Assembly (NCBI GenBank): GCA_015067825.1
Contig: SVLQ01000010.1
Span: 32,750-96,749 of the forward strand
DNA from: Oscillospiraceae bacterium
GTDB taxonomy: Bacteria > Bacillota > Clostridia > Oscillospirales > QAMX01
DNA length: 64,000 nt
Direction of reading: 5' to 3'
Shown here: positions 1-64,000 of the stretch, in pieces
Position numbering within the stretch: position 1 is the stretch's first letter
Layout of the letters: each line of letters starts with the position of its first letter
The notes under the pieces: model-generated
Database searches by the model: none
Told to the model about the DNA's origin: nothing
The model's input: only the letters and a program-made list of their open reading frames with translations
Translations under genes and position numbers: made by a program

Positions 1-1925
1 GCGAAGGTGCGATCGACGCCGCCGGCTGGCGCTACAGCGAGAAAAACGTCATCACACGCATGTTTTTCGACGCGATCGCCGAAGCATACGGCATTTCGCT
101 CGACGTCCCCGTCAAGGATATGAAAAAATCCGACCTCGATATCTTCCTCTACGGTACTAAGGGGCGCAAGCTGGAAATGAAGCGCCCCAAAGAGCACGGC
201 GGCGGGGTCTGGCGCGCGAGCTTTGAAGGCGTGATCGCCAGCATCGACCGCCGCAGCCGCGACGAAGAAAACGAAGGCATCAAAGCGCATTACGAAGAGC
301 TGATGGCGTCGGTGCCGTGCCCGGTCTGCCACGGCGACCGCCTGAAAAAAGAGGTTTTGGCCGTCACCGTCGGCGGCATGAACATCGCCGACTTCACCAA
401 GCTGCCGATCAACCGCGCGATCGAATTCGTCGAGGGGCTGGAGCTGACCAAAACCGAAGCCATGATCGGTGAACGCATCATCAAAGAGATCATTTCCCGT
501 CTGAAATTTCTCTCCAACGTCGGCCTTTCCTACCTGACGCTGGCGCGCAGCGCCGGTTCGCTCTCCGGCGGCGAAAGCCAGCGCATCCGCCTCGCCACCC
601 AGATCGGCTCGTCGCTGGTCGGCGTCATGTACATCCTCGACGAACCGAGCATTGGCCTCCACCAGCGCGACAACGCCAAGCTGATCGATACGCTCAAACG
701 CCTGCGCGATATCGGCAACACCCTGATCGTCGTCGAGCACGACGAGGATACGATGCTCGCCGCCGACCACATTATCGACATCGGCCCCGGCGCAGGCGTC
801 AACGGCGGTCATATCGTCGCCCAAGGCACGGCCGAAGAAATCATGGCCTGTGAAGATTCGATCACGGGACAGTACCTCTCCCACAAAAAAGAGATCCCCG
901 TGCCCAAAGTTCGCCGCGAAGGCAACGGCAAGGTGCTTACGGTGCGCGGTGCGCGCGAAAATAACCTCAAAAATATCGACGTTTCCTTCCCGTTGGGCAA
1001 GCTGATCTGCGTGACGGGTGTGTCCGGGTCGGGCAAATCGAGTCTGGTCAACGGCATCCTCCACAAAAAGCTCGCAGCTGTCCTCAACCACGCCCATACC
1101 CGCGCCGGCGACCACGACGTGATCGAGGGCATCGAGCACCTCGACAAGGTCATCGAGATCGACCAATCGCCGATCGGCCGCACGCCGCGTTCCAACCCGG
1201 CGACCTATACCGGCCTCTTCAACGATATCCGCGAGATCTTTGCCGCCACGCCCGATGCCCGTGCCCGCGGCTACGGCCCGGGACGCTTCTCGTTCAATAT
1301 CCGCGGCGGCCGCTGCGAAGCCTGTGCCGGCGACGGCCTCTTAAAGATCGAAATGCACTTCCTGCCCGACGTCTACGTCCCCTGCGAGGTCTGCAAGGGC
1401 CGCCGCTATAACCGCGAAACGCTGGAGGTCAAGTACAAGGGCAAGAGCATCCACGACGTGCTGGAAATGACCGTTGCCGAGGCTCTGCCCTTCTTCGAGA
1501 ATCTGCCCAAGCTCCGGAAAAAGCTGGAAACGCTCTCGGACGTCGGCTTGGGCTACGTCAAGCTCGGCCAGTCGTCGACCACGCTGTCGGGCGGCGAGGC
1601 GCAGCGCGTCAAGCTGGCCACCGAGCTCTCCCGCCGCGCCACCGGAAAAACGCTCTATATCCTCGACGAGCCGACGACCGGCCTCCACGCAGCCGACGTC
1701 CATAAGCTCACCGAGGTCTTAAACCGCCTCGCCGACGGCGGCAATACGCTCGTCGTCATCGAGCACAATCTCGACGTCATCAAAACGGCCGACCATATCA
1801 TCGACCTCGGCCCCGAGGGCGGCAGCGGCGGCGGTACGGTGATCGCCGAAGGCACGCCCGAAGAGGTCGCCGCCTGCGATGCGTCGTTCACCGGGCAGTA
1901 CCTCAAACGCATGCTCACGCTGTGA
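1..1925 (+). CDS. uvrA: Excinuclease ABC subunit A (5' truncated by window edge)
   Basis: [17 protein letters not shown] and [15 protein letters not shown] signatures, GVSGSGKSS Walker A, CxxC zinc fingers; frame is open upstream of 60 to the window start. Confidence 0.98.
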
Positions 1926-1936
1926 TCCAATACGCC

Positions 1937-1972
1937 AAACGGCACCCTTCGTCACGAAGGGTGCCGTTTTTT
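1937..1972 (+). terminator. Intrinsic terminator after uvrA
   Basis: aaacggcacccttcgt-c-acgaagggtgccgttt followed by a T run. Confidence 0.85.
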
Positions 1973-2014
1973 GTGCGATCCCGGCGACCGAATCATCCGC
2001 AAACCACATTTTTA

Positions 2015-2043
2015 CTGACATTTTTCTGCTTTTGTGCTATAAT
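2015..2043 (+). promoter_or_regulatory. SigA-type promoter
   Basis: CTGACA-17 bp-TATAAT with extended TG. Confidence 0.65.
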
Positions 2044-2081
2044 ATTTGCATAACGTAGCGAACACAGGAGGAATCAGCCCC

Positions 2082-3014
2082 ATGAAACACTATCCCTTCA
2101 AATCCGACGGAACCTTTCGTATCTGCCAGTTTACCGACCTGCATTTACATACCTATGACCGCTTTGAGGAAGGCGAACAGACCTATGCGCTGCTGCGCCA
2201 GACTTTGCGCGATACCAACCCTGACCTCGTTGTCATCACCGGCGATATCGCTTGGGGCAAAGAACCCGAAAGTGCCATCGCCGAGCTGGAAAAGATCTTT
2301 GCCGAAGCCGGCGTGATGTGGGCGCCGGTGCTCGGCAACCACGACGGTGAATACTTCATGGAGTCGCTGCAGATCCCGAATGAAGAAGGCCGCAGAATGT
2401 TTGCCCAGAGGCTGTTCACCGAAAACAGCCTCTATGAAACGGGCGCGGAAGGGGTCGATGGCAACGGCAACTACGTCGTCACCGTCGGCGGCACGGCGGA
2501 CAAACCCGCGTGGGCGCTCTTCCTGCTCGACAGCCACCGCGGCTACTTTGATCTCAGCCAGAATCTCTGGTACCGCGAGACCTCGAAAGCGCTCCCGCAT
2601 TCCCACGAGCTCTCCTTCTTCCATATTCCGTTTCCGGAATACGTCGAAGTCTGGGACTATACCGCCTGTAAGGGCTACTGCTTAGAGTCGATCTGCGATA
2701 CCGAAATGAACGACGGCATGTTCGCCGCCATGGTCGAGTGCGGCAAGATGCGCGGCGTTTTCGTCGGCCACGACCATATCAACGACTTTGAAGGCACGCT
2801 CCAAAATATCCGCCTCTGCTACGGCCGCGGATCGGGCTACCAGACCTACGGCTATGAAAATTATGCACGCGGTGCGCGCATCATCGACATCGACGCATCC
2901 GCCGATTTCAAGACCTATATCTATCTCGCGACCGGCGAGATGTACGAACAGGATCGCTGCCACCGTCCCAAGCTGATGCGCAAGCATCAGCGCGCGGACG
3001 AACTGCTGAAGTAA
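2082..3014 (+). CDS. Calcineurin-like metallophosphoesterase (Dcr2/PAP-like)
   Basis: DLH, GD, GNHD, FFHIP, GHDHINDF and YGRGSG motifs; ATG at 2082 after GGAGG. Confidence 0.88.
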   Translation: MKHYPFKSDGTFRICQFTDLHLHTYDRFEEGEQTYALLRQTLRDTNPDLVVITGDIAWGKEPESAIAELEKIFAEAGVMWAPVLGNHDGEYFMESLQIPNEEGRRMFAQRLFTENSLYETGAEGVDGNGNYVVTVGGTADKPAWALFLLDSHRGYFDLSQNLWYRETSKALPHSHELSFFHIPFPEYVEVWDYTACKGYCLESICDTEMNDGMFAAMVECGKMRGVFVGHDHINDFEGTLQNIRLCYGRGSGYQTYGYENYARGARIIDIDASADFKTYIYLATGEMYEQDRCHRPKLMRKHQRADELLK

Positions 3015-3031
3015 AAAAGAAGGAGGAAGCT

Positions 3032-3934
3032 ATGAAACATTTTTCTCTGAATGAAAACGGCACGTTCCGTATTTGCCAGCTGACCGATATCCACCTCGAG
3101 CACGACCGCCTGCACGAAGAGGGCGAAAAAACCTATGCGCTGATCAAAAATGCCGTCCGCGATACCAACCCCGACCTCGTCGTCATTACCGGTGACCTTG
3201 CGTGGGGCACCAACGACGATCTCGAGATCGACCGTTTGGCGTCGATCATGGAAGAACTTGGCGTCGCGTGGGCGCCGGTCCTGGGCAATCACGACGGCCA
3301 GGATCTCGCCGGCGGCGGTGAGGCCGGCCGCGAGATGTTTGCCGGGTTCCTCGCCAACCGCAAAGGCGGCCTCTTCGAGCTCGGCCCGAAAGACATCGCC
3401 GGCCATGGGAACTATACGGTTACCGTCGGCGGCACGGCGGATGCGCCAAAGTGGGTACTCTATCTGCTCGATTCCCGCGAAAACGGGTTCGATTTTTCGC
3501 AGGTGCTTTGGTATAAAAATACGTCGGAGGCCTTCGGCAACGACCACAGCGAGCTGGCGTTTTTTCATATTCCGCTCCCCGAATACGATTGGGTGTGGGA
3601 CTACGTCGATTGTCTTGGCTACAATCAAGAGCAGGTGGCTGCAATGCCGCTCAACGTGGGTATGTTCTCGGCGATGGTGCGCCGCGGCAGAATGCGCGGT
3701 ACGTTCGTCGGCCACGACCATATCAACGATTTCGAGGGCACGCTGCGCGGTATCCGCCTCTGCTACGGCCGCGGTTCGGGTTACCAGTGCTACGGTATGA
3801 ACGGCTTTGAACACGGTGCGCGCATCATCGACCTCAAGCCCGACGGCACGTTCGATACGCAGATCTATACGGAATCCGGCGCACTCTACCACCAGGAGCG
3901 TGAACATTCGCACAAAGTCAACAGCAAATGCTGA
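3032..3934 (+). CDS. Calcineurin-like metallophosphoesterase, tandem paralog
   Basis: Same motif set as 2082..3014; AAGGAGG RBS. Confidence 0.88.
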   Translation: MKHFSLNENGTFRICQLTDIHLEHDRLHEEGEKTYALIKNAVRDTNPDLVVITGDLAWGTNDDLEIDRLASIMEELGVAWAPVLGNHDGQDLAGGGEAGREMFAGFLANRKGGLFELGPKDIAGHGNYTVTVGGTADAPKWVLYLLDSRENGFDFSQVLWYKNTSEAFGNDHSELAFFHIPLPEYDWVWDYVDCLGYNQEQVAAMPLNVGMFSAMVRRGRMRGTFVGHDHINDFEGTLRGIRLCYGRGSGYQCYGMNGFEHGARIIDLKPDGTFDTQIYTESGALYHQEREHSHKVNSKC

Positions 3935-3947
3935 TTGGTGCTGAAGG

Positions 3948-4310
3948 ATGTATCAACATACCCCACGGCTCACGCCGCTTGCAAAAGAACTGCGCAAACG
4001 TCTGACCGCCGAAGAACGGCATCTTTGGTACGATTTTCTGCGGTCGTATCCGGTACGGTTCCTGCGGCAAAAGATTGTGGGAACGTATATTGTCGATTTT
4101 TATTGCGCGTCGGCAAAGCTGGTGGTCGAATTGGATGGTTCACAGCACTATCAGGCAGACGGATTGCGTTCAGACGCCGAGCGGACCGCGTTCCTGCAAG
4201 GTTGTGGGCTGAAGGTCATGCGGATTCCCAATAACGCGGTGCATCAGGATTTCCGCGGTGTTTGTGAAGCAATTGATACAGCGGTAAGGGATGCTTTGGA
4301 GCAGAGGTGA
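3948..4310 (+). CDS. DUF559 (Vsr-like) endonuclease-domain protein
   Basis: AKELRKRLTAEERHLW...FLRQ...YIVDFYC..AKLVVELDGSQH...G.KVMRI.N pattern. Confidence 0.88.
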   Translation: MYQHTPRLTPLAKELRKRLTAEERHLWYDFLRSYPVRFLRQKIVGTYIVDFYCASAKLVVELDGSQHYQADGLRSDAERTAFLQGCGLKVMRIPNNAVHQDFRGVCEAIDTAVRDALEQR

Positions 4311-4330
4311 ACGGCGTCCACCCGCAACAG

Positions 4331-5075
4331 GAATCCCCCAGTCTTCCGCGTTTGCTTGCGCAATCGCGGAAGCCAGCCCCCTTTACAAGGGGGCCTTGGA
4401 GCCTGCCGTTCCCACCGCCACACGGCAAAGCCTCGCCACCTGCGTTGGCTAACCACCCAAGCCTCCCTTGTAAAGGGAGGTGGGTTTTGCCGCAGGCAAA
4501 AGCCGGAGGGATTCCGATCCCACCGCCGCACGGCAAAATCTCTCCACCCGCAGCAAGAATCCCCCAGTCTTCCGCGTTTGCTCGCGCAATCGCGGAAGCC
4601 AGCCCCCTTTACAAGGGGGCCTTGGAGATTACCGTTCCCACTGCCGCACGGTAAAGTCTCTCCACCGACATTGGATAGCCACCCAAGCCTCCCTTGTAAA
4701 GGGAGGTGGGTTTTGCCGCAGGCAAAAGCCGGAGGGATTCCGTTCCCATCGCCACACGGTAAAGTCTCTCCACCGGCGTTGGCTAACCGCCCAAGCCTCC
4801 CTTGTAAAGGGAGGTGGGTTTTGCCGCAGGCAAAAGCCGGAGGGATTCTGTTCCCGTCGCCGTGCAATAAAGTTTCTCCACCCGCAACAGGAATCCCCCA
4901 GTCTTCCGCGTTTGTTTACGCAATCGCGGAAGCCAGCCCCCTTTGCAAGGGGGCCTTGGAGCCTGCCGTTCCCAACGCCGTACGGCAAAGTCTTTCCACC
5001 GACATTAGTTAGCCACCCAAAGCCTCCCTTGTAAAGGGAGGTGGGTTTTGCCGCAGGCAAAAGCCGGAGGGATTC
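4331..5075. repeat. REP/BIME-like array of seven palindromic units (order A-B-A-B-B-A-B) with conserved linkers
   Basis: A units of 69 bp at 4331, 4557 and 4891; B units of ~58 bp at 4457, 4683, 4791 and 5017; B is an inverted variant of A; each unit has two hairpins. Confidence 0.93.
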
Positions 5076-5199
5076 TGTTCCCGTCGCCGCGTGGTAAGGT
5101 CTCTTTGCCTGTGATAACAGACGCGCCACAGATCACATAGCCTATCCCGCTTTAAAAAAGTTCGTTGCTCTTCCAAAAAAACGCAAAGGAGAATCTCCC

Positions 5200-7563
5200 A
5201 TGAAAAATCGCACGTTTTTGCTCGCTTTGCTGCTAATGCTCTTCTGCCTTGCCGGCTGCGGCGGGGAAGAGCCTACTGAAACCGATCCGCCGGAATCGCC
5301 CGAACGCCCGGCGAAAACCGAGGAGGCCGCCTTGATCCCCGAAGACGGTGTCGTCAAAATTGAGGACGAAACCGGCACCTACGAGGTCGTCTACGCCGAG
5401 GGTCTCAAGGAAATTACAATGGACGAAGAGACCAACGTGCTCGTCTCGGCCGACGACGAAAACTTCATCTACACGTTTGAAAACGCCGATCTCGTCCTGA
5501 GCATGATGCGCGAGGGCGACGTTTTCTGCGGCATTCTGCCCGATAGCGGCGAGGCGCTTGCGATCGTCGTCCGCGAGATCGAGAAAAACGGCGACTCCGT
5601 TACCGTCTACGGCGTGCAGCCGACGCTGGAGGATTTGTTTGAGTCGATCGAGATCGAGGCGACTTACGGTGCCGACGCGCTCATTGTCGACGAGCTTGCC
5701 GAAGGCGTGACGATGGAAGAAACGCCTGCCGATCCGTCACTTTCCGCAGAAATACCGCGTGCGACAAACCTTGCAGCGCACCCTGCTCCGGGGCTGACCG
5801 CGCAAAACCTGGCCTCGCAGACGGTTGAGATCAACCGCACGTTTACTCAAGCGCTGCGCGTGGAAAACGACTATACGTTTGTGGAAGGGTCGGTATCGGA
5901 AACGATCGAATCTGTAACCGTATCCCTGGACTACACCCGTGGGAAAGACAAGGTCGTTGCATCCGTGGTTACGCGTACGACCGATTCGCTCCGTGCGGAT
6001 TTGGGTATTCAGGCCGGTTGGGAAGATGATTTCGAGATCGGCGAATTCCACGTAAAAACGTCGATTCCGTTCGTTACTGTTCCGCTGGAATTGAGCGTTC
6101 ATGTGTCCTTTTCCGGCAGCGTCGGCGGTACGTTCGAGTACGAACAGACCCGCCTTTCCGGTTCGGAGGTCACGGCCACGACCATGGGAGTTACGCACCG
6201 GGATATTGACGAAGTGGTATCGAAGGACGTGAAGGCCGATTTTGTCAATTTCCAGGCCGAGGTAAAGGTTGGTCCCCAAATCAGTATCGGTGTGGCGGTT
6301 TTTAAGGATCTGCTTCGCGTGGACCTCGCGTTGGGCATGGGCGTGAAGATTGAGGCGGAGTACGCGCCGTTTGAGCCGTGGGACGAATTTGCCGATTCCT
6401 GTCACGACTGCGGCGTCTGTTTCGACGGCGAGATCAGCCTGTTTGTCGAGCTGGTCGGTAGCGCCAAGGCGAGTTTTCCGGGGCTTGAACCTGTTACTGC
6501 CTCGATCACGATGGCAGAGGTTACCAAAAAGCTCAATGATTTCTATGTTTCTCTCGGCCCCGATGGCCGCGCCGATCCGCGCTTCGGTTGGGGCGAATGC
6601 CCCTACCGCCGCTATCGCACGGAGGTGAAGGTGAGCAACAAGTTCGGTGAAATCTACGGTGCAGAAGTTCACGCATCGTATCCCGATGGTCGCGTGGAAA
6701 CTCAATGGTCGAACGAATACGGCATGGCCGTATTTTGGCTTCCGGAGGGGAGGAACTGGCTGGATGCGGAATATGGTGGCCGTATCAACGGCGATCACTA
6801 CGAGATTGCTGCAAAACCCGGTAAGGCAGAGGTTAAACTGGATTTTGACCAACGTGTGATTGTTGTATGTGATATGTTTATGCCGGAAGAAGATCCTGCA
6901 CTGATTGCGTCTGTCCGTGCAAGATACCCGGATGCTGAATTTTATACAAACGCAAATCTCGATTTCTACGAATGGTATATTGATGATCCTTGGAGAGTGG
7001 AAAGGTTTGTCAATCATTTTGTCGAAGACGTGGATGTCGGCGATATAATTATTTGTCTTGATCCGTATGGGGCAGGGCTTAATAATCATATCGAATCAAT
7101 GTTGCTCCTTGTGATCCAGGAACATGGAGAACTGGATTTTTTGACAGTGTACGGAAATTCCGTAGGGGCAGATTATGAGTATGAGGTAGAAGCAACACCG
7201 AATCCGGATCGACCGGGATGGGATGCATATGTTGATTTCTATGTAAGCGAGGTGTATTTTGATGTCGCTGAAAAAATACGAACAGATGCCGAAATTGATG
7301 AACAGTTTAATTTGATCAATAAAGGATATATGGACGAAGGATTCGTGACGGGCCTTTGGTCTACCAGAAAACATATCTACAAAACGGAATATACCTGGTA
7401 TCATCGAGACTATGGCTTTATGTATGCAGAAGATCACGGCTTGGATCATAATACTGAAAGCAACGGTTATATTGAGTCGCAGGCAGATTCCTGGGGACAA
7501 GCTGCAATTGATTACGGTATGCAGTGCTTATTTCAGCAGGTCGATGCTTTGCTTGTTGACTGA
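5200..7563 (+). CDS. Large uncharacterised lipoprotein
   Basis: 787-aa ORF, AAGGAG RBS, signal peptide with LAGC lipobox, acidic and beta-rich body. Confidence 0.8.
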   Translation: MKNRTFLLALLLMLFCLAGCGGEEPTETDPPESPERPAKTEEAALIPEDGVVKIEDETGTYEVVYAEGLKEITMDEETNVLVSADDENFIYTFENADLVLSMMREGDVFCGILPDSGEALAIVVREIEKNGDSVTVYGVQPTLEDLFESIEIEATYGADALIVDELAEGVTMEETPADPSLSAEIPRATNLAAHPAPGLTAQNLASQTVEINRTFTQALRVENDYTFVEGSVSETIESVTVSLDYTRGKDKVVASVVTRTTDSLRADLGIQAGWEDDFEIGEFHVKTSIPFVTVPLELSVHVSFSGSVGGTFEYEQTRLSGSEVTATTMGVTHRDIDEVVSKDVKADFVNFQAEVKVGPQISIGVAVFKDLLRVDLALGMGVKIEAEYAPFEPWDEFADSCHDCGVCFDGEISLFVELVGSAKASFPGLEPVTASITMAEVTKKLNDFYVSLGPDGRADPRFGWGECPYRRYRTEVKVSNKFGEIYGAEVHASYPDGRVETQWSNEYGMAVFWLPEGRNWLDAEYGGRINGDHYEIAAKPGKAEVKLDFDQRVIVVCDMFMPEEDPALIASVRARYPDAEFYTNANLDFYEWYIDDPWRVERFVNHFVEDVDVGDIIICLDPYGAGLNNHIESMLLLVIQEHGELDFLTVYGNSVGADYEYEVEATPNPDRPGWDAYVDFYVSEVYFDVAEKIRTDAEIDEQFNLINKGYMDEGFVTGLWSTRKHIYKTEYTWYHRDYGFMYAEDHGLDHNTESNGYIESQADSWGQAAIDYGMQCLFQQVDALLVD

Positions 7564-7585
7564 CAGAATTTATCCGCAAAAACCA

Positions 7586-7627
7586 ACGGCACGGATCACC
7601 GAAACGGTGATCCGTGCCGTATTCTTT
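7586..7627. terminator. Hairpin between convergent genes (probably bidirectional terminator)
   Basis: acggcacggatcaccg-aaa-cggtgatccgtgccgt. Confidence 0.75.
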
Positions 7628-9060
7628 CATATGGGGTATCCGCACCGCTCCAGCGCTTTCCTCGCGGCTTCTGCATCGACCCCGCGCACGACGTGGCGGC
7701 GGCGACGGCGCGCGGTCTCGAACACGTGGACGCTGCAAATTCCTTTGCGCACCTGACGGGCGGTCTGTGCGACGGTGATGCGCGCAACGCGCTCCTTGGG
7801 GATCCACACGCGGTGGAAGCGCAGGCGGGAGAGATAGGCGAGCACGAGATGGTCGGGGTAGATGCCCATGCCGGTGTGGCGGAGGGCGGCAATCTTATGG
7901 CAGAGCTGCCAGAGGATCGCCAGCGAGGCCATCACGCCCCAAAACGTCATCAGCGAGACAAACGCCGGCAGCAAAAACGCGGCAATACCGCCGGCAACGG
8001 GGATGGCAAAGAGCAGCAGCGTCGGCATCAGCGTGTAGGCAATGCGCACCTTTTTGCGTTCAACGCGGATCGGACAGGCGAGCGAGCCGAGCTCCGGCAG
8101 AATTCGCCGCAGCTCGCGCACGGCGTCCATCGTGTCGCCCGAAGGGATGATCGCCGGGGTGAAGGCGGCGAGGGTAAAGCCGGCGGCGTTGACGTAAACG
8201 CCCGTCCCGGTAAACCACCGCGCGAACAGCCCGCAGCGCAGATCGACCGATTCGATCGCGGTCAGGCGCGTGTACAGGCGGTAACGCGTGAAAAGTCCGC
8301 CTTCCACGCAGAGCACGTCCTTGGCGCGCGAGACGGAAAACCGATAGTATTCGGCGAGATTGCGCAAAAATTCCAGCAGGTAAACGATGGCGAAGGTAAA
8401 AAGCGGGATGGCGACGACGGGCGGCAGCCCGAGCGAGACCTTGTGCACGATCTGCGAGGCGAGGTTTAAAAAACGGTTGGCCGTTTGCTCGCCGGCGTAG
8501 CGGGCGGTGTTGGAGAGAACGGTGAGGGCGAAGGCGAATCCGCCGACGACGTTGGAGGATGCCGCCGCGGCGAGCGCCACCTCGGACGGATCCGGACGCG
8601 AGATCGCGCGGATGCGGACGGAGGCGTGGCCGCGGAAAAATGCTTCGATGCGGCGTACCTCGCGCTTGGAAACAAGGATCGGGTGGAAAAGGCGGTATTC
8701 GGCGGTGGCCGTTTCCGGCTGCACCATTGCCGCACCGAAGGGACGCAGATAAAACGGGTACGAAACGTGCATGGCCGAGAGGCAATCGGCGAAAAAAACG
8801 TCGGTCGTGCGCCAAAAGAGGCCGCGCGTATAGGTGAGGCGGTCGGATTCCAGCACCAACCGGCTCATTTTCCAGCGCAACCACGCGAGCAAAACGACCG
8901 CGCCGACCACGATCCCGTCGAGCCAAAGCCCCTTCACCCATGCGGCAAGCCCCTCGTCAACGGCGAAAACGCCGCGAAGGATCGGGATGGCCAGAAGGAT
9001 GAGGTACTTTCGCAGGCTGATGACCGCGTTGAGCGGGTGCAGACGGAGCGCGCCGGTCAT
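7627..9060 (-). CDS. Bacterial PH-domain membrane protein (YdbT-like)
   Basis: RLHPL N-terminus, alternating TM segments and bPH_2-like segments (RGLFWR, GGLF); paired with a small PH-domain gene. Confidence 0.7.
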   Translation of the reverse strand: MTGALRLHPLNAVISLRKYLILLAIPILRGVFAVDEGLAAWVKGLWLDGIVVGAVVLLAWLRWKMSRLVLESDRLTYTRGLFWRTTDVFFADCLSAMHVSYPFYLRPFGAAMVQPETATAEYRLFHPILVSKREVRRIEAFFRGHASVRIRAISRPDPSEVALAAAASSNVVGGFAFALTVLSNTARYAGEQTANRFLNLASQIVHKVSLGLPPVVAIPLFTFAIVYLLEFLRNLAEYYRFSVSRAKDVLCVEGGLFTRYRLYTRLTAIESVDLRCGLFARWFTGTGVYVNAAGFTLAAFTPAIIPSGDTMDAVRELRRILPELGSLACPIRVERKKVRIAYTLMPTLLLFAIPVAGGIAAFLLPAFVSLMTFWGVMASLAILWQLCHKIAALRHTGMGIYPDHLVLAYLSRLRFHRVWIPKERVARITVAQTARQVRKGICSVHVFETARRRRRHVVRGVDAEAARKALERCGYPI

Positions 9061-9497
9061 TTTCCGACCTCACGCGTATTGCAGCGGGAAACGAGCAACT
9101 CGGCTTCGGCCGCGCCGACGGCGTGGAGCCAGTATCGGTGCGAGGGGAGACCGAACGTGAGAATCCGCTGGCGGAAGAGATGCATCAGCGGCGAGGCCGC
9201 GACTGTGACGGTCAGAACGTGCGCGAGCGGCACGACGGTCGTGCGCCGGCTGATTACGCCGTGGGTGATGCGGATCACGTCGCCGTCGAGATAGGCGGCG
9301 TAACGGCGGAAATACGCCGGCAGGTACCAGCAACCGTAAATTGCCGTCAGCGAAAACAGAACCGCCCCGGAAAGGATGCCGACGAGCGGTGCTTCGTGCA
9401 GCAGCTCGAGCACGAGCAAAAGTGCGGGAAAAACGAGCAGCAGGAGGCGGATCAGCCATATGATCAGCGCTTTTCTGCCGTTTGTGAGCAGGATCAC
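9057..9497 (-). CDS. Bacterial PH-domain membrane protein (YdbS-like)
   Basis: Two TM helices then ITHGVISRRTTVVPL; GTG start after AAAGGAGG; 4-bp overlap with the next gene. Confidence 0.72.
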   Translation of the reverse strand: MILLTNGRKALIIWLIRLLLLVFPALLLVLELLHEAPLVGILSGAVLFSLTAIYGCWYLPAYFRRYAAYLDGDVIRITHGVISRRTTVVPLAHVLTVTVAASPLMHLFRQRILTFGLPSHRYWLHAVGAAEAELLVSRCNTREVGK

Positions 9498-9633
9498 GGT
9501 GTCTCGCCTCCTTTTTCGTCCGTCGTTTTTCTTATTATACTCGCATTGCGGTGCTAAATCAACGGGATTTTGTAAAATCGGGCGGACGGCGGCACAAATA
9601 AATGCGGAAAGAAAATATTTTTTCAAAAAACGC

Positions 9634-9662
9634 TTGACAAAGAGGGGGCGGTGTGGTATACT
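9634..9662 (+). promoter_or_regulatory. SigA promoter of the infC operon
   Basis: TTGACA-17 bp-TATACT with extended TG and AT-rich upstream tract. Confidence 0.85.
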
Positions 9663-9669
9663 ATTTTAG

Positions 9670-9805
9670 CAATAAAGTAGGTGCTTCCCGCCCTCACCCC
9701 CGAGCGATGCGCGACGGTGGTTTATACGGTTCGATCTCCGGTACTTTTTCTGCCGGTGATGCGTTTGTAGGCGGGGCTTTGCGGAAACCCCGCCGTTTTT
9801 GTTTT
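9670..9805 (+). ncRNA. Ribosomal protein L20 leader (attenuator)
   Basis: aagtaggtgcttcccgccctcacc ... ggcggggc..ccccgcc-TTTTT terminator, directly upstream of infC-rpmI-rplT. Confidence 0.8.
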
Positions 9806-9846
9806 GCACCGCGGCGGGACAGGGTATTTTTTTGGAGGTGTTTCCT

Positions 9847-10365
9847 ATCCCGAAAAACGAGCATATGATCAACGCGGAGATCCGCGATCCGTCCGTCCGC
9901 CTCATCGACGAGAACGGAGAACAGAAGGGTGTCGTCACCAATGCGGTCGCGCAGGCTGCGGCGAGAGAAGCCGGCCTCGACCTCGTGAAAATCGCACCGG
10001 GTGCTGTGCCGCCTGTCTGTAAGATCATGGACTACGGCAAGTTCAAGTTTGAACAGGCCAAAAAACTGCGTGAAACGCGGAAAAATCAGAACGTCGTCGA
10101 CGTCAAGGAAGTCAAGCTTTCGGTCGGTATCGGCTCGCACGACTACGATTTCAAGCTCCGCAACGCGCAGAAATTCCTCTCCGACGGCGATAAAGTCAAG
10201 GTTTCGATCCGCTTCCGCGGCCGTGAAATGACGCACACCGATCTGGGTGCCGAGCTTCTGAACCGCTTTGCGGCAGACTGCGGCGAAGTCGGCAGCGTGG
10301 AAAAACCGCCGAAGCTCGAAGGCCGCCAGATGAGCCTTGTTATTTCCGCGAAAACCAATAAGTAA
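9847..10365 (+). CDS. infC: Translation initiation factor IF-3 (non-canonical ATC start)
   Basis: INAEIR, PPVCKIMDYGKFKFE and FRGREM motifs; GGAGGTG 6 nt before an in-frame ATC. Confidence 0.96.
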   Translation: MPKNEHMINAEIRDPSVRLIDENGEQKGVVTNAVAQAAAREAGLDLVKIAPGAVPPVCKIMDYGKFKFEQAKKLRETRKNQNVVDVKEVKLSVGIGSHDYDFKLRNAQKFLSDGDKVKVSIRFRGREMTHTDLGAELLNRFAADCGEVGSVEKPPKLEGRQMSLVISAKTNK

Positions 10366-10429
10366 CGGCTGACTGCAGCCGCGGCGACAGTCCGCGGATG
10401 TTGTTTGACATATGAAAGGAGTCACAATT

Positions 10430-10627
10430 ATGCCCAAGTTAAAGTCTCGTTCCAGCGCGAAAAAACGTTTTTCGTTCACTAAGACCGGTAAAGTCAAGCG
10501 TAAGCAGGCGCTCAGAAACCACATTCTGACCCACAAGAGCACGAAGAAGAAGAGAGCTCTTCGTAAGCAGGCCTATGCCGCGGAAGTCAACGCGCCCGCC
10601 GTCCACAAGATGCTTCCCTACGCGTAA
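10430..10627 (+). CDS. rpmI: 50S ribosomal protein L35
   Basis: [22 protein letters not shown]; synteny with infC and rplT. Confidence 0.97.
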
Positions 10628-10671
10628 GGCCCCGGTTGTACAATTTAGGTTATTGAAAGGATTGAACTGAT

Positions 10672-11025
10672 ATGGCAAGAATTAAGGGCGCGATGATGAC
10701 CCGTAAAAGAAGAAACAAGACCCTGAGACTCGCAAAGGGTTACTGGGGTGCAAAATCCAAGCACTTTAAGATGGCGAACCAGGCCGTCATGAAGTCGCTG
10801 ACCTACGCTTATGTTGGCCGCCGCCTCAAGAAGCGTGACTTCCGCAGCCTGTGGATCACCCGTATTTCCGCGGCCTGCAAAGCCAACGACATCAACTACT
10901 CCCGTTTCATCAACGGCCTCAAGAAAGCCAACATCACGCTGAACCGCAAGGTTCTCGCCGATATGGCCCACAACGACGCCGCCGGCTTCGCCGCTCTCGT
11001 CGCTGCTGCTAAGGCTGCTCTGTAA
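10672..11025 (+). CDS. rplT: 50S ribosomal protein L20
   Basis: MARIK...AKGYWG...[13 protein letters not shown]. Confidence 0.98.
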
Positions 11026-11040
11026 ATTCAGACAGAATTG

Positions 11041-11072
11041 CCGCCCCCGGAAAGCTTCCGGGGGCGGTTTTT
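11041..11072 (+). terminator. Intrinsic terminator of the infC operon
   Basis: ccgcccccggaa-agc-ttccgggggcgg-TTTTT. Confidence 0.88.
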
Positions 11073-11081
11073 GCTGCGCAG

Positions 11082-11116
11082 AAAAAGCAGGTACTGCCAA
11101 AAAGTACCTGCTTTTT
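11082..11116 (-). terminator. Intrinsic terminator of the convergent gene
   Basis: aaaaagcaggtact...agtacctgcttttt. Confidence 0.78.
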
Positions 11117-11137
11117 GAATGCATTATTTGCGTAAAA

Positions 11138-13549
11138 TCAGAATTTTCTGCCGCTGTCGTCGAGCAGATCGTAGTAGCGCGCCGTCCAATACGGCATCGT
11201 GAAAAAACTGCCGCAGAAGAGATAGCCGCGGTCATAGATCGCTGCGGTGGCCGCGCCTTCGGCGTCGACGGTAAAGGGCGAGGAATTGCACTTATGCGTG
11301 CGGCGCTCGTCGATGGGGATCACGCGGTTGGCCTGGGGGCGTTCGCCCTCGGCGGCCGGTGGGATCATCACAACGTCGTTGCGCGTGCTGTTGACCACGG
11401 GGAATCCGCGCAGCCACAGCGGAGTGCGGTTGAGCGTATCGACTGCGGCGGCGAGGTCGACTCCTTCGCTGCCGCGCAGAGCGGCATAGGGGAAGGAATA
11501 GAACGGCTGTGCTTCGCGGCGCATGTTTTCCCACCACTCGTCCAGTCCATTTTCCAGAATTTTCAAACGTTCCGCATCGGTTTCCAGCTCCAAAAGCGGC
11601 CAAAAGGTAACAATCGCCAATTCTTCGTCGGAATAGTTGATGCCTTTGACGTAGTTGTCGCAGCCGTACTGCTCTCTGCCGCGCTGGGAAAGGCGCGTGC
11701 GGTAGGTCGCAAGCAGTTCGGCGTAGCCCTTGCCCTCGGTCACACCGTCGAACGGCGCGTAGCAGAGCTCGTACGCTTCTTCCACGCGGGCACAAACGGC
11801 GGCGTACTCTTCGCAGCCGCGCAGGAACTGCGACGCCACGCGCAGCATGCACATCCACTCGGCGGCATTCAGCGCGGCGTCGGTATAGGCGTACGACGGG
11901 TGGCGCCACGGCTTGTCCGGGCCGTCCCAGTCGGCGAAGTAATCGACGAACCATTTTCCCCACTGCGTGGAGTGGCCGTGGACGTCGATTAGGCGCAGAT
12001 CGTTGTCGAGCAGGTGGGTGATAACGGCGGCGATCGTCGCGCGCGTCAGCGCCAAAAGCTCGCGGTCGTCATCGCTGACGGGATTTTTGAGAAAGTGTTT
12101 CCAGGCAAAGTAGTACATAACGAACGCCGCGATCACTTCTTCCGAGGAGGTATCGGTTTTGAAGATGATGTCGGAATCGTCGCTGGCGGGGTATTTTTCC
12201 GGGCGGTAGGGATCGGGCTTGCGGTAGAGCTCGGCCAGCCGCGCGGGAACTTCGGCCGTTTGCGGCAACGAGAGCACGAACGACTCCGAAACCATGCGGT
12301 CGGAATCCGTGCCGACGCGCGCCTTGACCGCATCGGAGAGCAGATAGTTTTTGCCCTCGGCGTCGTTTTTGCCCGCACGGATATGGGTCGTATCCTCGAC
12401 CGTACAGAAAGCGCTGCCGTTTTCATCGATGTCGCTTCTGAGCCAGAGACCGTTGGTGGCGATGTGGCCGTTTTCGACGAAAACCTGATCGCGCTTGGAG
12501 ACGTAGCCGCGGCAGACCAGCCCGTTGCCGAAGCGGTGGACGTGGCTTTGGAGCAGCACGTTTTCGAGCACGCGCATAAATTTCGCTTTGGCATCGCGCG
12601 CACCGAGCTGATCGCCCTCGGCGGCCATCACCGAATAGCGTTGGGCATCGCCGATGGCGGTAAAGACCGACCAAAGCGCATCGTTGTTGGTAGAGTAGCG
12701 GAACGTAGGTTCGACCGTTTCGTTGCCGCAGTTTTCGGCGGTGTAGTGCGTATCACAGAGCGAGCCGCGCACGGAGTGCAGCTCCCAGGTCAGGCGGTCA
12801 TACCAATCGGCCTTTTCGCGCAGACGTTTGCGGAACCGGCGCACGTGCACGTAGCCGAGCTCGTTTTCGATCCAGATCCCGTCTTCGCCGTCGGAGGCAA
12901 CGGCCGAAACCGTCGGTGACGCGCCGAAAAGGTAGCGGCCGCCGTGGTAGAGCTCCACGCGGCGGCGGTCGTAGGTTGCCTCGGCGGAAAGCTGCATCAC
13001 GCCGTCGGCCAGCGCAACGTAGCGCACCGAACGGTCGCCGCAGACGGCCTTAACGTTACCGATGGCTTCGATCAGACCCTCGCTGCGGAAGGTTTTCGAG
13101 CGTTCCAGTGCCTCCACAACCCCCTTGGGGAGCTCGGCAGGCTTGGGATAATACTGCGGGGATTTTTGCAGTGCGGACGTGCGCATTTCCACAGGGCGCA
13201 CCATCGGTACGCTGAAGCGGAATACCGCCTCGTCGGTGGCGGCAAACATATGGTTTTTCTCCAGGAAAAGTGCGCGCACAGGCCGATCGCCGGCCAGAGC
13301 GGAGACCGATTCAACCAAGTTGCCCATCAGACTGCAGCGGCTGAGCAAGCCGGTCTGCGGGTCGGCGAACCAAAGCGTGCCGTCGCCGGCGAGCGCCGAG
13401 CAGGTGATCCGGCCCAGCGGCAGTGCCGACGGAGCCATCGTCAGGCGCTCGTCGATCGGTTCGCACGACGTCAGGATCATGCGGCGATACAGCCGCAATT
13501 GTTCCGGAATGACCGGGTCTTCCCAGTCAAGGCGGTAAGATTGCTGCAT
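11138..13549 (-). CDS. Uncharacterised 803-aa protein: propeller-like N-terminus plus helical, possibly (alpha/alpha)-barrel hydrolase-like C-terminus
   Basis: Long ORF with host-like codon usage; DGTLW/DGIW repeats; KTDTSSEE, TQWGKW, NYSDEEL and PYWTARY motifs. Confidence 0.6.
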   Translation of the reverse strand: MQQSYRLDWEDPVIPEQLRLYRRMILTSCEPIDERLTMAPSALPLGRITCSALAGDGTLWFADPQTGLLSRCSLMGNLVESVSALAGDRPVRALFLEKNHMFAATDEAVFRFSVPMVRPVEMRTSALQKSPQYYPKPAELPKGVVEALERSKTFRSEGLIEAIGNVKAVCGDRSVRYVALADGVMQLSAEATYDRRRVELYHGGRYLFGASPTVSAVASDGEDGIWIENELGYVHVRRFRKRLREKADWYDRLTWELHSVRGSLCDTHYTAENCGNETVEPTFRYSTNNDALWSVFTAIGDAQRYSVMAAEGDQLGARDAKAKFMRVLENVLLQSHVHRFGNGLVCRGYVSKRDQVFVENGHIATNGLWLRSDIDENGSAFCTVEDTTHIRAGKNDAEGKNYLLSDAVKARVGTDSDRMVSESFVLSLPQTAEVPARLAELYRKPDPYRPEKYPASDDSDIIFKTDTSSEEVIAAFVMYYFAWKHFLKNPVSDDDRELLALTRATIAAVITHLLDNDLRLIDVHGHSTQWGKWFVDYFADWDGPDKPWRHPSYAYTDAALNAAEWMCMLRVASQFLRGCEEYAAVCARVEEAYELCYAPFDGVTEGKGYAELLATYRTRLSQRGREQYGCDNYVKGINYSDEELAIVTFWPLLELETDAERLKILENGLDEWWENMRREAQPFYSFPYAALRGSEGVDLAAAVDTLNRTPLWLRGFPVVNSTRNDVVMIPPAAEGERPQANRVIPIDERRTHKCNSSPFTVDAEGAATAAIYDRGYLFCGSFFTMPYWTARYYDLLDDSGRKF

Positions 13550-13682
13550 AGAATTGCCTCATTTCTTGCATGTTTGTGCATATGTATTTCAAAAACCGTC
13601 CAATTGCAGACAGATCGGCATTCGGAGGGGGAGAACGCCGAGGGGAGGTGGGAGGAGTCTGCGCTTGGGTGGTGTTTTTGCA

Positions 13683-14468
13683 TCAGTCGGCCACGAAGGT
13701 GCAGAGGAACGGGAAATGGTCGGAGGGGAACTGACCGCCGCGCTTGGTGGCCAGAACTTCGGCGATCAGCGGACGCAGCGCGCCCTTGCTGTAGAAAATA
13801 TGGTCGATCGGGCCATGGCGGACGACCGGTGCCTCGACGCGGAAACCGTGGTAGGTGTCGTAGTCGGTCGATTCGTCGGCGTTCAGACGAGCATCGTAGA
13901 AGGGCGGCTGATTCATCACGGCAAAGGCCTCGCTCGTGGGCGTGACGTTGTAGTCGCCGGCAATGAAGCACTGGCGCGTTTCGACTTCGGGGAGGAAGAT
14001 CTTCCGGACGAGCGCGGCGCCGTTTTTCTGCGCGAGGCGGGCAACGTGGTCGAGATGGAGCGAGCCGACGGCGATCTCGCCGCTGCCGTCGTTGCATTTG
14101 AGGATCGCTTTGGCACAGACGCGCTTGTTGACTTCGCCGTCCCAACCGATCGACGGCACGTCGGGCGTTTCGCTCAGCCACCAGGTATGGCCGGAAATGA
14201 AGGTAAAGAGCGCCGTTTTATAGAAGATTGCAGAATGCTCGCCTTCGCGGACACCGTCGTCGCGGCCGACGCCGTAGTAGGCATATTCCGGCAGATGCTC
14301 GGACAGATAATCCATCTGTTCGGCGTAGGCTTCCTGCACGCAGAAGATGTCGGGGTTGCGGGCAGCGATCTGGGCTGCGAGATGCGCTTTGCGGTTGTCC
14401 CAGCAGTGGAGACCGGTGTCGCCGTATTGGTTGCGGATGTTGTAGTTCATCATGCGAAACAGTTTCAT
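13683..14468 (-). CDS. Endonuclease/exonuclease/phosphatase (EEP) family protein
   Basis: YNIR, QE, GDYN, IDHIF and SDHFP motifs. Confidence 0.92.
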   Translation of the reverse strand: MKLFRMMNYNIRNQYGDTGLHCWDNRKAHLAAQIAARNPDIFCVQEAYAEQMDYLSEHLPEYAYYGVGRDDGVREGEHSAIFYKTALFTFISGHTWWLSETPDVPSIGWDGEVNKRVCAKAILKCNDGSGEIAVGSLHLDHVARLAQKNGAALVRKIFLPEVETRQCFIAGDYNVTPTSEAFAVMNQPPFYDARLNADESTDYDTYHGFRVEAPVVRHGPIDHIFYSKGALRPLIAEVLATKRGGQFPSDHFPFLCTFVAD

Positions 14469-14638
14469 GGTGTGCCATCCTTTCTTAAAACGGTTACAAA
14501 ACTACGTTTTGCAACCGAAATCTCATCCAATCCGTTTTTTCGGCGGCTTTGCTGCCGAAAAAACTCCACTAAGACGGTCGCAAGACCGTCCACGCGCCGC
14601 AGCGAATCCGATCGAAAACTTTGTTTTCGATCGATTTT

Positions 14639-15676
14639 CTATATGCACAGCTCGTAGATCAGCGTTTCCAGAACGGTCTGGCGATTGGCGTTGTTGCCAA
14701 ACATCGCTTTTTCCGCATCGAAGCAGAGGATCGCCGCGCGCCGCAGCGATTCCGGGCGGAATCGGCGGGACTGCGCCATGACCTTGGAAGCGGCGTAGGC
14801 GCTGGGGATGCGCGCCATCTGCATGAATTCGGCCGTGGAAAGATGCTTGGTTTCGGCGAGCGAGGCGGCGTAAAGCTGGCGCATCGCCCGGCCGATCGCC
14901 TGGACGGCGGCAGTTTCGTCGTTGCCCTGCTTCAGATAACGGTCGAGACGGGTGACGGCTGTGCCGATGCTTTTTTGGGCAAGCGCATCGGTGATCTGGT
15001 AGACGATCGCCTCACCGACGGGCATGGCGATCGCGTCGATATCTTCGGTACGGATCTGCGGGCCTTTGGTATAGGACGCGACCTTCAAAAGCTCCGGCAG
15101 CGTCGCGCTCATCAGATCGCCGCATTGGTCGAGCAGATATCCGGCTTCACGGTCGCCGCAGCTTTTGCCGCAGGCTTCAAAGCGGCGAATGACCCACCGC
15201 ACCAAGTCGGCGCGGCTCTGGTGCGCAAACTCCACGCGCTGGGCGTGCTCGTTGACGAGCGCTTCGATCTTTTTGTTTTTGCGTCCGCTCGCGCCCGGCG
15301 GCGTATCGCCGTAGGCGACGATCAGGCACACCGTCGGCGAGAGGTCGGCGAGGATCGGCTCGATCTCGGCGGCCATTTTGGCGTCGGCGGTGGTGATATC
15401 GTAGTCGCGGACCAGTACGAGCTTGCGCTCGGCAAACAGCGGAAAGCTCTCGAGCTCCTCCGCAAGCGCCTTGGGCGTGCAGGCTTTGCCCACGAGTGTG
15501 CAGAAGTTGCTTTCGTCTTCGTCGACGATCAAGCGCTTGATCTGGCCGATATAATGCTCGCGCAGGTAGGCTTCTTCGCCGTAGAAGAGGTAAAAACGGT
15601 TGACGATACCTTGAGCGAGCTCTTTTTTTAGGCGCGAAAGGCTCGCCGCGCTGCCTTTATCCTGTTTTGCTGCCAA
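14639..15676 (-). CDS. holA: DNA polymerase III subunit delta
   Basis: YLFYGEEAYL, PLFAERKLVLV; directly downstream of comEC. Confidence 0.92.
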   Translation of the reverse strand: MAAKQDKGSAASLSRLKKELAQGIVNRFYLFYGEEAYLREHYIGQIKRLIVDEDESNFCTLVGKACTPKALAEELESFPLFAERKLVLVRDYDITTADAKMAAEIEPILADLSPTVCLIVAYGDTPPGASGRKNKKIEALVNEHAQRVEFAHQSRADLVRWVIRRFEACGKSCGDREAGYLLDQCGDLMSATLPELLKVASYTKGPQIRTEDIDAIAMPVGEAIVYQITDALAQKSIGTAVTRLDRYLKQGNDETAAVQAIGRAMRQLYAASLAETKHLSTAEFMQMARIPSAYAASKVMAQSRRFRPESLRRAAILCFDAEKAMFGNNANRQTVLETLIYELCI

Positions 15677-15694
15677 GCCCTTTGCCCCCTTTTT

Positions 15695-17908
15695 TCAGTC
15701 GTTTTCCAGCCGCAGACGGATCGTCCCTTCGGCGGCGGTATTGCGCGCGCCGACAAATGTTTCGTCGGCTTTGTTCGAACATATTATAACATATTCCGCC
15801 TGCATTTTCACTAACATTTCTTCCTGTAACGGAAATTTAATCGCGTGCCCCGCGCTGACGACGGCATCGGCTGTTCCGATCCGCGCATCCTCTGCAAGCG
15901 CGGCCAATGCGCGTTCACTGTGATCGCCGAACACAACGACTTCGCCGTAGGCCGAGCGCACGCAAACCGCTGCCGAAGCATCAGCCGGACGATCGGCGGG
16001 CAAATATATCGCAGCCGAGAGCGTTCCGACCGTAAATTCTGCACCGTCGGCAAGCGTGTGCAGCTCGATTCCGGCATTCTCTGCGCGCAGGCAAAGCTCC
16101 TCTGTAAGCAACTGGTCGCCGTTTGCAGGCGCGAACGCGATTTCGCGAATGATCGGCAGCACCTCGGCGATCCCGTTGGCGTGGTGAGGCTTATTTGTCG
16201 AGACGATGAGCAGGTCGATGTCGCGGATGTTGCGCGCCTTTAAGTGCTCGGCGAGAACTTCGCCGGAGCTCCCGCGGGTGGAGCCGCAGTCGACGACGAT
16301 CGTATCTTCGCCGCAGGTGATGACGATGCAGCGTCCGTAGCCGACGTCGAGGGCGGCGATCTCCATCGCACTTGCCGCATAGCGGTGCATGGCAAACAGA
16401 GCAGCCTGCAGGCTGATGGTTGCCAACAGGATGGCGGCCATCGCTGTGCGCAGCCGCGGCCGCAAGAGCAGCCATACCGTCAGCCCACACAACAACAGGA
16501 TCCATACCCGCACGAAGATACTCTCTGTTCCCAGCGAGGCAAAGGGGATTGCCGCAGATATGCGGATTGCGGCTTCCAGCAGGCCGGAAATCCAAACAAC
16601 CGGTGCGGCCAACAGCGAAGCGAGCGGCATCCAAACAAAGGCCGTGCCCAAAGCCAGCCATCCGAACAAAAACAGCAGCTCAATGACCCACAAAACGACC
16701 AGATTGGTCAAGATCGAAATGAGCGAAATGCTGCCGAAATAAAAGGCAACCAGCGGCATGGTGAAGACCTGTGCCGAGAGCGTCAGCGCGAGGGCCGTTA
16801 CGAGCCCGGAAATCGGCTTGGCCAGCCAGCGCGGCCAAGCCTTTGTGCGGGAAGAAATACAGCGAATCAAGCGCTGGGCGAACAGCAGAATGCCTAAAAC
16901 CGATGCAAACGAGAGCTGCAGACCGATATCGGCGACTGCGTAGGGATTTTGAAGCAGCAGAACGGCCAACGCTAAACCAAGCGATGTCAGACCGTCGCTT
17001 TTGCGGCCGAAAACCGCAGCCGAAAAGAAAAGGATCTGCACGAGCATTGCGCGGACGATCGATGCGGTAAAACCCGTCACCGCCGCAAACGCCAGCGAAA
17101 TGATCGACGCGATCACAAAGTTGCGCCGCCGACCGTGCGAAAAAAGCAGCAGAATCGCGGTAAAAAAGGTCAGATGTGTGCCGGAAACGGCAAAAATATG
17201 GGAAACGCCGGTGTCGGCGACGGCGTCGCTGAATGCTTCGTCGAATTCCGTGCGGTCGCCGAGTAGGAGTGCGCGCATCGTCGGTGCGGCCTCGCCGAAG
17301 ACGGTATCGATCGTTTCCAGCATCGTGCGGCGTACGCGTTGCGGCAGATTTTTGAGTGTTTTCTCTCCGACGGCGTCCCATTCGAGCGATTCCGGCGTCC
17401 CGCTGAGGAAAATCCCCTTGACCGTTTGGTAAGTGCCGTAGGCAGGATCGTTGCGCGTGGCGGAAAATGCAATGTCGCCGTGCAGCCGGTCGCCCACATC
17501 GACCAAAGCGGCGATCTCGCCGTAGCACCAAATCGATGCCCGCGTACCGCTGCCGTCGAGGATCTCGACCGTCACGCGCGCACTGTTTTGGTAGCGCTCG
17601 GGAAGCTCGGTGACCAACAGGGAAAATGGCCGTACCTCGCCGGTATAGCGCGTTTCGATCTCGCAAATGCGCACGTCGGCACGCCAAAAGACCGCCGCCA
17701 TCAGCACCAAGCCCGAGGCAAACGCCAAAAGCGATGCGGCGATCCTGCGCAGGCGGCCGCGTGCAAATATGATGGGGAAGAGCGCGGCGAACATACAGCC
17801 GAGGCCGCCGATCAGCAACGGAACTGCCCATTCCGCGCGGCCATAGACCAGCGCGAGTGCGGCGGCGAGTATTCCGAACGCGGCGGTGAAAAGCGGTCGA
17901 ATCGGCAC
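15695..17908 (-). CDS. comEC: ComEC/Rec2 DNA-uptake channel with degenerate metallo-beta-lactamase-like domain
   Basis: GVSHIFAVSGTH, GFTASIVRA, GLQLSF and LDVGYG motifs; GTG start after GAAAGGAG. Confidence 0.9.
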   Translation of the reverse strand: MPIRPLFTAAFGILAAALALVYGRAEWAVPLLIGGLGCMFAALFPIIFARGRLRRIAASLLAFASGLVLMAAVFWRADVRICEIETRYTGEVRPFSLLVTELPERYQNSARVTVEILDGSGTRASIWCYGEIAALVDVGDRLHGDIAFSATRNDPAYGTYQTVKGIFLSGTPESLEWDAVGEKTLKNLPQRVRRTMLETIDTVFGEAAPTMRALLLGDRTEFDEAFSDAVADTGVSHIFAVSGTHLTFFTAILLLFSHGRRRNFVIASIISLAFAAVTGFTASIVRAMLVQILFFSAAVFGRKSDGLTSLGLALAVLLLQNPYAVADIGLQLSFASVLGILLFAQRLIRCISSRTKAWPRWLAKPISGLVTALALTLSAQVFTMPLVAFYFGSISLISILTNLVVLWVIELLFLFGWLALGTAFVWMPLASLLAAPVVWISGLLEAAIRISAAIPFASLGTESIFVRVWILLLCGLTVWLLLRPRLRTAMAAILLATISLQAALFAMHRYAASAMEIAALDVGYGRCIVITCGEDTIVVDCGSTRGSSGEVLAEHLKARNIRDIDLLIVSTNKPHHANGIAEVLPIIREIAFAPANGDQLLTEELCLRAENAGIELHTLADGAEFTVGTLSAAIYLPADRPADASAAVCVRSAYGEVVVFGDHSERALAALAEDARIGTADAVVSAGHAIKFPLQEEMLVKMQAEYVIICSNKADETFVGARNTAAEGTIRLRLEND

Positions 17909-17967
17909 GGGCAGTCTCCTTTCCTGTGATTTTTGGTGGAAAAATTTGTTGTTTTCGCCGTCAACTA

Positions 17968-17996
17968 TTGATAGATCGTGTCGAATATGGTACAAT
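17968..17996 (+). promoter_or_regulatory. SigA-type promoter
   Basis: TTGATA-17 bp-TACAAT with extended TG. Confidence 0.55.
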
Positions 17997-18043
17997 AAAC
18001 GATAGAGGATTTTTTCGGATGATCGGAGTGCGAGTGGGTAAGT

Positions 18044-18646
18044 ATGATTGACAAGATGCGTCGATTGGAATTATGTATGAAAGAGTGTGCAGCGACCTTT
18101 GGCTGGAGCCTTTCGGGCAACTGTTTGGCGTGCAGCAAGGGCGCACTTTCGTTTTTGCTGCTGCCCACGCTGGAAGATGAGCAGATCAACTATTCGCTTT
18201 CCTATCGCCTGACCGAATTTGACCGCATCTATCATGCAATGACCACCGCCAATATCTTCCCCGGCGCCAAAATCGCCGACGGCAGCCAACCGGTGGAATC
18301 GTGGGGGCTGATGTCGGTTTCGACGGCGATGCGCACGATCACCGGCCGCGCCGACCGCTTTGCCACCGCACTGGCGCAGCGCGTCAAAGATCCGGCCGAA
18401 AACCTCGATTTCCTCCGCTATCTCTATGCCCGCAGCATCCGCGATCTCAAACCGCCGCTCGATTATTCCTGCGAACTGATCCTCTCCTGCCTTCTGACCG
18501 GCGATTTCGATGCCGCCGAAAAAGCAGCCGCCGCTGCCCGCCGAAACGGCGACAACGGCGGAGAACTCTATGACCATGTTCGCAGCTATATCAACCGCTA
18601 TGCCCCGCAGGAATCCGCCCCGCAAGAGGGCATGAGCTGGTACTGA
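18044..18646 (+). CDS. Hypothetical protein
   Basis: 200-aa ORF filling the gap between comEC and nif3-like, with an upstream promoter; no recognised motif. Confidence 0.6.
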   Translation: MIDKMRRLELCMKECAATFGWSLSGNCLACSKGALSFLLLPTLEDEQINYSLSYRLTEFDRIYHAMTTANIFPGAKIADGSQPVESWGLMSVSTAMRTITGRADRFATALAQRVKDPAENLDFLRYLYARSIRDLKPPLDYSCELILSCLLTGDFDAAEKAAAAARRNGDNGGELYDHVRSYINRYAPQESAPQEGMSWY

Positions 18647-19395
18647 AAAATCGGCTGATCGCTTTCGGCGCGCAAAAATTGCACCGAAGGAAGTGCCGCG
18701 GAGAGCCGTGCGATCACGCGGTCGCGCACCGGCGCTTCGGTCTCGTAGTGGCCGGCATCGACCAGCGAGATCTGCGCGCGCAGGGCATCCGCCGCGTGGT
18801 TATGGCGAAAATCGCCGCTGACAAAAACATCGGCGCCGCTCAAAACGGCTGCCTCAAAAAACGAAGCACCGCCGCCGCAGCAAACTGCGGCGGTTTTTAT
18901 TTTGCGCCCACTGTCGACGAATTTGACCGCCGGCAGCCCGACTGCCGCGCGGATATGCTCGGCAAGCGCGCGCACATCGGCCAGTTCCTCCGGTACCTTC
19001 GCCAGCGCACAGCAGCCATCGGTTCCTTCGACCGTGACGACCTTTTCCAGACCGATCAGTTGCAGATAAGTATCGTTGACGCCGTCTTCGGCGACGTCGA
19101 GGTTCGTGTGCGCCGCAAGGATTGAGATCCCGCTGCGGATCGCCGCGTAGACCGGGTCGGACGCGCCGATTGCGCGCATGGGGTTGTAGATCAGCGGATG
19201 GTGGGCGAGGATGCAGTCGACGCCCTTTTCGGCCGCTTCGGCGACGATCGCGCGCGTTACGTCGACGACGACCATCACGCGCGAAACCGGCAGCTCCCGG
19301 CTGCCGACCAGAATTCCGCAGTTATCGGTGGGTTTTGCTTTTTCAAACGGGGCAAACGATTGGATCGCATCGTAGAGATCGCCGACGGTAGGCAT
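18598..19395 (-). CDS. Nif3-like dinuclear metal centre protein (YbgI/YqfO family)
   Basis: DNCGILVG, AHHPLIY, HTNLD and DAGHYETE motifs. Confidence 0.92.
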   Translation of the reverse strand: MPTVGDLYDAIQSFAPFEKAKPTDNCGILVGSRELPVSRVMVVVDVTRAIVAEAAEKGVDCILAHHPLIYNPMRAIGASDPVYAAIRSGISILAAHTNLDVAEDGVNDTYLQLIGLEKVVTVEGTDGCCALAKVPEELADVRALAEHIRAAVGLPAVKFVDSGRKIKTAAVCCGGGASFFEAAVLSGADVFVSGDFRHNHAADALRAQISLVDAGHYETEAPVRDRVIARLSAALPSVQFLRAESDQPIFQYQLMPSCGADSCGA

Positions 19396-19412
19396 ACAGA
19401 GTTCCTCTCTTC

Positions 19413-20843
19413 TCATTCTTTGGTCTGCGCCGCAAAGCGCAGGGAAAATAAATCGCATTCTTCCATTGTAAAGCGGATGGTCACGGGTTTGCCCGCAAAC
19501 GCGGACAAATCCCCGTCGAAATCGACAACGCGCTCCACGCTGTCGCCAAACAGCTCGCCGCTTTCCAGTCGGTTGCCCTCGGCGTCTTCGATTGTCACGA
19601 ACAAACTGCCGCGCGCAGAGGTGGCAAAATTGAGCACAAGCTCGCCGCCCGCGAAAACGAGCGGCTTCGTCACGGCAACTTTGGGGCTGCTGCCCACGGA
19701 AAGTCCGGCAAATCCGTCGATACGGTTCGTATAGCGGTAGAGTTCGGTCGGTATGCCCTGCCAGTGGTTTTCGAAAACGAACATCGAAAGCTCGCTAGCT
19801 GCGCCGCGGTCAGCCGACGGTGTTTCGAGCATGCCGTAGGCGGGATAACAATCGCCGTAGACCCAGTTGCGGCCGTTTTCTGCACCGGGGCGCAGGAACG
19901 CATCCTGATAGCGCGTGAAATGTGCGCCGTCACGCGAGGTGATAAACACACAGTCCGTCAGCGCCAACCCATAACGCGCCGAAGCCTCCATGCGGCGCCG
20001 GCGCATCTCTTTGCCGCAAAGACGATCGTAATTTTTCGTCCACGCTTTGCGCTCAATGTAGCGCGAGGGAAACCCGATGTAAACGTGCGGTGCGCGGTAG
20101 TAGGGCGAGATCACATTGGTGTAGAGCGGCACGTCGAGCTCGTCGGAAAACGTGATCTGCCGGGAGGACGTCCAGTCGACGAAATCGGGTGAAGTCAGGC
20201 GGCGAATATCGCGCACACCGCTGCCGAATCCGCCGTCATGGAATCCGCGCACGTAAGCGACGTACTGCCGCTGTTCGGTGTCGTAGAACGCGGTATTGAG
20301 CGTGTCGTAATAATCTTCGTTTGAAATCATGGATCCGGGCGTAAAATGAATGCCGTCGGAACTCTCATAGGCGCGGAGATATGCACCGGAAGCACCGTGG
20401 TCGCCGGTGACCGCCTTGAATCGCGACTCGGGCGGGCAGTCCGGATTTTGATCGATAAAAACAAAGAAATTGTCAAACTTCTGCGTGTGTTCATCCAATA
20501 GAATGTTATTTTCTTTCGATCCGTTGAACTCGCAAAGGCCGAGGGAAGGTTTTTCCCAATGCAGGCCGTCCCGGCTCTCGGCGTAGCAAACGCGGATCTC
20601 GTGGCGGCTGGGAACGTACCCGTCTTCGGTGATCTTCCACGCCAGATAATACATCCGCCAAAGGCCGTTGTCGCAGAGGAAGTTGAAATAGTCGCAGCCG
20701 TCGCCTTCCCACGGCTCGCCAAACTCCATCACTTTTTCACGCTTGACCGGCGAAAACCGCCGCAGCTCGGCCGTTGTTTTTGCCGGATCAAGGATCGTAT
20801 CGTCCCACAGGGGTTCCAGACGCGTGCCGATATTGATTGCCAT
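19413..20843 (-). CDS. Putative glycoside hydrolase, beta-propeller (GH32/43/130-like) plus beta-sandwich
   Basis: WRMYY, YAESRDGLHWEKP and several SxDGxxF Asp-box-like motifs, RIDGF. Confidence 0.65.
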   Translation of the reverse strand: MAINIGTRLEPLWDDTILDPAKTTAELRRFSPVKREKVMEFGEPWEGDGCDYFNFLCDNGLWRMYYLAWKITEDGYVPSRHEIRVCYAESRDGLHWEKPSLGLCEFNGSKENNILLDEHTQKFDNFFVFIDQNPDCPPESRFKAVTGDHGASGAYLRAYESSDGIHFTPGSMISNEDYYDTLNTAFYDTEQRQYVAYVRGFHDGGFGSGVRDIRRLTSPDFVDWTSSRQITFSDELDVPLYTNVISPYYRAPHVYIGFPSRYIERKAWTKNYDRLCGKEMRRRRMEASARYGLALTDCVFITSRDGAHFTRYQDAFLRPGAENGRNWVYGDCYPAYGMLETPSADRGAASELSMFVFENHWQGIPTELYRYTNRIDGFAGLSVGSSPKVAVTKPLVFAGGELVLNFATSARGSLFVTIEDAEGNRLESGELFGDSVERVVDFDGDLSAFAGKPVTIRFTMEECDLFSLRFAAQTKE

Positions 20844-20855
20844 AGTAAATCCTCC

Positions 20856-22076
20856 TTACGGTTCCGTCGCCTCGTCGGTGCGGCCGGTCGTATCGTAGAG
20901 ACTAAAGGTATCACGCAAGGTCTTGCAGTAAACGCCGTCGGGCTCGACGATACCCGCAAAGAGCTCGCTCGCCCCTGAACTGTTGGCATAGGCGCGGCAA
21001 AGAGCGATTTTGCCCTCAAAGGTATCGAGGAAGTAGAGCTCCTGACCGTCGGCAAAGAAGCTTGGGCAAACGTAGCTGGTACCGTCGCCGCCGCAGATCA
21101 GCAGTGTTTTGCCGTTGGAATTGACAAAAATGCCGTAAGCGGTTGTGTCGGATTCGCCGAGGCTGTAGGCTGCAACGTCGCCGTCGGCGGAGATGGCGCA
21201 GCCAAGCATCGGTGCGTAGCCGCCGGACAGGTACGAATAGGTGCGGTCGGTCAGATCGAGCACAAAGAGACTTTCAAACAGATCCGAGCTCGAGCGGAAG
21301 GTCGGGGCGATCAGCGTATTGCCGTCGGCGGAGATCGAAAGCTCGCCGTTGGCCGTGATCTGCGGGATTCGTCCGGAAAAATCCGAAAGCGCGCCGTCCA
21401 TAACCGAGAAAAGCATCAAGCTGCGCGTTTCAGAGCTCGATTCCGTCACCGCAAGCACGCAGGTGCTACCGTCGGGCGTCCATGCCACGGGTTCGACTGC
21501 GGCGTTGCGCGCAAACATCGAAGCGGCGTATTCGTCGGGATCGCTTGCGCCCGGCACCGTCACGCAAATCGAAAGCAGCTGTGTGCGGCCGATGTCGTCG
21601 GCGCAAACCGTGTAGACCGCGCGGGAACGGTCGGGCGAGAACGAGACTGCGCCGATGTAGCCGGTTTCGGGCTGGGCGATCAGCGCGGTGCTTTCACCGC
21701 TGACAGGGTCAAACCGCGTCACCCCCTCCGTCAGCGAACGGAAAATTGCCGCCTCGCCGTCGGAACAAACATATTCGGCATTTTTTGCCGCCAGCAGCAC
21801 GCGTGAACCGTCCAGCGGTGCGCAGAACGAATCGCTGCCGCCGCGAAAATAGACGTATCCGCCCTCCGGTGAAAACACGGGCTCGGCCAGATATCTCCCT
21901 TGGTGGAGCAGGGTATGCGAGTCGTCGTCGAAACGGTAGAGCATCAGCCCGTCTTCGCCGATGTAGGCCGCCATGCAGCCGGCATCTCGCGGGAGTTCCT
22001 CGGCCGCACAGCCCGCAGTCAGTGCGAGCAGTACCGCTGCCAGAACGAGCAGCAGTCGAAATTTCTTACGGTTCAC
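20856..22076 (-). CDS. TolB-like beta-propeller lipoprotein
   Basis: TAGC lipobox; repeated FSPEG/FSPD/WTPDG/ISADG blades. Confidence 0.72.
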   Translation of the reverse strand: MNRKKFRLLLVLAAVLLALTAGCAAEELPRDAGCMAAYIGEDGLMLYRFDDDSHTLLHQGRYLAEPVFSPEGGYVYFRGGSDSFCAPLDGSRVLLAAKNAEYVCSDGEAAIFRSLTEGVTRFDPVSGESTALIAQPETGYIGAVSFSPDRSRAVYTVCADDIGRTQLLSICVTVPGASDPDEYAASMFARNAAVEPVAWTPDGSTCVLAVTESSSETRSLMLFSVMDGALSDFSGRIPQITANGELSISADGNTLIAPTFRSSSDLFESLFVLDLTDRTYSYLSGGYAPMLGCAISADGDVAAYSLGESDTTAYGIFVNSNGKTLLICGGDGTSYVCPSFFADGQELYFLDTFEGKIALCRAYANSSGASELFAGIVEPDGVYCKTLRDTFSLYDTTGRTDEATEP

Positions 22077-22112
22077 GGTGTTCCTTCCTTTTTATCCATC
22101 ATAATTCGTTGT

Positions 22113-23816
22113 TTATTCCCAGCGGTACATCGCCAGCATTTGCGGCGAAACGCCAATCTCAAAGACGGTCTCGCCGCCGCGAACGTAAAGTGGCGCGGTC
22201 CTTGCGCCCGTGCGCAGGTTCATAAGCACGCTCGCTTCGCCCTTGACGTGGAGCTTGGCGATCGAGCCGTGATCCAAAAACGACCGCAGCGCGACGGTCT
22301 GATCCTTGCGCGGGAAAAGCGCGATCTTCGTTTGGCCCTCGAGCCAGACGTTTAGGTCGGCTGAGAGATATTTCCGCAGATACGCCCACACGGGTGCGGG
22401 GATATCGTAGCAATCGGAATAGCTGTCGGGGATGTTCAGAACGTAGGCGCGTCCGGCGGCATAACGGCTGTAGGCGAGGAGGATATTCGGCGAAGCGTCC
22501 CGAAGCTGCATCGCGAGGAACGTGTTTTCGTTCGTGATCCAGTCGATCATCGGCAAATTGATCGGGTGCGAGGCGTGGTAATAGTCCGTCCGATCCGACC
22601 AGCCAACGTCGAACCCGCCGAACTCGCTGCCGAGCTGGCTACGGGCGGTGACGCGCATAGCCGTGCAGTCGGAAATGCCCTTGTCCTGCAAAATCGCCAG
22701 ACATCCCGACGTCATGCAAACGTTTCCGCCGCGCACAAGATGCGCCTTGATCTTTTCGACGAGGGTTTCATCCTTCGTCGACGCCGCCGTTAAGATCACC
22801 ATGCCGCTTTCCGGGAACAGCGCCACCGGATCGGCCGGCACGCCGCACATCCCGAGGAAGTCGAAGACGTGGTCTTCGCCGTTGGAATGGAACGGCAGAT
22901 AAACAGGGATGCCGGTTGCTTCGCCGAGTTGGGCGCGCGCCGCATCGAGTTTTTCCAGACGCACCCCAAGGGCGGCGATCGATTCGCTCTCGCGGCAGAG
23001 CGCCCAGCTGTACATCGTCAGTTCTTTCGCCTCGGCCAGCAGTGTCAGTTCGACCTGTTCCAAAAACAGATCAACGCTGTTGGCGCACATTGTGGAATCG
23101 AACCAGCCGCCGCGGTTATGATAGGGCGGCAGATGCTCAAGCCAGCGAATGAGCGAATAGGAGGTATAGCGCGGATTGCGGAAGAGGGAATAGGTCGTGT
23201 GGCGCGTTTCGGTGCCGGCGTAGATCTCGTCGAACATCGGCGGCTGGTGCTCGGTATCGTAGCCGAGCCATTGGAACGATTCGTGCCACGTCGGATATTT
23301 TAAGGTTAATTTGACGTTTGGATTGGCGGCTTTGGCCGGGGCAATCACGTGGTCGCGCGAAAACGCCGTCATCAGCTCGCGGCGGTATTCCTCCCACGTG
23401 CGGTCACCCTTGGCCTTGCGGCAGACTTCGCAGGTACAGTCGGTGACAAAATAGTCGTCGAGGATGATCTCGTCGAATTCGCGCGCGACAAAGGCCATCA
23501 TATCGTCAAACATGGCGATCACACGCGGATCGGCGTAGCACATGCCCTTGGCCGTGGGCGAAAATTCCTTACATACCGGCATGATGCCCGTGGCGACCTC
23601 GATCCCGCGGGCTTGGAAGAAATCGCGCGCGGCGAGGAGAAGCTTGCGGTCGGTCTGCTTGCCGCGGAAGCACTCGACGTAAATTTTCGTCAAGCGCAGA
23701 TGCTTTTCGAGGAAGGCGAGCTCTTTTTCCGCCGCACCCGGCGTTTGGAACACGCGCTCCACATCCTGCGTGGTCATGTAAACAGACATGGCGTAGCTTT
23801 TGTAGGTTCGTTCCAT
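22113..23816 (-). CDS. Uncharacterised TIM-barrel/GH-like protein, copy 2
   Basis: 567 aa; EIILDD, CxCxxC and GTETR motifs; GGAGG RBS. Confidence 0.6.
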   Translation of the reverse strand: MERTYKSYAMSVYMTTQDVERVFQTPGAAEKELAFLEKHLRLTKIYVECFRGKQTDRKLLLAARDFFQARGIEVATGIMPVCKEFSPTAKGMCYADPRVIAMFDDMMAFVAREFDEIILDDYFVTDCTCEVCRKAKGDRTWEEYRRELMTAFSRDHVIAPAKAANPNVKLTLKYPTWHESFQWLGYDTEHQPPMFDEIYAGTETRHTTYSLFRNPRYTSYSLIRWLEHLPPYHNRGGWFDSTMCANSVDLFLEQVELTLLAEAKELTMYSWALCRESESIAALGVRLEKLDAARAQLGEATGIPVYLPFHSNGEDHVFDFLGMCGVPADPVALFPESGMVILTAASTKDETLVEKIKAHLVRGGNVCMTSGCLAILQDKGISDCTAMRVTARSQLGSEFGGFDVGWSDRTDYYHASHPINLPMIDWITNENTFLAMQLRDASPNILLAYSRYAAGRAYVLNIPDSYSDCYDIPAPVWAYLRKYLSADLNVWLEGQTKIALFPRKDQTVALRSFLDHGSIAKLHVKGEASVLMNLRTGARTAPLYVRGGETVFEIGVSPQMLAMYRWE

Positions 23817-23837
23817 TTCGGTCGCCTCCGTTTCGGT

Positions 23838-25541
23838 TTATTCCCAGCGGTACATTGCCAGCATTTGCGGCGAAACGCCGATCTCAAAGACGGTCTCGCC
23901 GCCGCGAACGTAGAGCGGCGCGGTCCTTGCGCCCGTGCGCAGGTTCGTAAGCGCACTCGCCTCGCCCTTGACGTGGAGCTTGGCGATCGAGCCGTGATCC
24001 AAAAACGACCGCAGCGCGACGGTCTGATTCTTGCGCGGGAAAAGTGCGATCTTCGTCTGGCCCTCGAGCCAGACATTCAAGTCGGCGGAGAGATATTTCC
24101 GCAGATACGCCCACACGGGTGCGGGGATATCGTAGCAATCGGAATAACTGTCGGGGATGTTCAGAACGTAGGCGCGTCCGGCGGCATAGCGGCTATAGGC
24201 GAGGAGAATATTCGGCGAAGCGTCCCGGAGCTGCATCGCAAGGAACGTGTTTTCGTTCGTGATCCAGTCGATCATCGGCAGATTGATCGGGTGGGACGCG
24301 TGGTAATAGTCCGTCCGATCCGACCAGCCAACGTCGAACCCGCCAAACTCGCTGCCAAGCTGGCTGCGGGCGGTGACGCGCATGGCCGTGCAGTCGGAAA
24401 TGCCTTTATCCTGCAGGATCGCCAGACACCCCGATGTCATACAGACGTTCCCGCCGCGCACAAGATGTGCCTTGATCTTTTCGACGAGGGCTTCATCCTT
24501 CGTCGACGCCGCCGTTAAGATCACCATGCCGCTTTCCGGGAACAGCGCCACCGGATCGGTTGGCACACCGCACATCCCAAGGAAATCGAAGACGTGATCT
24601 TCGCCGTTGGAATGGAACGGCAGATAAACAGGGATGCCCGCAGGCTCGCCCAGAGCGGCCAAGGGCTTTGAGAGCTTTTCGAGTCGCACGCCGAGGGCGG
24701 CGTGGGATTCGCTGCCGATGCTCAAGCTCCAGTCAAAGAGCGTGACCTCGCGCGGGGCGGCCATCAGCGTAAGCTCGGCCTGTTCCATAAAGATATCCGC
24801 ACTGTTGGCGCAGAGGATCGAATCGAACCACGCGCCGCGCGTGTTGCGCGGCGGAAAGCTTTGGAGCAGACGCAACAGCGAATAGGAGGTATAGCGCGGA
24901 TTGCGGAAGAGCGAATACGTCGTGTGGCGCGTTTCGGTGCCGGCGTAGATCTCGTCGAACATCGGCGGCTGGTGCTCGGTGTCGTAGCCGAGCCATTGGA
25001 ACGATTCGTGCCACGTCGGATATTTTAAGGTTAATTTGACGTTTGGGTTGGCGGCCTTGGCCGGGGCGATCACGTGGTCGCGCGAGAACGCCGTCATCAG
25101 CTCGCGGCGGTATTCCTCCCATGTGCGGTCGCCCTTGGCTTTGCGGCAGACTTCGCAGGTGCAGTCGGTGGCAAAAAAGTCGTCGAGGATGATCTCGTCG
25201 AATTCGCGCGCGGCGAAAGCCATCATATCGTCGTACATTGCGGCGATTTTTGGGTCGGCGTAGCACATGCCCTGTCCCGTCGTCGCCAGTCTGGCCGAAA
25301 CGGGCATCATGCCGGTTGCAACCTCGATCCCGCGGGCTTGGAAGAAATCGCGCGCGGCGAGGAGTAACTTGCGGTCGGTCTCGCGTTCGCGGAAAAACTC
25401 GGCGTAAACTTTTGTCAGGCGCAGGTGCTTTTCGAGGAAGGCGAGCTCTTTTTCCGCGAGTCCGGGTTCGGAAAAAATGTGTTCCAGCGTGTGGGTGGTC
25501 AGATAAACCGACAATTCAAAGGTGTCGTAGCTCTGTTTCAT
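23838..25541 (-). CDS. Uncharacterised TIM-barrel/GH-like protein, copy 1
   Basis: ATG at 25541 after AAGGAGG gives the same 1704-bp length as the neighbour; extensive identity to it. Confidence 0.6.
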   Translation of the reverse strand: MKQSYDTFELSVYLTTHTLEHIFSEPGLAEKELAFLEKHLRLTKVYAEFFRERETDRKLLLAARDFFQARGIEVATGMMPVSARLATTGQGMCYADPKIAAMYDDMMAFAAREFDEIILDDFFATDCTCEVCRKAKGDRTWEEYRRELMTAFSRDHVIAPAKAANPNVKLTLKYPTWHESFQWLGYDTEHQPPMFDEIYAGTETRHTTYSLFRNPRYTSYSLLRLLQSFPPRNTRGAWFDSILCANSADIFMEQAELTLMAAPREVTLFDWSLSIGSESHAALGVRLEKLSKPLAALGEPAGIPVYLPFHSNGEDHVFDFLGMCGVPTDPVALFPESGMVILTAASTKDEALVEKIKAHLVRGGNVCMTSGCLAILQDKGISDCTAMRVTARSQLGSEFGGFDVGWSDRTDYYHASHPINLPMIDWITNENTFLAMQLRDASPNILLAYSRYAAGRAYVLNIPDSYSDCYDIPAPVWAYLRKYLSADLNVWLEGQTKIALFPRKNQTVALRSFLDHGSIAKLHVKGEASALTNLRTGARTAPLYVRGGETVFEIGVSPQMLAMYRWE

Positions 25542-25614
25542 CCGATCGTCCTCCTTGGCGCGCATTGCGGTTTTATGCACGGAAAATCTTCCGATTCGAC
25601 AGTTTTCCGATAGA

Positions 25615-25643
25615 ATAATAGCATAAGCACCCAAACTTGTCAA
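25615..25643 (-). promoter_or_regulatory. SigA promoter of the duplicated-gene operon
   Basis: TTGACA-17 bp-TATTAT with extended TG. Confidence 0.75.
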
Positions 25644-25723
25644 TCATTTTTTTGATTTCTTCGCCGTGTGCCGTACCCTTCACAAACTTTCTGTAAATTT
25701 TTGCGAATTGTCCAAAATAAGGC

Positions 25724-25752
25724 TTGAAAAAACAGCGGTTTTGATATAAAAT
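25724..25752 (+). promoter_or_regulatory. SigA promoter of the S11 gene
   Basis: TTGAAA-17 bp-TAAAAT. Confidence 0.65.
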
Positions 25753-25830
25753 ATAAGAGAGAAAGTTCTGCCCTTTTCTTGTGATCGTTTGGGGCAGTTC
25801 GTACCGACGGAAACAGGAGGAATGGGAAAT

Positions 25831-27270
25831 ATGAAAGGCAAACGATTCAGAAGCTTCACAGGGGTGCTGCTTGCGCTCTTACTGATGGTCACCATGTGTG
25901 TTCCCGTTCTGGCCGCACCGCCGGAAATGAACTCCGACTACTACATTTTGATGGACGTGGCCTCCGGCCAGGTTCTCGCCTCGAAAAACGCCGATTCGCA
26001 GCTGCCGCCGGCCGGCCTTGTCAAGATCCTGACGGGTTTGGTTGCCGCCGAAAACATGATCGACGACACCTCCAAGCTCACGGTCACTTCTTCCGCGCTG
26101 TCGCCGCTGGGTACGGGCGTGAAGAACATCGGCCTTGCCGCCGGTGAGATGATCACGATGGCCGACTGTATGAACGCGATGCTGATGGTCTCGGCCAACG
26201 ACGCCGCCAACGTCGTGGCGGAATCGGTCGGCACCACGCTGGAAAGCTTCATGACCATGCTTTCCAACCGCGCGATCGCGCTGGGCGCGACCTCGACCGT
26301 ACTCAAAAACCCCAACGGCCTCAATGCCGAGGGTCAGGTCAGCACGCCCCATGACCTCGCGCTGATTGCCCGCGCCGCGCTCTCCAACGAGACCTTCCTC
26401 AAATATTTCGGCAAAGTCAGCTACACGCTGGAACCCACCAACAACCGTGCGGAAGCCAAGGTCATGAACACGAGCTTCCTGATGCTCCGCGACGGCGACT
26501 ATTCCTATGAAGGCATCGTCGGCGGTATGGTCGGCTACACCAGTGCTTCGAAATACGTCACGATGGCCACCGCCGAGAAAGATGGCCGCCAGCTGATTGC
26601 CGTTGTCATGATGGCCGAAACCGAAGCCGAGCTCTACAGCGATGCGGCCGCTCTGCTCGACCACGGCTTCAACGATTTCACCAGTGCTTCCGTTCCCAAT
26701 AACCTCACGCTCTTTGTCGCGGATCTGGCTCAGGAAGGCGTGAAGATCGGCACGGTCGAATTCCGCCTCCGCGAGTCCGTCTCGCTCCTGCTCTCTGCTG
26801 ACTACGATACCACCAAGATTCTGGTCGTTCCCAACAGCGTACCTGCGGTCATCACCGCCGGCTCGTCGCAGGAATACACGGCCAATATCGTTTACCGCAC
26901 CAACCCCGAGGATCTGAGCCAGGATGTTCTGCTGATGGAAAATGTTGTGCTCGCCTCGTTCGAACAGATCGACACCTCGATCGTCCCGGGTGATCCGACT
27001 TCCTCCACCCCGCCTGCCACCAATGCGAGCGGCGAACCGATCGCCACCACGCCGGGCAGCGCCGGTGAAGACCCCGCCGACGAACCGAGCGAAGGCGGCG
27101 GCTTCTGGAAGGTCATCAAGGTCATCCTCAAGATCCTGCTCTATATCATCCTTGTTTTGGTGATCCTGATTGTCATCTTCATCGCCACGCTGTTCATCAT
27201 GCGCGAAGTCAAGCGCCGCAAACGCCGCAAGGCCCGTCAGGCGCGTATGCAGCAGCGCTACCACGACTAA
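25831..27270 (+). CDS. D-alanyl-D-alanine carboxypeptidase (peptidase S11) homologue, probably catalytically inactive, C-terminal membrane anchor
   Basis: Signal peptide, SANDAA, NPNGL, STPHDLA; SxxK reads GLVK and KTG reads MVG; TM helix plus basic tail. Confidence 0.85.
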   Translation: MKGKRFRSFTGVLLALLLMVTMCVPVLAAPPEMNSDYYILMDVASGQVLASKNADSQLPPAGLVKILTGLVAAENMIDDTSKLTVTSSALSPLGTGVKNIGLAAGEMITMADCMNAMLMVSANDAANVVAESVGTTLESFMTMLSNRAIALGATSTVLKNPNGLNAEGQVSTPHDLALIARAALSNETFLKYFGKVSYTLEPTNNRAEAKVMNTSFLMLRDGDYSYEGIVGGMVGYTSASKYVTMATAEKDGRQLIAVVMMAETEAELYSDAAALLDHGFNDFTSASVPNNLTLFVADLAQEGVKIGTVEFRLRESVSLLLSADYDTTKILVVPNSVPAVITAGSSQEYTANIVYRTNPEDLSQDVLLMENVVLASFEQIDTSIVPGDPTSSTPPATNASGEPIATTPGSAGEDPADEPSEGGGFWKVIKVILKILLYIILVLVILIVIFIATLFIMREVKRRKRRKARQARMQQRYHD

Positions 27271-27278
27271 AAGATTTC

Positions 27279-27317
27279 AAGCCACGGAAACGAGAGTTTC
27301 CGTGGCTTGTTTTTTTT
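27279..27317 (+). terminator. Intrinsic terminator
   Basis: aagccacggaaac-gaga-gtttccgtggctt plus T run. Confidence 0.88.
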
Positions 27318-27367
27318 AGCGCTTTATGGTATACTCAAAACAGAAATCCAAAAGGGGAGGGCTTGGG

Positions 27368-29809
27368 ATGAACCGTATCCGTTTCCGCAGGATCTGTGCG
27401 GCTGTTGCAGGGATGCTCCTGTGCGTACTCTTAGCTGCGTGTCACCAAGATCCGGAGCTTTCGGCCACCACCGACCCTACGTGCGCTACCGCCCAACCAC
27501 CGGCGACGAGCAGCTCAGTGACCACAACAGGACAGACGACAAGTACAACGGCGGAACCCGACACCGAGCCACAAATGGTGGCAAATGAGCAGGGGAAAAT
27601 CGCCCGAGTCACAGTTTCTACCCCTTGGCAGTGGAATTTTTTCGCTGAAGCCTTCAACGCCGACCGCAGTCGTTTTGCCAATTCCGTCGAGGTATCCATC
27701 ACCGATCGGCTTTCCTTTGCCGACATGACATTCGTCGCTTTGTCCGACGGCTTTACCGGGCGAATTTGCGGCGAGGCGGACGATTCCTTGTATGACGAGC
27801 GCAAAGCTTTGTTAGATGCGGCGATGGCACAGGGCGAAACGATGACTGATCTTCCCGCAAGCGTCGGCGGTTTTTGCGATATTTCTGTGGTTTTTGGCAG
27901 TTCTTCGCTGTTTGGCGATACCGTGGGCAGCCTGTATATCGAAAATCTGGACTTTACAAACATCAGTTACGCAAACTCCGATCAAGAAAATTCCGGCATG
28001 CTCTGCGGCACGGTAGCGATTCTTTCCCTGCGTGATGTCGCGTTCTCCGACTGCCGTTTTGACGCTGCGGAAGTCACCGGTGTTTCACATCTGTTAGCAA
28101 ACACGATTAAAACTCTGAACATCGACCACACTGTCGTTCTTGATTGCACAGCCGCCGCAGCGTGCGAGTACGGTGGTCTGCTGTTTGAACACAGTGAAAA
28201 CGGCGGTGCGGTCAGAAATCTCAGCATTGCCCATTCCTCGTTCTCCGTTTTCAACCGCGAAACTGGCTGTGCCTCTTTGCTCGGCGACCGTATCCTGCAG
28301 GGAATTTTTCAATCGGTGACACTCTACGATTGCGGCGTTTCCGCGCCGTCAACCTCGGCTCTCTGCGCAAGAGCGAGTGCAGCGGCGCTCCATGATATCA
28401 CCGTCAGCCGATGTTCTCTGCGTTCCTTTGAATACGCCGCAGAGCCCCATCTTGCCGGTGGAATCCTGTTTGGCTGGAATGGGGAACAGGAAGTCTTCAC
28501 TTCGGCAGATGTGAAAAACATTGTCATCGCTGATTCGACTCTTAGCTTGGAGTATCGTGATTTTCAGTGGTACGAAAGCCATGGACTCACGATTGAAAAT
28601 TGCCGCAACCAAATTGAGGAACAGTTCCGCGCCCACATGACCTTCCCTTGTGAAACCGACGAAAACGGTTTGATTTCCGCCGTCACCGTCGCCACGCCGC
28701 AGGAATGGAACGATTTTGCCGCGGCCTTTAACCTCGGCAGAGGCCACTTTGCAGATTCTGTCGATGTGGCGATCACCGCGATGCTATCGTTTGACGGCAT
28801 GACCTTTACCTGTCTGCGCGCGCCGTTTGCGGGCAGAATCTACGGTAAGGCGGTCGAGCCCTCCGAGGGAGAAACACCCCATGCGCTGGAAACCGATCCG
28901 CCGACCGTCAGTTATCGCACAGTCACCAACGGCCGTTACAGTGTTGCTTCCGGTCTGACCTGCGGATTTACACAGATCCGTGCGATCGACGGCTATGCCC
29001 TGTTTGGCTATGGACGCGAAAACGGCGATGTTGCGATCGAAAATCTGGAATTTTCCGAGATTTCTTACCAACTCACAAATGCCGACACAAGCTATGCCAT
29101 GCTCCTGCATTCGGCCAAGGCATTGACCGTTTCCGACGTCGTGCTTTACCGCTGCAAATTTGGCGAAAACGGAGAACAGATTCCTTGGCCCAGTACAACC
29201 CCGCAGTGTCTGTTCACGGTTGTTTCCGACAGTTTGTCGCTCTCCCGAGTCATTGTCTCTGATTGCGACAGTTTCAGTTTCGGCAATGGACATCTGTTGT
29301 TCGGATCAGCAGCGGATGCAGCGTTTACGCAAGTATATTTGCTCGGCTGTGATGTTCAGAGTATGTTCTATGGAGATTATGTGGAGCACGCTTCTCTGTT
29401 TGGAGAGCTTGTCTGCAACACCGCGGAATTCACCGATATTTTTCTCTACGACTGCCATGTCAGCGGTTCGGTCGCGTCAGCCTTCGGGCACGCAGGCGAG
29501 GTCGGTGCGATGAAAAACATTCGGATAGATCGTTGCAGCTTCACTACGGCATACGAGCCTCACGACGCCACGCAAAGCACGCTCTCCGGCGCGCTGTTTT
29601 TCTCCGAAAAGCGCACCGAGTTTTATGGGCCAATCGACACGGAGACGGCGGCGATATGGGCAACGACCGAAGCCGAGCTTTTGACCGATGCGGAAATCGA
29701 AAACGTACGTGTGACAAATTCCGTTGTCATGCTCCCTGACGGACGGGAGCTGGCCGATTACCGCGCGTATGGTATTATTGTTGAAAACTGTCTGAATATC
29801 GTCGATTGA
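27368..29809 (+). CDS. Lipoprotein with two copies of an unnamed beta-helix-like domain
   Basis: LAAC lipobox, Thr-rich linker, internal repeat VTVxTPxxWNxFAxAFN...ENCxN. Confidence 0.75.
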   Translation: MNRIRFRRICAAVAGMLLCVLLAACHQDPELSATTDPTCATAQPPATSSSVTTTGQTTSTTAEPDTEPQMVANEQGKIARVTVSTPWQWNFFAEAFNADRSRFANSVEVSITDRLSFADMTFVALSDGFTGRICGEADDSLYDERKALLDAAMAQGETMTDLPASVGGFCDISVVFGSSSLFGDTVGSLYIENLDFTNISYANSDQENSGMLCGTVAILSLRDVAFSDCRFDAAEVTGVSHLLANTIKTLNIDHTVVLDCTAAAACEYGGLLFEHSENGGAVRNLSIAHSSFSVFNRETGCASLLGDRILQGIFQSVTLYDCGVSAPSTSALCARASAAALHDITVSRCSLRSFEYAAEPHLAGGILFGWNGEQEVFTSADVKNIVIADSTLSLEYRDFQWYESHGLTIENCRNQIEEQFRAHMTFPCETDENGLISAVTVATPQEWNDFAAAFNLGRGHFADSVDVAITAMLSFDGMTFTCLRAPFAGRIYGKAVEPSEGETPHALETDPPTVSYRTVTNGRYSVASGLTCGFTQIRAIDGYALFGYGRENGDVAIENLEFSEISYQLTNADTSYAMLLHSAKALTVSDVVLYRCKFGENGEQIPWPSTTPQCLFTVVSDSLSLSRVIVSDCDSFSFGNGHLLFGSAADAAFTQVYLLGCDVQSMFYGDYVEHASLFGELVCNTAEFTDIFLYDCHVSGSVASAFGHAGEVGAMKNIRIDRCSFTTAYEPHDATQSTLSGALFFSEKRTEFYGPIDTETAAIWATTEAELLTDAEIENVRVTNSVVMLPDGRELADYRAYGIIVENCLNIVD

Positions 29810-29889
29810 CGCAAGCGAAATATGAAAATCGCTTCATTTTCTATGCTATAATCATTGCAGAGGTTTATCCCAACAGGAGGTTTGATTTT

Positions 29890-31290
29890 ATGTCACGGGG
29901 CGTTTTGCGAGGGATTCTTGTCATCCTTTTCATGCTTCTTTTACTGCTTTCCGGTTGCCAAACAATCGGATCGACCGAAACTGTGCAGACGACGAGCGCT
30001 CCTGTGCAAACCACGCCTCCGGGAAGTACAGCTGCCACAACGGAATCGACCACGACGACTGCCACCCCTCCGCAGACAACAACTTCCGTCACCACAAGCG
30101 AAACGACCGCGCAAACGTCGTCCACAACGATAAGCGCACTGCAGTTTGTCTGCGATCCGCAAGGCAAAATCGAGTCCGTTACCGTTTCGACCCCGGAAGA
30201 GTGGAATTCTTTTGCCGCAGCGTTCAACGCCGAGCCGGAGCGTTTTGCCGATTCCGTCGACGTAGAGATCGCAGCGCTACTCTCGTTTGACGGCATGATC
30301 TTCGTATCGCTCGACACGGACTTTTCCGGCACCATCCATGGGCCGAAAAATGACGACGTTTTTTCCGCAGAATCGCTGCAGCGCTGGCTCGACGATTGCC
30401 GCACGTATCCCGAATCGGGCATCCCCTTCTGTCGGGAATTTGCCGCGGGATTTTCCAACGTTCGGACGGTTTCGGGAGGGCCGATGTTCGGTAAAGCTTG
30501 TGGCGCGCTCTCGCTGGAATATCTGGGCTTTTATAATATTGCCTACCAAGTGATCGATCCACCGCAGTACGGATCGTTTCACGGCATGCTGTGTCACCGC
30601 GCAGAAAGCTTGTCGCTCGAGAACGTGATTTTCCTTGCCTGTGGCAATGCTGGGGAAGAGTATACCGACAGCCACCTGCTGCTGCCGGAGGTGTGCGATG
30701 AATTACTGGCAGAGACCATCCAAACTCTTTCGCTCCGGAACGTCATCGCCCAAAGCTGTACCGCAAATTCTGCGGGATTGTTTTACGAGGTCGTGGAAGA
30801 AACGCTGACGGTCGATGGGCTGTACGTCGTTGGCTGCACAAACCGAACCGGCATCGCGTATGAATATATCCCCGCTTCCTTGCTCGGCGGCAGAGTCACC
30901 GGTTCGGCCACGCTGGAAAACATCGTTTTGCTCCGCAGCCGCGCCAACGGCTTGATCGGTTCGGCCTTTGGGCTGATCGCGCAGGTAAATGCGCTGAGAA
31001 ACATCGAGATTAAAACCTGTAATTTTTACTCACCCGTTTTTGCATCCACTGTCCATTCCGGCGCCAGCGGTATGCTGTTCCCTTGCTACGTCGGCATCGG
31101 CAGTATGCAAACATGGCCCGACAAGATGGAACTTGATTTCGAGGCGGAAACGTTGAAACATACGCCGCTGATCGAAAACGTCACGGTCTCCGGCACCGTC
31201 ACCTCCCTCAACCCGAGATACGGCCGTGACTACGACTGGTACCGCGCCTTGGGCATCGTCGTTGAAAACTGTCTGAACATCGTCGATTGA
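29890..31290 (+). CDS. Paralogous lipoprotein with one copy of the same domain
   Basis: LSGC lipobox, Thr-rich linker, same domain boundaries; AGGAGG RBS. Confidence 0.75.
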   Translation: MSRGVLRGILVILFMLLLLLSGCQTIGSTETVQTTSAPVQTTPPGSTAATTESTTTTATPPQTTTSVTTSETTAQTSSTTISALQFVCDPQGKIESVTVSTPEEWNSFAAAFNAEPERFADSVDVEIAALLSFDGMIFVSLDTDFSGTIHGPKNDDVFSAESLQRWLDDCRTYPESGIPFCREFAAGFSNVRTVSGGPMFGKACGALSLEYLGFYNIAYQVIDPPQYGSFHGMLCHRAESLSLENVIFLACGNAGEEYTDSHLLLPEVCDELLAETIQTLSLRNVIAQSCTANSAGLFYEVVEETLTVDGLYVVGCTNRTGIAYEYIPASLLGGRVTGSATLENIVLLRSRANGLIGSAFGLIAQVNALRNIEIKTCNFYSPVFASTVHSGASGMLFPCYVGIGSMQTWPDKMELDFEAETLKHTPLIENVTVSGTVTSLNPRYGRDYDWYRALGIVVENCLNIVD

Positions 31291-31293
31291 CGC

Positions 31294-31329
31294 AAAAAAA
31301 GAGGTTTACCGATCGGTAAACCTCTTTTT
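31294..31329. terminator. Bidirectional terminator
   Basis: aaaaagaggtttaccgatcggtaaacctcttttt palindrome between convergent genes. Confidence 0.88.
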
Positions 31330-31337
31330 GGATTTCG

Positions 31338-33020
31338 CTACACGTGCTGTTCGGCGCCGTTGACCATTTCATCGGCCATCGCACGGAGCTTGTACTTCAA
31401 GATCTTACCCGCCGCATTCATCGGGAAGCCCTCGACAAAGCGGATATAGGACGGAACCTTATGGCGCGACATATTCTGCCGCACGAATTCCTTCAGGCTC
31501 TCTTCGGTCTCGTTGGCGCCTTCATTCAGAATAACGAACGCCATGACCTCTTCGCCGAATTTCTTCGACGGCACGCCGACGACCTGCACGTCCTGCACGG
31601 CCGCGTGCGTATACATCAGTTCTTCGATCTCGCGCGGGTAGATATTTTCGCCGCCGCGGATGATCATATCCTTGATGCGTCCCGTGATGCGGTAGTAGCC
31701 GTTGGGATCGCGCACGGCGAGGTCGCCGGAATGGAGCCAGTTATCTTCGTCGATAACGGCTTTGGTCGCTTCTTCCATCTTATAGTAGCCGCGCATCGTG
31801 TTGTAGCCGCGGCTGCAGAATTCGCCGGTCTGGCCGTCAGGCAGTTCTTCGCCCGTTTCGGGGTCGACGATCTTGGTCTCGACGAACGGCATGCTTCTGC
31901 CGACGGTGGAGACACGCAGTTCGAGCGGATCGCCCGTGTTGGTCATCGTCGTGGCCGGCGAGGCTTCGGTCTGGCCGTAGGTGATCGTGATCTCGCGCAT
32001 GCCCATGCGCTCGACGACCTTCTGCATGACGTTGATCGGACACGGCGAACCCGCCATGATGCCCGTGCGCAGGCTGGAGAGGTCGTACTTTTCGAAATCC
32101 GGGTGGTCGAGGATGAAAATATACATCGTCGGCACGCCGTGGAAGGCCGTGCAACGTTCGGCTTCGATCGATTTCATGACCTTGGTGGGGCTGTAGACAT
32201 CGACGAGAACGAGGGTCGTCGCGTGGGTCAGGCTCGCCATCGTCGCAAGCACCAGCCCGAAGCAATGGAACAGCGGCACGGTGACGCAGAGGCGGTCGGC
32301 GGGGCTGAAGCGCATATTTTCGCCGATATAGTAGCCGTTGTTCAAAATATTATAGTGCGTGAGCATAACGCCCTTGGGGAAACCGGTCGTGCCGGAGGTG
32401 TACTGCATATTGATGACGTCGTGCGGGTCGAGGGTGGCGCCGATCTCGTCGATCACCGCGTCGGGCGTGTCCGCGCCGCCGTCGATCATCGACTGCCACG
32501 AGCACATCGATTCGGGCACGGCTTCGCTGGCATCGTAGGGGATGTAGACGATGCTTTCGAGGAACGGCAGACGGTCGGAGTGCAGATGGAGCGAGGAACC
32601 GGTCTCGTCGATCTCGGGCATCAGCTGCTTGACGATCGGCGTGTAGTCGGCGTCCTTCGTGCCCTTGACGTAGCAGAGCACTTTGGTGTCGGACTGGCGA
32701 AGGAGGTATTCGAGCTCGAAGACTTTGTAGTTCGTGTTGACCGTGACCAGGATCGCACCGATCTTGGCGCAGCCAAACAGCGTATACAGCCATTCGGGGT
32801 AGTTCGTCGCCCAGATCGCGACCTTATCGCCCTTCTCGACGCCCAGCGCGCGCAGACCCTTGGCGACTTCGACGGCGCGGCGATCCAGATCGCTCCAGCT
32901 CATGCGCACGCCGCGGTCGACGTTGACGACGGCGTCCTTGTCGGGATAGAACTCCGCGACGCGGTGCAGCCAGTCGCCGACCGTAATGGGCAAAAATCCG
33001 TCTTTCATGATAGAATACAT
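31338..33020 (-). CDS. AMP-dependent acyl-CoA synthetase
   Basis: YTSGTTGFPKG, YGQTE, SGDL and RIKDMIIRGGENIYPREIE motifs. Confidence 0.93.
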   Translation of the reverse strand: MYSIMKDGFLPITVGDWLHRVAEFYPDKDAVVNVDRGVRMSWSDLDRRAVEVAKGLRALGVEKGDKVAIWATNYPEWLYTLFGCAKIGAILVTVNTNYKVFELEYLLRQSDTKVLCYVKGTKDADYTPIVKQLMPEIDETGSSLHLHSDRLPFLESIVYIPYDASEAVPESMCSWQSMIDGGADTPDAVIDEIGATLDPHDVINMQYTSGTTGFPKGVMLTHYNILNNGYYIGENMRFSPADRLCVTVPLFHCFGLVLATMASLTHATTLVLVDVYSPTKVMKSIEAERCTAFHGVPTMYIFILDHPDFEKYDLSSLRTGIMAGSPCPINVMQKVVERMGMREITITYGQTEASPATTMTNTGDPLELRVSTVGRSMPFVETKIVDPETGEELPDGQTGEFCSRGYNTMRGYYKMEEATKAVIDEDNWLHSGDLAVRDPNGYYRITGRIKDMIIRGGENIYPREIEELMYTHAAVQDVQVVGVPSKKFGEEVMAFVILNEGANETEESLKEFVRQNMSRHKVPSYIRFVEGFPMNAAGKILKYKLRAMADEMVNGAEQHV

Positions 33021-33084
33021 CGTTGATTCCTCATTTCCCTGTGATTTCGATCCGTTTTTCGTGCAGGGGCCACGGAAACGGCAA

Positions 33085-33340
33085 ATAAAAAAGCCCCTTT
33101 TGCGTTTGCAAAAGGGGCGCAGTAAAAGCGCGGTACCACCCTGACTTCGCGGAAAAATCCGCCTCATGGAATGCCGTAACGTGCATTGCTCCGTCGCCGC
33201 TTACGCACCCCGTTTGGGTTTTCGGCAGCGCCGCTCGGGAGTGAGCGCGTCATACGGATCCCCCTCGCTTTCTCGCACCAACCGAAAGCTCTCTTGTCTG
33301 GAAAGACCGCTTGTGTGACGACATCTCCGTCATAGCGTTT
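33085..33340 (-). ncRNA. T-box riboswitch, predicted Leu (CUC) specifier
   Basis: AGGGTGGTACCGCG T-box, gccccttttgc...gcaaaaggggc-TTTTT terminator, stem I with AGAGA and GGTGCGA motifs, CTC-A at 33245-33242. Confidence 0.88.
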
Positions 33341-33358
33341 CAAAAATGATTTTTGGAA

Positions 33359-33388
33359 ATTATATCACAGTTCCTATGCATTTGTCAA
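33359..33388 (-). promoter_or_regulatory. SigA promoter of the T-box leader
   Basis: TTGACA-18 bp-TATAAT with extended TG. Confidence 0.8.
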
Positions 33389-33425
33389 GTATTTTTTTAC
33401 AGTCAAGCGGATGCAGCCGCCGCGC

Positions 33426-33454
33426 TTGACAGGACGGCCCGTTTTCGGTATACT
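33426..33454 (+). promoter_or_regulatory. SigA promoter
   Basis: TTGACA-17 bp-TATACT. Confidence 0.78.
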
Positions 33455-33487
33455 AACAGTAACGCACGACAAAAGGAGCGATTGGGA

Positions 33488-34249
33488 ATGAAAAAGCATC
33501 CGTATATTTTCGAAACGCCCGTTTACGATCTCGCCGAGCTCGTCCGCTACAACCTCCACGTCCACACCTTCTGCTCGCGCTGCGGCAAGGCCGATATGCA
33601 CATGCCCCTGATCCTGGCCGAAGCTGACCGTGCCGGGCTCGAGATGATCGCCATCACCGATCACTCGCACTACGCCGAGCTGAGCGAGGTCGCCGTGGCG
33701 CAGGCGCGGATGCACAAGCGCATCGCCGACAAGATCCCTCACCGCGTCAAGGTGCTTTACGGCGCAGAGCTCTCCAACCCCGACATCGGCGTGTTCTACG
33801 ACACCGACGAGGCCAACGACGCGCTCGAATACCGCCTCTACGCGACAAACCATTTCCAGATCGACGGTTTTGCCCACCCCGAGGACAAATCGATCCGCGG
33901 CTACGCCGAGTATCTGCTCAAGAAAACGCGCGTTCTGATGGAATCCGGCCGCGCCGACTGCGTTGCCCACCCGCTGACGGGGATGCGCGTGCCCGTTTGC
34001 ACGCCGCCGGAGGTCAGCGCGGCGATGACCGACAACGAGATCGGCGAGCTCTGCGAGTTGAGCGCGAGAACCCACGTCGCCCTTGAGATCAACCGCGCAT
34101 CAGTCAATTCCGACCCCGCGCTCGTGCGCAGGCTTTGGAACCTCGGCCGCGAAGCCGGTGCGTTCTTGCACTACGGTGCCGACGCGCACGACATCGGCGC
34201 CGTCGACACGATTGCCCAGCTCGCCGACCTGAAAGCCATTCTGAACTGA
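33488..34249 (+). CDS. PHP-domain phosphoesterase
   Basis: LHVHT, AITDH, GAE, AHP, LEIN and GADAH motifs. Confidence 0.88.
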   Translation: MKKHPYIFETPVYDLAELVRYNLHVHTFCSRCGKADMHMPLILAEADRAGLEMIAITDHSHYAELSEVAVAQARMHKRIADKIPHRVKVLYGAELSNPDIGVFYDTDEANDALEYRLYATNHFQIDGFAHPEDKSIRGYAEYLLKKTRVLMESGRADCVAHPLTGMRVPVCTPPEVSAAMTDNEIGELCELSARTHVALEINRASVNSDPALVRRLWNLGREAGAFLHYGADAHDIGAVDTIAQLADLKAILN

Positions 34250-34449
34250 CGCAAACCACCGAAGGGCCGCCGCGTTTGCGGCAGCCCTTCTATTCCAAAC
34301 GGCGCCGCTCCGCCCACACCTTTCCCAAAACGCACCCGCGAACCACGCAGGCGGGCGTATCGCCGGAGCTTTCCGTCGTTCCATCTTATGCGCGGCACTT
34401 CGCGCGTGTTCCCACGCGCACCTGTCCGCAGTTTCGGAGGTGTTTTGCC

Positions 34450-35328
34450 ATGGCAGGCCAAACCGCTACGATTTTTAATATCCAACGCTTTTCGCTGCAC
34501 GACGGCCCCGGCATCCGCACGACCGTTTTTTTAAAGGGCTGCAATCTGCGCTGTTTTTGGTGCCACAATCCCGAAGGCCTGACCGTTTCCCGCCAGTTGA
34601 TGCGCTACCCCGACAAATGCATCGGCTGCGGAAAATGCGGCGAGGTATGCGGCTACCGTCTTGATCCGGCCTCGTGCGTTGGCTGCGGCAAATGCGCCGA
34701 GGTCTGTCCGGCTGCCGCACGGACGATGACCGGCGAGGAAAAAACGGTGGACGAGGTCGTTGCGACCGTTCTGAAAGACCGTGCCTTCTACGCCAAGGCC
34801 GGCGGTGCGACGTTTTCGGGCGGCGAGCCGCTCCTGCAGGCCGAGTTCGTGCGCGCATGCGCCGACCGCCTGGTCGCGGAAGGCATTCCCTGCGCGATTG
34901 AAACGGCGGCATGTCTGCCGTGGGAGAAAATCGAGACCGTTTTGCCCGCACTTTCGCTGGTGATCATGGACCTCAAGCACCACGATCCGCAGGCCTTTGC
35001 CAAATACTGCGGCGGCAAGCTGGAAACCGTGACCGAAAACCTTGCGCGTATTGCCCGGTCGGGGATCGAATACTGGGTGCGCATTCCGCTGATCCCGGGC
35101 GTCAACGCCGATCCGGAAAGCGTTTCGCAGATCGGCGCGCTGATCTGCACGACCGTCGGCGAACATCTGCCCGGCGTTGTCGAGCTGATGCCGTTCCACG
35201 CGCTCGGCGGCTCCAAATACGATGCGCTCGGCCAGAATTACGCCGCAACCGGGCTGGATGCCCCGGAAAAGGCGTTGCAGGAGGCCTGCCGTGAGGCGCT
35301 GCGCGCCCACGGACTGAACGCGATCTGA
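34450..35328 (+). CDS. Glycyl-radical enzyme activating protein (radical SAM, ferredoxin insert)
   Basis: HDGPGIRTTVFLKGCNLRCFWCHNPE, two CxxCxxCxxxC motifs, SGGEP; GGAGGT RBS. Confidence 0.93.
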   Translation: MAGQTATIFNIQRFSLHDGPGIRTTVFLKGCNLRCFWCHNPEGLTVSRQLMRYPDKCIGCGKCGEVCGYRLDPASCVGCGKCAEVCPAAARTMTGEEKTVDEVVATVLKDRAFYAKAGGATFSGGEPLLQAEFVRACADRLVAEGIPCAIETAACLPWEKIETVLPALSLVIMDLKHHDPQAFAKYCGGKLETVTENLARIARSGIEYWVRIPLIPGVNADPESVSQIGALICTTVGEHLPGVVELMPFHALGGSKYDALGQNYAATGLDAPEKALQEACREALRAHGLNAI

Positions 35329-35367
35329 TCGATTTTTCGCAGACGACAAAAAAATCCAAAATCGCGG

Positions 35368-35396
35368 TGGACGATATCCGCGGTTTATGATATAAT
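35368..35396 (+). promoter_or_regulatory. SigA-type promoter
   Basis: TGGACG-17 bp-TATAAT with extended TG. Confidence 0.6.
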
Positions 35397-35455
35397 AGAA
35401 GTGGACACAATACAAGTACCGACCGCCGAAAGGCTACATACAGGAGGTTTTTCCC

Positions 35456-35773
35456 ATGAGTGAAGATTACGGCAACGATTTCATCGTCCTGACCGACGAA
35501 GACGGCAACGAGATCGAACTCGAGCACCTGAGCACGCTGGAGTACGAAGCCGAAACCTACATGGCGTTCGTTGAAGCCAATCCCGACCCCGAAACGATCC
35601 TCGATCCCGATTCCGCCGAGCTGATCATCCTCAAGGTCATCGACGAAGACGGCGAAGATATGCTCGTCACGCTCGACGACGAAGAACTGCTGGAAAAGAT
35701 CTTCCAGATGTTCGTTGAAAAGCTCGAAAACGAAGACGGCGAAGAAGCCGACTTCAGCGACGACGAAGAATAA
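35456..35773 (+). CDS. DUF1292 acidic protein
   Basis: IVLTDEDGNEIELE...Y...IILKV pattern, very acidic. Confidence 0.85.
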   Translation: MSEDYGNDFIVLTDEDGNEIELEHLSTLEYEAETYMAFVEANPDPETILDPDSAELIILKVIDEDGEDMLVTLDDEELLEKIFQMFVEKLENEDGEEADFSDDEE

Positions 35774-35780
35774 GTCTGCT

Positions 35781-35977
35781 CGTTTCCTGCGTGGTGCGTG
35801 ATCTGTTTGTTTTTAACCCACAAAACATCGAAAAGGGATGCCGGGTCCGGCAGTGGTTCGCAGGCCTCCCGCCTGCATTCTGCGGGCGGAAGTTGGAAGC
35901 GGTAAAGCTGTTGGCAGGCAACCCACCTGTATCAATCTGTGCAGGTTATTTTCGGCAGACACGGCCAACGCGGGGCG
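35781..35977 (+). ncRNA. ssrS: 6S RNA (probable)
   Basis: ~195-nt intergenic rod: 5' cctgcgtggtgcgtgatctg pairs with 3' cagacacggccaacgcgggg; contains Firmicutes-6S-like GGCAACCCACCTG...GCAGGTT and an A-rich central bubble. Confidence 0.72.
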
Positions 35978-36015
35978 CGCATGAAAAATGACTTTGAAAT
36001 GAGCGTGTCAACAAG

Positions 36016-37482
36016 ATGAAGCTCATTGCTCTTTCCGGCGGAGCGGGTGCGGATACCGCCCGCTCGGTCTGCGCAGCCAACGGTATCGTCCCGGCCGAAC
36101 GCGTTTTGCACGCGTTCGAAAAAAAGGACGCCAAGGCTTTGGCGCAGGAGCTGATCGCCGAGCAGCCTACATCAATTTTATGCTTTGGTGAGACCGGTTT
36201 TTCAGCCGGTCTTTTTGTGCTGCCATGGCTCCGAAAGGCGAAAATCCCACTCTTTGCCATCGCCGACGCGCAAACAGAGCTTCCCAGATCCGCTGCAAAA
36301 TTTGACGCGATCCTCTGCGCCGACCATACCGTCCGCGTCCACCTTCTCCGGACGGCGGGATCTGCGGTAAGGTTCCGTCTGCTTTCCGATGGTCCGGCCG
36401 TCCTCACCGCGCCGCACCCCGAAAAACGCAGCGAAATTGTCATCAGCGGTTCGTACGGGCTTTCCAATTTGGGCGACGAGGCTATGCTGACGGCGATCCT
36501 CGCGCAGATCGAAACAATCGATCCGCGCCGCACCGTCACCGTACTTTCGCGCAATCCCGCCGAGACCCGAACAACCCACGGCATCCGGACGTTACCCACG
36601 TTTGCGCTCGGACGGCTTTGGTGCCGGCTGCGCCGCACCAAGCTTTTCCTCAGCGGCGGTGGTACGCTTCTGACCGATCTCACCAGCACTGGTTCTCTCC
36701 TTTACTACCTGACAACCATCCGCCTCGCGCACCTCGCCGGGGCTAAGGTTCTTCTTTACAGCTGCGGCATCGGCCCGTTTTCATCCGCAGCAAACAAAAA
36801 GCGCACCGCGCGCACGCTGAACCGATGCGCTGATGCGATCGTCGTCCGCGACGGCCGTTCGGCCGACGAACTCGCTGCCATCGGCGTGACCGTGCCGCCC
36901 ATCATCCAAGGTTCCGATGTGGCGTTTTCGCTTACGCCGGAGATGCTGGGCTCGGCGGAATTGCCGCAGGAGCTCGCCGCGCTCGGCCGCTACGTCGTAT
37001 TCGCCCTGCGCCCATGGAATGCTGATGCCCAAACCGCCGAAGTGATCGCCGAAACGGCACAGCGGCTTTGGCTGGAGCATGGGCTGGCGTCCGTGTTTTT
37101 GGGTATGGAACGGCCGAAGGATTTGCCGCTTGCGCGGACGATTGCCGCCAAGCTCACTACCCCGCACCTTGTTTTGGAAAATATCACGTCGTTTGCTGCA
37201 GTATACGCCGTGACCACCCACGCCGCAGCCGTTGTCAGCATGCGCCTGCACGCGATGATCGCTGCCGGACTGGCCGGAGTGCCGGTCGTCGGCATTTCCT
37301 ACGACATCAAAATCAGCGGCCACCTCGCTCACATCGGCAGCCTCGACTGTGTGGAATACGCCGACCTCACATCCGACGCATTGTTTGCACAGATCTCGCA
37401 CACGTTGGAGTCCGGTCACGCATACTTTCCGCCGCAGACAAGCGACGGCGAAGCGGTTCTGCGAGCCATGCTCACCGACTAA
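36016..37482 (+). CDS. csaB: Polysaccharide pyruvyl transferase with N-terminal extension
   Basis: SGSYGLSNLGDEA, SGGGTLL.D.TS..SL.YY, GIGP, VRD and MRLHA motifs. Confidence 0.85.
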   Translation: MKLIALSGGAGADTARSVCAANGIVPAERVLHAFEKKDAKALAQELIAEQPTSILCFGETGFSAGLFVLPWLRKAKIPLFAIADAQTELPRSAAKFDAILCADHTVRVHLLRTAGSAVRFRLLSDGPAVLTAPHPEKRSEIVISGSYGLSNLGDEAMLTAILAQIETIDPRRTVTVLSRNPAETRTTHGIRTLPTFALGRLWCRLRRTKLFLSGGGTLLTDLTSTGSLLYYLTTIRLAHLAGAKVLLYSCGIGPFSSAANKKRTARTLNRCADAIVVRDGRSADELAAIGVTVPPIIQGSDVAFSLTPEMLGSAELPQELAALGRYVVFALRPWNADAQTAEVIAETAQRLWLEHGLASVFLGMERPKDLPLARTIAAKLTTPHLVLENITSFAAVYAVTTHAAAVVSMRLHAMIAAGLAGVPVVGISYDIKISGHLAHIGSLDCVEYADLTSDALFAQISHTLESGHAYFPPQTSDGEAVLRAMLTD

Positions 37483-37495
37483 ACGGAGGTACACT

Positions 37496-38017
37496 ATGCA
37501 CATTTTGCTTGTCATCGACATGCAGGTTGATTTTATTTCCGCCGCACTCGGCACGCCCGAGGCCGAAGCCATCGTGGATGCCGTCGCCGAAAAAATCCGC
37601 GCCTTTGACGGCGAAGTGATCTGCACGCGCGACACCCATTCGCCCGAATATCTGCAAACGCAAGAGGGCAAAAACCTGCCTGTTGTGCATTGCGTTCTCG
37701 GCAGCGACGGTTGGCAGTTAGAGCCCCGCATCGCTGCAGCCGCCGGAAGCGCCAAGATCATCGACAAGCCCTCGTTTGGCAGCGTCGAGCTCGCCAAACT
37801 GCTCGCCGACCGCGCCAGCGCCGGAGAAACAATCGAATCGATCACGCTCGTCGGACTCTGTACCGACATCTGCGTGATCTCCAACGCGATGCTTCTGAAG
37901 GCCTTTTTGCCGGAGGTGCCGATCATTGTCGAATCGGCACTGTGCGCCGGTGTCACGCCCGAGAGCCATGCACGTGCGCTGGAAGCGATGAAGATGTGCC
38001 AAATCACCGTTGTGTAA
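37496..38017 (+). CDS. Isochorismatase-family cysteine hydrolase (nicotinamidase-like)
   Basis: VIDMQVDF, TRDTH, HC, DKPSFGS and GLCTDICV motifs. Confidence 0.9.
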   Translation: MHILLVIDMQVDFISAALGTPEAEAIVDAVAEKIRAFDGEVICTRDTHSPEYLQTQEGKNLPVVHCVLGSDGWQLEPRIAAAAGSAKIIDKPSFGSVELAKLLADRASAGETIESITLVGLCTDICVISNAMLLKAFLPEVPIIVESALCAGVTPESHARALEAMKMCQITVV

Positions 38018-38053
38018 ATCAGAGCCAAACTTGCCAAGGAAGAGGGAATTCAG

Positions 38054-40159
38054 ATGGTTTTTAAGAGATTTTTGAGCGTGATCCTCTGCGCCGTCATGCT
38101 GTTGGGCATTGCCGTACCGATGGCCGCCGCTGAAACGAGCACCATCACCGTTGATCCCATCAATATCGAGGTCGGCGGCAAAGTCTTTCTGCCCACGGAT
38201 GTCACCGGTAAAAACGTGCCGGTGTTTGCCTATCAAGGGACGACGTATGCGCCTCTGCGTGCTTTGGCCGAAGCCTACGGCCTGACCGTGGGGTACAATC
38301 AGGAACAAAACCTCGCCTCCGTTGACGGATCGCCTTCCGCCGATTATGTCGGCACGAAGGGAACCGCCCGGGTGCTGACCGAACGCACGACATTGTCGGT
38401 CGTACCAATTCGGATCGAGGTCAACGGCGAAGTGTTCCAGCCCAGAGACGTCACCGGCAAAATCGTCCCGGTGTTTGCCTATCAGGGAACGACGTATGCG
38501 CCGCTCCGCGCCCTTGCCGAAGCCTATGGCCTGCGTGTGGACTACGACCGCGAAAGAAATCTTGCCACCGTCGATTTCACCGCCGCGAGCGTGCTGACGG
38601 AGGAAGTTGACCGGCAGCTCCATGCCGACCTCCAAAAACGCATCGACGAGATCCTCGCCACCGAAACCGAGATCGTCCGCTCCGACGTCTTTATCCCCGG
38701 CGAGACCTACACGGGAACGGCCTACTATATTTCCAACGACGGCGACGACGATAACGACGGCCTGACGCCGGAGACTGCGTGGAGAACTTTAGACCGTGTC
38801 GCGCGCGCATCCGGCGCGTGGGATGCTGCCGATTTTCTGCAGCCGGGAGATGCGGTTTTCTTCCGAAGGGGAGATATTTTCAGAATTGACAGCGACAAAT
38901 GTTTCTCCATCGGTTCGGATGGTATCACCTTGTCCGCATACGGTCAAGGCAAGAAACCGGTCATCACCAATTCCACCGAAAACGGTTCGGGCGAGGAAAA
39001 ATGGGAGCTCGTTTACGGGGATGACACCGGCAAGAAGATCTGGAAGTTCTACCGGGACATGCGCGATACTTCCATGGTCATTCTTGATGACGGTAAAGCG
39101 ATCGGTACCCGTATCTACGAATTTTACAACGAAACCGGCTATATTTCGTGCGAAGCTCCCGGTTGGTGGCAGCACGAAGATATCGGCGTAACCCTTTTGG
39201 ATCAGTTGCTCCCCTTGGAAGATGCGATGACGGAGGATTTATCCTTTATCAGCCGACCGCTGCGGTCAGCCCCGGACAGTAACTACGGCGAAAGCGGCAC
39301 CGGTCCACTGTACCTCCGCTGCGATAGCGGCAATCCCGGTGCTCTTTACGAATCCATCGAGTTCACAGAATACGATCTGCTCGGAAATGTCTGGCTGGAT
39401 GCCTGTGGAACTGTTTTTGACAACATCAAGTTCTGCTGCAACGGAAGTGCATTCATCAAAGCAGGCAGGTACTGGAAAGACATCGTCAATACAAAAATCC
39501 AAAATTGCGAGTTCGCCTATGGCGGCGGTTGTGTCACGTGGTACGAAACCCGCGACTCTGGAGAACAGTTCGTCGGGGTGCAGGGAGACGGCGTTTACAA
39601 TATCGTGCGCAACACCACGCTGCAAAATAATTACATCCACGACTCCATCAGTTCCGCGCTCACATACGAGGGCGACAACTTTGCGGATATGGACACCGTG
39701 GACGGTTACTTCCATGTATTGAACAATGCAATTGTCAACACAATCGGGCTCCGCTTCGACAGCACCGCGCCGGCACTGCAGTATTTAGACGCTGTGATCC
39801 TTCGTGGCAATCATATTTGGAACACAGGGAATATGGACAACGAAACGTTTGCCTATTCCGAGGGTTCCGTTGTGCTTTGGCCGAATCATTACGGAGAATG
39901 TATCATCGAAGAAAATGTACTGTACGGCACGGAAAACGGCTACGAATCGAACGCACTGCTGAACGTCTGGTTCTACCCGGAAGACGGCAATACCGTGCCA
40001 ACGATCCGAAACAATACGTATGTGCAATACGCCGATCGTCTCTTCGGATACTTCTCTATGTGCGAAGAACGGAATGTTTACATCGACGATCCCGAGCTCC
40101 TCATCAAAGTGGCCGAAATGATCGGCGACACTACGTCGAAATTCTACGTCATCCGGTAG
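38054..40159 (+). CDS. Secreted protein: two copper-amine-oxidase-N-terminal (stalk)-like repeats plus right-handed beta-helix domain
   Basis: Signal peptide; GTTYAPLRALAEAYG twice; YYISNDGDDDNDGLTPETAWRT and PGDAVFFRRGD. Confidence 0.75.
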   Translation: MVFKRFLSVILCAVMLLGIAVPMAAAETSTITVDPINIEVGGKVFLPTDVTGKNVPVFAYQGTTYAPLRALAEAYGLTVGYNQEQNLASVDGSPSADYVGTKGTARVLTERTTLSVVPIRIEVNGEVFQPRDVTGKIVPVFAYQGTTYAPLRALAEAYGLRVDYDRERNLATVDFTAASVLTEEVDRQLHADLQKRIDEILATETEIVRSDVFIPGETYTGTAYYISNDGDDDNDGLTPETAWRTLDRVARASGAWDAADFLQPGDAVFFRRGDIFRIDSDKCFSIGSDGITLSAYGQGKKPVITNSTENGSGEEKWELVYGDDTGKKIWKFYRDMRDTSMVILDDGKAIGTRIYEFYNETGYISCEAPGWWQHEDIGVTLLDQLLPLEDAMTEDLSFISRPLRSAPDSNYGESGTGPLYLRCDSGNPGALYESIEFTEYDLLGNVWLDACGTVFDNIKFCCNGSAFIKAGRYWKDIVNTKIQNCEFAYGGGCVTWYETRDSGEQFVGVQGDGVYNIVRNTTLQNNYIHDSISSALTYEGDNFADMDTVDGYFHVLNNAIVNTIGLRFDSTAPALQYLDAVILRGNHIWNTGNMDNETFAYSEGSVVLWPNHYGECIIEENVLYGTENGYESNALLNVWFYPEDGNTVPTIRNNTYVQYADRLFGYFSMCEERNVYIDDPELLIKVAEMIGDTTSKFYVIR
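38198..38533 (+). repeat. Intragenic domain duplication, period 249 bp
   Basis: 38198-38284 is similar to 38447-38533. Confidence 0.85.
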
Positions 40160-40252
40160 CAGCCGAGACGAGACGGAGAGGGCTTTCGGGCCACTATCCG
40201 GAATACGAATTTCTATATCAACCGAATTCTTGATCCGAGGGAGGGCTGTGGC

Positions 40253-41179
40253 TTGCTTTGGTGGATCATCCTTTCCGGCACAGTCGTTTTGGCGCTGATC
40301 GCCTTCGCAGCGGTCTTCGCCGTCACCTCGCTGGTCATTTGTCCGCGGCGGCGCGATTTAAAAAGCGCATTTGCCTATTTTGGCGAGCGCGGCGAGAAAA
40401 TGCGCCGTACATATGAATCGCTGTCGAGAGAAGCGTTTTCCGTCACCTCCGACGACGGTACGCGCCTGGAGGCTGAGCTGGTCGCTCCGCCCCACGTTGC
40501 TGAGCGCAAAAAAGTAGCGATCTTCGTCCACGGGTTTGGCTTCAACCGCGCGGCGGCGCTGAAATACCTGCCGTTTTTCCAAAAACGCGGGTTTTACGCC
40601 GTCCTCTTCGACCACCGCAACGCCGGTGAAAGCGGCGGAAAACACACGACCTTCGGCGCCAAAGAGCAGCACGATCTGCGCGCGGTCGTCGACGCGGTCG
40701 TTGCCCGCTTCGGCACCGACGCATTGGTCGGCACGGTGGGCGAGAGCATGGGCGGCGCGACCGTTTTGCTCCACGCCGCATTTGACACGCGCCTCGCCTT
40801 CGTCGTCGCCGACTGCGCCTACGCCGATTGCCGCGATCAGCTTTCCTATACGCTTTCCAAGCGCGCACGGTTTCTCGTGCCCGTACTGATCCCGCTCGCT
40901 AGCCGTATGGCCAAGCTGCGGGCCGGGTTTCGCTTTGAGGAGGTCTCGCCGGAACGCGCGATCGCCGCCCTTGACCGCCCGCTGCCGATCCTCTTCGCCC
41001 ACGGCACGGCCGATCTCGTCGTTCCCTGCAGCCATCATCCGCGTCTGGTAAGCGCCTACCGCGGGCCGAAGCTGACCTTCGTCGGCGAAAACAGCCGCCA
41101 CACGCGCTGCGCCGTCGACCACTTTGAGCGCTACGACGCCCTGATCGGTGAGCTGCTTGCGATGGCGAAAGCCGAATAA
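40253..41179 (+). CDS. Membrane-anchored alpha/beta hydrolase (YqkD-like)
   Basis: N-terminal TM, VHGF, GESMGG nucleophile elbow, HGTAD. Confidence 0.88.
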   Translation: MLWWIILSGTVVLALIAFAAVFAVTSLVICPRRRDLKSAFAYFGERGEKMRRTYESLSREAFSVTSDDGTRLEAELVAPPHVAERKKVAIFVHGFGFNRAAALKYLPFFQKRGFYAVLFDHRNAGESGGKHTTFGAKEQHDLRAVVDAVVARFGTDALVGTVGESMGGATVLLHAAFDTRLAFVVADCAYADCRDQLSYTLSKRARFLVPVLIPLASRMAKLRAGFRFEEVSPERAIAALDRPLPILFAHGTADLVVPCSHHPRLVSAYRGPKLTFVGENSRHTRCAVDHFERYDALIGELLAMAKAE

Positions 41180-41185
41180 AAAACG

Positions 41186-41225
41186 AAACCACTTGTTTTC
41201 ACCTTGGAAAACAAGTGGTTTTTTT
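41186..41225 (+). terminator. Intrinsic terminator
   Basis: aaaccacttgttttc...gaaaacaagtggttt plus T run. Confidence 0.85.
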
Positions 41226-41255
41226 GTATGATTTTTGCCCGATTGCGCCATACTA
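41226..41255 (+). promoter_or_regulatory. SigG-type forespore promoter of spoVAC
   Basis: GTATG-18 bp-CATACTA. Confidence 0.8.
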
Positions 41256-41282
41256 ACGCCAAAGAACTGCGGAGGTGCGGCT

Positions 41283-41726
41283 ATGAACATGACAAAAGAA
41301 ACGTATGCCCAATATATCGACGAGCTTTCGCCGAAGACCAATAGCGTCAAAAACGTCTCGCTGGCGTTTTTGTTCGGTGGAGCCGTCTGCGTAGTCGGTG
41401 AGCTTTTGAAACGGCTTTATCTGCATCTCGGCGCAAATCCGACCGATGCCGGCACCTACGCGACCGTTTCGCTCATCGCCATCGCCGCGCTGCTGACGGG
41501 GCTTCGCGTTTACGACAACGTCGCCAAGCACGTCGGCGCGGGCATCGTCGTGCCGATCACGGGGTTTGCCAACTCGATCGTTTCGCCGGCGATGGAATTT
41601 AAAAGCGAGGGGCTCGTTTTGGGGCTGGCGGCGAAGATGTTCGTCGTTGCCGGGCCGGTCATCGTCTACGGCACGGTGGCAAGTGTGGTGTACGGACTGG
41701 TTTACTGGGTTGTCAAATGCTTCTGA
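41283..41726 (+). CDS. spoVAC: Stage V sporulation protein AC
   Basis: AFLFGGAVC, GAGIVVPITGFANS and KMFVVAGPVIVYG motifs. Confidence 0.95.
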   Translation: MNMTKETYAQYIDELSPKTNSVKNVSLAFLFGGAVCVVGELLKRLYLHLGANPTDAGTYATVSLIAIAALLTGLRVYDNVAKHVGAGIVVPITGFANSIVSPAMEFKSEGLVLGLAAKMFVVAGPVIVYGTVASVVYGLVYWVVKCF

Positions 41727-41738
41727 CCGCATAAAAGG

Positions 41739-41767
41739 TTGAAAAATCGAACTGTTTATGGTATAAT
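41739..41767 (+). promoter_or_regulatory. SigA promoter of the inserted ATPase gene
   Basis: TTGAAA-17 bp-TATAAT with extended TG. Confidence 0.78.
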
Positions 41768-41797
41768 ATAGACATTATTGAGCCAAGGTGGTGTGCT

Positions 41798-42355
41798 ATG
41801 AAAACCTATACCATCGTTGCCGGGGTAAACGGTTGCGGAAAGAGCAGCTTGACCGGCGTTTTGCGGACGGAACTCGATAATCTCGGCAAGATTATCGACG
41901 TAGATAAAATAACAGCTCTCTGCGGTGGAAATTTGCTGGAGGGCGGCAAAAAGGCTGTCGCACTGATCGACGAGTGTTTGCAGAAGGAAATATGCTTCAC
42001 TCAGGAAACCACGCTTTCCGGCAGAAAAACCTTGGACACCATCAAACGCGCAATCACTAAGGACTATTACATCCGTTTGTACTACGTCGGTCTGGACACG
42101 GTAGAAGAAAGCTTGCAGCGTATTAAAAACCGGGTAAAAAGAGGCGGCCATAATATCAATACCGACACCGTAACCGGTCGCTTTGACAAACGGTTTGAGG
42201 ATTTGCTGACAATCTTGCCTTATTGCAACGAAGCCACGTTTTACGATAACGACAACGGCTTTGTTACGGTTGCGAAATACAAAAACGGAGAATTGCAAAC
42301 CATCGGACAAAGCAGTCCTCGGTGGCTTTTGGAATTAATCGAAAAAATGAAATAA
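41798..42355 (+). CDS. Zeta-toxin-like P-loop kinase/ATPase
   Basis: IVAGVNGCGKSS, ETTLSG, RIKNRVKRGGHNI and YDN motifs; AT-richer than neighbours. Confidence 0.8.
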   Translation: MKTYTIVAGVNGCGKSSLTGVLRTELDNLGKIIDVDKITALCGGNLLEGGKKAVALIDECLQKEICFTQETTLSGRKTLDTIKRAITKDYYIRLYYVGLDTVEESLQRIKNRVKRGGHNINTDTVTGRFDKRFEDLLTILPYCNEATFYDNDNGFVTVAKYKNGELQTIGQSSPRWLLELIEKMK

Positions 42356-42394
42356 AAAATCGTGTGCCATATCCGTATGGCACACGATTTTTTT
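42354..42394. terminator. Intrinsic, probably bidirectional, terminator
   Basis: aaaaaatcgtgtgccata-tccg-tatggcacacgatttttt. Confidence 0.88.
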
Positions 42395-42424
42395 GTATGA
42401 TTATGCCCCACCTGCGCCATACTA
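42395..42424 (+). promoter_or_regulatory. Second copy of the spoVAC SigG-type promoter
   Basis: GTATG-18 bp-CATACTA; flanks match 41221-41258. Confidence 0.75.
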
Positions 42425-42437
42425 ACGTCGATACGGC

Positions 42438-42495
42438 CTACGGTACGGTGGCAAGCGTGGTGTACGGACTGGTTTACTGGGTCGTCACGGTGTAA
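42438..42495 (+). pseudogene. spoVAC 3'-end remnant
   Basis: 42438-42487 matches 41666-41715 at 47/50 nt; reads YGTVASVVYGLVYWVVTV-stop. Confidence 0.85.
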
Positions 42496-42507
42496 AACCG
42501 CAACCCT

Positions 42508-43563
42508 CTATTTCCGGGACTCCCGGATATATTCTTTCAGGGCCTTGGCAAAACAGCGGCCCAACTCCACCAAGTTCTCCGCAGACACTTTATTTTGCGG
42601 CGTTCCGAAATAGGCGGTTTCCAGCGTCAGGGAGAGGATATTTTCTTTCCGGTTCTGCATATGATTTGCAAAATCCGTTTCGCACCGGTTCCAGCCGGTA
42701 TTGGGCGGATAATCGTTTTTATGCTCATATTGCAGGGCGTTTTCCGTGATGTTTGCCTCCAGAATTTCGCCGAAGTGATTGAGCTTCTCCAGTTGTTCCT
42801 CGCTGCTTTGGACGATGAACACGCAATCGTTGATGCCGGAGCGGTGCCAGGGAGAATGGAAATCAAAGCCAAAATGGCAGCCCTCGCGCGCGGCATATTC
42901 CCGGATCGCCCGGCATTCGGGATAGATCGGTTCGTTTTCCGCGCCGTAGTCGCGGTTGTGGTCGTGCGGCGCTCTGCTTTTGCCTTGGTCACCGCGAATG
43001 ACACCCTCGTAATCCACAAACGGAACGCAGAATACCGTCGCACTTGGGATCGGTTCGGCGATCAGTTCTTCCAGAACGCCTTCCAGCACGTAGCTCCCCG
43101 TAGACTCGCAGGCGTGATGTCTGGCGGTCAGAACGATACCGGTTTCTCCGTCTCCCAATTTTATGCAAGGGACGCTGCTTCCGCGGTATCCTTTGCAAAG
43201 CTCCTCAACCGCAATGTTATGTTTCTCGGCGAACGCATAAAACCGTTTGGGGTGATACAGCATACTGTGGGCAAAATATACCTTGGTTTCTGCTTCGCCA
43301 AATCGGTATGTGAACGAATTCTCATCTACGCTGTCCAGCCAATGCCAGGTTTCCAGGTCGTGGCTGACGGCCGGGCCAAAGTAGCCGAGCCGGCAGGACT
43401 GCAGGTGGAAGGTGATCGTGCGATTTTCCGCACCTTCGATACAGAAAGCCCAGTAAAACCAATCTTCCGTGGTATCGCGCAGTTGGTTTTCCAGGAAAAC
43501 AGTATCGCCGTTGATTTCCTTGACGGAAATATTGCCTCCAATAAAGTCCTGATGGATTCGCAT
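42508..43563 (-). CDS. M14-family zinc carboxypeptidase-like protein
   Basis: TARHHACE, DHNRD, DFHSP and LTLE motifs. Confidence 0.75.
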   Translation of the reverse strand: MRIHQDFIGGNISVKEINGDTVFLENQLRDTTEDWFYWAFCIEGAENRTITFHLQSCRLGYFGPAVSHDLETWHWLDSVDENSFTYRFGEAETKVYFAHSMLYHPKRFYAFAEKHNIAVEELCKGYRGSSVPCIKLGDGETGIVLTARHHACESTGSYVLEGVLEELIAEPIPSATVFCVPFVDYEGVIRGDQGKSRAPHDHNRDYGAENEPIYPECRAIREYAAREGCHFGFDFHSPWHRSGINDCVFIVQSSEEQLEKLNHFGEILEANITENALQYEHKNDYPPNTGWNRCETDFANHMQNRKENILSLTLETAYFGTPQNKVSAENLVELGRCFAKALKEYIRESRK

Positions 43564-43590
43564 AAATTCCCTCTTTTCTGCCCAACGCCA

Positions 43591-44466
43591 CTACTTGCTG
43601 TACACGAAATTGCCGTAGGTTTCGTTGACGACCTCGTAGAAGGCAAACGTGCCGTCGTATTTTAGGAGAATGGTCTGAAAATCGTTCAGTTGGTGTTTAT
43701 TGACCACGCACAGGAGCACCGAGCGATCTGTGCCCGTATAGGTGCCGGTCGCGTTCAGGCGGGTCGCGCCGTGGTGCAGCAGCTGGAACACGTCTTTGGC
43801 GATCTCTTCGGCGTGGGTTGTGACGACGGTGAATTTGTAGGCGGTTTTCGTGCCCTTGAGGAGCTGATTGCCGACAAAGGTGGAGATGAAGCAGTAGGTC
43901 ACGCACAGCGCCACGGGCTTATAGTCGAGGTTACCGCCCTCGGAGTAGACGAACAACGAGGCGCAGGCGACGATCGCGTTTAACGTGAAGGTGACGAAGA
44001 AAAAGTTGGTGTTGGGCTTGATCTTATTGATATAGCGCGAGACGACGTCGGTGCCGCCGGTGGAGCCGTTGTTTTTGAAGCAGGTGCCGTAGACGACGCC
44101 GCTGACCACACCGCTGATGATGACCGGGTAGATCGTGTCGTGGCCGTAGGTGACGTACTGCATGGCCGACAGGCCGCTCTGTTGGAGAAGCAGGAACGCC
44201 GCAGAGTAGACGAGCGAGAAGAGCAGCGTTTTGGCCGCAAACGATCTCTGCACGAAAAAGTAGGCGAAGACCGACAGCGGCACGTTGATTAAGAGCGACA
44301 TATAACCGATGCTGAAACCGGTTTTGTACTGCACCATCGTGGCAATACCGTTGATGCCAGCCGGTGCGAAGTTATTCTGCACGATGAATATGTAGTAGTT
44401 AAACGCCAGCAGCACAGCCGCCGCCGTCACCCACAGATAGGAAAGTGCGGTATTTGTTTTTCGCAT
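43591..44466 (-). CDS. YitT family membrane protein (DUF2179 C-terminus)
   Basis: APAGINGIA, GSTGGTD, HGAT and GTYTG motifs. Confidence 0.88.
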   Translation of the reverse strand: MRKTNTALSYLWVTAAAVLLAFNYYIFIVQNNFAPAGINGIATMVQYKTGFSIGYMSLLINVPLSVFAYFFVQRSFAAKTLLFSLVYSAAFLLLQQSGLSAMQYVTYGHDTIYPVIISGVVSGVVYGTCFKNNGSTGGTDVVSRYINKIKPNTNFFFVTFTLNAIVACASLFVYSEGGNLDYKPVALCVTYCFISTFVGNQLLKGTKTAYKFTVVTTHAEEIAKDVFQLLHHGATRLNATGTYTGTDRSVLLCVVNKHQLNDFQTILLKYDGTFAFYEVVNETYGNFVYSK

Positions 44467-44565
44467 GAAAACCATCTCCAACTTCCGGGTACATTTTTTG
44501 TCACTTTCTTCATTATACCACAGCATTCTTGCAAAGTAAACCGATTTTTAAAGGAGTACTACAAA

Positions 44566-45579
44566 ATGAGCAAACGTTTGGGACGCAGTACGGTCGCGCT
44601 CGCCGATCCGCCATCGGTTATCGGTTCGGCGTGTGTCGTCGGCAAAAAGGAAGGCGAAGGGCCGCTGAAAGAGAGCTTCGACCTGATCCAACCCGACACG
44701 CGTTTTGGCGAATCAAGTTGGGAAAAGGCGGAGAGCCGCATGCAGGCGCTCGCGCTGGAGGCGGCCATGCAGAAGGCGGCAGTCACGACGGCTGCGCTCG
44801 ACTACGTATTCGCCGGCGACCTGCTCAACCAATGCGTGGGGTCGAGCTTTGCGCTGCGGGATATGGGGTTCCCCTTCCTTGGGCTCTACGGCGCCTGTTC
44901 GACGATGGCAGAGGGGCTGGGGCTTGCGGCGATGATGATCGACGGCGGCTTCGCCAACCATACCGCCGCCATCACCAGTTCGCACTTCTGCTCGGCCGAG
45001 CGGCAGTACCGGATGCCGCTGGAATACGGCGGCCAGCGCACGCCGACTGCGCAATGGACGGCGACCGCCGCCGGCTGCGCGATCCTCGCCCAAGGCGGCA
45101 GCGGGCCCTTCGTCACGCACGTGACGAGCGGAAAGATCGTCGACGCCGGCATCAAAGACGCCAACAATATGGGCGCGGCGATGGCGCCGGCTGCCTGCGA
45201 AACGCTCCGGTCGCTCTTTGAGGAGACCGGGTTTGCGCCCGAGGACTTTGATCTCATCGTCACCGGCGACCTCGCGCGGCTCGGTTCCCGCGTGGTGCGG
45301 GAGATGCTTTTGGCCGACGGGATCGATCTCGGCGAGCGCTACACCGACTGCGGCGAGCTGATCTACGACATCGAGCGGCAGGACGTGCACATGGGCGGTT
45401 CGGGCTGCGGCTGTTCGGCGGCTGTCTTGTGCGGCTACCTGTTGAACGGGATGCGCGCAGGCAAGTGGCAACGGATCGTGTTTGCCGGGACGGGCGCGCT
45501 GCTCTCGCCGCTTTCGTCGCAGCAGGGCGAAAGCATCCCCGCCATCTGCCACGCCGTGATCCTCTCCAACAGTCGCTGA
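44566..45579 (+). CDS. spoVAD: Stage V sporulation protein AD
   Basis: GKKEGEGPL, SWEKAE, GDLLNQ, GLYGACST and GGSGCGCSA motifs. Confidence 0.97.
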   Translation: MSKRLGRSTVALADPPSVIGSACVVGKKEGEGPLKESFDLIQPDTRFGESSWEKAESRMQALALEAAMQKAAVTTAALDYVFAGDLLNQCVGSSFALRDMGFPFLGLYGACSTMAEGLGLAAMMIDGGFANHTAAITSSHFCSAERQYRMPLEYGGQRTPTAQWTATAAGCAILAQGGSGPFVTHVTSGKIVDAGIKDANNMGAAMAPAACETLRSLFEETGFAPEDFDLIVTGDLARLGSRVVREMLLADGIDLGERYTDCGELIYDIERQDVHMGGSGCGCSAAVLCGYLLNGMRAGKWQRIVFAGTGALLSPLSSQQGESIPAICHAVILSNSR

Positions 45580-45593
45580 AAAGGAGGCAAACG

Positions 45594-45953
45594 ATGCTCG
45601 ATTATCTCTGGGTTTTTCTGGTTGGCGGCGCGATCTGCGCAATCGGCCAGCTCCTGCTCGACAAAACCAAGCTCACGCCCGCACGCATTCTCGTTTTGTT
45701 CGTCGTCTGCGGCGTTGTTTTAACGGCGATCGGCGTTTACGACGAGATCGTCGCCTTCGCTGGGGCGGGTGCGACCGTGCCGATCGTCGGCTTCGGCTAT
45801 TCGTTGGCAAAGGGCGTGCGCGAGGCGGTGGCGGCAAGCGGTTTTTTGGGTGCGCTCGGCGGCGGTCTGCGCGCGACGGCCGTTGGCGTTACGGCAGCCG
45901 TTTTCCTCGGCTACGTGATCGCGCTCGTAGCCAAACCGGGCGACAAAAGCTGA
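45594..45953 (+). CDS. spoVAE: Stage V sporulation protein AE (AEb)
   Basis: FLVGGAICAIGQLLLDKTKLTP, FAGAGATVP. Confidence 0.95.
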   Translation: MLDYLWVFLVGGAICAIGQLLLDKTKLTPARILVLFVVCGVVLTAIGVYDEIVAFAGAGATVPIVGFGYSLAKGVREAVAASGFLGALGGGLRATAVGVTAAVFLGYVIALVAKPGDKS

Positions 45954-45963
45954 AATCTAACCG

Positions 45964-45995
45964 AAAAAAGCTGCCCTTTGCCCGGCAGCTTTTTT
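45964..45995. terminator. Bidirectional terminator
   Basis: aaaaaagctgcc...ggcagctttttt. Confidence 0.82.
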
Positions 45996-46002
45996 ACAAA
46001 CG

Positions 46003-46635
46003 CTAAACCTGATCCGAGCCTTTTGGCAAGCTCCAGTGGAAATGCGCGGCGAGAACGCGGATCGCGACGATCACGCCCGCACCGGCAAACATCGCCGCAG
46101 TTGCGCCGAGCGGGTGCCACAGGAGCACGCAGACGAGCGCACCGGCGATCGCCGCACAGGCGTAGATATGTTTGACGAAGATGTAGGGCGTATTGCCGGC
46201 GAGCACATCCCGCAACACACCGCCGCCGACACCGGTGATTGTGCCGACGAAAATCGCCAGAAAGGCGTTATTGTATCCCGCGAGGTAGGCCGCCTGTACG
46301 CCGACGACGGTGAAGATCCCAAGGCCGAAAGTGTCGGCGAAGAAGAGGATCGCCGAGTAAACCCGCTGTGTGCGTGCGAGCAGCCGCCGCACGACCGGCA
46401 GAAACATCACGATCGCACCGCCAATGGCCACAGCGGCGTAGATGGGGTTACGGAACATCATCGGCGGAAAGCTGCCGAGCAGAATATCGCGCAGAACACC
46501 GCCGCCGGTGGCGGTGGTCAGCCCCAAAATCGCCACCCCGAAAATATCCATGCGCTTGGAAAGCCCCGTCATCGCCCCGGAAACGGCAAAGGCTACGGTG
46601 CCTATCAGTTCGACGATCAGCATCAAAATCGCCAT
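46003..46635 (-). CDS. Trimeric intracellular cation channel family (UPF0126) membrane protein
   Basis: GTVAFAVSGA, duplicated GGGVLRD, D.FGL. Confidence 0.9.
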   Translation of the reverse strand: MAILMLIVELIGTVAFAVSGAMTGLSKRMDIFGVAILGLTTATGGGVLRDILLGSFPPMMFRNPIYAAVAIGGAIVMFLPVVRRLLARTQRVYSAILFFADTFGLGIFTVVGVQAAYLAGYNNAFLAIFVGTITGVGGGVLRDVLAGNTPYIFVKHIYACAAIAGALVCVLLWHPLGATAAMFAGAGVIVAIRVLAAHFHWSLPKGSDQV

Positions 46636-46697
46636 AATCATTCCTCCAATGCCGGTAAAGCAAAACGCGCGCGGAGAGTTTCCGAGCGCGTTTAATC

Positions 46698-47088
46698 GTG
46701 CAGGGGCGGAGAGCCTGTAAGCCGGGTTCTGTCCATTCCGCTTGCGCGAAACTGAGCCGCCATCTATCTCGAACGCACGTTACCGCACGTCTCATGCCAC
46801 CATCCTTGGATTTGCGTCGGGCAAACGCCGCAAACGGCGAACCGCTTGCGCTCCGGTCGGGTGTTGCTTCGGATAGAGTTTACATGAACGACCGGTTACC
46901 CGGCCGACAGCGGGCGCTTATCTCCGCTTTTCCACCCTTACCATTCCTTGCGGAATGGCGGTATCTCTCTGTTGCACTTGTCCTGAGGTTTCCCTCGGCG
47001 GGCGTTACCCGTTATCCTGCCCTCTGAAGCCCGGACTTTCCTCATGGGGACAAACCCCACGCGGCGGCACAGCTCTCCTTATCTGCAC
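46698..47088 (-). ncRNA. rnpB: RNase P RNA (type A-like)
   Basis: GAGGAAAGTCCGGGC, AGTGCAACAGAGA and ACAGAACCCGGCTTA cores; closing stem ggagagc/gctctcc; TATAAT at 47094-47099. Confidence 0.95.
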
Positions 47089-47162
47089 ACCATATTATAC
47101 ACGATTTTGGCCAAAAGGTAAAGGGTTTTCGCGCGAAAATTGCGAAAACCCTTTGCCGCGGT

Positions 47163-48026
47163 CTAAAGTGATCCCTTCCATCCGGCAATGTCGGATGGGT
47201 CGAATTCGTAGGTCAGCGGCTTGCCGTAGGCCGATTCGTAGCACGCTTTTTTCAGCGCGTAGTCGGCCTCGCCGAGCGCTTCGGTGTTTTCACGCACGGA
47301 GAGATTCGGATCGGGGTACAGTACGCCGAGGATGTGCAGCACGTAGCGCACCTTGCGGAACTCCGCGTTGTCGTTCTCCTCGCAGTCGACCATCTCCACG
47401 AAGCAGGAGAGGATGGGAATATTTAACTTGGAGGCGAAAAAGTAGGCGCCGCTTTTGGGCGGACGCGGCTTCCGATAGTGAAACCACATCTCCTGCTCCG
47501 GGTAGAGGAGCACGGCATCCTGCCGCTCTACCAACCTCTCACGCATGACCTCAAAAAATCCCTTGGCCAGATAGCGCGGGTCGGCCGAGATGGGGATCGT
47601 GTCGGCGTAGTTCATCAGAAAACCGATCGCGCCGGTCATGGCGAAGTTGGTCGTCTGGCTGATGATGCCGAGCGTCTTGCGCCCGAGCGTTTGCGTTAAG
47701 TGGCGGATCACGGTGTTTTCGAGCGGGCTGAAGTGGTTGCTCGTAATCAAAACGCCGCCGAGGTCTTGCGGGATCTTTTCCAGCCCGCGGATCTCGGTTT
47801 TACGGTTGATCAGCGCGGCGGCGCGCCTGGCGAGCATAACGCCCAACGATTTTTTGAAGCGGTAGCTTGCGCGCGTGCGGTCGGCGAGGTATTTTGCGGT
47901 GATCGCGCGGCTTTCTTCGGGGGAAAGTACCGGGTCGGTCAGCTCGACTTTTTGGTGGAACTCGCCGCACTCGGCGGCCTTGCGGATGTTTTCGATGACG
48001 GCTCTGCGGTTTTCTCCAATGATCAT
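47163..48026 (-). CDS. Lysophospholipid acyltransferase (PlsC-like)
   Basis: SNHFSPLE, LLYPE and KSGAY motifs; ATGA overlap with the GT8 gene. Confidence 0.75.
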   Translation of the reverse strand: MIIGENRRAVIENIRKAAECGEFHQKVELTDPVLSPEESRAITAKYLADRTRASYRFKKSLGVMLARRAAALINRKTEIRGLEKIPQDLGGVLITSNHFSPLENTVIRHLTQTLGRKTLGIISQTTNFAMTGAIGFLMNYADTIPISADPRYLAKGFFEVMRERLVERQDAVLLYPEQEMWFHYRKPRPPKSGAYFFASKLNIPILSCFVEMVDCEENDNAEFRKVRYVLHILGVLYPDPNLSVRENTEALGEADYALKKACYESAYGKPLTYEFDPSDIAGWKGSL

Positions 48027-48976
48027 AAGCGGATCTTCACTCCCTTTTCGGTTAAGTTGCGGAAGGTGACCTCCGACGCGGCGATCTCGTTGCAGCGCTC
48101 GACGAGGCGCGCAAGGCAGTCGCGGTCGGCAGCCTGCATCTCGGCGGTGTAGGCTGCGCGATGGGCGCGGAGCTCGTCGAGGTAACCGCAGTCGGCGGCG
48201 TAGTGCCAAAAATATTCGCCGTACTGAATATCGTCGTAGTGCCATGGCTTGGAAAAGAGGTTGTAGTGGATCAAATTGGTCTTCGCCAGCGGCGGACGGG
48301 CGGGATTGGGCATCGCGTCCCACGCGGGATCGAGGTAGAAAATGCGGCCGCGACACATGGCGTTCAGGTAGTCCTGATCGGGAGCGACGCTGTCGAAGTG
48401 GTAGGTGCCGAGCAGGTCGAGGAACCGCTCTTCCAGCTTCGCATCGCGCAGCGCCTTAAGGTTCATCAGCAAAACGCCGGAGTTGATGTACTCTTCTTTA
48501 TGGACGCCGACGGCGTTTTCCGTGTAGGCGACGAGCGGCGGGTTGTCGGCGATCGAAAGATCTCTGCACGCGCCGAACAATGCATCGCCGATGTCGGTGT
48601 CGAAGAGCTTGGCCGCGTCCTCGGTGAACACGACGTCGCTGTCAACGTAGATCGCCTTGTCGTACTCCGGGAACATCGCCGGGATGAACAGGCGGAAAAA
48701 GATCGTCAGCGTGAACTGGTCGCAGCGCATGCGGTTGCTGCGGCGGTCGTCGAGCGCGTCTAAGTTCGCCTGCATCGGGCGCAGGTCGATGGCAAAGTTG
48801 TCGGCCGAAAGGGCGGCGAGCCGGGCGCTGTTTTCTGCCGAAAGCCCTTGGTGCAAAACGATGGCGCGGTAGCCTCTGGCGGGGTCAATATGTCTGACGG
48901 CCGAAGTCAGCGCCACCGCCAGAAACGGGGCGTAGCCGTCGTCGATCGTAAAAAAGATGGGGATCTCTCGCTGCAT
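48023..48976 (-). CDS. Glycosyltransferase family 8
   Basis: FFRLFIP, KAIYVDSD, YINSGVLLMN, DQDYLN and HY...KPW motifs. Confidence 0.93.
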   Translation of the reverse strand: MQREIPIFFTIDDGYAPFLAVALTSAVRHIDPARGYRAIVLHQGLSAENSARLAALSADNFAIDLRPMQANLDALDDRRSNRMRCDQFTLTIFFRLFIPAMFPEYDKAIYVDSDVVFTEDAAKLFDTDIGDALFGACRDLSIADNPPLVAYTENAVGVHKEEYINSGVLLMNLKALRDAKLEERFLDLLGTYHFDSVAPDQDYLNAMCRGRIFYLDPAWDAMPNPARPPLAKTNLIHYNLFSKPWHYDDIQYGEYFWHYAADCGYLDELRAHRAAYTAEMQAADRDCLARLVERCNEIAASEVTFRNLTEKGVKIRL

Positions 48977-49223
48977 GGTTGCTTTCTCCTTTGGATGGTT
49001 TTCGGCGCGGCAGGGTGGTGCGCCTGCGGTTTATTATACCCGCGATCGGCGGTAGGGTAAACCAAAAATCCGGAGAACCGCCTCTACCGATCCTTCTACG
49101 CCCCAAAAATCAACTCTCTCCCCGGTTCTACCAGCCGTAGAATCGGGGAGAACCGCATTCTACGCGCAAAAAAAGCGCTCTCCGTGCAATTTACGGAGAG
49201 CGCCGGATCGGATTTTTGCGTGT

Positions 49224-50642
49224 TTAGCCGGCTGCCGCGGCTGATTGCGCTTCTTTGCCGGTGTCGGTCACCGGTTGGATCCACTTGCGCGAGAGGAAAC
49301 GGCGGACGACCAACACGACCTTTACGAGGTCTTCAAACAAGAGCATGATCGCAAACACGACGGCAAACGGCCATTTTAAGAAGAACGCCGCGATGATGAC
49401 CGAAGGCAGCGCAATGCCCCATACGCAGAGGAAATCGAGCTTCAGCCCCGTGACCGTATCGCCACCGGAGCGGAAGATACCGACGATCATGATGTAGGGG
49501 ATCATGCGCAGACCGTACTCCGGCCCGTAGATCCAGAGGATCGTTTTGGCGGCCGAACGCGAAAGGTCGGAGAGCTTGCCACCGATGTCGAACAGCGAGA
49601 TCAAAGGTGAGGCGAAGAGTACGACCATCGCGCCGATGAAGAGTGCCAACAACGGCACGACGCACGCAAACCGCCGTGCATCGCCGACGGCGCGGTCGAT
49701 CTTGCCCGCGCCGATCGATTTGCCGACCATCACGCAGCAGGCGTTGCAGAGCCCGATGAAGAAGGTGAAGGCGATGTTGTCGATCGTACGGAACATCGTG
49801 ATCGCCGCGTAGTATTCGTAGCCGATGCGCGCGAAGACGATGTTGTAGCCAACCGTACCGAGCCCCCAAAGCGATTCGTTGAAGATCACGGGCCCGCAAA
49901 CGCGGTAGTAGTGCGGGAGCAGCCCCTTGGGGAGCGAAAACATCTCGCGCAGAGACGAACAGACGAGGTTTTTCTGGCAAAACGAAACGGTCAAAATCAG
50001 TGCCGGACTCAGCATCGACGAAATAACCGTCGCGACCGCCGCACCCTCAACGCCCATCTCGGGCAGACCGAGACGGCCGTAGATCAGACCGTAGTTTAAG
50101 ATCGCGTTGGCGACGGCACCGAGACCGCTGGCAAACATCGGCAGTCGCACGCGCTCGGTCGCGCGCAGAAGCGTGCTGAAAGCGTTGGAGAGCGCGAGGC
50201 CGAAGTAGGAGAAACACGCCGTTTTCAGGTAGGCCGAACCCTCGGCGATCACGGTGGCGTCGCTGTTGAAAATCGAAACGACCAGATCGGGGAAGAAAAA
50301 TGCGATGGCAAAAAACACCAGCGCAACGGCCAGCGTGTGCGCGAGCATCAGCCCGTAAACGTTTTTGATGCCCTTTTCGTCCTTGATGCCCCAGTACTGC
50401 GAGATGAACACGGCCGTACCCGAACAGAATCCGAAGAACACGAGCGTGAGCATCCAGCTCCATTGACCGGCCATGCCCACCGCCGACAGCGCGACGTCGC
50501 CCAAACCACCGATCATCACGGTGTCGACGAGCGAGAACGAGGAGATCAGCAGGTTTTGCAGCGCGATCGGCAGTGCCAAACGGATCGTCTGCCCCCAAAA
50601 CGGGCGGTCGCCCAGATAACGGGTGATCAGTGTGTGTTGCAT
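49224..50642 (-). CDS. MATE family efflux transporter
   Basis: LALPIALQN, VDTVMIG.LG, LIYGRLGLPEMGVEGAA and FRSGGD motifs. Confidence 0.93.
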   Translation of the reverse strand: MQHTLITRYLGDRPFWGQTIRLALPIALQNLLISSFSLVDTVMIGGLGDVALSAVGMAGQWSWMLTLVFFGFCSGTAVFISQYWGIKDEKGIKNVYGLMLAHTLAVALVFFAIAFFFPDLVVSIFNSDATVIAEGSAYLKTACFSYFGLALSNAFSTLLRATERVRLPMFASGLGAVANAILNYGLIYGRLGLPEMGVEGAAVATVISSMLSPALILTVSFCQKNLVCSSLREMFSLPKGLLPHYYRVCGPVIFNESLWGLGTVGYNIVFARIGYEYYAAITMFRTIDNIAFTFFIGLCNACCVMVGKSIGAGKIDRAVGDARRFACVVPLLALFIGAMVVLFASPLISLFDIGGKLSDLSRSAAKTILWIYGPEYGLRMIPYIMIVGIFRSGGDTVTGLKLDFLCVWGIALPSVIIAAFFLKWPFAVVFAIMLLFEDLVKVVLVVRRFLSRKWIQPVTDTGKEAQSAAAAG

Positions 50643-50715
50643 AAGCTTCCTTTCCAAACAGAAAAAATCACCCGAAGAAGCGGCTGCCTCTCCGGGCGGA
50701 TCGTGTGTGAAATCG

Positions 50716-51960
50716 TTACAGCTGCGGTCTGCGGGCGAAGTAGCGCTTGATGCCGATCAGGAGCGCGATGCCGATGAGCGGGAATGCCGCACCCAAAACC
50801 ATGCCGACCTTCATGCCGATCTGCTCGGCCGTCAGCGAAAGCTCGATGCCAAGCGTCGCGGCCCAATCGCTCGCGGCGACCGCGTCGACGACTGCGCCCA
50901 TCATCTGCGGGGCGACGGATGCGCCGAAGTCACCGCCGGCAGCCATCAGCGCGTAGGCGGCAACACCCGGCCCGGCGATCTTTTCTTCCATCAAGATCAG
51001 CGTGCCCGGCCAAAGCATCGAGGTGCAGAGCCCCGTGAGGATGCAGGCCAGCATCGAAACGATGACGTTGGGCGAGAGACCGGCGACGAGGTAGCAGACC
51101 GCCGCACCGATCATGCCGGCAAGCAGGATGTTTGAGATGTTTTTGCCGAATTTCGCGTAGAGTGTGCGGCCGAAGCCGAGCAGCAGCGCGAAGACCGCCA
51201 GCCCGAGGATATCGCCGGCCATCTTCGGGATCTGCAGCGCGCTTTCCAGGAAGGCGGAGATCCAGTTGGTCATCGTGTTTTCGGCGGCGCTGCCGAGGAA
51301 GATGCAGGCCACGCACAGTGCCATGCCCGCGCCGCGGCCGGAACGTTTGCTGCCGGCGGCAGGGGAGAGGTCCATTTTCGGGATCGGCGAGATCCAGAAC
51401 AAAACCGCCGAGATCAGCGGCAGCATTGCCCAAAAGATTGTCAGGTACATCCAGTTTTCTGCGCCGAAGAGGTAGAGAAACGCCGAAGAAATGAGCACGA
51501 CCGTCAGAACGCCCCACGCATACAGCGAGTGGAGCAGGCTCATGTCGCGTTCGGGGTTATCCGAGGGGAGCGCCGCCACGACCGGGCTCAAAAGTACTTC
51601 GCTCAGGCCCGCCGCCACCGAAAAAACCACCGTGCCGATGATCAGACCGAGGTAGGCGTAGTCGGGGCAAAGCGAGGGGACGAGCGCGTAAGTGAGCAGA
51701 CCGAGCGAGGTCAGAATGGGCATCACGCGCAGCGTTTTGCGGATGTTGAAGTACTTGGTGAAAAAGCTGAAGACGAGGTCGATCGAGAGCTGCGTGCAGA
51801 AGTTGACGGCAACCAGCGTGCCAAGGAGCGTATAGGAAATGCCGTAGAGCTCGCGGAAGGTTACGAACAACATTGCCGGCAGACAAAACGGCGACGACAT
51901 TGCAAGGTACGAAAAGAAGCAGGCGAACTTGGTGCGCTTGAAATTGGGTGCAGCAGACAT
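50716..51960 (-). CDS. MFS transporter
   Basis: About 12 TM segments, MSLLHSLYAWG, GFGR. Confidence 0.85.
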   Translation of the reverse strand: MSAAPNFKRTKFACFFSYLAMSSPFCLPAMLFVTFRELYGISYTLLGTLVAVNFCTQLSIDLVFSFFTKYFNIRKTLRVMPILTSLGLLTYALVPSLCPDYAYLGLIIGTVVFSVAAGLSEVLLSPVVAALPSDNPERDMSLLHSLYAWGVLTVVLISSAFLYLFGAENWMYLTIFWAMLPLISAVLFWISPIPKMDLSPAAGSKRSGRGAGMALCVACIFLGSAAENTMTNWISAFLESALQIPKMAGDILGLAVFALLLGFGRTLYAKFGKNISNILLAGMIGAAVCYLVAGLSPNVIVSMLACILTGLCTSMLWPGTLILMEEKIAGPGVAAYALMAAGGDFGASVAPQMMGAVVDAVAASDWAATLGIELSLTAEQIGMKVGMVLGAAFPLIGIALLIGIKRYFARRPQL

Positions 51961-52138
51961 ATCTCTCTCTCCCGGTTACTGCGAATTTTAGCCCATTATA
52001 CCACAGTTTCGACGAAAAGTAAACCGCGCGGCCATGCAAAACCGAAACATTGAATTTACAGTTTCTTCAGGAAATATCGGAAAAACGGCAGTAAAATAAA
52101 AAAGGACAGAAGAAAAGCTATGTGGAAGGAGTTTGCAT

Positions 52139-53743
52139 ATGCGAACGAAAAAACTGCCCGCGATCCTGCTGGCACTCTGCTGCCTGTTGGGTGCCTGCTC
52201 GGTGCAAAAATCAGAAAACACCCCGGAACTGCCGGAGGGCACGGTCGTGATCGATTTGTCCGGCAACGGCGTTACGGTCGACGGGAAAACTGCCGACGGA
52301 AATACGGATGCGGCGGTCTACGTCGCCAACGATATCGTCTACTACGAAGCCGGCCACGATTTCACCTACGGTGAGGGCACGGAGTCCGACGCCCACAGCG
52401 CTGAAGAAGCCGCCGCCCATACGGTGGTACATATCACGAAGCCCGGCATCTATAGCCTGAGCGGAACGCTCCCGGCGGGGCAGATCGCGGTCGATCTCGG
52501 CGACGACGCCGAAGAAGATCCGCAGGCCGTAGTCACGCTGATCCTAAACGGCGTGGATATCACCTGCACGGTCGCGCCGGCGGTGATCTTTTATAACGTC
52601 TACGAATGCGGTTCGGCCGATGCCGAAACCGCCGATAAAACGGTCGACACCTCGGCGGCGGGCGCAAACGTCGTCATCGCCGACGGCACGGTCAACCAAA
52701 TCAAGGGCGCGTACGTCGCGCGCATCTATAAGCCCGATACGCTGGAACTGAGCGAAGACGGCACGGAAGTGCTCGATGCCAAAAAGCTCCACAAATACGA
52801 CGCCGCCTTCTACTCCAAAATGTCGATGAACGTCACCGGCGGAGAGGCCGGAACGGGCAAGCTGCTGATCGATGCGGCTAACGAGGGGTTAGACAGCGAG
52901 CTCCACCTGACGATCAACGGCGGCCAAATCGAGATCGAATCCGGCAACGACGGCATCAATACGAACGAAGACGGTGTCTCCGTCACGACGATCAACGGCG
53001 GCTCGGTAAAGATCCGTGTGACCGGCGCGACCGGTGAGGGCGACGGCATCGACTCCAACGGTTGGCTCGTCATCAACGGCGGCACGGTCGTTGCGGAGGC
53101 GTGTGCCACCAGCGGTGACGCGGGCATCGACTCGGATATGGGCATCCATATCAACGGCGGCACGGTCATCGCCACCGGCCATATGCTCGACCGGATCGAA
53201 GCCGGCGGCCAGAACCACGCCGTGTTCAACTTCGCCGCCGAGCAGAAAGGCGATTCGGTCGTCAGCCTCAAAACGGCCGACGGCGAGGCGGTTTTTGATA
53301 TCGCGCCGCAAAACGCCTGCTCGATCCTCGTCTTCAGTTCGCCGGCGCTGCAGGCCGGAACGTATACGCTCTGGAGCGGTGAAACGCAGCTTGCCGGCAT
53401 CAGCGGCAGCATGGGCGGCTTCGGCGGCAAGGGCGACGGAATGCGCCCGGACGGCAATTTCGGCGGCGAGCCCCCCGAAGGCGCGACGCCGCCGGAGGGC
53501 TTCGACCGCGGCGAACGCCCCGAAGGCGAGATCCCCGAAGGCATGACTCCTCCCGATGGTTTTGGCCGTGGCGAACGTCCCGAAGGTGAGATGCCCGAAG
53601 GCCTGACGCCGCCGGATGGAAACTTTGGCGTGGGCGGCGGCATGCGCCCGGGTAGCTTTGGCGAGATGAGCGGCGAGCTTTCGACCGAATTTGTCATCGT
53701 CGACGGCAGCAACCAGTTCTATCAGATCGCTGCAGCGCAGTAA
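52139..53743 (+). CDS. Carbohydrate-binding beta-helix lipoprotein (Cthe_2159/DUF4353-like)
   Basis: LGAC lipobox, ITKPGIYSLSGT, repeated DGID/DGIN...INGG. Confidence 0.82.
   Translation: MRTKKLPAILLALCCLLGACSVQKSENTPELPEGTVVIDLSGNGVTVDGKTADGNTDAAVYVANDIVYYEAGHDFTYGEGTESDAHSAEEAAAHTVVHITKPGIYSLSGTLPAGQIAVDLGDDAEEDPQAVVTLILNGVDITCTVAPAVIFYNVYECGSADAETADKTVDTSAAGANVVIADGTVNQIKGAYVARIYKPDTLELSEDGTEVLDAKKLHKYDAAFYSKMSMNVTGGEAGTGKLLIDAANEGLDSELHLTINGGQIEIESGNDGINTNEDGVSVTTINGGSVKIRVTGATGEGDGIDSNGWLVINGGTVVAEACATSGDAGIDSDMGIHINGGTVIATGHMLDRIEAGGQNHAVFNFAAEQKGDSVVSLKTADGEAVFDIAPQNACSILVFSSPALQAGTYTLWSGETQLAGISGSMGGFGGKGDGMRPDGNFGGEPPEGATPPEGFDRGERPEGEIPEGMTPPDGFGRGERPEGEMPEGLTPPDGNFGVGGGMRPGSFGEMSGELSTEFVIVDGSNQFYQIAAAQ
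53468..53620 (+). repeat. 60-bp coding tandem repeat (PEGxTPPxGFxRGERPEGEx)
   Basis: cccgaaggc anchors at 53474, 53534 and 53594. Confidence 0.8.
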
Positions 53744-53755
53744 TTCTGAGAAAAT

Positions 53756-53797
53756 GAACCCCTGATGCCAAATTCGGCATCAGGGGTTCGCTTTTTA
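53756..53797. terminator. Terminator between convergent genes
   Basis: gaacccctgatgcc...ggcatcaggggttc followed by T run. Confidence 0.8.
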
Positions 53798-55597
53798 TGC
53801 GTCGGCTTTCCGCAGGGCAAAGAGCGCGGTTTCGTTTGCTTCGAGCGTAAATTCAATCCGATCGGCCGTCTGTGTGTCGATTTCCGCGCCGAACACGGGC
53901 GTGACCTCGCAGCGTTCCGGCAGCGCCAGCGATTTGACACCGCCGACGGCGGAATGGAGCCCGAGATAACCGTGGCCGAGGTAGCAGACGTCGCCTTCTG
54001 CGGTGTAGAGATGCACGCCGTTTTCGCGGTAAAAGGCGCGGAGCTCGGCCGATGAGAGCGCATCGTGCGTTGGAGTGGCCGCAAGATACGGGATCCCCAG
54101 CGTTTCGCACAGCGCCATCGCCCGCTCGCCCGCCGGCGAAGCGACCGGGAAGGGAAACACCGCCGCTTGGTAGCGCGGCAAAACCGCTTCGGCGTCCTCG
54201 ACCATGCAGGTATCGAACGGTACGCCCGTCTTGCCCATTGCGGTGCGCGTTTCGGTAATCGCGCCGAGATGCGGTGACCCGTTGAAGAGATAGGCGTAGG
54301 CCTGTTCGTCGGCGAAGAAGACGACTTCGGGGCGCGGCGTATCCGTCGGAGTAGCGGCCGCATCGCAGATTTTTTTCATCGCCGCCAGTTCTGCCATCAG
54401 AAGCGGATCGTCGTACCATCCGCCCCACATATCAAACCACCAGATCGCCGATGCTTTGGTCAGTTGGTGGGCAAAACTCTTGCGTAGAGCCGCGCGCGAA
54501 AGCTCGGCCGTCGGCGGCCCGACCCAAACCGATGCGCCGCCATCCGTGCGGTAGATATCGTCGGGGTATTCGCCGGGGCGCACGTCCTGGATCGCCCGGG
54601 TCAGATAGGTGCGGATATCGCACTCGATGAAGCTGAGCTTGCCGTGGAGCCGCACGGAATCGACGGCGATCATATCGGCCCAGTCGATGCCGAAGGCACG
54701 GTTTTGGGCATAGGCGTTGGGAGAGGAAAAGAAATCGAGCGCGGGCGAATCGATCAAGCGGCGCAGCGCGTGCGAGCCGAAGAGCACCATACCGTTGGAT
54801 TCGAAGGCATAGCCGTAGAACGTGCCGACGATCTGCTTGCCGCCAGTCTCGGTTTTGATCGTTTGAGCAAAGTGCTCGATCGTTTCGGCCACGCCGAGAT
54901 TGGCAAACAAGGCGTAGCGCACGGCATTTTCCGCGGTATTGCAGCTCTCACCGCGCCATGCAAATGCTTCGGCCGGCGGAACTTCGGCGCCCGTCTCGCC
55001 GTACGTCGCCTTGACCCAGCGGCGATAGGGTTCGGCAGCCGCGGCAAGCCCGCCGTTGTTGTCCGGGTGGAACCACTCCTGCGTTTGGCCGCCGCAGATC
55101 TGCCAGCCGCCGATGCGGTCGGCGTAGTCGGCCGCGCGGATATGGCGCACGGTTTCGGTCAGCAGCTTGGCGCCATCGCGGCGAAACGCCTCGGAAAAGA
55201 GCGCTTCACGCATGCCGCCTTTTTTTGTCATCGTACACTCGGCGGGATGCGCATCCGTCCACCACCGCGGCATGCTGATATAGATGCGCGGGAAAATGAC
55301 CGCATCCGGGCATGCGCGCAGAATTTTGCGCACGGCGTCCTCGAATTCGCTGTAATCGGGCTTGGTCGGATCGTCGAACACGCCGACGCGGAACGGCGAA
55401 AAGCCGGTATAGCCGCTGTTGATCGGCAGAGTCGTGAACGCCATGTTGACAAAAAAGATGCGGTAGCCCGCCGCCAAAAAATCGGCGTAGGCGCTGCGCT
55501 CTTCAAAATAGGTGGTGTAGGCCATGGCGGCGGTCTCGCGGCCGTCGATCAGAAGCCGCGGAAACCCGCTCCCGGGGCAGATCGCACTCGTCAGCAT
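53795..55597 (-). CDS. Putative glycoside hydrolase (GH42/GH35-like TIM barrel plus trimerisation-like domain)
   Basis: LLIDG, FPRI...PRWW..AHP, GGQTQEW, IECDIRT and WWFDMWGGW motifs. Confidence 0.6.
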   Translation of the reverse strand: MLTSAICPGSGFPRLLIDGRETAAMAYTTYFEERSAYADFLAAGYRIFFVNMAFTTLPINSGYTGFSPFRVGVFDDPTKPDYSEFEDAVRKILRACPDAVIFPRIYISMPRWWTDAHPAECTMTKKGGMREALFSEAFRRDGAKLLTETVRHIRAADYADRIGGWQICGGQTQEWFHPDNNGGLAAAAEPYRRWVKATYGETGAEVPPAEAFAWRGESCNTAENAVRYALFANLGVAETIEHFAQTIKTETGGKQIVGTFYGYAFESNGMVLFGSHALRRLIDSPALDFFSSPNAYAQNRAFGIDWADMIAVDSVRLHGKLSFIECDIRTYLTRAIQDVRPGEYPDDIYRTDGGASVWVGPPTAELSRAALRKSFAHQLTKASAIWWFDMWGGWYDDPLLMAELAAMKKICDAAATPTDTPRPEVVFFADEQAYAYLFNGSPHLGAITETRTAMGKTGVPFDTCMVEDAEAVLPRYQAAVFPFPVASPAGERAMALCETLGIPYLAATPTHDALSSAELRAFYRENGVHLYTAEGDVCYLGHGYLGLHSAVGGVKSLALPERCEVTPVFGAEIDTQTADRIEFTLEANETALFALRKADA

Positions 55598-56421
55598 TTC
55601 CCGTCCTCCCCTCTTCCTGTTTCGACCGTTTGGCGGATGCTCCAGCCGTTTTTTGCAAGGCGCTCCTCCGCTTCGGCCTCGTCGCAGCTAAGGATCGCAC
55701 AGACGATGCCGACAACGCGGCGGCGGAGTTTTCGGTTAGAGGGGGCGAGGTTGATCATCATATTTTCGTAGACCTTGCCGGTTTTGACCATCGCACAGGT
55801 GCTCAGCGTATTGAGCACGATCTTCTGCGCCGTACCCGCCTTCAGGCGCGTCGAGCCCGTGAGGATCTCGGCGCCCGTATCGGTAAAGATCGGGATATCG
55901 GCGGCATTTAAAACAGGCGTGTCGGGATTGCTCGCAAGCCCGACCGTCACGCAGCCGCGCCGACGTGCTTCCTCCAGTGCACCGACCACAAATGCGGCGC
56001 CGCCCGCCGCCGAAATGCCGACGACCACGTCGCCGTTGGCCGCATCGGCTTCGCAAATTGCCGCAACGCCCATCTCGAGGCTGTCCTCCGCGTTTTCACC
56101 GGCGCGGAACATCCGCTCTTTTCCGCCGGCAATGATCCCCGAGACCTGCTCCGGGGAAACACCGAACGTCGGCGGACACTCGGTGGCATCCAAAACACCG
56201 AGCCGGCCCGACGTACCCGCGCCGACATAGAGCAGACGATGGCCGTTTGCAAGCGCCAGCGCGATCACATCGATCGCCGCGGAGATCGTGCTCACCGCGT
56301 TTTCGGCGGCGCGGACGGCATCGTAGTTGGCAGAGATCACCAGCCGCGCCATTTCTTCGGTACTCATACGGTCAAGATGCGTGCTGGCGGGATTTCGCTG
56401 TTCGGTTTTGAGTTGTTTCAT
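55591..56421 (-). CDS. murQ: N-acetylmuramic acid 6-phosphate etherase
   Basis: TEQRN, GAGTSGRLGVLDATECPPTF, GSTRLKAGTAQK and GKVYENMM motifs. Confidence 0.95.
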   Translation of the reverse strand: MKQLKTEQRNPASTHLDRMSTEEMARLVISANYDAVRAAENAVSTISAAIDVIALALANGHRLLYVGAGTSGRLGVLDATECPPTFGVSPEQVSGIIAGGKERMFRAGENAEDSLEMGVAAICEADAANGDVVVGISAAGGAAFVVGALEEARRRGCVTVGLASNPDTPVLNAADIPIFTDTGAEILTGSTRLKAGTAQKIVLNTLSTCAMVKTGKVYENMMINLAPSNRKLRRRVVGIVCAILSCDEAEAEERLAKNGWSIRQTVETGRGEDGKC

Positions 56422-57560
56422 GCCGTTTCGCCTCCGTAAGTATTCCAAAAAGTTTCGCCAAACGTCTCCGCGATCGCCTTCCCCGCCAGTCGCACGCTTT
56501 GGCGGCACGCGCCGAATACCGGCGGATACGGGCTGACAGTCACCTTTACGTCGGTATATTGCCCGATCAGCGGCAGATAGACGTCGGCACAGTGGGAAAA
56601 CAAGCCGCCGCCGGCGATCGCCTTTTTGCGTACGCCGCAGAGCCGCACGCCGTCGGAAAGGAGTTCGCCGATGCGGGCCGCACTTTTTTCGAGGATCGCA
56701 CGCGCCGTTTTGTCGCCGCTGCGGAAGGCCTCAAACACCAGCGGCGCAAGTGCGGCGATGAACGGCTTGCCGCCGTCGTAAAGTTTGGGGATCACGGAAA
56801 AGAGATCGTCGGTCTCCAGCCGGCGGTAAAGGAGCTCGCCGAGGCTGCCGCACGGCTCCCGCCGATCTTCTGCCGAAAGCACTGCCGCAACGGCGTCGCG
56901 CCCGATGTCGTAGGAGCTGCCGGCCGAATCGAACAGGTATCCCCAGCCGCCGAGCCGCACGCTCGTTTCGCCTTGGCGGACGAACACGACCGAACCCGTA
57001 CCGCAAACGACGGCAAGATCCGCCTCGTCATCCATCCCGAAGAGATTGGCCGAATCCGTCCGCACCTGCAGGCGGAGCGAGGGATACTTCTCGCGCAGCA
57101 GCTCGGCCATTTGCCCGCTGCGGTTGCCGGCGGAAATGCCCGCAAGACCGCAAAACGCGCTCACGACCCCCGGACAGCGCACCAAAGCATCACGGATCCC
57201 CTCGGAAACGACCGCGAACGCGGCCTCAAACCCGATATCGTTGGGATTGCTCGTCCCGCGGACAAAGCGGTCGCGGACACGGCCGTCGACAGACGCGACC
57301 ACAAATTCCGTTTTGGTGCCGCCGCCGTCTACGCCCAGACAAAGCGGTTCATCGCCAGTGCGAAGCAGCTCGTCGACCAAAACGCCGAACTGCGCGGCAA
57401 TGCGAATCAAGGTTTCCAGTTCCGGCGGGGCAATCCCGCGTTCCCAGTTCGAGACCGCCTGAAAACTCACGCCCAGCATTTCGGCAAAGGCGGTTTGGGT
57501 CAGACCGCGTTTCCGCCGCAGTTCCCGGATCCTCCCGCCCAGTATCTTCAAGTCCAGCAT
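56418..57560 (-). CDS. XRE-family HTH fused to BadF/MurK-like amino-sugar kinase
   Basis: LTQ..FAE.LGVS.QAVSNWERG...P followed by GVDGGGTKT, GTGS and GGWGYLF. Confidence 0.88.
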   Translation of the reverse strand: MLDLKILGGRIRELRRKRGLTQTAFAEMLGVSFQAVSNWERGIAPPELETLIRIAAQFGVLVDELLRTGDEPLCLGVDGGGTKTEFVVASVDGRVRDRFVRGTSNPNDIGFEAAFAVVSEGIRDALVRCPGVVSAFCGLAGISAGNRSGQMAELLREKYPSLRLQVRTDSANLFGMDDEADLAVVCGTGSVVFVRQGETSVRLGGWGYLFDSAGSSYDIGRDAVAAVLSAEDRREPCGSLGELLYRRLETDDLFSVIPKLYDGGKPFIAALAPLVFEAFRSGDKTARAILEKSAARIGELLSDGVRLCGVRKKAIAGGGLFSHCADVYLPLIGQYTDVKVTVSPYPPVFGACRQSVRLAGKAIAETFGETFWNTYGGETA

Positions 57561-57592
57561 CGCTGTCCCTCCAATCGTTTGTCAGCACCTTG

Positions 57593-57642
57593 ATTATAAC
57601 CATTATAAATAGAAAAATCAAGCAACAAGTGCTTGATTTTTC
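57593..57642 (-). promoter_or_regulatory. SigA promoter overlapped by a 13-bp-arm inverted repeat
   Basis: TTGATT(57621-57616)-17 bp-TATAAT; gaaaaatcaagca-N5-tgcttgatttttc at 57612-57642. Confidence 0.7.
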
Positions 57643-57671
57643 CGGATGATTCTATTATTGTTTGAATTTTA

Positions 57672-58853
57672 TCAAAGCGCAATCAGATCGCAGATCTCCT
57701 GCGGCGAAGCGCAGCCCAAACGTTTGAGCAGGCGCGAAGCGTAGCGGTCGAACGCGGTGTGGTCGACCAGACGGAACGCGGCGGCCATACCGTCGATCAG
57801 CCCATCGGCATCCTTGCGGTCGGCCATATCACCAAGGGCGAGGAAGCGCAGGATCGCGTAGACCGCGCACAGCGCGACGAATTCCTCGTGCATGCTCTCC
57901 GGGCGATCCTGGAACGGAAACTGCGCAAAAAACATATGGTTGACGAGCATATGTTCGAAAAAGGTCTCCCATTGCGGAAACACCGCCGAAAAATGCGCGT
58001 TTGCCGCCTCATAGCGGGCGATATCGCCGCCCTTGCCGCCGTGGAAATAGGCAAGCGCCGCTTCGCCGCAATCGCGGATGCTTTGGCTGCCCTCGTCTAA
58101 AATTTCCATCATCTGCTCGATGATCTGCAAGCCAAATTGCAAATGCTCCGCGCCGACCTCCGGTTCCGCCAGCTTCGGGCAAAGCTCTGCCGGATCTTCG
58201 GCGAGAATTTGCTCGAGGAGGGCTTGATCCCGATTTTTGAGCGCGCAGTCCAGCCGGTCCATCAGCCCGCCAAGACAGATAAGACGCTGCGGCAGAGGCA
58301 GACGGCGATTTTGGACGATGGCGATCAAGTGCAGACGGATCTTCTGCGCGAGCCCCAGCGTTTCAAAAAACGATTGGCGCTGCGGCAGAGGCGGCAGCTG
58401 CATGGTCAGATCGCGTTCGACAAAGGTGATCGGTTCGGCCCGGTCGAAAAACAGCTCCAAAACGGCCTCGCAGCTATTGGCACACGAGCACTCGAAACGG
58501 CCGTCTTCTGCGCGCACACCGCGCGGATACAGGCGGCAAACATGCGGCAAAACGTCCTCGCCCAGCTCGGCGTGGAGCGCACAGCGGCCGTCGGGCAGCC
58601 GCATGGGGCAGTTGCCGTCGTAGCGCGGTTCAAAGCGGGCGTACGCCTCTTTCGTCGGGTTGTCGACGACGTGTATGCCGCAGTCGAGCCGGGAGCGAAG
58701 CTCCGGGGCACAGTCGAGACCGAGCAAAGAAAAATAATCGGCCATCGAGACCGAGACCGGCCAGCCCTCGCAGCACGCCGCGCGGCAGGCTCCCATCTTG
58801 CAGGCAAATTGCGGAAAATAATCGGGGATCAAAAAGCGATGCGTTTCTTTCAT
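57672..58853 (-). CDS. FliB-family (flagellin lysine N-methylase-like) Cys-cluster protein
   Basis: PDYFPQFAC...C...CC.GW, CP....G.C..H..LG.....VC..YPR. Confidence 0.8.
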   Translation of the reverse strand: MKETHRFLIPDYFPQFACKMGACRAACCEGWPVSVSMADYFSLLGLDCAPELRSRLDCGIHVVDNPTKEAYARFEPRYDGNCPMRLPDGRCALHAELGEDVLPHVCRLYPRGVRAEDGRFECSCANSCEAVLELFFDRAEPITFVERDLTMQLPPLPQRQSFFETLGLAQKIRLHLIAIVQNRRLPLPQRLICLGGLMDRLDCALKNRDQALLEQILAEDPAELCPKLAEPEVGAEHLQFGLQIIEQMMEILDEGSQSIRDCGEAALAYFHGGKGGDIARYEAANAHFSAVFPQWETFFEHMLVNHMFFAQFPFQDRPESMHEEFVALCAVYAILRFLALGDMADRKDADGLIDGMAAAFRLVDHTAFDRYASRLLKRLGCASPQEICDLIAL

Positions 58854-58972
58854 GAAATTGTCAGCGACCTTTTTTGCGCGTTGTGCGCAGATTTTCGCCG
58901 GGATCTCCTCGGTCCTCCAAACTACCGTAGGTTCCGGAGCTTCCCGGCAAAGCCCCTCGAAAACAAGAATAT

Positions 58973-59001
58973 ATTATAATTTCTGCGCGGAGATTTGTCA
59001 A
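58973..59001 (-). promoter_or_regulatory. Consensus SigA promoter
   Basis: TTGACA-17 bp-TATAAT. Confidence 0.8.
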
Positions 59002-59060
59002 TTTTCATTTTACACAAAAAATTTATACATTTTGCGTCGTTCGTTTTTTTCAGATATATC

Positions 59061-59088
59061 TTGACAACGATCCGAACTCTGTTATAAT
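59061..59088 (+). promoter_or_regulatory. SigA promoter
   Basis: TTGACA-16 bp-TATAAT with extended TG. Confidence 0.75.
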
Positions 59089-59124
59089 AGTTTTTGCACA
59101 AAAAACAAATTTCGGAGGGTTTTT

Positions 59125-60387
59125 ATGGTCAACGTCAACGATTATCTCCACGGTTCCGACAACGAAGCCTTTGAACAGGCGATCGCCGCACGTGGCCGCG
59201 ACGGCATCGTGCTTGTTCCGCCGCGCGAAAATCCGGACGGCCGCACGCATTGGCTTCTCGACCGCGCGATCCTGCTGCCGGCCAACACCACCGTCATTCT
59301 GCAAAACGCCGCGCTCAAGCTCTCCGACCGCTGCCGCGACAACTTTTTCCGCTCGGCCAACTGCGGTATTGGCATCGAGTTCCCCGAGCGCATGGAAAAT
59401 ATCCACATCCGCGGCGAGGGCTTCTGCCTGCTCGCCGGCGCGGATCACCCGCGCGCAAGCGGTGACGGCTCGAAGCTGCTGCACGTTCCCTGCCCGCATA
59501 TGCCCGAGGACATCTGCCGCTATGCCGACTGGGTTCCCGAAGAGCGCCGCAGCCCCGACAAGCTCGATTTTTGGGATATCCACGACCACTCCTACGGCAC
59601 CGACGCCGGCAACCCCGGCCAGTCGCAGTACGGCGACTGGCGCGGAATCGGCATTCTGCTCGCCAACGTCGAAAACTTTTCGGTTTCCAACCTGCGGATC
59701 AAGGAATCGCACGGGTGGGGCATCTCGCTCGAGGCCTGCGCAAACGGCCGCGTGGAAAAGATCGACTTTGCCGCCACGATGTACAAAGAGATCGACGGTA
59801 TGCGCATGAACATGGAAAACCAGGACGGCATCGACGTCCGCAACGGCTGCCACCATATCATCATTTCCGACATCACCGGCTATACCGGCGACGATGTGAT
59901 CGCCCTGACCGCCATCGCAAATCCCAATTACCTGCCCGGCGGATCGATGCGGACAACGCACGTCATGCACAACGACTGGACTAAGCGCGAAAAAGACATC
60001 CACGATATCATCATCCGAAACGTCATCGCCCACTCCTATCTCTGCTTCACCATCCGCCTGCTGCCGGCGCTGACGAAGATCTACAACGTCGTGATCGACG
60101 GCGTGATCGATACTGCGCCCGTCCCCGAAGCCACCGGCGGCACGCTTCTGCTCGGCGACGGCGGCGGTTACGGAGAAAACGAGCGCGACAGCATGCGCAA
60201 CGTCACCATTTCCAACGTCGTCTGCCACTCCAGCCGCGCCGTGATCGTTGACGGCTACCTGACCGACTCCGTGATCACAAACGTCGTCAACCGAAATCCG
60301 AAATGCCCGGTTTTGTCGGTCGGCCGCCCCGACGGCCTCAAAAACGTGGCCACCGCCAACCTCGTCACCTGCGGAGAAAACGCATGA
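59125..60387 (+). CDS. GH28-like pectin-lyase-fold glycoside hydrolase (no signal peptide)
   Basis: NQDGID and TGDDVIAL motifs; beta-helix repeats. Confidence 0.75.
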   Translation: MVNVNDYLHGSDNEAFEQAIAARGRDGIVLVPPRENPDGRTHWLLDRAILLPANTTVILQNAALKLSDRCRDNFFRSANCGIGIEFPERMENIHIRGEGFCLLAGADHPRASGDGSKLLHVPCPHMPEDICRYADWVPEERRSPDKLDFWDIHDHSYGTDAGNPGQSQYGDWRGIGILLANVENFSVSNLRIKESHGWGISLEACANGRVEKIDFAATMYKEIDGMRMNMENQDGIDVRNGCHHIIISDITGYTGDDVIALTAIANPNYLPGGSMRTTHVMHNDWTKREKDIHDIIIRNVIAHSYLCFTIRLLPALTKIYNVVIDGVIDTAPVPEATGGTLLLGDGGGYGENERDSMRNVTISNVVCHSSRAVIVDGYLTDSVITNVVNRNPKCPVLSVGRPDGLKNVATANLVTCGENA

Positions 60388-60423
60388 CCATCGATTTTTC
60401 AATTTCGTCATATCTTGGCATAT

Positions 60424-60462
60424 AAAAAAACGGAACGGCGGAGTCAAGCCGTTCCGTTTTTT
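60424..60462. terminator. Bidirectional terminator
   Basis: aaaaaacggaacggc...gccgttccgtttttt. Confidence 0.85.
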
Positions 60463-60474
60463 GCGTGTTTTCCT

Positions 60475-62352
60475 TTATGCCGTATAATACTGTGCTTGGG
60501 CGTTCCACAGTTCGTAGTATTTACCGTTGGTATCGGCAACGAGCGAAGCGTGAGAGCCTTGCTGAATGACCGCACCCTCGTGGAACACGGCAATCTCGTC
60601 ACAGAACTTACAAGAGGACAGACGATGGGAGATATAGATTGCGGTCTTGTCGCCTGCGATCTCGTCAAACTTTCCGTAGATCTCGGCTTCGGCAATCGGG
60701 TCGAGAGCTGCCGTAGGCTCGTCGAGGATAATAAACGGAGCATCTTTGTAGAGCGCACGGGCAATAGCGATCTTCTGCGCTTCACCGCCGGACACGTCAA
60801 CACCGTTTTCGCTGTCATAGTCCTTATAAAGATAGGTGTCTGTGCCGTTTTTCATTTCGGCAAGACGATCGGAGAAGCCCGCCTTTTCAAGACAGTCAAC
60901 GACCAGTCCCTTATCGTAATCAATCTTACCGGCTACATTCTCACCGAGCTTCAAGCTGAGTAACTTGAAGTCCTGGAATACCACGGAGAAGATGTCCATG
61001 TATTCACGATAGTTGTACTTGCGAATATCAATGCCGTTGAGCAGGATTTCACCCTCGGTAGGATCATACAAGCGGCACAGCAGTTTGATAAACGTGGTTT
61101 TGCCCGAACCGTTCATGCCGACAACCGCCAGACGTTTGCCGATCTCAAATTTCATGTTGACATTACGGAGAGCATAGTTGTCGCTGCCGGGATATTTGAA
61201 CGACACATTGCGGAACTCAACTTGATATTTTCTGTCCCGGCGCTTCTCAACGGTAAGACTTCCTTGGTACATATTGTTGGGAATATCAAGATAGTCAAAA
61301 GTCAGTTCAATGAATGGCGTGTTGTTACGCATAAGACCAAATCCGGATACAAGGCTTGACATACCACCCGACACTTTAGTGACAGCAGCAACATACTGTG
61401 TTACAGAGCCAAGCCCAAATGCTCCTGCCAATGCTTTGAGGCATACGAAGGCGTAAACAATACCTGTAAAGATCACGGAAACCGCTGCGGAAGCTGCACC
61501 GTACAATCCCATCGGTCCCCAAGCATAGTGAGCGAACAAGCCGTTAGAAGCGAAGGTATCCTCTTTGTTGCGGTTGTATCGGTCGCATATCATATCTTGA
61601 CGGTACATTCTGACATCGGTTGCAAGAACGCGAATATGTCCAAGTACACCAAAGAAATTGAACAAGCGATTGCCGAGATTGTGGTCATCTGCGTGTTTGG
61701 CATAATAGCTGCCCGCCTTATTACTGAGCATAGGGGCAATAAAGGTAATTGCTAACATAATGATGATAACACCGAGAACTACCCAGGGGTTATTCAGTAT
61801 AGCCAAAGAACCTGCGTTAGCCGGAACTTTAATCACAAACAGCGAAACCGTAAGTGCCAGACCGCCAAGCAGAGTGAAAACAGAGGAGCAAAGTTCTCCG
61901 CAACATTCAAGAACTCTGGCAAGACCCCAACCACCGCCGTTAAAGCTCTGTCGGATGGATGACAGCATTTCGGCAGTATGCGTATCATCAAGATTAACGT
62001 AATCGGTATCAAGCATTTTTTCGGAAACGATATGCTCGATCTTCAACCACTCACCCGTGCTTTGCGTGTTCTTCCACTTGTTGAGAAGTGCCGTACCCAA
62101 AGCTATCACTGCAGCAGAAACAAGTGTGATGATAACGAGCATTTGTAGCCGCTGTACATCCCTGTTTCCCACAAGCTCGTCGATTACAAGTGCGGAGAGG
62201 AAAATGCCAACATAGGGCGTGAGAGCGTTCCAAACAACGCTTAGTAAATGAGAAAGAACCATTTGCGGATAGTGCTCATACAGGAGCTTAAATGCTCGAT
62301 TGTTCGCCCGAAAGGCTCTGCTCAAAGTTACTTTGCTTTCAGTTTTCTTCAT
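60475..62352 (-). CDS. ABC exporter, fused TMD-NBD subunit
   Basis: GMNGSGKTT, VSGGEAQK, LDEPTAALD and ISHRL motifs. Confidence 0.93.
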   Translation of the reverse strand: MKKTESKVTLSRAFRANNRAFKLLYEHYPQMVLSHLLSVVWNALTPYVGIFLSALVIDELVGNRDVQRLQMLVIITLVSAAVIALGTALLNKWKNTQSTGEWLKIEHIVSEKMLDTDYVNLDDTHTAEMLSSIRQSFNGGGWGLARVLECCGELCSSVFTLLGGLALTVSLFVIKVPANAGSLAILNNPWVVLGVIIIMLAITFIAPMLSNKAGSYYAKHADDHNLGNRLFNFFGVLGHIRVLATDVRMYRQDMICDRYNRNKEDTFASNGLFAHYAWGPMGLYGAASAAVSVIFTGIVYAFVCLKALAGAFGLGSVTQYVAAVTKVSGGMSSLVSGFGLMRNNTPFIELTFDYLDIPNNMYQGSLTVEKRRDRKYQVEFRNVSFKYPGSDNYALRNVNMKFEIGKRLAVVGMNGSGKTTFIKLLCRLYDPTEGEILLNGIDIRKYNYREYMDIFSVVFQDFKLLSLKLGENVAGKIDYDKGLVVDCLEKAGFSDRLAEMKNGTDTYLYKDYDSENGVDVSGGEAQKIAIARALYKDAPFIILDEPTAALDPIAEAEIYGKFDEIAGDKTAIYISHRLSSCKFCDEIAVFHEGAVIQQGSHASLVADTNGKYYELWNAQAQYYTA

Positions 62353-64000
62353 TTTCGTCCTCTCCTTCCTTGTAGTATTTACTCTGAACTTCATAAAGCT
62401 CTGCGTATTTACCGCCAGCCTTCAAGAGTTCATCGTGTGTTCCTTCTTCACCGATGCCTCCGTCTGCGATCATAATAATGCGGTCGCAGAAGCGTGTGGA
62501 TGCAAGACGGTGAGAAATGTAGATAGAGGATTTACCGCTTGTCATTTCATTGTACTTCTGATACATTTCTGACTCAGCGATAGGATCAAGTGCTGCCGTA
62601 GGCTCGTCAAGGACAATGAAGGGAGCGTTTTTATAAAGCGCACGGGCAAGCATAAGACGCTGTGTTTCACCGCCCGAAAGGAGCATAGCATCTTCAAAGA
62701 CTTCTCGGTTCAAATAGGTTTCGTATCCATCTTTCAAGGATTCGATTTTCTTGCGTAGCCCAGCTTTTTCAACACAGTCTACAACACGATCCATATCAAT
62801 GCCAACGCTGTCCTGTGCCACGTTGGTTGCAATCGTACCGGCAAGAAGTGAGAACTCCTGGAACACAGCCGAGAACATCTTATAGTAGTCTCTGCGGTTA
62901 TAATCTCTGATGTCCTTGCCGTCAAGGAGAATGCGTCCCTCAGTAGGATCGAGGAAACCGCAGATCAGCTTGATAAGTGTTGTTTTACCGGCACCATTCA
63001 GACCAACCACCGCTAACTTTTCACCGGGACGGAGTGTGAGATTGATGTTTGTGAGCGTATCCTTATCAGCACCGGGATAGCGATAGGACACATTTTCAAG
63101 TTTGATCTCGTAAAGTCTGTTTGCTTCTGCTTCAATCGGTTCGCCATCCTCAAACTTAAACGGTTCGGGATATTCAAGACATTCACGGACAGAGGAAAGA
63201 TCAAGGGATTGTGTATGGAGCGTATTAAAACCGCCGAGAATACCCGATACCCAAGCGGTAAAGCCGCCTACGGCGCTGAAGAAAAGTAGGAACTCCGATA
63301 CACTGAGACCGTTGTCGATTACAAGTCCGATCAAGTAAGCATAAGCAATCGCATTGCGTAGGAAAGCAAGTATAAGGTCAACAATTTTTGCCCAAATGTA
63401 AACGCCCTGCGCTTTATTTTGAAATGCTGTGTACGCTGCCATACCTTTCGCATACAGCTCGTCAAGCCAAGGGCGCAAGCCGAAAATACGAATATCCTTG
63501 GCAACCGTTAAATCACTTAAACGACGGTCAAGATAGTAGATATGTGTTACGTATTCGGATTCTTCCTCACGGTGACGGTATCCCCATTCATTGAGATAGT
63601 TGCTTACAAAATACGAAACAATCGTTGTTGTAAGTATAGCCACGAGCAAAAGCGGCTGAATTTGGGTCATAAGAACAACATAGAAAACAAATCCAATGAT
63701 GTTGGTTGTCAAATCCGTGAACGTAGTCCAGATGGCTTCGGTTGCTGCTCGGTTTGATTTTGTGGATTCCTGCGACTTTATTTCCAATTTCTCGAACTTT
63801 TCATCGTAAACGTTCGGATAAGAGGTTGTTGCCGCTTTATTGTTAAGAAGTGTAATGATCTCGCAACGCACGCTGATTCTTCCGTACAGAGTATTCTTGT
63901 TTACATACGAAGAAGCCGCCGAAACAAGCATCAAAGCTACGACGAATACGACTATCGTCACGATCAGTTCCGTAACAGATGCTTTCCTTTCCACCACAGA
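62339..64000 (-). CDS. ABC exporter, fused TMD-NBD subunit (5' end outside window)
   Basis: GLNGAGKTT, LSGGETQR and LDEPTAALD motifs. Confidence 0.92.
   Translation of the reverse strand, partial: SVVERKASVTELIVTIVVFVVALMLVSAASSYVNKNTLYGRISVRCEIITLLNNKAATTSYPNVYDEKFEKLEIKSQESTKSNRAATEAIWTTFTDLTTNIIGFVFYVVLMTQIQPLLLVAILTTTIVSYFVSNYLNEWGYRHREEESEYVTHIYYLDRRLSDLTVAKDIRIFGLRPWLDELYAKGMAAYTAFQNKAQGVYIWAKIVDLILAFLRNAIAYAYLIGLVIDNGLSVSEFLLFFSAVGGFTAWVSGILGGFNTLHTQSLDLSSVRECLEYPEPFKFEDGEPIEAEANRLYEIKLENVSYRYPGADKDTLTNINLTLRPGEKLAVVGLNGAGKTTLIKLICGFLDPTEGRILLDGKDIRDYNRRDYYKMFSAVFQEFSLLAGTIATNVAQDSVGIDMDRVVDCVEKAGLRKKIESLKDGYETYLNREVFEDAMLLSGGETQRLMLARALYKNAPFIVLDEPTAALDPIAESEMYQKYNEMTSGKSSIYISHRLASTRFCDRIIMIADGGIGEEGTHDELLKAGGKYAELYEVQSKYYKEGEDENEEN

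What the first reader, a model, noticed from the sequence alone, without database searches (positions are those of the whole stretch)
3948..5100. DUF559 endonuclease abutting a structured palindromic array: candidate nuclease-plus-REP system
Seen: the repeat array starts about 20 bp after the stop codon of a standalone 120-aa DUF559 gene and has seven double-hairpin units, each followed by a related ~35-bp linker (gttcccNNcgccRcacggYaaagtctctccacc consensus). I saw no other copy in the window and no transposase. Established: REP/BIME arrays in Proteobacteria cluster beside their cognate HUH nuclease (TnpA-REP/RAYT), and DUF559 has a Vsr-like PD-(D/E)xK fold; Vsr cuts at mismatches. Inference: DUF559 may be an analogous domesticated nuclease of a different fold that recognises these imperfect hairpins (as DNA cruciforms or RNA) and spreads or maintains them. 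I know of no characterised mechanism for such a pairing.
Basis: partly seen in the sequence, partly recalled or inferred. Interest (0 to 1): 0.85.

Follow-up and report, generated by a model that had tools for sequence, protein, structure and literature searches.

The report
DUF559 nuclease with triplex-hairpin repeats
A small nuclease gene of unknown function lies beside, and in many gut bacteria is bracketed by, its own family of folded DNA repeats whose sequence pattern implies a three-stranded fold, which points to a new nuclease-plus-repeat partnership.

Summary
A 120-aa DUF559 gene (3948-4310) is followed by exactly seven double-hairpin units (4328-5078; three in one orientation, four in the other), each followed by a ~33-nt linker core.

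The pairing is not chance:
- All five DUF559 genes of this genome abut such units, each with its own sequence type.
- In 80 loci from other genomes, 66 have a unit in a fixed position: the unit tail supplies the ribosome site, and the stop codon lies inside the downstream unit.
- In 26 loci chosen by Pfam alone, 20 have an adjacent unit, against 0 of 34 control ORFs.

Gene-less units occur as inverted doublets, solos and arrays, much like REPINs.

New here: the tail after hairpin 2 is the mirror (not the complement) of the purine arm of hairpin 1, across at least 12 sequence types. That is the code of an antiparallel purine-motif DNA triplex. E. coli YcjD (45% identical) likewise abuts BoxC, the known intrastrand-triplex repeat.

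Best reading: DUF559 is the cognate nuclease of triplex-type hairpin repeats, an analogue of REP/RAYT. Catalysis and mobility are untested. Some genomes hold many units but no assembled DUF559.

The parts
3948..4310 (+). Standalone DUF559 (Vsr-fold PD-(D/E)xK) gene, 120 aa. The putative catalytic residues D50, E61, D63 and H67 are intact.
   Evidence: Pfam E 4.7e-30. PDB 3HRL E 1.7e-18. These residues are invariant in 107 of 107 homologues. 45% identical to E. coli YcjD.
3941..3949 (+). Possible remnant of an upstream unit tail, one mismatch from the canonical tail, overlapping the start codon. No upstream hairpins remain, because the preceding gene ends at 3934.
   Evidence: Read from the sequence against the canonical upstream units. 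Weak, inferred.
4317..4327 (+). First conserved bases of the array. They match the 3' part of a linker, the stretch that precedes every A unit.
   Evidence: TRF start. Comparison of array rows.
4328..4400 (-). Unit A1: pyrimidine head, long hairpin 2, hairpin 1.
   Evidence: Covariance model R1, 48.4 bits, E 2.2e-15. DNA fold z -5.9.
4408..4440 (+). Linker core 1. All seven linker cores are in the same orientation.
   Evidence: Regex on the window. Row layout.
4456..4517 (+). Unit B1: hairpin 1, hairpin 2, purine tail.
   Evidence: R1 48.9 bits, E 1.4e-15. DNA fold z -4.2.
4516..4549 (+). Linker core 2.
4554..4626 (-). Unit A2.
   Evidence: R1 50.2 bits
4634..4666 (+). Linker core 3.
4682..4743 (+). 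Unit B2.
   Evidence: R1 48.8 bits
4742..4774 (+). Linker core 4.
4790..4851 (+). Unit B3.
   Evidence: R1 50.7 bits
4850..4883 (+). Linker core 5.
4888..4960 (-). Unit A3.
   Evidence: R1 45.6 bits
4968..5000 (+). Linker core 6.
5017..5078 (+). Unit B4.
   Evidence: R1 52.7 bits
5077..5109 (+). Linker core 7, diverged; the end of the array.

Best explanation
The window holds one locus of a nuclease-plus-repeat partnership that I did not find described in print.

The repeat unit is about 57-72 nt. It has a pyrimidine/purine hairpin 1 (8-9 bp), a hairpin 2 of free sequence with conserved pairing, and a 9-nt purine tail. The tail is the mirror image of the purine arm of hairpin 1. As single-stranded or extruded DNA, the tail can therefore lie in the groove of hairpin 1 as the third strand of an antiparallel purine-motif triplex. 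On the other strand, the pyrimidine head can do the same in parallel.

DUF559 genes are normally bracketed by two such units in inverted orientation. The same units occur without a gene as inverted doublets with a 22-24-nt spacer, as solos, and as arrays such as the one here. Each DUF559 paralogue has its own unit type.

I infer that DUF559, a Vsr-fold nuclease with intact catalytic residues, recognises and nicks the folded unit. I infer that this drives copying or gene conversion of units, and so creates and maintains the repeat family, as RAYT is thought to do for REP/REPIN.

The window's array grew largely by duplication of multi-unit blocks.

Shown: the anatomy, the non-random association, the co-variation, and the mirror rule. 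Inferred: the triplex fold, the nuclease acting on the units, and any mobility.
For: Association within this genome. The genome has 5 DUF559 genes, and all 5 abut units. The four unit sequence types each have extra gene-less copies.

Association elsewhere. In 80 foreign loci, a unit HMM finds both canonical flanks in 47, upstream only in 8, downstream only in 11 and neither in 14. The flanking inverted-repeat score exceeds the 99th percentile of 159 control ORFs in 48 of 77 loci. In loci chosen by Pfam only, a parser that uses no sequence model finds an adjacent unit in 20 of 26, against 0 of 34 control ORFs.

Homology of array units and gene flanks. The model built from gene flanks finds all 7 window units and 51-57 units genome-wide.

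Structure. Both hairpins show compensatory changes: CG 65 versus GC 64 at one pair of hairpin 1, and CG 45, GC 44, AU 21, UA 15 at one pair of hairpin 2.

Mirror rule. 119 of 335 distinct arm/tail combinations match 8 of 8 positions, against 2 of 335 under a direct-repeat rule. The own-arm versus other-arm matrix is diagonal for at least 12 arm types. The substitutions seen are G to G, A to A or T, and C to T. These are the triads of purine-motif triplexes named in PMC4666352, except the T.CG triad, which I recalled.

Presence and absence. Family sample: 14 both, 7 units only, 1 DUF559 only, 13 neither; odds ratio 26. Class sample: type III hairpin in 33 of 46 genomes with DUF559 against 61 of 352; with a strong standalone DUF559, 33 of 46 against 19 of 352.

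Co-diversification. 9 changes of unit type on the protein tree, against a mean of 15.8 and a minimum of 14 in 300 shuffles.

Purifying selection. D50, E61, D63, H67, D76, R79, R92 and N95 are invariant in 107 of 107 proteins.

Independent parallel in E. coli K-12. Its only DUF559 gene, ycjD, ends inside a degenerate BoxC-like element. A full BoxC/TM copy lies about 175 nt downstream; the chance of that is about 0.004. BoxC forms an intrastrand triplex in vitro and has no known partner protein (PMC4666352, sections read).
Against: No cleavage, binding or transposition has been shown.

5 of 6 arrays in this genome have no DUF559 beside them.

G020 (97% complete) has 81 units and no DUF559, and G002 (93% complete) has 42 and none. 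Five further genomes have 1-6 units without the gene. In the class sample, 13 of 46 genomes with the type III hairpin lack DUF559. E. coli Sakai has 15 BoxC cores but no ycjD. These may be assembly losses: many DUF559 genes sit within 500 nt of contig ends. They may also be relic units. Either way, they show that units persist without the gene.

No target-site duplication was seen by eye in the roughly 70 listed pairs. No clean empty site was found.

Related genomes are not independent, so the p-values overstate.

Co-variation of protein and flank is also what simple linkage would give.

The triplex rests on sequence co-variation alone. Type III tails carry one position that breaks the rule.
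Confidence: 0.55

Rival explanations
1. Selfish cassette. The DUF559 gene is a free-standing, homing-type endonuclease gene. It targets pre-existing inverted doublets of the repeat and copies only itself into them by break repair. The repeats have another origin and spread by other means.
For: Gene-less doublets have the same two units as the cassettes, with a 22-24-nt spacer where the gene would be. DUF559 aligns weakly (E 0.032) with the 'mobile intron protein' 3R3P, a Vsr-fold homing endonuclease (PMC3424549 table row). Genomes carry up to 5-6 copies. Type I cassettes appear in Anaerolineaceae MAGs nested among Clostridia sequences.
Against: The ORF start and stop are built into the units: the ribosome site is the unit tail, and the last 7 codons lie in the downstream unit. 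That argues for long co-evolution rather than insertion into a neutral target. Each paralogue has its own unit type. No occupied/empty pair at one orthologous site was found.
Confidence: 0.2
2. Cis-acting elements only. The units are terminator, insulator or mRNA-stability hairpins. They regulate DUF559 and many other genes and spread by ordinary recombination. The substrate of DUF559 lies elsewhere, in repair or defence.
For: The upstream unit tail is the Shine-Dalgarno sequence. The downstream hairpin 1 is often followed by a T run, like an intrinsic terminator. Units appear in contigs of one RNA library (this does not prove transcription). REPs and BIMEs have such roles (recalled).
Against: It does not explain why each DUF559 paralogue carries a private unit type that also exists gene-less elsewhere. 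It does not explain why unit presence tracks DUF559 presence across families. Purine-motif triplexes are said not to form in RNA (PMC4666352 introduction), so the mirror rule points to DNA. The terminator scan over the array found 4 sites, against 3.3 expected. No defence-system family matched beyond weak partial hits.
Confidence: 0.12
3. Coincidence or hitch-hiking. Abundant intergenic repeats happen to land near a small gene, and the window's gene-array adjacency means nothing.
For: Most arrays in this genome lie next to unrelated genes. The window's gene lacks the upstream unit.
Against: 5 of 5 genes in this genome abut units. 20 of 26 loci against 0 of 34 controls. Fixed register with the start and stop codons in dozens of genomes. 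Odds ratios of 12-44 across Clostridia.
Confidence: 0.03

Closest known systems
REP / REPIN with RAYT (TnpA-REP) in Proteobacteria
   Same: A single-domain nuclease gene is flanked by inverted copies of its own palindromic repeat. Gene-less inverted doublets correspond to REPINs. Repeats cluster in mosaic arrays. Different paralogues each have their own repeat type. Repeat presence tracks nuclease presence.
   Different: The protein is a Vsr-fold PD-(D/E)xK nuclease, not an HUH Y1 transposase. The genome's Y1 genes have unrelated flanks. The unit is a double hairpin with a mirror tail, not a single hairpin with a 5' GTAG or CGTC tag. The host is Clostridia.
BoxC / PIT / TM_ECO intrastrand-triplex repeats (Holder et al. 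2015, PMC4666352; sections read)
   Same: A pyrimidine block, a purine block and a mirror purine block in a class II purine-motif triplex. The elements are intergenic, high in copy number, and form inverted doublets of two subtypes. No transposase lies nearby. E. coli ycjD (DUF559) abuts such elements.
   Different: Here the third strand is joined through a whole extra hairpin of 15-35 nt. That is beyond the 1-6-nt loops that the published finder allowed. The sequence families differ. A partner protein is proposed here; the words 'endonuclease' and 'ycjD' do not occur in that paper's main text.
BIMEs (mosaic REP clusters of E. coli)
   Same: Alternating unit orientation with conserved linkers, and growth by block duplication.
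   Different: All linkers here share one orientation whichever way the unit faces. The units are unrelated. This comparison is recalled, apart from the one-line mention in PMC4666352.
IS200/IS605 ends (guide-sequence recognition of cleavage sites)
   Same: Subterminal hairpins are read as single-stranded DNA. The cleavage site is defined by nucleic-acid contacts with the foot of the hairpin. The tail-hairpin triplex here could play that role.
   Different: The enzyme is of a different fold. No cleavage site is known here. This is analogy only (recalled; abstract of PMC6006769 seen).
Vsr and the Vsr-fold homing endonuclease I-Bth0305I (PDB 3R3P)
   Same: Same fold clan. PMC3424549 groups VSR, DUF559 and DUF2726 with 1cw0, 3hrl and 3r3p.
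   Different: There is no methyltransferase partner, intron or intein context here. The sequence match to 3R3P is only E 0.032.

Membership tests
DUF559 (PF04480), Vsr-like PD-(D/E)xK clan | Match to the Pfam model above its gathering score | tested here: met
   104.1 bits against a cut-off of 20.6, E 4.7e-30. NCBIfam PRK09767 scores 70.6 bits, below its equivalog cut-off of 218, so the protein is a homologue of YcjD and not an equivalog.
DUF559 (PF04480), Vsr-like PD-(D/E)xK clan | Conserved acidic and histidine core expected of an active nuclease | tested here: met
   D50, E61, D63 and H67 are invariant in 107 of 107 proteins. The protein aligns to the solved DUF559 structure 3HRL at E 1.7e-18. 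That these residues are catalytic is inferred.
REP/RAYT (REPIN-RAYT) system | Associated protein is an HUH Y1 transposase (PF01797) | tested here: not met
   The associated protein is DUF559. The 3 PF01797 matches in the genome have unrelated flanks.
REP/RAYT (REPIN-RAYT) system | Nuclease gene flanked by inverted copies of its own repeat, with gene-less inverted doublets elsewhere | tested here: met
   47 of 80 loci have both flanks. Three doublets occur in this genome.
REP/RAYT (REPIN-RAYT) system | REP is a single hairpin with a conserved 5' GTAG/CGTC tetranucleotide | tested here: not met
   The units are double hairpins with a mirror tail and carry no such tag. The tag definition comes from the abstract of PMC3733652.
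Intrastrand triplex repeats (BoxC/PIT/TM) | Three consecutive blocks: a pyrimidine stem, a purine stem, and a second purine stem that mirrors the first | tested here: met
   Mirror match at 8 of 8 positions in 119 of 335 combinations, against 2 of 335 under the direct rule, across at least 12 arm types.
Intrastrand triplex repeats (BoxC/PIT/TM) | Short loops (1-6 nt) between blocks, and the TM_ECO consensus | tested here: not met
   The second 'loop' is a 15-35-nt hairpin, and the sequence differs from the published pattern.
Intrastrand triplex repeats (BoxC/PIT/TM) | The triplex actually forms (CD, NMR, footprinting) | not testable with these tools
   Only co-variation is available. The folding tool models Watson-Crick pairs only.
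MITE or transposon with terminal inverted repeats | Target-site duplication and a transposase | tested here: inconclusive
   No duplication was seen by eye in the roughly 70 listed unit pairs; there was no formal test. No transposase lies in the cassette.
Homing endonuclease gene | Occupied and empty alleles at one site; an intron, intein or free-standing context | tested here: inconclusive
   Doublets resemble empty sites, but no orthologous occupied/empty pair was found.
CRISPR array | Identical repeats separated by unique spacers, with cas genes | tested here: not met
   Both the 'repeat' and the 'spacer' are repeated. Rfam finds no CRISPR family.
Any Rfam RNA family | Match at gathering score | tested here: not met
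   Window 3800-5400 gives only two sub-threshold chance-level matches. The canonical cassette L010:1850-2480 gives none.

The most novel reading that the evidence does not exclude
DUF559 proteins are the long-missing partner enzymes of intrastrand-triplex repeats throughout bacteria. That would include BoxC/PIT/TM elements of E. coli with YcjD, the double-hairpin units of Clostridia, and similar units in other classes. The nuclease would be structure-guided. The triplex between the unit's tail and its own hairpin would define what is bound and where it is cut, so the DNA specifies its own cleavage site and tail and stem must co-evolve. This would give a function to a widespread domain of unknown function. 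It would also explain the origin of a repeat class that has been unexplained since the 1990s.
Probability: 0.3. Interest if true: 0.92.

Novelty: new variant of a known kind. Interest (0 to 1): 0.86.

Why it matters
DUF559 is a common domain with no assigned role. It was found in 95 of 399 sampled Clostridia genomes and in 3378 of 5426 complete E. coli genomes.

BoxC/PIT/TM triplex repeats have been known for decades. They have been linked to genome instability, but no associated protein is known (PMC4666352).

A cognate nuclease for triplex-type repeats would do several things:
- It would give both the domain and the repeats a testable function.
- It would extend the REPIN-RAYT idea of long-lived repeat-and-nuclease partnerships to a second, unrelated enzyme fold and to Firmicutes.
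- It would provide natural co-variation evidence for an intramolecular DNA triplex in vivo.
- It might yield a structure-specific nuclease whose specificity is set by the DNA itself.

On the practical side, these units break short-read assemblies of gut bacteria. Many DUF559 genes lie at contig ends, and contigs stop inside the array. The units also spawn spurious ORFs across arrays.

Tried and rejected
Rfam. No family explains the units.

CRISPR-like reading. Rejected, because both parts of the array repeat.

Protein-coding reading. Long ORFs cross the array on both strands, as expected of a stop-free repeat. I did not pursue this.

Y1 transposase as the partner. Rejected, because its flanks are unrelated.

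Empty-site search in the four genomes of the same genus. The flanking phosphoesterase is only 67-68% identical and the context differs, so no conclusion is possible.

E. coli empty site. Strains without ycjD carry an efflux operon at that place (also passages of PMC12817139), so there is no clean empty allele.

Target-site duplications. None seen by eye.

Watson-Crick pairing of the tail with the 5' arm (anti-SD with SD) as the cause of the co-variation. Rejected: it predicts the direct-repeat rule, which fits 2 of 335 combinations against 119 of 335 for the mirror rule.

Sequencing runs. All four runs laid are contigs. They confirm the flanks at 0 differences and break inside the array. One RNA library holds unit-like contigs, which does not prove transcription.

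Defence-system and phage family scans. Only weak partial matches.

Promoter and terminator scan. Nothing above the shuffled expectation.

Not done. Structure prediction, fold search, complex prediction, the two large protein searches and the protein atlas were not used, because the Pfam and PDB sequence matches were unambiguous.

Literature. I searched 'DUF559'+'palindromic' (3 papers), 'DUF559' (25 papers; listing seen, passages read in 3), REPIN+RAYT+endonuclease (listing), mirror repeat/triplex terms (listing), 'ycjD' (21 papers; listing, passages read in 2), and intrastrand triplex/BoxC terms (4 papers). None links DUF559 or YcjD to repeats. Supplementary tables of PMC4666352 (gene neighbours of TM_ECO) and of PMC9881135 could bear on this, and I could not see them. 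[quoted passage not shown] That fits genes flanked by inverted repeats.

Rows dropped:
- One search used 77 of 80 loci; 3 had flanks that were too short.
- Alignment A2 used 133 of the 220 unit hits (near-full-length and distinct) plus 2 window units.
- parsed 26 of 29 new loci; L111, L117 and L124 failed my frame check.
- The tree used 107 of 111 proteins (length 100-140 aa, no stop). Unit type was scored for 81 rows; the rest had no type or a mixed type.
- fetched 14 of the 17 non-own places listed. Of those 14, 5 show mirror-type units by eye (L128, L129, L134, L135, L137), 1 is doubtful (L132), and 8 show none. No formal test was run on these.

The E. coli comparison covers six strains, three of them from one phylogroup. 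It is a lead, not a test.
Full report
WHAT IS IN THE WINDOW

ORF 3948-4310(+) encodes a 120-aa protein that matches Pfam DUF559 at E 4.7e-30. It matches the solved DUF559 structure 3HRL at E 1.7e-18. The preceding phosphoesterase gene ends at 3934, so there is no room for an upstream element. Only a 9-nt stretch over the start codon resembles a unit tail.

Seven nucleotides after the stop codon a repeat array begins. A covariance model built only from sequences of other genomes finds exactly seven units in the 64-kb window, all in the array. Four lie on the plus strand and three on the minus strand, in the order A B A B B A B.

Each unit is followed by a ~33-nt linker core, always in the same orientation. 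As single-stranded DNA the units fold far better than shuffles (z -4.2 and -5.9). The linkers do not fold notably.

THE ARRAY IS NOT UNIQUE, AND THE GENE IS NOT ALONE

The genome (2.7 Mb, 23 contigs) holds five more arrays, up to 1.6 kb long and up to 94% identical over multi-unit blocks that include the linkers. None of these five lies next to a DUF559 gene. It also holds four more DUF559 genes.

Reading their flanks changed the picture. Every one of the five genes abuts double-hairpin units, and four are flanked on both sides.

In the canonical form:
- The upstream unit reads hairpin 1, hairpin 2, purine tail. The tail is the ribosome-binding site, 2-8 nt before the ATG.
- The downstream unit is the inverse. 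The last codons and the stop lie in its pyrimidine head and hairpin 2.

The five paralogues are 50-64% identical. They carry four distinct unit sequence types, and each type also occurs gene-less elsewhere in the genome. Three gene-less inverted doublets carry a conserved 22-24-nt spacer where the gene would be. These look like the REPIN doublets of Proteobacteria.

GENERALITY

A scan of one genome per species returned 595 confirmed relatives, of which the best 80 loci were kept. These are mostly Oscillospiraceae and other Clostridia MAGs, with five Anaerolineaceae.
- The score for an inverted repeat across the gene exceeds the 99th percentile of 159 control ORFs in 48 of 77 loci.
- An HMM of the unit finds both canonical flanks in 47 of 80, one flank in 19, and none in canonical position in 14. 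Of those 14, 12 have units nearby.

That HMM came from these same flanks. I therefore repeated the test on 26 loci drawn from an even sample of 399 Clostridia genomes, chosen by the Pfam model alone. I used a parser that knows only structure: a perfect pyrimidine-rich stem, a perfect second hairpin, and a mirror tail.
- 20 of 26 genes have an adjacent unit, 8 of them on both sides.
- 0 of 34 control ORFs in the same loci have one.
- A unit lies within 150 nt in 22 of 26 genes, against 2 of 34 controls.

Other loci repeat the window's arrangement of a DUF559 gene inside or next to an array: L027 and L034, and L134 in a closed genome of another class.

PRESENCE AND ABSENCE

In the window's taxonomic family (35 genomes), 14 have units and DUF559, 13 have neither, 7 have units only and 1 has DUF559 only. 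The Fisher odds ratio is 26 and Spearman's rho is 0.65.

Across the class sample, the type III hairpin pattern occurs in 46 of 398 genomes. Of these, 33 have DUF559, against 61 of the other 352 (odds ratio 12). Counting only strong standalone matches, the figures are 33 of 46 against 19 of 352 (odds ratio 44).

Related genomes are not independent, so these figures overstate. Even so, the hits span many families.

The exceptions matter. G020 has 81 units and G002 has 42, with no DUF559 found. DUF559 cassettes are bounded by repeats and often lie within a few hundred bases of contig ends, so some absences may be assembly losses. Still, units clearly can persist without the gene.

STRUCTURE AND THE MIRROR RULE

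An alignment of 135 units supports both hairpins by compensatory change. Hairpin 2 varies almost freely in sequence and length but keeps its pairing.

The unexpected feature is the tail. It is neither a complement nor a direct copy of anything in the unit. It is the purine arm of hairpin 1 read backwards. When the arm changes, the tail changes with it. I saw this in at least 12 arm types, including a shift in the position of the single A, which is not what a direct repeat predicts.
- Among 335 distinct arm/tail combinations from the structural parser, 119 match at 8 of 8 positions under the mirror rule, against 2 under a direct-repeat rule.
- Tails almost never match the mirror of another type's arm.

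The allowed correspondences are G with G, A with A or T, and the closing C with T. These are the triads of an antiparallel purine-motif triplex. The C-G-G, A-A-T and T-A-T triads are named in PMC4666352. The T.CG triad is recalled.

The geometry fits. After hairpin 2 the chain returns to the base of hairpin 1. The tail then runs up the stem, antiparallel to the purine arm. On the complementary strand, the pyrimidine head runs parallel to the purine arm, which is the pyrimidine motif.

The same paper's introduction states that purine-motif triplexes do not form in RNA. I therefore read the constraint as acting on DNA. One type (III) carries a position that breaks the rule. The triplex remains an inference from co-variation.

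LINK TO A KNOWN REPEAT CLASS

A literature search for mirror repeats led to Holder et al. 2015 (PMC4666352; outline, sections 15, 16 and 18, and passages read). That paper covers BoxC, also called PIT or TM_ECO:
- It is an intrastrand purine-motif triplex repeat that forms a triplex in vitro.
- It has 23 copies in E. coli K-12.
- It includes five inverted doublets of two subtypes.
- Its copy number varies widely between strains.
- No mobility gene was ever found near it.

E. coli K-12 has one DUF559 gene, ycjD, 45% identical to the window's protein. Several features of its locus stand out:
- Its last codons and stop lie in a degenerate BoxC-like element.
- Part of its 3' end is duplicated just downstream.
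- A full BoxC core lies about 175 nt downstream.
- The chance of such proximity for one gene is about 0.004.

A DUF559 gene on a short contig of an unrelated genome ends with the same 15 bases and is flanked by BoxC-like cores on both sides (L128).

BoxC core counts against ycjD in six strains:
- K-12: 23, ycjD present.
- 55989: 32, ycjD present.
- Sakai: 15, ycjD absent.
- IHE3034, CFT073 and UTI89: 2 each, ycjD absent.

This is confounded by phylogroup. ycjD is found in phylogroups A, B1 and C in place of the eef operon (PMC12817139 passages). It is a lead only.

WHAT THE PROTEIN LOOKS LIKE

In 107 homologues at 40-70% identity to the window's protein, D50, E61, D63, G64, H67, D76, R79, R92 and N95 never vary. 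That fits an active nuclease under purifying selection.

The protein tree groups proteins by unit type. The type III clade has SH-aLRT support of 94. There are 9 changes of type, against at least 14 in 300 shuffles. Linkage alone would also give this result.

There is no convincing match to defence-system or phage families.

HOW IT MOST LIKELY WORKS

I commit to the following at about 0.55. DUF559 is the cognate nuclease of triplex-type double-hairpin repeats. It recognises the folded unit in single-stranded or extruded DNA and nicks it. Repair or copying then spreads units and keeps the family homogeneous, as proposed for RAYT and REPINs. Arrays such as the window's then grow mainly by duplication of [unit-linker] blocks. 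This is seen in the 88-94% identical multi-unit repeats within and between arrays.

Rivals:
- A homing-type selfish cassette that targets pre-existing doublets (0.2).
- Purely cis-regulatory hairpins with an unrelated nuclease (0.12).
- Coincidence (0.03).

No target-site duplication or clean empty site was found, so the mode of movement is open.

COMPARISON AND NOVELTY

In logic this is a REPIN-RAYT-like system. In structure its repeats belong with the BoxC/PIT/TM intrastrand-triplex motifs. It is a member of neither family:
- The protein is not an HUH transposase.
- The unit has no GTAG tag.
- The third strand is joined through an extra hairpin, which the published triplex finder (loops of 1-6 nt) would not detect.

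My six literature searches found no paper that links DUF559 or YcjD with repeats. I rate this a new variant of a known kind, with high interest.

Noticed in passing
L127:11030-11840 (E. coli K-12, ycjD region): ycjD, the only DUF559 gene of K-12, has a perfect 16-bp inverted repeat spanning its start. Its stop codon lies in a degenerate BoxC-like element. About 40 nt of its 3' end are duplicated downstream, and a full BoxC/TM_ECO core lies about 175 nt downstream. ycjD is present in 3378 of 5426 complete E. coli genomes.
   Followed up: partly
G000 C9:60587-60809, and window 5200-7563: The array on contig C9 lies directly upstream of a paralogue of the 787-aa lipoprotein gene that follows the window's array; the two share the same signal peptide. 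Either the array was duplicated together with the gene, or arrays favour this promoter region.
   Followed up: no
L021:2360-2480, L030:2360-2470, L102 and L105 (upstream and downstream units): Other small palindromic elements are inserted at one and the same place inside the 5' arm or loop of hairpin 1 of DUF559-flanking units. The units seem to be insertion targets themselves.
   Followed up: no
G000 C9:133400-134000, and C19 near 36750-37020: A different short palindrome occurs, including inside a RAYT-like Y1 ORF with only a weak PF01797 match; it reads GAIHESP or GRFVNRP when translated. It looks like a second, unrelated repeat family of this genome.
   Followed up: no
L101, L103, L104, L105, L108 (upstream 70-120 nt): One clade of cassettes, from several families, shares a conserved upstream stretch with a near-consensus -35/-10 promoter, and a conserved downstream hairpin. 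In that clade the conserved element is larger than gene plus units.
   Followed up: no
L004 (G000 C14:123263-123622): This DUF559 copy looks decayed. Conserved W27 and Y28 are replaced, the upstream unit is reduced to a tail remnant, and the 3' end of the ORF is replaced by a unit in the opposite orientation.
   Followed up: partly
window 2046-3934: Two tandem calcineurin-like phosphoesterase paralogues lie here (Pfam E about 1e-14 each). Relatives in the same genus have a single copy.
   Followed up: no
window 53465-53619: A 60-nt tandem repeat of 2.6 copies at 80% match lies inside what looks like coding sequence.
   Followed up: no
window 4300-5100 in public metagenome runs: The loop variant of hairpin 1 typical of DUF559 cassettes reaches word depths in the thousands in animal gut metagenomes, against about 6 for the flanking genes. 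It also appears in contigs of one metatranscriptome library. These units are very abundant in gut communities.
   Followed up: partly
L038, L039, L046, L052, L054: Five Anaerolineaceae MAG contigs carry type I cassettes with nearly the same unit sequence as Clostridia. They form one clade nested among Clostridia proteins. This suggests horizontal transfer or mis-binning.
   Followed up: no
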